Source: Giardia intestinalis
Taxonomy: Eukaryota
Reading direction: 5' to 3' (one strand)
Length of the DNA: 5,185 nt
NCBI GenBank assembly: GCA_000002435.2
Contig: AACB03000011.1
Shown one piece after another: positions 1 to 5,185 of the stretch (positions within the stretch are counted from its first letter, which is position 1; every line of letters begins with the position of its first letter). Made by a program: the position numbers and the translations under genes. The notes beneath the pieces are model-generated. The model did no database searches, had not been told where the DNA came from, and saw nothing but the letters and a program-made list of their open reading frames with translations.

Positions 1-1373
1 ACACGGGGCGCTAGTGGTCATGCTTGGGCACCCTGCCCGCTGTCGGCTGCCCCACAGCGCGCGAACGGACCCCTGGGCCTGCGTGCCGAGCTGTCTCCCC
101 TGGTACTCCTCGCTCGCACCCGAGGCCTCTTGCCCCTATCATTCGGGTGTGCATCACGTCCAGACACGGTGCGATAGATGCCTAGCCGCGATGCCATACA
201 CACTCGACCAGGCCGGGCCAGGCCGGACGCCCCCCTGGATGGCCAGACACCCCGCCCTGCCTACGTTGGGCACTTCCTCGATGGGACTCGTCATCTGCCC
301 ACGCCGCAGCCCGGTGTTCGTCTGTCTGTCCTCCCGGGCAGCGGCGGTCCTTGGGTGCTGAGTCTGGCGAGCTGGTGCTGGGGGAAGAGGCTAGCCCCGT
401 GTGTCATTCGTACCATCGCACCGCGCCGTGCTGATCCCCCCATGGAACTGCCCGCCAGTGGCCGCCTCCGGTCCGGGGCGGCACAGCCCTGGCTCGGGCC
501 ATCCTCTGCTGCAGCGCCCCGGTGCCCCCTGGAGAGGATGGCCGGGTGCTATGTGCTACTGAGCCCTCGGGTGCATCGCTTCCCCACTGCCCCCCCTCAT
601 GTACCCACTCTGGGCGCCCCGGTACAGGGAACCTGGTCACTCTGGCCCTGGCCTCCAGGTGCTTGCCCTCCAATGGGCCATCCCTCATGCGCCTGTGTTT
701 GCCTGGCCCATTCTCCCCTGTCCTCTCTACCTCTCCTGCTCGGTCTCCGCTGGAGTCGCGGTGACGGCTGTTGACAGTCCCGGCCGGGCCCCCAGGTTTC
801 GCTCCATACCTGGGCCACATGCCTCCCACCAGCGCTGGCACCACATGGGTTGCTTGTCACAGATGGGACTGGCACGCACAGAAGAATATGGCTCCACGGC
901 GCTCTGCCGGTCTGTCCTGAGCTGGCGTCATCAGCCTGGACCCGCCCTTAGGGGGCCTCCTCCATCACCCGTGCCTCCCCACACCACCTCCTAAGCCGTC
1001 AGTCTGCTCTCTCAGGCGTGACCTTCTGTCGGCCTCCTGGGCCGTATGGGACCACCGCCCCGCTGCCCCCGCCATCTTGGCCAGACGCCTCCGGTGAGCC
1101 ACCATTCTGGAATAGCACGACACGTGTGGATGGGCTAGCTATGGCGCACGGTCCGCACCCTCCCTTCTCACGGACTCCCGGGGACAGTCCGGACGCGTCT
1201 CCCTTGTCCCCCGAATCGGTGGCCCCGGCCGATCCCCATCGTGCATCCTTATATGGGGCACTGCACACACCTGTCCACGCTGTCCCCTTGGGCCGGCCAC
1301 AGCTCACCCCGTGTGTCGATGGGCCAGAATTTGGGCTCCCCAAACCCCTCCACCCCCAAGCTGTTTCCTCGCC

Positions 1374-2140
1374 GGTTCTCTGGGCTCGCGCTTCCCTTTT
1401 TAGTGCAACAGCATTATGGTGCCTCGCGTATGTGCGCGGTGCAGTGGGCCGGTCTGTAGGCCTGCCTTTGACTGGAATCCTGGATCCCTGGGTTTCTGGC
1501 CCGACGCGTCGTCTTCTACCCCCAAACAGGCCTGCACTCTTCTTGGTCCACGGGCTATTTGTCTCTTTGTTTCCGCGGCCCAGGGCCTGCTGGTTGCGCC
1601 GGGGCGACGCTCATGGTGGATTTTATTTTTTCCAAAATCCAGAATTTGGGCCTGAAGACCGCCCCCGCAGGGCCTGGAGGATGCGGGGAATCGGTCCACC
1701 CACACCATGCGCTCGAGCAAAGGCCAAGCACCCACGCCATCACGTCTCATCCAGGACTCCTGCGCCGCCACGGAGGAGGATCGGCACCTTCGCCATCGAT
1801 CCTCCAGGATGCCCCCCTACCACTCCCCCTCACATGGCACGCCTCCCTCGGGCCTGTATGTCTGCATGCCGCTATGCCCTAACACCGCAGGCCGCCCTCT
1901 CCGCGGATCCACTAACACACAGCCTGCAGCGCCTGGCCCCCCTGGCCGTGACCCGCGCGCCCCCGCGCACAGGAGCATACCCCTGGAGCTGGGGAGAAGG
2001 CCCCCCTGGCCGCGCCCCCGCCGCGAGACCACGCGGGCACGGGGGCTGGGCGCCCCGGGCGGGCCCTTCCCCTCCGTCGTGAGGCTGCCTCCCCTCCAAT
2101 GTCCTTACCGCCTTGCGCGCATATTACGTAGTAAACCGCC
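1374..2140 (+). repeat. Tandem direct repeat, unit 1 (767 bp)
   Basis: Base-by-base comparison with 2148-2915 shows identity apart from one C-run length (C5 at ~1519-1523 against C6 in copy 2). Every six-frame ORF inside is duplicated at an offset of 774/775 bp, for example 1400-1771(-) against 2124-2546(-) and 1555-1743(-) against 2330-2518(-). No coding signal. Confidence 0.96.
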
Positions 2141-2147
2141 TCTGTCT

Positions 2148-2915
2148 GGTTCTCTGGGCTCGCGCTTCCCTTTTTAGTGCAACAGCATTATGGTGCCTCG
2201 CGTATGTGCGCGGTGCAGTGGGCCGGTCTGTAGGCCTGCCTTTGACTGGAATCCTGGATCCCTGGGTTTCTGGCCCGACGCGTCGTCTTCTACCCCCCAA
2301 ACAGGCCTGCACTCTTCTTGGTCCACGGGCTATTTGTCTCTTTGTTTCCGCGGCCCAGGGCCTGCTGGTTGCGCCGGGGCGACGCTCATGGTGGATTTTA
2401 TTTTTTCCAAAATCCAGAATTTGGGCCTGAAGACCGCCCCCGCAGGGCCTGGAGGATGCGGGGAATCGGTCCACCCACACCATGCGCTCGAGCAAAGGCC
2501 AAGCACCCACGCCATCACGTCTCATCCAGGACTCCTGCGCCGCCACGGAGGAGGATCGGCACCTTCGCCATCGATCCTCCAGGATGCCCCCCTACCACTC
2601 CCCCTCACATGGCACGCCTCCCTCGGGCCTGTATGTCTGCATGCCGCTATGCCCTAACACCGCAGGCCGCCCTCTCCGCGGATCCACTAACACACAGCCT
2701 GCAGCGCCTGGCCCCCCTGGCCGTGACCCGCGCGCCCCCGCGCACAGGAGCATACCCCTGGAGCTGGGGAGAAGGCCCCCCTGGCCGCGCCCCCGCCGCG
2801 AGACCACGCGGGCACGGGGGCTGGGCGCCCCGGGCGGGCCCTTCCCCTCCGTCGTGAGGCTGCCTCCCCTCCAATGTCCTTACCGCCTTGCGCGCATATT
2901 ACGTAGTAAACCGCC
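2148..2915 (+). repeat. Tandem direct repeat, unit 2 (768 bp), followed by the A15 tract
   Basis: Identical to unit 1 except one extra C at ~2294-2299. A 7-bp spacer tctgtct (2141-2147) separates the units. The unit ends gcgcgcatattacgtagtaaaccgcc, then cct plus A15. Confidence 0.96.
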
Positions 2916-2938
2916 CCTAAAAAAAAAAAAAAACCATG
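2890..2938 (+). promoter_or_regulatory. Candidate initiator region: AT-rich box (catattacgtagtaaa) plus A15 immediately upstream of the ORF ATG, leaving a near-zero 5' UTR
   Basis: This is the only strongly AT-rich stretch in a GC-rich context, and it ends 2 nt before the ATG at 2936. The same AT-rich box, without the A-run, closes repeat unit 1 at 2115-2140. A promoter role is inference only. Confidence 0.35.
2919..2933 (+). other. Perfect A15 tract, poly(A)-tail-like, at the 3' edge of repeat unit 2
   Basis: 15 consecutive A seen directly. It is absent at the equivalent position after unit 1, so it is not part of the repeat consensus. A retroelement ORF start follows 2 nt later. Confidence 0.93.
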
Positions 2939-3922
2939 CGTTCCGCCCTTTCCGCGCCTTCGGGAACCACGGAGATCGGGGCTTCCTCAGGCCCAGAGCC
3001 TCCCAACCACGCTCCAACCGACTCCCACAGGCCCCTACCTAGGGGCACTCCCGATCCTATGACGCTGGGTGACGGCAACGATGCCTCGACGACCGCCATG
3101 GCCCGGCCTTCCTCTTGCGAGCCCCTCTGCGGCTCCCACGGGCCCCCATCCCCCCAGCCTGGGCCTGGCAACAGCCGTTCCGCCACGGACAACTCTCCCA
3201 ATGAGTCTTCTCCTGTCCATGGCTTACAGGGCTCCGGGGCCTCGGTGGCCCGGGACGCCTCTCCTCCCTGCCTGTCGAACGACCTTCTGCCCTGTGGCCA
3301 GGAGCCCCTCCCGATTCCCGACGACGGCCTCCCATACGACCTGGGCCACGACAACTCCCCGTCCATCACGGACGAGCAGGAGGCCCGGGGCGCAGACCTG
3401 CCTGCTCCTGGGGGCCGTACGACTGTCTGCGAGCGCTGCGGAGAGGTGCTGCCTGACTCTGCGGCGATCGATGTCCACATCGGGATGCACCATCCGCCTC
3501 CCGGTTCACCTTCTCCGTCGCGCAGCCCTTCTCCGCTGTCGGGGTCTGCCCCTCCACCTGCAGCCGCCGAGCCCTCTCCCTCGCCAACGCCGGACCCTGT
3601 GTTCCCGTATGCATGCAGCATGTGCCGGGCCCGATACAAAACGGAGAGGGGGCTGAAGGCCCATATCGCCAGGCTCGGCCACTACCTCCCGCTCGACGCC
3701 ACAGTCCCCGAGCGCATCGGGGTGCCTAGTGGCAGCCCGTCCCCTGAGCTGCTTCGCCTCCTCACTGACGTATTCACAGAGATGGCGGGGCGCCTTCCTC
3801 CTGTAGAGGCCCTAGCGCGCTTCCTCTCGACGTGCCGCCGCATGGAGGGCTCTGGACGGCTCCCCCCGCGCAGTCGCTTCTCCGGAAGGGGCTGCTCGGC
3901 CGGGCATGGCAGGCGCTGTTGA
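2936..3922 (+). CDS. N-terminal ORF segment: Ser/Pro-rich region, two C2H2 zinc fingers and a linker. The true reading probably leaves this frame near 3860-3900.
   Basis: 328-aa ORF in the supplied track starting at ATG 2936. It contains VCERCGEVLPDSAAIDVHIGMHH and YACSMCRARYKTERGLKAHIARLGH. The downstream part, ELLRLLTDVFTEMAGRLPPVEALARFL, has protein-like composition. Confidence 0.7.
   Translation: MRSALSAPSGTTEIGASSGPEPPNHAPTDSHRPLPRGTPDPMTLGDGNDASTTAMARPSSCEPLCGSHGPPSPQPGPGNSRSATDNSPNESSPVHGLQGSGASVARDASPPCLSNDLLPCGQEPLPIPDDGLPYDLGHDNSPSITDEQEARGADLPAPGGRTTVCERCGEVLPDSAAIDVHIGMHHPPPGSPSPSRSPSPLSGSAPPPAAAEPSPSPTPDPVFPYACSMCRARYKTERGLKAHIARLGHYLPLDATVPERIGVPSGSPSPELLRLLTDVFTEMAGRLPPVEALARFLSTCRRMEGSGRLPPRSRFSGRGCSAGHGRRC
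3428..3493 (+). other. C2H2 zinc finger 1 (C-X2-C-X12-H-X3-H)
   Basis: Translated in frame 2: C ERC GEVLPDSAAIDV H IGM H. The spacing is canonical. Confidence 0.8.
3614..3682 (+). other. C2H2 zinc finger 2 (C-X2-C-X12-H-X5-H)
   Basis: Translated in frame 2: C SM C RARYKTERGLKA H IARLG H. It follows the aromatic residue (Y) two positions before the first Cys, as in classical fingers. Confidence 0.75.
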
Positions 3923-4104
3923 GCGAGACGTCCTCTGCCGCCAGGGTCCCCGAGCCCCAGGGCAAGGAGCGGGAAGCGATTGTCCATGAGCTCCACCCGC
4001 GCCCCATGCCTGTCTCTCTGCCCCCCGTCCATCACGTGCTCGGCCCGTCGCCCAAGATAACGGCCAAGGCGCTGCTGAAGGAGCTGCAGGCGATGAGGCC
4101 TGTC

Positions 4105-4332
4105 GCGGCCGGACCCTCTGGGCTGGGGAAGCCTCACCTCCTGCACCTTTGTGGGGCCGCCGGGGCTGCGGAGCTCTTCACCTCTGTCCTGACGACCCTC
4201 TTCTCCAGCAGGAACTGGGCCCAGCTCCAGCCCCTGTGCGAGTTCAGGCTGAAGCTTCTGCCCAAGTCTGGCGGCCGATGGCGCCCTATCGCAGTGCAGG
4301 AGACGCTTCTGGTCGCCTTCCACCGCTTGCTC
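4105..4332 (+). CDS. RT N-terminal fingers segment (frame 1): motifs 1 and 2
   Basis: AAGPSGLGK at 4105-4131 matches the RT motif PGPDGI. RPIAVQETLLVAFHRLL at 4282-4332 matches the R2/LINE motif RPISL......F..IL..RL. Confidence 0.8.
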
Positions 4333-4442
4333 CTGCGTCGGACTCCGCGCTCCGCAAGCTCCCGGCGTGGCAGCTGGCCTTTGAGCACCTCGCCCAGATG
4401 AAGGCGATCCGCGCGGCCGAGGAGCTGAAGAGGACACACCAC

Positions 4443-4481
4443 CTGCTCACGGTGGATGTGCGGAATGCCTTCAACAGCGTC
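4443..4481 (+). other. RT motif A (frame 0): LLTVDVRNAFNSV with the catalytic Asp
   Basis: Matches the consensus hhhhD..KAFD.V. The Asp codon gat is at 4455-4457. Confidence 0.8.
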
Positions 4482-4483
4482 CG

Positions 4484-4650
4484 CATTCCGTCATCCTCTT
4501 TGCGCTCCGCCGGGCAGGGGTGGTCCAGCCGACCGTCGCGTACATTGAGCGTTCCTCGCGGCTCGGCACTCCTCGGACCTCCCGCGGTCCCAGCGGGCGT
4601 GCACAGGGGACCCGCTGTCCATGGCGATGTTCTGCCAGAGCCTTGTTGGC
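4484..4650 (+). CDS. RT palm segment between motifs A and B', read across a frame 2 to frame 1 switch at the gggg run
   Basis: Frame 2 reads HSVILFALRRAGVVQPTVAYIERSSRLGT...GRAQG. Frame 1 reads GDPLSMAMFCQSLVG. The sequence shows caggggaccc where cagggggaccc would give in-frame QGDPLS. Confidence 0.75.
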
Positions 4651-4656
4651 CGGTGA

Positions 4657-4800
4657 GACGTACCTCGGCCAGTCAAGGTCGTTGCATACGCCGACGACCT
4701 CGTCATTGCGTCAGAGGAGGCGATTCCCATAGATACCGTGAAGAGTGACGCGCAGTTCGCCCTCTCCCGCATAGGGCTCACGGTCGAGCTCTCGAAGTGC
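4657..4800 (+). CDS. RT motif C segment (frame 1): VKVVAYADDLVIASEE...ALSRIGLTVELSK
   Basis: YADD at 4687-4698 is the catalytic YXDD box. The following GL.V.LSK resembles the post-YXDD G(L/M).LN..KS segment of R2-type RTs. An in-frame TGA lies immediately upstream at 4654-4656. Confidence 0.85.
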
Positions 4801-5185
4801 TCCTCGACCCAGGCCGGGCGATCTCCTTCATGGGCACCCGCGTGCTCAAGCACTCCTCCTTCAACCTCGCGCAGACATCGGCCCGCCGGCTCCACGAGCA
4901 TCTCGCCGTCCTCCGTGCTTCGGGTCTCTCACTCCACGACCGCCTCAGGCTCCTGTCTGCCTGCGTCGTCCCTGCAGTTAACTATGGACCCCTTGTTGAC
5001 GACTACCCGGCCCGTCCCCCTATGCCGACGTCGATGCGCAGATAGTGGAGGAGGTCGCGACCCTTCTGGAGATCCCCGAACCCCTTGCGAAGACCCTTGC
5101 TCTGACGCCCCGCGCGAAGTACGGCCTCGGACTGGTGCTGCCCATCACTACTACGACGAGATGCACAGGCAGCGCCAGGACATGA
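4797..5185 (+). CDS. RT motif E and thumb segments: frame 0 up to ~5010, then frame 2 to the window end
   Basis: Frame 0 reads VLLDPGRAISFMGTRVLKH...HDRLRLLSACVVPAVNYGPLVDD, which includes the F(L/M)G motif. Frame 2 reads YADVDAQIVEEVATLLEIPEPLAKTLALTPRAKYGLGLVLP, which matches the R2 thumb pattern LDVQI...V...L.LP...PK.....A...GGLAIP. Confidence 0.75.

What the first reader, a model, noticed from the sequence alone, without database searches (positions are those of the whole stretch)
1374..2915. Two ~768-bp tandem units at ~99.9% identity sit directly against the retroelement 5' end: site-specific target array or 3' UTR of an upstream copy?
**Seen in sequence.**
- Unit 1 is 1374-2140 and unit 2 is 2148-2915, with the spacer tctgtct between them.
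- The units are identical apart from one C-run length.
- Sequence upstream of 1374 does not resemble the unit.
- Unit 2 is followed by cct-A15-cc-ATG.

**Model A.** The ~775-bp period is a genomic tandem satellite that serves as a specific insertion target for this element. REL-endo non-LTR elements are typically site-specific and often target tandem arrays such as rDNA or spliced-leader genes. From memory, and unverified, Giardia Genie 1 was reported inside a ~771-bp repeat.

**Model B.** 1-2934 is the long 3' UTR and poly(A) of an upstream copy in a head-to-tail retrotransposon array. I recall this being described for the telomeric Giardia GilM/GilT elements. The 775-bp duplication would then be internal to that UTR.

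**Significance.** Either way, the near-perfect identity of the two units points to very recent duplication or homogenisation. The one C-run difference shifts the long Pro-rich ORF (1018-2082 against 2318-2857) without consequence, which confirms the units are non-coding.
Basis: partly seen in the sequence, partly recalled or inferred. Interest (0 to 1): 0.72.

Follow-up and report, generated by a model that had tools for sequence, protein, structure and literature searches.

The report
Duplicated 3' tail between GilM retrotransposons
The two near-identical 768-base units are the doubled tail end of the long 3' untranslated region of a Giardia GilM (Genie 1) retrotransposon that sits head-to-tail against the next copy, an arrangement already described in 2001-2002, so the finding is real but ordinary.

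Summary
In detail: 1374-2140 and 2148-2915 differ by one C in a C-run, are separated by TCTGTCT, and are followed by CCT-A15-CC-ATG.

The element is not new. Its RT domain matches published Giardia intestinalis GilM at 281 of 282 residues. Two published "Genie-1" primers match the window exactly.

The evidence favours Model B:
- The only two matches to the Giardia poly(A) signal (AGTRAAY) in the window end the two units. The second sits 7 nt before the A15 run, so A15 reads as a retrotransposed poly(A) tail.
- Eight junctions, in the window and in diverged relatives, share one layout: a conserved 3' module, usually about 230 nt, then AGTAAAY, then A7-15, then CC(C)ATG.
- In G. duodenalis contig AHHH01000293, 2.73 kb of unrepeated sequence runs from an ORF stop to that tail.

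The units are therefore the last 768 nt of the upstream copy's 3' UTR, present twice. How the doubling arose is inferred only. Candidates are a tail-only truncated copy, a reverse-transcriptase template jump, or a DNA-level duplication.

Model A (an independent target satellite) is not excluded, because the element's own 3' junction lies outside the window.

The ORF's roughly 12 frameshifts look like assembly errors. The single difference between the units may be one too.

The parts
1..1373 (+). Family-specific upstream part of the 3' UTR of the upstream GilM copy. It is non-repeated, and the upstream ORF stop is not identifiable within it.
   Evidence: No RT or endonuclease remnant by tblastn. 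No protein homologue of any of its ORFs. No similarity to the unit or to the UTRs of relatives.
1374..2140 (+). Unit 1: the first copy of the terminal 768 nt of the 3' UTR. It ends at the same base as unit 2 but has no poly(A) after it.
2141..2147 (+). 7-nt junction TCTGTCT between the units. The first three bases, TCT, may still be UTR (compare CCT after unit 2), which would leave 4 nt of filler.
   Evidence: direct reading of the sequence.
2148..2915 (+). Unit 2: the second copy of the terminal 768 nt of the 3' UTR.
2687..2918 (+). Conserved ~232-nt 3' module, from CTAACACACAGC to the poly(A) site, also present at 1912-2140 in unit 1. It is shared with diverged relatives, while the rest of the inter-ORF sequence is unalignable.
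   Evidence: Window 2641-2929 matches L007 4113-4400 at 71%. L001 matches L007 at 84% over 270 nt. Alignment A1. Motif positions.
2814..2850 (+). G-rich core ACGGGGGCTGGGCGCCCCGGGCGGGCCCTTCCCCTCC, invariant in the six aligned tails (also at 2039-2075). Together with the GGG that starts at 2810 it forms a canonical G-quadruplex motif.
   Evidence: Invariant columns in A1. G4 regular expression. The core is absent from L005 and partly deleted in the L006 orphan.
2905..2911 (+). AGTAAAC, a match to the Giardia poly(A) signal AGTRAAY, 7 nt before the A-run. A second copy at 2130-2136 ends unit 1.
   Evidence: These are the only two AGTRAAY matches in the window on either strand, against 0.2 expected per strand. 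Consensus from PMC1872034 and PMC1805757.
2919..2933 (+). A15, read as the poly(A) tail of the upstream copy. It is also the A-rich tract immediately 5' of the next ORF.
   Evidence: Relatives carry A7-A12 at the same place.
2936..5185 (+). First 2.25 kb of the downstream GilM ORF: two C2H2 zinc fingers and the RT domain (4105-4970). It is cut off by the window end before the CCHC/REL-endonuclease part and carries about 12 single-base frameshifts between about 3870 and 5145.
   Evidence: Pfam zf-C2H2_4 at E 4.8e-6. 281 of 282 residues match the GilM RT. Genie-1 primers at 4191-4210 and 4491-4508. Frameshift map.

Best explanation
The window is the joint between two head-to-tail copies of the Giardia intestinalis non-LTR retrotransposon GilM (= Genie 1).

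Positions 1-2933 are the 3' UTR and poly(A) tail of the upstream copy. Position 2936 onward is the ORF of the downstream copy, which starts two bases after that tail.

The '768-bp unit' is the last 768 nt of this UTR. It consists of about 536 nt of family-specific sequence followed by a ~232-nt 3' module that all relatives share. That module ends in the Giardia poly(A) signal AGTAAAC.

In this copy the terminal 768 nt is present twice.

Shown here:
- the identity of the element;
- the repeat and its boundaries;
- that the only poly(A) signals lie at the unit ends, with A15 at the expected distance from the second one;
- that the same tail, A-run and CC(C)ATG junction recurs in diverged relatives;
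- that in one relative the tail is continuous with 2.5 kb of unique sequence following an ORF stop.

Inferred:
- The transcript runs from the ATG through the ORF and the UTR and is polyadenylated after the unit.
- The ZF-RT-endonuclease protein recognises the conserved 3' module and copies the RNA by target-primed reverse transcription, so that the new copy's tail abuts the 5' end of a resident copy.
- The A-tract may then act as the A/T-rich initiator for the resident ORF.
- The doubling most likely arose through the retrotransposition machinery, because unit 1 stops 0-3 nt from the poly(A) site and is joined through 4-7 filler bases. It would be either a tail-only 5'-truncated copy added within the array, or a template jump by the RT. 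I rate this about 0.35 against a DNA-level duplication or unequal exchange.
For: **Identity**
- The RT domain at 4105-4970 matches GilM (AF433875) at 281 of 282 residues and GilT at 66%.
- The Genie-1 primers of Chen et al. 2007 match exactly.

**Tail**
- AGTRAAY occurs only at 2130 and 2905 in 5185 nt on both strands, against 0.2 expected per strand.
- A15 starts 7 nt after the second signal.
- The consensus signal and A-rich start sites are documented in PMC1872034 and PMC1805757.

**Recurrence**
- The window, L001 (twice), L002, L003/L004, L005 and L007 all read tail-AGTAAAY-N6-10-A7-15-CC(C)ATG.
- In L001-L004 and L007 that AGTRAAY is the only one on the sense strand. L005 has a second at 1105.

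**Continuity**
- In L007 the ORF stops at 1655, followed by 2.73 kb with no tandem repeat and no other A-run, then the tail, A12 and an ATG at 4404.

**Selective conservation**
- About 230-290 nt before the poly(A) is 71-84% identical between families.
- The ORFs are about 67-71% identical at the DNA level and the rest of the UTR is unalignable.

**Orphan tail**
- L006 holds a 5'-truncated ~125-nt tail that ends at ...AGTAAATTACTCTG.

**Literature**
- GilM and GilT are described as head-to-tail arrays with 5' truncations and unusually long 3' UTRs (PMC5537684).
- GilM tandem copies are reported as 5,474 bp (PMC7000408).
Against: - The upstream ORF stop and this element's own 3' junction are not in the window. 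Continuity of 1-1373 with a GilM ORF is therefore inferred from a relative, not seen.
- Model A predicts equally well that the stretch between elements is a whole number of periods.
- There is no poly(A) between unit 1 and unit 2, which a simple tail-to-head addition of a truncated copy would normally leave.
- All eight junctions show an untrimmed CC(C)ATG 5' end. That fits site-specific insertion or array homogenisation better than erosion-prone addition at chromosome ends.
- No copy of the unit from any other locus of this family could be retrieved.
- The L006 orphan lies in a possibly chimeric contig.
- No RNA-structure signal was found in the conserved module: z = 0.46 and no informative covariation.
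Confidence: 0.72

Rival explanations
1. Model A: the ~775-bp period is an independent chromosomal satellite, and GilM/Genie 1 inserts site-specifically at one position in it. The element would run from (A15)CC-ATG to ...CCTCGCC at 1373. The two units would be uninserted target repeats lying between two insertions, and TCTGTCT would be lost at insertion.
For: - Chen et al. 2007 summarise Burke et al. [quoted passage not shown]
- From memory, Burke et al. give the repeat as 771 bp.
- REL-endonuclease elements are typically site-specific (established knowledge).
- Relatives carry CCHC plus PD..D..K motifs.
- The inter-element stretch is two periods minus 7 nt, and the unit1-unit2 junction looks like an empty site.
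- All junctions have a precise 5' end.
Against: - An A7-A15 run at the same place in eight junctions of diverged families, each 6-10 nt after an AGTAAAY signal, is what a poly(A) tail looks like. It is not what a target or a 5' junction looks like.
- No poly(A) signal exists near 1373. A GilM transcript would therefore read into the unit and end there, which makes the unit part of the RNA in any case.
- The proposed target is conserved only on the upstream side. Nothing resembling the unit's start (GGTTCTCTGGG...) is found after the ORF in L007.
- L007 shows no ~775-bp periodicity.
Confidence: 0.15
2. DNA-level tandem duplication or unequal sister-chromatid exchange inside an ordinary 3' UTR, unrelated to reverse transcription. 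This is Model B in which the doubling is a plain genomic rearrangement.
For: - Near-perfect identity of the two units and a direct tandem arrangement.
- Arrays of repeats are prone to unequal exchange (established knowledge).
- There is no poly(A) between the units.
Against: - The 3' breakpoint falls 0-3 nt from the poly(A) site. The chance of that is roughly 4 in more than 2,100 possible positions in the UTR (my estimate coordinates).
- The junction carries 4-7 bases of filler rather than a clean or microhomology join.
Confidence: 0.3
3. Assembly artefact: the second unit was created by mis-assembly of a repetitive array in an indel-prone assembly.
For: The window carries many single-base indels that look like errors. 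GilM arrays are documented as hard to assemble (PMC7000408 and PMC11169602).
Against: The junction TCTGTCT is novel sequence that collapse or expansion of reads would not produce. From memory, a repeat of this size next to Genie 1 was reported independently from Sanger data.
Confidence: 0.04

Closest known systems
GilM (AF433875; Arkhipova & Morrison 2001) = Genie 1 (Burke et al. 2002) of Giardia intestinalis
   Same: The RT domain is identical at 281 of 282 residues, and the published Genie-1 primers match exactly. The window has N-terminal C2H2 fingers, a head-to-tail junction, a very long 3' UTR, and a repeat of about 770 bp next to the 5' end.
   Different: Nothing of substance differs. 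This copy shows about 12 single-base frameshifts that look like sequence errors. It has two units, where the published 5,474-bp period fits roughly one unit per copy, but only if the window starts near the ORF stop, which is unverified.
GilT and the assemblage-B / metagenomic relatives (L001-L007)
   Same: They share the ORF architecture, the junction layout (tail-AGTAAAY-A-run-CC(C)ATG) and the conserved ~230-nt 3' module.
   Different: RT identity is 55-66%. The UTR upstream of the module is unrelated. No 768-nt duplication is seen: L007 has 2.73 kb without any tandem repeat.
Drosophila telomeric HeT-A/TART arrays
   Same: Both form head-to-tail arrays with the poly(A) of one copy abutting the 5' end of the next, have unusually long 3' UTRs, and include 5'-truncated members (PMC5537684). 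A neighbour's 3' end may help to promote the next copy; that is established for HeT-A and only inferred here.
   Different: They belong to a different clade (Jockey, APE-type or no endonuclease). No telomeric repeat or chromosome end is visible in this window. The junctions here are precise rather than eroded.
R2 and other REL-endonuclease site-specific elements (CRE, SLACS, NeSL)
   Same: They are single-ORF ZF-RT-CCHC-REL-endo proteins, and their RT recognises its own 3' UTR for target-primed reverse transcription. The R2 RT makes end-to-end template jumps with a few added bases (established knowledge), which is one possible origin for the unit1-filler-unit2 joint.
   Different: R2 has no poly(A) tail and sits in a host gene (28S rDNA). 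Here the 'target' carries a poly(A) signal and tail and behaves as part of the element.

Membership tests
GilM / Genie 1 (Giardia intestinalis) | Sequence identity to the published element | tested here: met
   281 of 282 RT residues match GilM AF433875, using the sequence printed in PMC10088271 Additional file 2. The Genie-1 primers match 20/20 and 18/18.
GilM / Genie 1 (Giardia intestinalis) | Single ORF with N-terminal C2H2 zinc finger(s) followed by RT | tested here: met
   zf-C2H2_4 at E 4.8e-6 on residues 225-246, plus a second CxxC...HxxxH at residues 162-185. RT motifs including YADD are intact after frameshift correction.
GilM / Genie 1 (Giardia intestinalis) | C-terminal CCHC motif and REL-type (PD..D/ExK) endonuclease | not testable with these tools
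   The window ends at 5185, before this region. The relative P0010 has CRHCKQPMLRRHHLVC followed by PDFVVDD...DLVVTV...K. Pfam has no model that detects it.
GilM / Genie 1 (Giardia intestinalis) | Head-to-tail arrays with unusually long 3' UTR | tested here: met
   At least 2.9 kb of non-coding sequence ends in a poly(A) signal and A15, two bases before the next ATG. The same layout appears in L007 with the ORF stop visible. The description is in PMC5537684.
GilM / Genie 1 (Giardia intestinalis) | Telomeric position / junction with (TAGGG)n | tested here: not met
   The window contains no tandem TAGGG or CCCTA. This says only that the window is internal to an array, not that the array is non-telomeric.
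GilM / Genie 1 (Giardia intestinalis) | Association with a ~771-bp repeat (Burke et al. 2002; the figure is from memory because the paper is not held) | tested here: met
   Two units of 767/768 nt with a period of 774/775 lie directly 5' of the ORF. The 771 figure could not be verified.
Site-specific insertion into an independent target array (R2-like behaviour) | The target sequence continues on both sides of the element, and empty target sites exist away from the element | not testable with these tools
   The 3' junction lies outside the window. No other copy of the unit could be retrieved from any collection.
Site-specific insertion into an independent target array (R2-like behaviour) | The flanking repeat is not part of the element's transcript | tested here: not met
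   The only poly(A) signals and the only A-tail lie at the end of the repeat unit. This is a sequence inference, not an RNA measurement.

The most novel reading that the evidence does not exclude
The 768-nt unit is a discrete 'tail-only' retrotranscript. It would be either a short RNA starting at the unit's 5' edge or the product of an RT template jump, which the GilM machinery adds to arrays as a non-autonomous passenger. Variation in the copy number of the '771-bp repeat' between GilM ORFs would then record retrotransposition events rather than satellite DNA or plain duplication. It would also reconcile the two published descriptions, target repeat versus 3' UTR.
Probability: 0.2. Interest if true: 0.45.

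Novelty: already known. Interest (0 to 1): 0.18.

Why it matters
It matters little beyond tidying up. GilM/Genie 1, its head-to-tail arrays, its long 3' UTR and the ~770-bp repeat next to it were described in 2001-2002.

The useful outcome is a clear reading of the repeat. It carries the element's poly(A) signal and a 3' module conserved across diverged families, so it behaves as the element's own tail rather than as host target DNA.

If direct RNA end-mapping confirmed this, it would settle a small, long-standing discrepancy between the two original descriptions. It would also mark the ~230-nt module, including its conserved G-rich core, as the likely recognition site for this early-branching reverse transcriptase.

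There is also a practical warning. This stretch of the source assembly is rich in indels, so the frameshifts here should not be read as a dead copy.

Tried and rejected
- **Primary papers.** Arkhipova & Morrison 2001, Burke et al. 2002 and Ullu et al. 2005 are not held. Searches for '771 bp' and 'Genie 1' found nothing usable.
- **Source contig.** An exact-protein look-up of the 328-aa ORF found nothing on record.
- **Metagenome scan.** The conserved 20-mer GGGCGCCCCGGGCGGGCCCT gave 10 loci. All were chance matches of 21-30 nt in GC-rich contigs.
- **Homology search for the non-coding ORFs.** A concatenation of all ORFs of at least 71 aa from the unit and from 1-1373, on both strands, returned no hit at E <= 0.01. 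No further copy of the unit could be fetched, and the ORFs have no relatives.
- **An older, degenerate third unit upstream of 1374.** None was found.
- **Upstream ORF C-terminus inside 1-1373.** There were only low-complexity matches, and the FYPFK-type end motif was absent. The resemblance of window 1-14 (ACACGGGGCGCTAG) to the L007 ORF end is too weak to use.
- **Rfam.** No match at E <= 1.
- **RNA structure of the 3' module.** z = 0.46 against shuffles, with an invariant core and no informative covariation.
- **The ORF as a decayed GilD-type 'dead' copy.** Rejected: over the 282 aligned RT residues there are 9 single-base frameshifts but only one amino-acid change and no in-frame stop.
- **TRF.** It reported nothing only because its period limit is 500.

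Full report
**1. The observation**

The window was read in full. A global alignment shows that 1374-2140 (767 nt) and 2148-2915 (768 nt) are identical except for one extra C at 2293, a C5 versus C6 run. The 7-nt TCTGTCT lies between them. Unit 2 is followed by CCT, A15 (2919-2933), CC and ATG at 2936.

- The repeat finder recovers the pair with spacing of 774/775.
- TRF is silent only because its period limit is 500.
- The 1373 nt upstream show no significant similarity to the unit: Smith-Waterman score 19 against 16.0 +/- 1.8 in shuffles.

**2. What the element is**

The ORF from 2936 has C2H2 zinc fingers. After frameshift correction it has a complete RT domain with YADD.

- The nearest named proteins in the large database are 'Reverse transcriptase/endonuclease [Giardia duodenalis]', at 55% identity over the best local alignment and 60% in the frameshift-aware alignment.
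- Two published 'Genie-1' primers (Chen et al. 2007, PMC1950533) match the window exactly at 4191-4210 (+) and 4491-4508 (-).
- The RT-domain sequence of GilM (AF433875), printed in Additional file 2 of PMC10088271, matches window 4105-4970 at 281 of 282 codon-aligned residues. GilT matches at 66%.

The window is therefore GilM, and by the primer match GilM is the same element as Genie 1.

The window has 9 single-base indels in that 866-nt stretch, 8 of them deletions, and about 12 overall between about 3870 and 5145. Against GilM's RT domain it shows only one amino-acid substitution and no in-frame stop. That ratio indicates sequencing or assembly error rather than a decaying copy. The one C-run difference between the two units is the same kind of change and may not be real.

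**3. What lies against its 5' end**

Three lines of evidence point the same way.

(a) *Poly(A) signal and tail.* The Giardia poly(A) signal is AGT[A/G]AA[T/C] (PMC1872034 and PMC1805757).
- The window has exactly two matches on either strand, at 2130 and 2905, against 0.2 expected per strand.
- Both are the last feature of a unit.
- The A15 run begins 7 nt after the second one.

(b) *Recurrence of the junction in relatives.* Related contigs were reached through protein homology: L001-L005 from ENA and Logan metagenome assemblies, and L006/L007 from G. duodenalis GCA_000498735.1.
- Although their ORFs are only 41-71% identical to the window in protein and about 67-71% in DNA, each has the same junction: a recognisable tail, (T/C)AGTAAAY, 6-10 nt, A7-A12, CC(C)ATG.
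- Counting the window, that makes eight junctions.
- In L001-L004 and L007 the AGTRAAY is the only one on the sense strand. L005 has a second at 1105.

(c) *Continuity from an ORF stop.* L007 shows the whole interval.
- An RT/endonuclease ORF ends at 1655.
- After it come 2.73 kb with no tandem repeat and no other A-run, then the tail, A12, and the next ORF's ATG at 4404.
- The poly(A) of one copy therefore directly abuts the start codon of the next.

This is the published picture of GilM/GilT: head-to-tail arrays, unusually long 3' UTRs and some 5'-truncated members (PMC5537684; a tandem GilM period of 5,474 bp in PMC7000408).

**4. Anatomy of the unit**

Only the last ~230-290 nt of the unit is alignable with relatives.
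- Window 2641-2929 matches L007 4113-4400 at 71%.
- L001 matches L007 at 84% over 270 nt.
- The shared block starts at CTAACACACAGC (window 1912 and 2687, L007 4158, L001 2561).
- It contains a 37-nt core, invariant in the six aligned tails, that is also a canonical G-quadruplex motif.

Everything further upstream, meaning the first ~536 nt of the unit and all of 1-1373, is family-specific.

A 3' module held at 71-84% identity while the rest of the UTR has diverged beyond alignment is what one expects of the part of the RNA that the element's own RT must recognise for target-primed reverse transcription. That reading is an inference. I found no structural signal to back it.

**5. Model A against Model B**

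Model A treats the 775-bp period as an independent satellite used as a target. It corresponds to how Chen et al. paraphrase Burke et al. [quoted passage not shown] It has one real strength. It predicts automatically that the stretch between two elements is a whole number of periods, so the neat boundaries alone do not discriminate between the models.

Three things count against it:
- It cannot explain an A-run of variable length at the same place in eight junctions, each preceded at the canonical distance by a conserved poly(A) signal embedded in otherwise diverged sequence.
- With no other signal in the window, any GilM transcript would read into the unit and end there. The unit would then be carried along at retrotransposition in any case.
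- The supposed target is conserved on the upstream side of the insertion point only.

I therefore favour Model B at about 0.72 and leave Model A at about 0.15. The decisive observation, this element's own 3' junction, lies beyond the window.

**6. The duplication itself**

Unit 1 ends at ...AGTAAACCGCC, the same base as unit 2. If the next TCT is equated with the CCT that precedes A15, unit 1 runs right up to the poly(A) site. Then come 4-7 bases that belong to neither side, and then a sequence that begins 768 nt from the 3' end.

- A breakpoint that close to the transcript's end is unlikely for a random genomic duplication: roughly 4 positions in more than 2,100.
- It suggests the machinery that handles RNA 3' ends. 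One route is a 5'-truncated, tail-only copy joined within the array. The other is an RT jump from the end of a broken template to the 3' end of another. The R2 enzyme is known to make such jumps and to add a few extra bases (established knowledge).
- Missing poly(A) between the units argues against the simplest version of this idea. I hold it at about 0.35.
- A plain DNA-level duplication or unequal exchange remains a live alternative.
- A possible second example of a tail ending without poly(A) is the orphan ~125-nt tail in L006. That contig may be chimeric, because the tail sits at the edge of 31-36% GC DNA with bacterial-looking genes.

**7. How the arrangement probably works (inferred)**

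- Giardia transcription starts at A-rich tracts just upstream of the ATG (PMC1872034).
- The downstream copy has only A15-CC before its ATG, so the upstream copy's poly(A) tail may supply its initiator. That would tie expression to array membership.
- The mRNA would run through the ORF and UTR and be polyadenylated after AGTAAAC.
- The protein would bind the 3' module and prime reverse transcription so that the new tail lands against a resident 5' end.

None of these steps was measured here.

**8. Novelty and score**

The element, its arrays, its long UTR and a repeat of this size beside it are all in the literature. What this check adds is modest:
- an unambiguous identification of the element;
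- sequence-based reasons to treat the repeat as the element's own tail;
- the definition of a ~230-nt module shared across families;
- a warning that the frameshifts are probably errors.

Interest is low, at 0.18.

The most novel reading still open is that the unit is a separately retrotransposed tail-only module. I put this at a probability of about 0.2. It would be moderately interesting if true.

Noticed in passing
window 3870-5145: The GilM ORF carries about 12 single-base frameshifts, nearly all deletions, with none in 2936-3870. Against the published GilM RT there is only one amino-acid change and no in-frame stop. The indels therefore look like assembly or sequencing errors rather than a dead copy.
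   Followed up: yes
window 2814-2850 and 2039-2075: A 37-nt G-rich core, ACGGGGGCT(C)GGGCGCCCCGGGCGGGCCCT..CCCCTCC, is invariant across six tails from diverged families. With the GGG that starts 4 nt upstream (2810 and 2035) it forms a canonical G-quadruplex motif on the sense strand. It is missing from L005 and has a 9-nt deletion in the L006 orphan.
   Followed up: partly
window 1620-1649 and 2395-2424: The most AT-rich 30-mer in the window (ATTTTATTTTTTCCAAAATCCAGAATTTGG, 77% AT against a mean of 34%) sits inside each unit. It is a candidate Giardia-type A/T-rich, possibly bidirectional, promoter. That could relate to the antisense and small RNAs reported from these elements.
   Followed up: no
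L006 1795-1918 (minus strand): An orphan 5'-truncated ~125-nt copy of the 3' module ends at ...AGTAAATTACTCTG with no poly(A). It lies exactly at the boundary between Giardia-like DNA and 31-36% GC DNA that carries bacterial-looking genes (SLT, guanylate kinase, exonuclease VII small subunit). The contig may be chimeric.
   Followed up: partly
L001 1-2936: This metagenomic contig repeats with a 2.63-kb period. The N-terminal third of the ORF is fused to about 1.4 kb of UTR, and a tail-A9-CCCATG junction occurs at both ends, with two different tail variants in front of the same ORF start. It is either an internally deleted element in an array or a collapsed assembly.
   Followed up: partly
L006 5379-6385 and 8461-9397: Two further fragmented RT remnants, only 26-40% identical to the neighbouring intact RT (P0005), lie upstream of it in the same G. 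duodenalis contig. They may be GilD-like dead copies.
   Followed up: no
window 1-14: ACACGGGGCGCTAG loosely resembles the end of the L007 ORF (CCACGGGCCTGCATAG). If the window starts at the upstream ORF's stop, then ORF plus UTR with one unit comes to about 5.5 kb, close to the published 5,474-bp GilM period. The match is too weak to rely on.
   Followed up: partly

Follow-up and report, generated by a model that had tools for sequence, protein, structure and literature searches.

Our analysis indicates that the window, i.e. the whole 5,185-nucleotide stretch of Giardia intestinalis DNA studied here, contains the point where one copy of the telomere-associated non-LTR retrotransposon Genie 1 (GilM type) meets the next, head to tail, and we put the probability of this reading at roughly 0.8. 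The call of GilM over GilT was made only from the unit length and secondary citations. The upstream copy supplies the end of its open reading frame (ORF) and a very long 3'UTR, and the downstream copy supplies the 5' part of its single ORF. Between them, directly before the downstream ATG, lies an A-run that, as judged from the sequence, is the poly(A) tail with which the upstream copy ends. All features described below lie on the + strand unless stated otherwise.

Organization of the junction

Two direct repeats, delimited by a repeat search and a MAFFT alignment, precede the A-run. Unit 1 of the 3'UTR covers 1374-2143 (770 nt, or to 2147 with its continuation), and unit 2, the last segment of the upstream copy, covers 2148-2918 (771 nt) and stops at the putative poly(A) addition site. 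They differ by an extra C at 2293 and by a T/C change (2141 vs 2916); Tandem Repeats Finder did not detect the 771-nt units, whose period exceeds 500. Both are closed by the AT-rich box gcgcgcatattacgtagtaaaccgcc (2115-2140 and 2890-2915). The second box with its spacer (2890-2918) holds TACGTA at 2900-2905, AGTAAAC at 2905-2911 and the spacer cgcccct at 2912-2918. Unit 1 passes into unit 2 as tct-gtct-ggttctc, the untailed tctgtct occupying 2141-2147, while the box of unit 2 is followed by cct, A15 (2919-2933), cc (2934-2935) and the ATG (2936), so that cc are the sole untranslated bases from the tail to the ATG. This layout, with A15-cc-ATG after the second unit only, had been described in a first-pass annotation, and we recovered every part of it at the same positions. 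A further AT-rich patch was seen inside each unit, at 1616-1650 and 2391-2425.

A15 is the only homopolymer of at least 7 bases in the window, and ~1.5e-9 such runs would be expected by chance at 14.6% A. T2918 and the first two A's form an in-frame TAA, and hence the ORF has no upstream extension. We compared 4082-5185 with the relative locus L005, a contig 97.6% identical over this comparison, and at each of the 11 indels the window lacks 1-2 nt, about half of these sites falling in short C or G runs. For this reason the count of exactly 15 A's may be wrong.

The upstream copy and its 3'UTR

L005, which is 95-97.6% identical to the window, encodes an intact 726-aa ORF ending in ...ACACGGGGCGCTAG, and this end is the same as window 1-14, i.e. 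the last 11 nt of an ORF plus TAG at 12-14. It follows that 15-2918 is the 3'UTR of the same copy, 2904 nt in length here and ~2.13 kb with one unit. The unique part of this 3'UTR (15-1373) runs collinear to both L005 2184-3564 and the matching part of L004 3339-5362, which lie downstream of ORFs, and no significant similarity was found between 15-1373 and the 771-nt unit. The sequence ahead of the A-run is neither an unrelated flank nor a target unit but belongs to this 3'UTR, with the ORF end of the same copy at 1-14. L005 also joins the right end of the window, via the ORF stop codon, to its left end. The reconstructed period with one unit is ~5.46-5.50 kb, and the GilM unit is 5,474 bp (PMC7000408).

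A G-rich block, GGGCACGGGGGCTGGGCGCCCCGGGCGGGCCCTTCCCCTCC... (2810-2860 and again 2035-2085), is almost invariant in an alignment of diverged element families; its region is 83-94% identical between families versus 68-71% for the ORFs. We looked for conserved RNA structure in this 3'-terminal block, and the idea of an RNA helix was dropped because there were no covarying pairs and the fold z-score was -0.87. When metagenomes were scanned for this block together with AGTAAA, there were 0 hits.

The downstream ORF and the identity of the element

Pfam, motifs and reading frames together define the 5' part of the single ORF of the downstream copy (2936-5185), which runs off the window. It encodes C2H2 fingers at 3428-3493 and 3614-3682 (Pfam zf-C2H2_4, 4.6e-6) and a reverse transcriptase (RT; RVT_1, 7.5e-16) with the motifs RWRPIA at ~4276, YADD at 4687 and FMGT at 4827. 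Both published Genie1 primers (PMC1950533) match exactly and convergently, at 4191-4210 (+) and 4491-4508 (-), where 0 such matches are expected by chance. The top protein matches of the ORF are Giardia duodenalis reverse transcriptase/endonuclease, and an exact-protein look-up returned no record. The guess of Giardia in the first-pass annotation is right for this element. The endonuclease part lies beyond the window end and was found in the ORFs of L004 and L005. The L004 ORF is intact (1112 aa, 89% identical), with a CCHC motif and PD..D..K after the RT as recognized by eye in the translation, and the best solved-structure match of its protein is the R2 protein (9nl2, E = 4e-10).

The frame of the downstream ORF is broken by several 1-2-nt deletions, and the frame-breaking 1-nt deletions of the window copy are probably sequence errors. 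A dead GilD/Genie 2 copy is not favoured, given that the primers are those of Genie 1 and that the 11 ORF indels against L005 are all small deletions, about half in homopolymers. No (TAGGG)n repeats were found in the window or in any relative locus retrieved. Gil elements are described as forming head-to-tail arrays with long 3'UTRs in PMC5537684, and the junction architecture as such is already known, having been in the literature since 2001-2002.

A host polyadenylation signal before the A-run

When both strands of the window are considered, AGTAAA is found only at 2130 and 2905, once in each box, against 0.13 expected per strand. In Giardia, polyadenylation is signalled by the consensus AGT[A/G]AA[T/C] less than 20 nt ahead of the poly(A) addition site (PMC1872034, PMC9014877), and the distance from AGURAA to the cleavage site has a genome-wide mode of 13-15 nt (PMC9014877). 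The start of the signal is 14 nt from the A-run in the window, and 13, 15 and 15 nt from it in the two junctions of L002 (a and b) and in L003. By motif and spacing the box is an ordinary Giardia polyadenylation signal, AGTAAAC at the canonical distance from what we read as the tail. The same heptamer is found in the histone H4 and H3 genes (PMC1872034). As in ordinary Giardia mRNAs, the tail lies 13-15 nt behind the signal and an A-rich tract comes right before the ATG, as at mapped starts; different from them is that the signals of two successive copies are fused in a ~45-bp junction. The 3'UTR is also far longer, ~2.1-2.9 kb versus a genomic median of 59-80 nt.

The first-pass annotation had taken the A-run as insertion- or tail-derived and outside the repeat consensus, and the signal 14 nt ahead of it and the untailed unit 1 both support this. 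Sequence without a tail reads on as tctgtct after unit 1 and as tctgcct in L001, where the 3' block stands alone with the signal present and the A-run absent. Since the identical AGTAAAC of unit 1 (2130-2136) was left unused, the signal is not always efficient. We do not retain the palindrome TACGTA as the functional core of the box: it is not kept at junction b of L002, and L003 and L001 have altered forms of it, so the conserved core is AGTAAAY.

Junctions in related copies

We compared five junctions, namely the window, two on one contig of L002, L003 and L004; the four besides the window come from three independent public assemblies and from different samples and element families. Where upstream sequence exists, the relatives show the same layout of AGTAAAY, 13-15 nt, A9-A10, cc(c) and ATG. 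The A-runs at the matching place are 9 and 9 (L002), 9 (L003), at least 10 (L004) and 15 (window), and such a difference in length among copies is expected for tails. In all five the ATG is preceded by cc or ccc and lies 2-3 nt past the A-run, a spacing that was held although the ORFs of the families are only ~70% identical. A long 5'UTR in other copies, which would have made the window copy a 5'-truncated one, was thus not seen at any of the five.

The junctions are base-precise in 5/5 cases, and the only 'target' seen at them is the tail of another copy. Base-precise junctions fit better with site-specific insertion or with recombinational expansion of an array than with addition at eroding chromosome ends. 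L006 and L007 were examined for more junctions and contained none, L006 being a 5'-truncated copy within unrelated AT-rich DNA. L002 also holds a 2.6-kb RT-less unit with the same 3' end.

Proposed mechanism

We propose that the element RNA would be cleaved and polyadenylated after ...cccct, and that target-primed reverse transcription (TPRT) would copy it, tail included, beside an existing copy, by which a tail would come to lie directly against the 5' end of the following copy. In the upstream copy of the window the first AGTAAAC would have been read through and the second one used. Transcription of the downstream copy would begin at the A-run itself; the AT-rich box, ~25-40 nt upstream, would be a second element, and the resulting mRNA would have a leader of a few nucleotides. 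Expression of each copy would then rely on the 3' end of the copy before it, as in Drosophila HeT-A.

Giardia 5'UTRs are 1-14 nt long and its ribosomes work without scanning (PMC3610916), and its transcripts start at A-triplets that lie in an AT-rich stretch by the ATG (PMC1872034). In the window, only 2 nt separate A15 from the ATG, and positions -40 to -26 form an AT-rich patch. With no scanning and with such short initiators, the A-run is the most likely place for transcription of the downstream copy to begin. The tail and the box together probably act as its AT-rich initiator, and a start in or at the A-tract with a near-leaderless mRNA, as the first-pass annotation had it, is plausible and fits Giardia biology. 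We hold more tentatively, and rather doubt than believe, that the ~45-bp junction is fully dual, i.e. that the signal box and tail ending one copy may be the only promoter of the next. A literature search for an explicit statement on the promoter gave nothing useful. Part of the idea of a dual junction was reportedly raised already by Arkhipova and Morrison in 2001.

Alternative explanations

It is possible, at about one chance in four by our judgement, that the A-run is the upstream tail but that neither tail nor box has a promoter role; the copies would then be silent, or be expressed by read-through or from a start elsewhere (e.g. the AT-rich island in the unit), and the array would grow by unequal recombination. 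The near-identical units and junctions of the window are compatible with recombinational homogenisation, and the second AT-rich patch (1616-1650 / 2391-2425) could offer such a start. Without scanning (PMC3610916), however, a read-through RNA with a kilobase leader could not express the ORF, and yet the ORFs of L004 and L005 are still intact. The constant spacing between A-run and ATG across families with ORFs ~70% identical also speaks against a passive tail.

Much less probable is the site-specific insertion of the element, from the A-run/ATG to 1373, at a fixed place between 771-nt units that would themselves be a host chromosomal tandem repeat, with the box as the target of the fingers or the endonuclease. 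Genie 1 was placed site-specifically in a chromosomal repeat by Burke et al. 2002, as summarised in PMC1950533, a view that reads the same 771-nt unit differently. The R2-like protein, which combines N-terminal fingers with a restriction-like endonuclease, belongs to a class whose members mostly insert site-specifically. The base-precise junction of all five copies and the apparently 'empty' boundaries (tctgtct between units 1 and 2, the similar tctgcct past the L001 fragment) would also suit it. However, a TPRT tail belongs at the 3' end of the element, which would be 1373/1374, and there is no A-run there (cctcgcc/ggttctc), whereas the A-run at the 5' junction is left unexplained. The host poly(A) signal 13-15 nt ahead of every A-run would be a coincidence. 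Between relatives the unit diverges like the rest of the element (86% vs 83-89%), and no element-free arrays of units were seen. The box as an endonuclease or zinc-finger target, also suggested in the first-pass annotation, may still be right but has no positive support. It is hardly credible that a mis-join or a repeat collapse in the assembly produced the A-run and the junction, since the many 1-nt deletions in the window are typical of error-prone assembly but the same architecture recurs at four further junctions from three independent assemblies and from other samples and families.

Comparison with known systems

We see nothing essential that differs from GilM/GilT (Arkhipova & Morrison 2001), the same elements as Genie 1/1A (Burke et al. 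2002) of Giardia lamblia. The exact primers, the domain order (C2H2 fingers, RT, CCHC, endonuclease), the head-to-tail tandem arrangement, the very long 3'UTR and the unit length of ~5.47 kb when counted with one terminal unit are all shared with GilM/Genie 1; the window copy differs in that the terminal 771-nt segment of its 3'UTR is duplicated.

The N-terminal zinc fingers, the RT and the C-terminal CCHC and PD-(D/E)XK nuclease are also those of R2, CRE/SLACS and NeSL. Like R2-type elements, the Giardia element has a conserved 3'-terminal RNA segment, which could be the recognition site of its RT. R2 is not known to carry a poly(A) tail, and it is transcribed together with rRNA. The Giardia element, unlike R2, has a tail and the host AGTAAA signal, and no covariation-supported structure was found in its 3' RNA.

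HeT-A and TART of Drosophila likewise form head-to-tail arrays and have unusually long 3'UTRs, and HeT-A is driven by a promoter at the 3' end of the copy ahead of it, the mechanism proposed above for tail and box. They belong to a different clade, the Drosophila elements being Jockey-type with an AP endonuclease or none and the Giardia element R2-like with a restriction-like endonuclease. The Drosophila junctions show variable 5' truncation and an upstream tag on transcripts, whereas the Giardia junction is base-precise and no tag was seen. Giardia, in contrast to Drosophila, also retains telomerase repeats.

Implications

The main value of this analysis is a correct annotation: the window is where two copies meet in an array of a known telomeric retrotransposon of Giardia, and this replaces the view of an element inserted beside a host repeat with an unexplained A-run. 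It is also a clear case of a mobile element reusing host mRNA signals: the poly(A) signal has the canonical spacing, and the start region by the ATG is AT-rich.

If the tail does act as a promoter, this would account for active copies staying in arrays and would be an independent parallel to the 3' promoter of HeT-A. If the junction is dual, an element would be expressible solely when it lands directly behind another copy, active copies would be confined to head-to-tail terminal arrays, and RT-less derivatives that share this 3' end, like the 2.6-kb unit of L002, could ride along. Giardia would then have a HeT-A/TART-like system in a deep-branching protist.

Repeat units and the A-run

Two direct units lie on the plus strand of the window, unit 1 at 1374-2143 (770 nt) and unit 2 at 2148-2918 (771 nt). 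They differ solely by an additional C and a single T/C substitution, and gcgcgcatattacgtagtaaaccgcc is the terminal sequence common to both. Unit 1 passes into unit 2 through tct-gtct-ggttctc, while at the 3' end of unit 2 we find cct, A15 (2919-2933), cc and ATG (2936), and the units, the AT-rich box ending each of them, A15, cc and ATG are all as the first-pass annotation described them. The A15 is the only homopolymer of at least 7 bases in the window, which has 66% G+C, and the chance expectation for such runs is ~1.5e-9. An in-frame TAA arises from T2918 and the two leading A's of the run, hence no start codon before 2936 is possible.

Identity of the element

The ORF from 2936 encodes two C2H2 fingers (3428-3493 and 3614-3682; Pfam zf-C2H2_4, 4.6e-6) and, once frameshifts are corrected, a reverse transcriptase (RT; Pfam RVT_1, 7.5e-16). 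The closest database proteins are Giardia duodenalis 'reverse transcriptase/endonuclease' entries with 56-60% identity. Both 'Genie1' primers of PMC1950533 have exact, convergent matches at 4191-4210 (+) and 4491-4508 (-), which identify the element, at the sequence level, as Genie 1 (Burke et al. 2002). It belongs to one of two telomere-associated families, GilM and GilT (Arkhipova & Morrison 2001). An intact relative from Logan run SRR30814697 (L004), 89% identical, encodes a protein of 1112 aa with the fingers, the RT, a CCHC motif and a PD..D..K nuclease motif, and the nearest solved structure to it is the R2 retrotransposon protein. We tested sequence, domain order, array layout, long 3'UTR and unit length, and all agree that the window is a Genie 1/GilM-type member; GilM was preferred over GilT on unit length and secondary citations.

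A boundary within a head-to-tail array

The window shares 95-97.6% identity with contig L005 (Logan run SRR32206249). Positions 1-1116 of this contig correspond to the right end of the window (4082-5185) and its positions 2170-4227 to the left end (1-2034), and the stretch joining the two carries an intact ORF terminating ...ACACGGGGCGC TAG. Because this ORF links both ends, positions 1-14 are the end of the upstream copy's ORF, followed on the same plus strand by its 3'UTR (15-2918) and by the start ATG of the next copy at 2936. The sequence upstream of the A-run, taken earlier as flanking DNA, is thus the previous copy, and on this alignment the window is a boundary within a head-to-tail array. 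The computed array period with one 771-nt unit is ~5.46-5.50 kb, and L004 with its missing 122 nt gives ~5.48 kb; the computed period agrees with the GilM unit of 5,474 bp in the WB reference genome (PMC7000408). The inter-copy architecture of Genie 1/GilM-type arrays is already known, the 2001 description, as summed up in a review, being of one-orientation head-to-tail arrays with unusually long 3'UTRs (PMC5537684).

Over 4082-5185, where L005 is 97.6% identical with an intact ORF, it is the window that lacks 1-2 nt at each of the 11 indels, and about half of these sites are short C or G runs. The frameshifts and indels against L005 fall within 4345-5141 and also at 266, 721, 1519 and 1626. 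Since all 11 are window deletions, the numerous frameshifts probably reflect errors of assembly or long-read sequencing rather than decay of the copy, and the exact A15 length is possibly a sequence error too.

At ~250 the window is without 23 bp (CCCGCCCTCCGAGGCATGACGGG) found in the unique part of the 3'UTR in L005 (2417-2439). Positions 1-330 of L006 (Logan SRR1957178_424) hold a copy truncated at ~residue 226 of the ORF within unrelated AT-rich sequence, so there are also dispersed, 5'-truncated insertions that are not part of an array. On the assemblage B contig L001 (8003-9830 and 10001-11749), a Gil-type RT copy with a truncated 5' end lies immediately behind a second RT, a degenerate one from another family that has 28-41% identity to the L004 ORF (tblastn) and is possibly GilD/Genie 2-like.

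Poly(A) signal and probable tail at the junction

AGTAAA occurs on either strand of the window at two sites only, 2130 and 2905, one per AT-rich box, with a chance expectation of 0.13 per strand. The AGTAAAC of the box fits the Giardia polyadenylation consensus AGT[A/G]AA[T/C] and is the very heptamer used by the histone H4 and H3 genes (PMC1872034). Its first base lies 14 nt from the start of the A-run, where the most frequent distance across the Giardia genome is 13-15 nt (PMC9014877). We compared four further junctions from diverged relatives, among which the L002 and L003 ORFs have ~44-53% protein identity and ~70% DNA identity to the window. The L002 junctions are ...ctAGTAAATacccct-A9-ccc-ATG (L002a) and ...caAGTAAACttctctat-A9-ccc-ATG (L002b), with 13 and 15 nt between signal start and A-run, and that of L003 is ...ctAGTAAATaaccctcc-A9-cc-ATG with 15 nt; L004 starts at A10-ccc-ATG, a contig without upstream sequence and so without a signal distance. 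AGTAAAY, its spacing, a variable-length A-run, cc(c) and ATG are conserved, and the TACGTA palindrome is not conserved across the relatives' alignment. The box carries a poly(A) signal and is probably not the palindromic target considered at first.

The site also occurs without a tail, at the unit 1/unit 2 boundary (AGTAAACcgcctctgtct) and in a solo 3' fragment on the L001 minus strand (AGTAAATtactctgcct); both of these have tctgYct at the place of the A-run in tailed copies. Together with the conserved signal spacing and the variable A length, they bear out the earlier suggestion that the run is tail-derived; by these features it looks like a reverse-transcribed poly(A) tail. The RNA of this copy would have read through the first signal and been processed at the second. 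The solo fragment (G. duodenalis assemblage B, AHHH01000176, ~1790-1930) comprises ~130 nt of the 3'-terminal block, has an A8 run and AT-rich DNA in front of it, and ends AGTAAATTACTCTGCCT with no A-run or ORF behind.

Start of the next copy

The order at the junction is ORF stop, 3'UTR, signal, tail, cc and next ATG. A 5'UTR is absent in 5/5 junctions, as had been predicted, and the putative start signals resemble those of Giardia, as the first-pass annotation also had it. In Giardia, 5'UTRs measure 1-14 nt (PMC3610916) and transcription starts at A-triplets in a short AT-rich element adjoining the ATG (PMC1872034). The downstream copy would be transcribed from inside or the end of the A-run, giving a leader of a few nucleotides, possibly with the AT-rich box (-40 to -26) as an upstream element. 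That the junction is passive, with no promoter role, seems to us rather unlikely, since Giardia ribosomes do not scan (PMC3610916) and the 2-3-nt spacing is strictly conserved, both favoring a start site here.

Apart from the box, the GC-rich units of the 3'UTR have a single AT-rich island, tggattttattttttccaaaatccagaatttggg (1616-1650 and 2391-2425). Transcription may start there internally or in antisense, because Giardia promoters are short and AT-rich and antisense RNAs from these elements have been reported.

According to the paraphrase of Burke et al. 2002 in PMC1950533, Genie 1 is inserted site-specifically in a chromosomal repeat, and the 771-nt unit could then be the host target. Such an insertion agrees with an R2-like protein and with junctions that are precise to the base, but it leaves the A-run on the element's 5' side unexplained. 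There is also no tail at 1373/1374, where the 3' end would then lie, and a poly(A) signal at the right spacing would be there by coincidence; we consider this reading improbable. An assembly artefact is ruled out by the independent junctions.

Conserved 3' end and proposed expression of the array

A G-rich block, GGGCACGGGGGCTGGGCGCCCCGGGCGGGCCCTTCCCCTCC (2810-2860), with five G-tracts on the sense strand lies within the last ~110 nt of the 3'UTR. Copies are found at 2810-2860 and 2035-2085 of the window, L002 90-135 and 2700-2745, L003 1-45 and L001 ~1810-1870 (-), the block being almost invariant across families whose ORFs are ~70% identical. The terminal region is 83-94% identical between families versus 68-71% for the ORFs, suggesting a cis-element in its own right, perhaps an RT recognition site, a promoter part or a G-quadruplex; an RNA helix in the 3'-terminal block has no covariation support.

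In L002 (1-2936; ENA ERZ27287561, contig k141_210258) the two A9-ccc-ATG junctions are 2629 bp apart, and the unit between them retains the zinc fingers at the ORF's N-terminus, together with the conserved 3' end, but no reverse transcriptase. Either this is a non-autonomous, HeT-A-like member of the array that lacks the RT, or the metagenome was mis-assembled here.

The junction would act as a direct fusion of the usual 3'-end and start signals of Giardia, and resembles in logic the 3' promoter of Drosophila HeT-A, a parallel that Arkhipova and Morrison reportedly drew. As in HeT-A, the expression of each copy would depend on the 3' end of its upstream neighbor.

Follow-up and report, generated by a model that had tools for sequence, protein, structure and literature searches.

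Probable junction of two head-to-tail copies of the known retrotransposon Genie 1 in Giardia

Introduction

Genie 1 of Giardia lamblia was reportedly described in 2002 by Burke, Malik, Rich and Eickbush, who are also said to have given the size of its repeat as 771 bp, and the telomeric families GilM and GilT, to one of which Genie 1 corresponds, were reportedly described by Arkhipova and Morrison in 2001 (Mol Biol Evol 19:619 and PNAS 98:14497, respectively). The dead family GilD/Genie 2 consists of degenerate copies with substitutions, stops and internal deletions, and with inverted repeats of up to 172 bp. The element family treated here is well characterised and not novel: the order of its domains, the repeat and the arrangement in tandem, like the family itself, were all published in 2001-2002. 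The GilM unit in WB is 5,474 bp long (PMC7000408), and long 3'UTRs and head-to-tail arrays are on record (PMC5537684). We analysed a stretch of 5,185 nt of Giardia intestinalis DNA (contig AACB03000011.1, assembly GCA_000002435.2), referred to below as the window.

The R2 elements (R2Bm, R2Tg and others; PDB 8gh6, 8ibw, 9nl2, 9nl3 and 9dou) show the same order of C2H2 fingers, reverse transcriptase (RT), CCHC motif and PD..D..K nuclease. The likeness of R2 to the protein encoded in the window is low and confined to the motifs (E about 1e-8), and target-primed reverse transcription is presumed to be common to both. In contrast to R2, Genie 1 does not target the 28S rDNA, and it carries a poly(A) tail and a 3'UTR of 2-3 kb. 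The CRE clade of trypanosomatids (CRE1/2, SLACS and CZAR) likewise includes site-specific elements of protist hosts with a REL-endonuclease, but the target of Genie 1 is not the spliced-leader gene. The RTs of GilM and GilT were placed in the CRE clade by one study (PMC10088271), whereas in other classifications GENIE forms its own clade beside CRE, R2, R4 and NeSL (PMC2790886). Head-to-tail arrays with unusually long 3'UTRs are likewise formed by HeT-A and TART of Drosophila (PMC5537684), in which the 3' end of one copy may drive the next copy, as may also apply to the window. HeT-A and TART differ, however, in belonging to the unrelated Jockey clade, with gag plus an APE or no endonuclease, and Giardia has telomerase repeats.

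Results

Arrangement of the window

The window very probably represents the site at which two copies of Genie 1 (GilM/GilT) meet head to tail, Genie 1 being the known single-ORF non-LTR retrotransposon of Giardia from the ancient REL-endonuclease group (GENIE, CRE, R2, R4 and NeSL). The elements of this junction, all on the plus strand, are as follows.

1..14 (+): 3' end of the ORF of the upstream copy (ending in the TGR codons and a TAG stop at 12-14), overlapping the L005 ORF end ...aaacgcatcgacacggggcgcTAG
15..1373 (+): 3'UTR of the upstream copy, unique part, colinear with L005 (95%) and L004 (83%) straight after their stops
1374..2143 (+): 771-bp repeat copy 1 (770 nt, with one C-run shorter), from repeat comparison
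2130..2136 (+): AGTAAAC, Giardia-type polyadenylation signal closing repeat copy 1, apparently unused
2144-2147 (+): 4-nt filler GTCT between the repeat copies
2148..2918 (+): 771-bp repeat copy 2, forming the 3' end of the 3'UTR, from repeat comparison
2895..2911 (+): AT-rich patch catattacgtagtaaac, -41 to -25 from the ATG, placed where a Giardia TATA-like element would be expected (presumed role)
2905..2911 (+): AGTAAAC, putative polyadenylation signal, with the poly(A) tract 7 nt downstream
2919..2933 (+): A15, taken as the upstream copy's poly(A) tail and probably doubling as an AT-rich, initiator-like element of the downstream copy
2936..5185 (+): downstream Genie 1 copy, first 68% of the ORF, beginning at the ATG, reaching the RT thumb region and running past the window end

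By contig comparison, the related locus L005 bridges position 5185 of the window to position 1 via 1,053 nt, and because L005 links the window end to the window start, the stop of the upstream copy was placed at 1-14. The full unit can be rebuilt from the window and L005, consisting of an ORF of 3,330 nt and a 3'UTR of 2.1-2.9 kb; this composite unit is 6,251 bp in length, or 5,476 bp if only one repeat is counted. In the upstream copy, the 3'UTR (15-2918, about 2.9 kb) is non-coding and includes both 771-bp repeats. AGTAAAC closes each of them; the two differ by one mismatch and the length of one C-run and recur with a period of 775. A second relative, L004, starts with A10-CCC-ATG and ends within the repeat, and a third, L002, contains a pair of junctions of this kind, separated by 2,629 bp and 92% identical. 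Telomere repeats, (TAGGG)n, were detected neither in the window nor in any relative locus examined.

The preliminary description of this DNA had noted an ATG at 2936 starting 2 nt after a poly(A) tract, and this was found to be the case (A15 at 2919-2933, then CC, then ATG). It had not, however, recognized the poly(A) and the DNA upstream as the 3' end of a preceding copy. Its estimate that the window holds the 5' two-thirds of the element is correct for the ORF (2,263 of 3,330 nt) but not for the whole unit, which also includes the 2.1-2.9 kb of 3'UTR.

The poly(A) tract and the 3'UTR

Only two matches to AGTRAAY were found in the window on both strands, both at the ends of the repeats. The last 180 nt or so of repeat copy 2 are conserved (76-92%) in L002 and L003, where they likewise precede the poly(A); both loci share the same geometry of AGTAAAT, a spacer of 6-8 nt and then A9; among the relatives the length of the A-tract varies from A9 to A15. 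The known polyadenylation signals of Giardia are AGUGAA-like or contain UAAA, and are located within 40 nt of the site (PMC3610916). Since AGTRAAY is present only at the repeat ends, one of them 7 nt before A15, and diverged relatives are alike in this respect, we read A15 as the probable poly(A) tail of the upstream copy.

Searches of the unique part of the 3'UTR (15..1373) with Pfam, Rfam and a tRNA scan gave no match. Rfam (E<=1) and the tRNA scan detected nothing, and the 5' junction thus shows neither an HDV-like ribozyme of the R2 style nor another Rfam family. RNAalifold predicted a fold for the conserved 3' end without usable covariation, the block being invariant among four sequences from three lineages. 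The long ORFs upstream of the A-run showed no match in Pfam and were treated as spurious products of the GC-rich sequence. Such spurious ORFs of the 3'UTR have been called as genes in public assemblies (P0010 and P0011).

Coding region of the downstream copy

An ORF of 328 aa opens at the ATG at 2936. The features of the coding region, together with the primer sites and frame breaks considered below, are located as follows.

3428..3493 (+): C2H2 zinc finger 1 (CERCGEVLPDSAAIDVHIGMHH), aligning with the first R2 finger in 9nl2
3614..3682 (+): C2H2 zinc finger 2 (CSMCRARYKTERGLKAHIARLGH), from motif match
3861..5141 (+): 13 single-base omissions, causing 12 frame changes, from comparison with L005 and L004, whose ORFs are intact
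4193..4508 (+): amplicon of Genie1_T7_For and Genie1_T7_Rev, 316 bp, from exact primer matches
4261..4841 (+): core RT domain (Pfam RVT_1; repaired residues 443-639), across several frame changes, with YADD at about 4684-4695

Both fingers are located exactly where the preliminary description had placed them. Their spacing follows C-x2-C-x12-H-x3-5-H, the Cys and His residues do not vary among four Giardia relatives, and Pfam zf-C2H2_4 was matched at E=4.8e-6. The AlphaFold2 model of the finger region was weak (pLDDT 58, pTM 0.30) and did not demonstrate a Myb-like domain. All strings of the RT motif series previously listed are present, but they lie in three different frames, and the broken ORF had gone unmentioned. 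When the frames were stitched together, the coding path matched Pfam RVT_1 at E=1.5e-19. The best protein match was a Giardia duodenalis 'Reverse transcriptase/endonuclease' (E=1.7e-136), a likeness well outside what chance would give.

In a search of PDB, the matches at E<0.1 were five R2 retrotransposon proteins only (E=1e-8 to 3e-7), followed by a group II intron maturase (E=0.15) and Cas6-RT-Cas1 (E=0.41); no structure of an LTR element, LINE-1 or telomerase was matched up to E=1. Neither of the outcomes that the preliminary description had named as refuting its reading was thus obtained. L005 and L004, which are independent contigs, each have an uninterrupted ORF of about 1,110 aa, in which the RT is followed by a CCHC motif (CCHCKQPFLPRHHLVC) and then by a REL-endonuclease (QPDLVIG..GDLVVTV..ERSYALKAAKY). 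This segment, located beyond the 3' end of the window as the preliminary description had anticipated, aligns with the CCHC/nuclease region of R2 in 9nl2, and full-length L004 is colinear with that structure through the fingers, the RT and the CCHC plus nuclease. No integrase, protease, RNase H or APE domain was detected in the ORF of the full-length relative, for which Pfam gave RVT_1 and zf-C2H2 only. These comparisons support the earlier assignment of the window element to the R2-like, REL-endonuclease type of non-LTR retrotransposons.

Identity of the element

Two published primers of Genie 1, Genie1_T7_For and Genie1_T7_Rev (PMC1950533), matched the window at 18 of 18 positions each, at 4193-4210 (+) and 4491-4508 (-), respectively, and thus face each other as a primer pair should. 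The source-named protein relatives in a collection of 5.8 billion proteins (P0001 and P0003) are from G. duodenalis, P0001 being located on the GS contig AHHH01000176. Based on these exact primer matches and on the Giardia origin of the source-named relatives, the window element is, by sequence comparison, Genie 1, which had previously been listed as one candidate among several. The relatives and the primers are likewise the basis for assigning the DNA to Giardia lamblia (duodenalis), probably to assemblage A. No protein or gene call of more than 90% identity was present for the Genie 1 family in the same collection, a look-up of the exact product of the 328-aa ORF gave no match, and neither did two metagenome scans, one protein-derived and the other with an exact pattern of 26 nt.

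The window shares with Genie 1 the C2H2 fingers and the RT in one ORF, the 771-bp repeat, the array and the long 3'UTR, and its near-identical copies add the CCHC motif and REL-endonuclease. The unit length with one repeat is 5,476 bp here against 5,474 bp as reported. The window differs in lacking 13 bases within the RT region and in carrying two repeat units, against the single one implied by the 5,474-bp unit. The dead family GilD/Genie 2 was rejected as a candidate, the window showing no inverted repeats, no stops in the stitched path, omissions of 1 nt only and a dN/dS of 0.17. As to nomenclature, the assignment to GilM or GilT is contradictory: the unit length fits GilM, whereas the citing literature pairs Genie with GilT.

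Frame breaks in the RT region

The RT motifs are spread over all three frames, along the path 1>3>2>1>3>2>3>2>1>3>2>1>3, with the omissions located at about 3861, 4345, 4481, 4550, 4581, 4602, 4606, 4647, 4655, 4674, 4816, 5009 and 5141. The window is 97.6% identical to L005 over 4082-5185, with 12 indels and 15 substitutions, and its segment 2936-5185 is 89% identical to 14-2285 of L004. In all 12 indels against L005 and in all 13 frame-breaking indels against L004, the 1-nt absence was on the side of the window; three of 12 missing bases were located outside homopolymer runs. The stitched path of 754 codons includes no stop, where the rate of stops off the path would predict about 15.7 (P(0)=1.5e-7). 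Measured against L004, the clean part has a dN/dS of 0.18 and the broken part one of 0.16. The omissions are clustered in comparison with the remainder of the window (Fisher p=0.001-0.002): none was found in 2936-3860, and within 2,034 nt of UTR there were four single-base indels on the window side and one on the L005 side.

Since every break corresponds to one base missing from the window only, with no stops and a low dN/dS, the 13 gaps are most likely errors in the sequence record and not decay. Homopolymer frameshift errors are on record in a Giardia WB assembly (PMC7000408). Programmed frameshifting was rejected, for it would involve 12 shifts that are absent from the copies of 97.6% and 89% identity.

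Discussion

The arrangement described above could be explained in another way, in which the tandem 771-bp repeat belongs to the chromosome and not to the element, and Genie 1 has inserted at a specific site between repeats; the element would then extend over about 4.7 kb, from the A-run/CCATG to position 1373 in the unit that follows, without a 3' poly(A). Burke et al. in 2002 are said to be the source of this model of insertion into a host repeat. The junction of repeat copies 1 and 2 is uninterrupted (..aaaccgccTCT-GTCT-ggttctc) and resembles an 'empty site', poly(A) is absent at 1373/1374, and conservation among lineages is higher at the repeat end than in the ORF, as might be expected of a nuclease target; the periodicity of 5,476 bp is compatible with both models. 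On the other hand, an A-run 7 nt past AGTRAAY has the geometry of Giardia cleavage and polyadenylation and is kept in two diverged lineages with different spacers, the length of the tract varies from A9 to A15, and target-primed reverse transcription would give no A-run at the 5' end unless the run had come from a preceding copy as its tail. The citing literature also describes arrays of head-to-tail copies whose 3'UTRs are long (PMC5537684). We consider insertion between host repeats unlikely, though it deserves to be weighed, and prefer the junction of two copies.

The frame breaks, for their part, could be real, the downstream copy being either dead and decaying, as in GilD/Genie 2, or a dead-on-arrival product of error-prone reverse transcription. 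Twelve frame changes within 1.3 kb and the three of 12 missing bases outside homopolymers could be understood in this way, and frameshifted dead RT copies do exist in Giardia, as in L001 and the described GilD (PMC2861651). Decay, however, would hardly produce 13 losses of 1 nt out of 13 events with none in the opposite direction, spare all 754 stitched codons from nonsense, give 12 indels for 15 substitutions against L005, which is far from normal decay, leave dN/dS (0.16) unchanged from that of the intact part, and confine the events to one stretch with none in 2936-3860. GilD was disrupted by microhomology deletions (PMC2861651), none of which was seen here, and a dead copy is accordingly quite improbable in our estimation. 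An RT of another class (LTR element, group II intron, Penelope-like or APE-type LINE) might be suggested by the generic nature of Pfam RVT_1 and by the direct repeats, which are superficially LTR-like. The 771-bp repeats, however, are tandem and upstream of the ORF instead of flanking it, the PDB matches at E<0.1 are all R2 (group II maturase and Cas6-RT-Cas1 following only at 0.15 and 0.41), and the full-length relative possesses CCHC plus PD..D..K and is free of integrase, RNase H, protease and APE; this reading is hardly credible.

With the window taken as a junction of two Genie 1 copies, a mode of propagation and expression can be proposed. From the biochemistry of R2, the nuclease would nick the target and the RT would use the nick as a primer to copy its own RNA from the 3'UTR/poly(A) end, while the N-terminal fingers would help to choose the insertion site. 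Within an array, the TATA-like patch and poly(A) tail at the AT-rich 3' end of the upstream copy could then serve as the short AT-rich promoter and initiator of the next copy. Arkhipova and Morrison, in 2001, may already have suggested the idea of the tail as promoter. Giardia promoters consist of an AT-rich patch at the start site and another about 30 bp upstream, and the 5'UTRs are very short (PMC1885649). The AT-rich patches in the window, at -17 to -3 and -41 to -25, match the positions of this two-element model, and the leader of only 2 nt would be explained if the upstream tail acts as a promoter. We therefore propose, tentatively and as a possibility that falls somewhat short of being the expected one, that the reverse-transcribed 3' end, with its patch at -41 to -25 and its tail at -17 to -3, may constitute the core promoter of the next copy in the array.

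As the family is known, the present analysis is of little value for discovery, its practical value being in annotation: the ORF of the RT region will be missed by gene callers because of 13 probable single-base errors. The way in which poly(A) and ATG are spaced at the junction leads to a simple and testable idea for the transcription of array copies. If this idea is true, only the copies located directly behind the tail of another copy would be expressed, the 2-nt leader that Giardia translation needs would be supplied at each junction, and the array would be self-sustaining.

Identification of the element as Genie 1

The window has a G+C content of 66%, with C exceeding G on the + strand, and carries a 328-aa ORF starting at ATG 2936, located 2 nt downstream of an A15 tract (2919-2933) as in the preliminary description. 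A search for the pattern C-x2-C-x12-H-x3-5-H returned the same two C2H2 fingers, at 3428-3493 and 3614-3682, that had been proposed there; the finger region matched Pfam zf-C2H2_4 (E=4.8e-6), and its Cys and His residues are invariant across four relatives. Every RT motif string quoted in that description was also found, but the strings are spread over different frames. The coding path of the RT ORF, determined by frameshift-aware alignment to Giardia RT homologues and then explicit stitching, contains 12 frame changes in the order 1>3>2>1>3>2>3>2>1>3>2>1>3, all within 3861-5143. The stitched product of 754 residues includes 0 stops, whereas the off-path rate would predict about 15.7 (P=1.5e-7 for none); it matched Pfam RVT_1 with E=1.5e-19. 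The ORF, the fingers and the RT are real features of this DNA.

The RT query detected five protein matches among 5.8 billion, of which the two with a named source are Giardia proteins, one of them 'Reverse transcriptase/endonuclease [Giardia duodenalis]' (E=1.7e-136, about 56-61% identity); the N-terminal ORF query added four further relatives. The Genie1_T7_For/Rev primers, the sequences of which were given by Chen et al. 2007 (PMC1950533), match the window at 18/18 positions each, at 4193-4210 (+) and 4491-4508 (-), and therefore the window represents the Genie 1 element described by Burke et al. 2002. The element is a member of this published family, already known, and not a new variant. 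Window 4193-4508 is the exact amplicon for which Mg2+-dependent 'self-cleavage' of Genie-1 double-stranded RNA was reported (PMC1950533); it spans two single-base omissions (~4345 and ~4481). Searches of solved structures, run once from the single sequence and once from a profile, gave significant matches to R2 retrotransposon proteins only (8gh6, 8ibw, 9nl2, 9nl3 and 9dou; 1e-8 to 3e-7), the next-best RTs being far weaker (group II maturase, E=0.15; Cas6-RT-Cas1, E=0.41). GENIE has been grouped with CRE, R2, R4 and NeSL as ancient REL-endonuclease clades (PMC2790886), and one study placed GilM/GilT in the CRE clade (PMC10088271).

The junction between two copies

The sequence upstream of the A15 tract is organized as follows.

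Features upstream of the A15 tract (given strand)
1-14, last codons of the upstream ORF, including its TAG stop (12-14)
15-1373, unique non-coding sequence
1374-2143, first copy of the 771-bp repeat (copy 1)
2144-2147, 4-nt filler GTCT
2148-2918, second copy of the 771-bp repeat (copy 2)

Copies 1 and 2 differ solely in the length of one C-run and in one mismatch. Counting both strands of the window, AGTRAAY occurs only twice, once at each repeat-copy end, against an estimated 0.2 or so matches per strand from base composition; the match at 2905-2911 lies 7 nt upstream of A15. The related loci L002 and L003, with ORFs about 70% identical, share the junction AGTAAAT, 6-8 nt, A9 and CC(C)ATG. 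Hexamers that resemble AGUGAA or contain UAAA serve as poly(A) signals in Giardia and lie no more than 40 nt from the site (PMC3610916). Because of the AGTRAAY spacing, the shared junctions and these signal rules, the A-run is interpreted as the reverse-transcribed tail of the upstream copy.

The 771-bp repeats are likewise interpreted as part of the 3'UTR of the upstream copy. For the Genie/Gil families, citing literature has described 3'UTRs of unusual length and head-to-tail arrays (PMC5537684). Burke et al. reportedly placed the Genie 1 insertion inside a host repeat array, between its 771-bp units, so that the repeat would not be the element's own, which we consider unlikely. The host-repeat model is echoed in Chen et al. 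2007 (PMC1950533).

The GTCT filler joins the repeat copies, the base before it being T versus C between copies, and is compatible, as a speculation, with an RT template jump creating the duplication. The related contig L005 carries 23 additional nt at window 250. At window 1519, repeat copy 1 has C5 while copy 2 and L005 have C6, which could be real variation or a further run-length error. The GC-rich 3'UTR also includes a 354-aa ORF (1018-2082) with no Pfam match; its homologues P0010 and P0011 (71-72% identical) are annotated as genes in public assemblies, probably spuriously.

Reconstruction of the complete unit

With this spurious 354-aa ORF as query, two gene calls were found on Logan contigs, L004 (SRR30814697; counterpart at 4203-4949) and L005 (SRR32206249; 3332-4075). 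L005 matches window 4082-5185 at 97.6% identity and window 1-2034 at 95-97%; both matches are colinear and 1,053 nt apart, and therefore the 3' end of the window leads back to its 5' end. The end of the L005 ORF, ...DTGR-TAG, coincides exactly with window 1-14. L004, 89% identical, starts with A10-CCC-ATG and carries an intact ORF of 1,112 aa, followed downstream by a homologue of window 1-2021. The CCHC motif (CCHCKQPFLPRHHLVC) and the PD..D..K nuclease (QPDLVIG..GDLVVTV..ERSYALKAAKY), predicted beforehand to lie beyond the window, are present in both of these near-identical copies. L004 aligns colinearly with the R2 structure 9nl2 in fingers, RT and CCHC/nuclease; Pfam detected no domain beyond fingers and RT in the full-length relative.

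The composite unit is 2,263 + 1,053 + 2,935 = 6,251 bp; counted with a single repeat it is 5,476 bp, nearly equal to the 5,474 bp reported for the 'GilM' unit of strain WB (PMC7000408). The unit length suggests GilM as the Gil name for this element, at odds with citing literature that pairs Genie with GilT.

Origin of the frame breaks

The 1,104-nt overlap with L005 includes 15 substitutions and 12 indels, and all 12 indels are single bases absent from the window, at the independently inferred frame changes. The comparison with L004 gave the same 12 omissions plus one near 3861. Nine of the 12 lie inside same-base runs. The clustering of the omissions is significant (Fisher p=0.001-0.002): 2936-3860 (925 nt) has no net frame change, and about 2 kb of UTR compared with L005 shows only five single-base indels, 4 on the window side and 1 on the L005 side. 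If the breaks were genuine, the window copy would be dead, which appears improbable; relative to L004, the broken part has a dN/dS of 0.16 and the clean part one of 0.18. Since the losses are single-base, one-directional, clustered and without a nonsense codon, the 13 omissions are probably sequence errors in this record. For a Giardia WB assembly, frameshift errors at homopolymers have been described (PMC7000408).

Related elements in Giardia

L002 1-2936 (ENA ERZ27287561 k141_210258) has two A9-CCC-ATG junctions at a distance of 2,629 bp, with flanks 92% identical. The RT is missing from the unit, of which only the conserved 3' end and, up to ~1207, the N-terminal finger region are left; L002 is a head-to-tail array formed by a non-autonomous relative with an internal deletion. 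L001 5379-11549 (G. duodenalis GS contig AHHH01000176) contains three adjacent, frameshifted RT fragments of very uneven divergence, two at 30-40% identity and the third at 60% to the window. Dead copies have accumulated in this region, GilD/Genie 2-like elements possibly among them.

Proposed mode of transposition and expression

For this element the domain order, the poly(A) signal with its tail and the tandem arrangement are established. In R2, the nuclease nicks the target and the RT primes on the nick, copying the RNA from its 3' end. By analogy, the nuclease of this element would nick the target DNA, its RT would prime on the nick and copy the element RNA starting at the 3' end, and the N-terminal fingers may help to select the site. 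The conserved terminal ~180 nt of the 3'UTR are a candidate RT-recognition element; no covariation backing an RNA structure was found in this 3' end. Within these ~180 nt lies a G-rich block of ~50 nt, which shows 92% identity to L003 and is kept in both L002 and L003 despite ORFs only ~70% identical. Each repeat carries one such block (2039-2087 and 2814-2862), nearly invariant in L002 and containing a motif of G-quadruplex type (2035-2059 and 2810-2834); the block may act in RT binding or as a G4 element.

In Giardia, a promoter comprises an AT-rich patch at the start site and a second one ~30 bp upstream; translation needs very short 5'UTRs, and AT-rich patches initiate transcription bidirectionally (PMC1885649). 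Near the ORF there are only two such patches, A15 at -17..-3 and catattacgtagtaaac at -41..-25, so the 3' end of the upstream copy probably drives the downstream copy. Each repeat, GC-rich elsewhere, has another AT-rich patch (tggattttattttttccaaaatccagaattt) at its centre (1613-1648 and 2388-2423); given bidirectional initiation, this patch could give rise to the small RNAs, sense and antisense, that have been reported for the Genie family. To what is known of the family, the present analysis adds a reconstructed complete unit, the 13 probable errors diagnosed in this sequence and a reading of the junction between copies.

Follow-up and report, generated by a model that had tools for sequence, protein, structure and literature searches.

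One-base frame breaks in a Giardia GilM/GilT-type retrotransposon copy and their likely technical origin

A junction of two head-to-tail copies

Does a retrotransposon whose reading frame is broken many times in a Giardia assembly stand for a dead copy, or for one that merely lost bases on its way into the record? The locus that raises this question is a small contig made up solely of repeat, and the window analyzed here is its complete record, a stretch of 5,185 nt. Here two copies of a Giardia non-LTR retrotransposon of the GilM/GilT (Genie) type meet head to tail: the long 3'UTR of an upstream copy, which includes a tandem duplication and has the A15 tract at its end, is followed by the ORF of the next copy, of which the first two-thirds are present (Table 1). 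The frame of this ORF is broken at 13 sites. We consider it likely that the breaks reflect technical loss of bases during the making of the record, and not mutation of the element, which is then possibly intact.

Table 1. Features of the 5,185-nt window; ^ marks the place of an absent base
Feature	Position	Strand	Basis or remark
GC-rich non-coding stretch, presumed proximal 3'UTR of upstream copy	1..1373	+	position
Tandem unit 1 (770 nt) in 3'UTR	1374..2143	+	repeat finding, pairwise alignment
Tandem unit 2 (771 nt)	2148..2918	+	last ~105 nt contain a block shared with other lineages of Giardia elements
A15 tract, poly(A) end of upstream copy, directly before next copy	2919..2933	+	sequence
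Element ORF (N-terminal region and RT), broken in the record, cut by window end	2936..5185	+	
First zinc-finger-like motif C-x2-C-x12-H-x4-H (CERCGEVLPDSAAIDVHIGMHH)	3455..3523	+	translation; aa 174-196
C2H2 zinc finger (YACSMCRARYKTERGLKAHIARLGH)	3608..3673	+	Pfam zf-C2H2_4, E = 4.8e-6; aa 225-246
Reverse-transcriptase domain core (RWRPIA, TVDVRNAFNSV, QGDPLS, YADD, ISFMGT)	4260..4810	+	Pfam RVT_1, E = 5e-15; alignments
Break 1: base absent after 3867 (cc^gcg), by C6 run	3862..3868	+	frame 2 to 1; relatives read RLPPSR.LLRRGLL
Break 2: base absent after 4346 (act cc^gcg)	4345..4347	+	frame 1 to 0
Break 3: base absent after 4480 (gt^ccg)	4479..4481	+	repair gives back NAFNSVPHSVILF
Break 4: one base absent in gag cg ttc, ~4549, exact site ambiguous	4547..4552	+	
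Break 5: base absent after 4583 (ccc^gcg)	4581..4584	+	repair gives back DLPAVPAGV
Break 6: base absent in codon preceding Q of QGDPLS (gtg c^a cag)	4602..4603	+	
Break 7: base absent in G4 run (cag gg^g gac)	4606..4609	+	repair gives back QGDPLS
Break 8: base absent after 4646 (gt^tgg)	4645..4647	+	repair gives SLVWP; L006 reads SLVWPVESFL
Break 9: base absent after 4654 (gt^gag)	4653..4656	+	junction creates apparent TGA 4654-4656
Break 10: base absent in t^c aag, ~4673	4673..4675	+	Y in relatives
Break 11: base absent after 4817 (gg^gcg), inside GGG	4816..4818	+	repair gives back STQAGAISFMGTR
Break 12: base absent after 5008 (tac cc^ggc)	5006..5010	+	repair gives VDDYPGPSPY; not the C5 run
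Break 13: base absent at ccc^at cac, ~5143	5141..5145	+	repair gives LVLPHHYYDEM

The upstream part of the window has at least 2.9 kb without coding homology and ends in the A15 tract, the ATG of the next copy coming 2 nt further on. The first 1,373 nt have no RT or endonuclease homology by tblastn, no similarity to any related locus compared, and no Rfam match. The tandem units that follow are separated by GTCT and have a period of 774/775. Tandem Repeats Finder, with its period limit of 500, gave no output, and the units were defined by repeat finding and pairwise alignment. The preliminary description of this DNA had given them 768 bp each, which is too short, and had seen a homopolymer length as their sole difference. 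Such a difference does exist (C5 at 1519-1523 versus C6 at 2293-2298), but there is also a T/C difference at 2141/2916; otherwise the units are identical. Within the conserved block at the end of the second unit, positions 2814-2869 are 83-92% identical to the 5' ends of three related loci (L005, L006, and L008), and a search for RNA structure in this conserved end of the 3'UTR gave no compensatory pairs. The same three loci have the same junction, an A-run and then C(1-3)ATG, which occurs twice on one contig in L005. Giardia elements of this type are known to form head-to-tail arrays and to have unusually long 3'UTRs (PMC5537684). No telomeric repeat or rDNA was found within the 5,185 nt, and Rfam gave 0 matches.

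The downstream ORF has the Pfam RVT_1 domain, and its nearest relatives are Giardia RT/endonuclease ORFs, the top protein matches being the G. duodenalis reverse transcriptase/endonuclease entries ESU40772, ESU38294, and ESU40182 (best E = 4e-125). Two zinc-finger motifs lie within the same ORF as the RT. The first of them has no separate Pfam report and is conserved in the relatives P0009 and P0010. The window ends at 5185, just past the RT thumb (HHYYDEMHRQRQDM), and relatives such as P0006 run more than 300 aa further; the C-terminal part of the ORF, in which elements of this type have a CCHC motif and a restriction-enzyme-like endonuclease domain, lies outside the window. Elements of this kind copy by target-primed reverse transcription: their ORF protein associates with the RNA that encodes it, makes a nick in the target DNA, and starts reverse transcription at the 3' end.

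On sequence comparison, the element appears to be a diverged, separate lineage among GilM/GilT (Genie), somewhat more distant than the others. Compared with the best Giardia matches, its conceptual translation is 55-59% identical in amino acids when left uncorrected and 60-63% identical once the breaks are repaired. At the DNA level it is 66-72% identical to related Giardia loci, and the other Giardia lineages are 62-71% identical among themselves. Synonymous sites are saturated at 66-72% DNA identity, so that dN/dS against these relatives would be uninformative. No relative closer than 63% amino acid identity came out of two protein searches, nor out of scans of JGI metagenomes (two) and of IMG/VR (one). 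An exact-protein look-up with the 328-aa ORF returned no identical record. The JGI scan with lineage-specific peptides gave 48 pattern matches, 0 of them confirmed, and the one with a conserved 3'UTR 20-mer gave 10 loci, 0 of them related by blastn or tblastn. The IMG/VR scan for sister copies of the lineage gave no matches. Its lineage seems to have no representative among the proteins searched.

Position and type of the frame breaks

We mapped the breaks by frameshift-aware protein-to-DNA alignment against nine relatives and by DNA alignments. Each of the 13 is an isolated one-base deletion, and there are 0 events of the +1 type. Adding 13 single bases yields an uninterrupted ORF of 754 codons that contains 0 stops, compared with 8-13 stops in each of the other five raw frames. 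The repaired ORF has two C2H2 fingers and all the RT motifs. It shows no in-frame indel relative to P0001 over ~390 aa, and it retains the expected residue in 161 of the 181 columns that are invariant in relatives; the remainder are mostly conservative changes and the catalytic motifs are intact. Support for the frame changes that is free of homologues comes from the codon-position GC signal, which rotates from frame 2 to frame 1 at ~3865 and to frame 0 at ~4346, and is then in frame 1 by ~4673, in frame 0 at ~4817, and in frame 2 at ~5008. In 2936-3290 this signal is weak, and compensated shifts could stay hidden there.

Two other candidates were rejected. If breaks 6 and 7 were read as a single -2 at 4602, QGDPLS would have T in place of its invariant Q, at the cost of three base changes. 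The apparent frame changes in 3092-3199 relative to P0010 lie in a Pro/Ser/Gly-rich segment of low identity, for which P0009 supports the main frame.

This map changes several points of the preliminary description, which had counted at least six changes of frame along the RT homology and listed six sites. The frame does change repeatedly, but the total is 13 and all are -1. Four of the listed sites (the C6 run at 3862-3867, 4346/47, 4480/81, and the G4 run at 4606-4609) were placed within 2 nt. The other two were misplaced: the break put near 4796-4800 is at 4817/18, within GGG, and the one assigned to a C5 run at 5015-5019 is at 5008/09, the C5 run itself being at 5016-5020 and in frame as S-P-Y. 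Seven breaks were absent from the list (~4549, 4583, 4602, 4646, 4654, 4673, and 5143). One base does restore the NSV motif as predicted, which then reads NSV-P-HSVIL. The motif QGDPLS also returns, but two single bases (after 4602 and 4608) are needed to join it to AVPAGV. Finally, the in-frame TGA at 4654-4656 had been taken for a substitution lesion, and thereby for an argument in favor of real decay. It straddles gt^gag between two -1 sites, and the repaired frames SLVWPVETYLGQ match the WPVESFL of the relatives. Since the TGA is a product of the gap junction, this counter-argument falls away.

Technical loss, decay, or a mixture of copies

Isolated losses of one base, together with intact motifs and the lack of a real stop, make the breaks look technical: artefacts would be expected to appear as single-base, one-directional indels in an otherwise intact ORF, which is what the 13 losses in 754 codons amount to. 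The losses would have arisen by base-calling, consensus, or polishing errors, and would be densest in a low-quality patch at 4480-4673. We infer that the DNA has the bases that the record lacks, and, judging from the repaired reading, the underlying copy is probably intact over its visible part. There are precedents in this organism. PacBio homopolymer errors have frame-shifted or truncated genes in a Giardia WB assembly, and Xu et al. 2020 corrected these solely at sites where 10 or more Illumina reads gave support of 50% or higher (PMC7000408), and Giardia Nanopore reads lose bases more often than they gain them (PMC7048089). The breaks resemble such long-read homopolymer artefacts in being deletions only, Nanopore being deletion-biased. 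They differ from them in their strong clustering and in the location of about half of the gaps at runs of 1-2 bases.

The distribution of the breaks sets conditions on a technical origin. They had been described as clustering at homopolymers, which holds for part of them: 6 of the 13 adjoin a run of at least 3, compared with 18.6% of all junctions (P = 0.02, and P = 0.012 in a permutation test of the mean), but about half do not, 7 being at runs of 1-2 bases. Among the three runs of at least 5 in 3865-5185, one bears a break, and the frame continues through the other two, the C6 at 4021-4026 and the C5 at 5016-5020. The association with homopolymers is modest and the classic homopolymer signature incomplete. 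The breaks are also bunched, with 8 in 4480-4673 (~195 nt; scan P = 0.0065 to 0.0008) and 0 in 3290-3864. Their density is ~1% over 3865-5185 (13 in 1,321 nt), whereas the tandem units, 1,540 nt in total, show one indel difference versus ~15 expected at the rate of the RT part (Fisher P = 5e-4). Uniform noise across the assembly would not give so uneven a density. The earlier proposal that the indels are technical and the element maybe intact gains support from their type and from the conserved reading, but a uniform noisy-read model does not fit. The artefact reading needs either a patch of low quality at this place or errors that depend on sequence context and are repeated identically in the two tandem units. 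Four or 5 of the 13 gaps are directly 5' of GCG, compared with 3.2% of junctions (P = 6e-4 to 3e-5; post hoc), a bias that suggests a systematic technical error.

What speaks against a technical origin is that Giardia commonly has frame-shifted copies of these elements that are genuinely dead. The window could hold a recently inactivated copy with 13 real one-base deletions, caused for example by replication slippage in short G/C runs, that belongs to or resembles a dead family like GilD. Dead copies of this sort are well documented, and breaks are likewise present in the comparator loci taken from short-read assemblies. That the RT part differs so sharply in lesion density from the N-terminal part and from the tandem units would be natural for the history of one segment, and the breaks away from runs of at least 3 fit decay as well. 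However, the dead relatives have other lesions. The comparator copies (L001-L006 and L008) come from 454, Illumina, and metagenome assemblies. Their lesions are substitution stops and deletions of ~4, 16, and 40 nt, with 0 isolated -1 among them. All 13 lesions of the window are isolated -1, compared with 0 of ~10 in the comparators, as counted by eye from the alignments (Fisher P = 9e-7). On a rough count, the comparators have ~0.3-0.6 stops per indel; at this rate, 13 indels should be accompanied by several substitution stops, and the window has none. Nor does it have an insertion, a deletion of more than 1 nt, or an in-frame indel, all of which dead relatives show, and its conserved residues and motifs are retained. 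Moreover, 8 deletions in ~195 nt of the catalytic core, with a bias toward a following GCG, match no known mutational pattern. We regard genuine decay as unlikely.

Still less probable is a mixed origin, in which the record is a collapsed or mis-polished consensus of several slightly differing copies, or was built with reads of other RT lineages cross-mapped to the most conserved RT segment. The gaps would then fall where copies differ, and some lesions could be real in single copies. The elements do sit in multi-copy tandem arrays, and the breaks concentrate in the RT segment that is most conserved between lineages (4480-4673). Furthermore, all 13 can be parsed as losses of a third codon position, 10 of them with a residue backed by homologues; the chance of such a parse is 53% per site (P = 0.075 for 10/13 and 3e-4 for 13/13), but it is partly forced by codon degeneracy and the conservative count is not significant. 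The N-terminal part and the tandem units are clean though equally multi-copy, and a mixed origin is in any case a sub-type of artefact with no distinct biological reading.

It is hardly conceivable that the deletions are real and that the frame is restored during expression, through serial recoding or insertional RNA editing, which would be unprecedented for a Giardia nuclear gene. The sole point in favor of this is the perfect conservation of the repaired reading on either flank of every gap. The 13 sites have no slippery or stimulatory motif in common, the relatives have these residues encoded in ungapped DNA, and no such mechanism is known to us for Giardia nuclear genes.

Known Giardia elements and significance

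GilM and GilT, sub-telomeric elements that point toward the chromosome end and were reportedly described by Arkhipova and Morrison in 2001, are said to correspond to the Genie 1/1A elements of Burke et al. 2002. The latter authors reportedly associated a 771-bp repeat with Genie 1, and tandem unit 2 of the window has the same length. Elements of the CRE clade (CRE1/2, SLACS, and CZAR) likewise have a single ORF, which carries zinc fingers in its N-terminal part. By RT domain, this clade is the one with which GilM and GilT group (PMC10088271). The copy studied here is like GilM and GilT in its single long ORF, with N-terminal zinc fingers and then the RT, and in its nearest relatives; the likeness extends to the head-to-tail copies with an A-tract junction and a very long 3'UTR (PMC5537684), and to the GC-rich sequence with many G/C runs (PMC10088271). 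It differs from them in its identity of only 55-63% (amino acids) and 66-72% (DNA). In contrast to the site-specific non-LTR elements of the CRE clade, the spliced-leader target is absent from the window.

The copies of GilD, which is said to be Genie 2, reportedly carried multiple internal deletions, nucleotide substitutions, and frame shifts in the study of Arkhipova and Morrison 2001. The window resembles GilD, as known from this description, in being a Giardia non-LTR element whose deposited ORF is interrupted by frame shifts. It differs in having only isolated -1 gaps, with no internal deletions, in-frame indels, or post-repair stops. Inverted repeats, which have reportedly been seen in Genie 2, were not found in the window by repeat finding.

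These results show that frame breaks alone are insufficient to call pseudogenes in GC-rich repeat contigs, and that the lesion spectrum separates error (isolated -1) from decay (stops and multi-base deletions). If the gaps were real, the copy would be one more dead element, an ordinary result. If they are technical, an apparently dead retrotransposon is an intact, possibly active one; we see about an even chance that the corrected element is of this kind and represents a lineage of Giardia telomere-type retrotransposons that has not been described before. This would bear on the census of mobile elements in Giardia ("two telomeric, one dead"), and likewise on how the retrotransposons of its chromosome ends are viewed.

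Number and position of the frame breaks

Between 3865 and 5185 the frame of the element ORF breaks 13 times. This emerges from protein-to-DNA alignments of nine relatives that allow for frameshifts, from DNA alignments to relatives and from inspection of each junction. At the well-separated breaks the codon-position GC signal rotates, a check that is free of homologues. In every case a single base is missing, and the insertion of one base per break gives 754 codons with no stop, against 8 to 13 stops in each of the other five raw frames. These are the first codons of the ORF, whose endonuclease part lies beyond the window. The frame changes of the preliminary description are therefore real, but it under-counted them (at least six) and partly misplaced them: four of its six sites are correct, the break put near 4796-4800 lies at 4817/18, and the one put at a C5 run lies at 5008/09, the run itself (5016-5020) reading in frame. 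It also took the TGA at 4654-4656 as a sign of real decay. This codon spans the junction gt^gag, and after single-base insertions at 4646, 4654 and 4673 the frame reads FCQSLVWPVETYLGQxKVVAYADD, matching the relatives (WPVESFLAQYEVLAYADD, and FCLSLVWPVESFLSAYKVLAYADD in L006, a contig with a related Giardia copy), so that the argument for decay fails.

In the Pro/Ser/Gly-rich N-terminal segment at 3092-3199, another frame aligns slightly better to the related protein P0010 (PPWPGLPLASPSAAPTGPH against PPDAGLPQPHAPSAAAPGPH); the main frame is backed by a second relative, P0009. Compensated shifts could be hidden within 2936-3290.

Coordinates of the frame breaks and other features (window positions unless a comparator contig or locus, L001 to L008, is named)
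Feature	Position	Remark
Frame breaks	after 3867, 4346, 4480, ~4549, 4583, 4602, 4608, 4646, 4654, ~4673, 4817, 5008, 5143	
GCG-adjacent gaps	3867, 4346, 4548, 4583, 4817	cc^gcg three times, gg^gcg, possibly ga^gcg
Tandem unit 1	1374-2143	770 nt
Tandem unit 2	2148-2918	771 nt
A15 tract	2919-2933	directly after unit 2; ATG two bases further on
Conserved block and junction	2814-2938; L005 61-181 and 2690-2810; L006 1-115; L008 1-111	
Short direct repeat	1935-1954, 1999-2018, 2710-2729, 2774-2793	
Broken reference copies	L001 11227-11439; L002 1476-1530	

Identity of the element

The window (5,185 nt, 66% G+C) is the entire source record, and the coding trail of the element opens at ATG 2936. The top matches of the conceptual translation of 3868-5185 are Giardia duodenalis "reverse transcriptase/endonuclease" proteins (ESU40772, ESU38294 and ESU40182; E=4e-125, identity 55-59%). 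By Pfam, this translation contains RVT_1 (E=5e-15) and the N-terminal ORF contains a C2H2 finger. For the N-terminal 328 aa, the matches were four unnamed proteins (41-63% identity) encoded in Logan and ENA assemblies, and those of the underlying contigs that we fetched run on into the same RT. In the protein collection searched, the frame-repaired protein has no match above 63% identity, to be compared with 62-71% among known Giardia lineages. Judged by its sequence, the element is thus a diverged lineage of Giardia non-LTR retrotransposons in the GilM/GilT (Genie) group: the group is known, and this rather remote member of it is new. Exact-protein look-up, protein searches, scans of JGI metagenomes and a scan of IMG/VR identified no sister copies. 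Compared with P0006, another related protein, the annotated Giardia protein P0001 (ESU40772, GS_b) has two internal deletions that truncate it, and the Logan copy L002 has a substitution stop (H*KQP) within the CCHC region, which shows that the public reference proteins of this family derive partly from broken copies.

The tandem-copy junction upstream

No coding homology was found for at least 2.9 kb 5' of the ORF. Two tandem units, separated by GTCT, differ there only in a C5/C6 run and in one base (T/C) three positions from the unit end. Within the ~105 nt that precede the A-run, the block ACGGGGGCTNGGGCGCCCCGGGCGGGCCCT..CCCCTCC ... AGTAAA has 83-92% identity in contigs of three other lineages (L005, L006 and L008), each time followed again by an A-run and C(1-3)ATG. 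This 3'UTR-end/A-run/ATG junction is present twice on the single contig L005, at the start and end of 1-2936 (ENA ERZ27287561, k141_210258). The ORF between them is lost after ~336 aa, and L005 represents a genuinely decayed copy, a tandem-array element with an internal deletion. Giardia elements occur as head-to-tail copies with an unusually long 3'UTR (PMC5537684). Since the window shares this layout and this long 3'UTR, it is the junction of two tandem element copies. Its first part (1-1373) is GC-rich, with long spurious ORFs and no similarity to the fetched Giardia loci, proteins or Rfam families, and is presumed to be the lineage-specific 3'UTR of the upstream copy. Neither telomere repeats nor rRNA were found in the window.

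The ~45-nt GC-rich part of the conserved block and the AGTAAA, just 5' of the A-run/CCATG, are kept to this extent though the RTs of these lineages are only ~55-63% identical. They may be a candidate 3'-end recognition element for reverse transcription, or a promoter that serves the copy downstream; the block shows no compensatory pairs in RNAalifold. Within the tandem units, 1669-1848 and 2444-2623 have weak protein-level similarity (35% over 60 aa) to the Pro-rich C-terminal tail of P0006, as has 1749-2144 to the tail of P0010, which may be low-complexity noise or a hint of origin from former coding sequence. Each unit also contains two copies of the short direct repeat GGCCCCCCTGGCCG(T/C)G(A/C)CCC, with a spacing of 64 nt.

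Origin of the frame breaks

Technical indels on an intact element are the best-supported interpretation, and a likely one. All 13 lesions are isolated single-base losses, with no insertions or longer deletions, and there are no in-frame indels relative to P0001 over ~390 aa. The same analysis of the comparators L001-L006 and L008 (454, Illumina and metagenome assemblies) revealed stops due to substitutions, deletions of about 4, 16 and 40 nt, and no isolated single-base loss (13 of 13 lesions in the window versus 0 of ~10 in the comparators, the latter counted by eye; Fisher P=9e-7). After repair, the protein retains 161 of the 181 columns that are invariant among at least five Giardia relatives, 2 further columns are residues at gaps, and the remaining changes are mostly conservative (K/R, V/I/M, A/S); every catalytic motif is intact. 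Four or five of the 13 gaps lie directly 5' of GCG, often inside GC palindromes such as CCGCGG or GCGC, versus 3.2% of junctions (P=6e-4 to 3e-5, post hoc), a context dependence that fits systematic technical error. In the re-assembly of Giardia WB, genes were truncated by PacBio homopolymer errors and mended only with sufficient short-read support (PMC7000408), and Giardia Nanopore reads lose more bases than they gain (PMC7048089).

A simple error model does not account for everything. The clustering at homopolymers proposed earlier is only modest: 6 of 13 gaps adjoin a run of at least 3, versus 18.6% of junctions (P=0.02), and two of the three runs of at least 5 in the break region are without a gap. 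The density is also uneven: 8 of the 13 gaps fall in 4480-4673, ~195 nt over RT motifs 3-5 (scan P=0.0065 to 0.0008), none falls in 3290-3864, and a single indel separates the two tandem units, against ~15 expected at the rate of the RT part. An artefact would therefore require either a local patch of low quality or coverage, or context-specific errors recurring identically in both tandem units, or a consensus that was disturbed, where the RT is most conserved, by reads of other copies or lineages. This last possibility, a mixed or collapsed consensus, counts as a sub-type of artefact, and is compatible with the fact that every gap can be read as the loss of a third codon position (conservative count P=0.075, not significant). 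Genuine recent decay of this copy, for which the TGA had seemed to speak, is unlikely, as lesion spectrum, conservation and context set it apart from genuinely decayed relatives. The breaks as such probably have no biological origin, and the results are of value mainly for the annotation of the element and as a warning, for GC-rich repeat contigs, not to infer pseudogenes from frame breaks.
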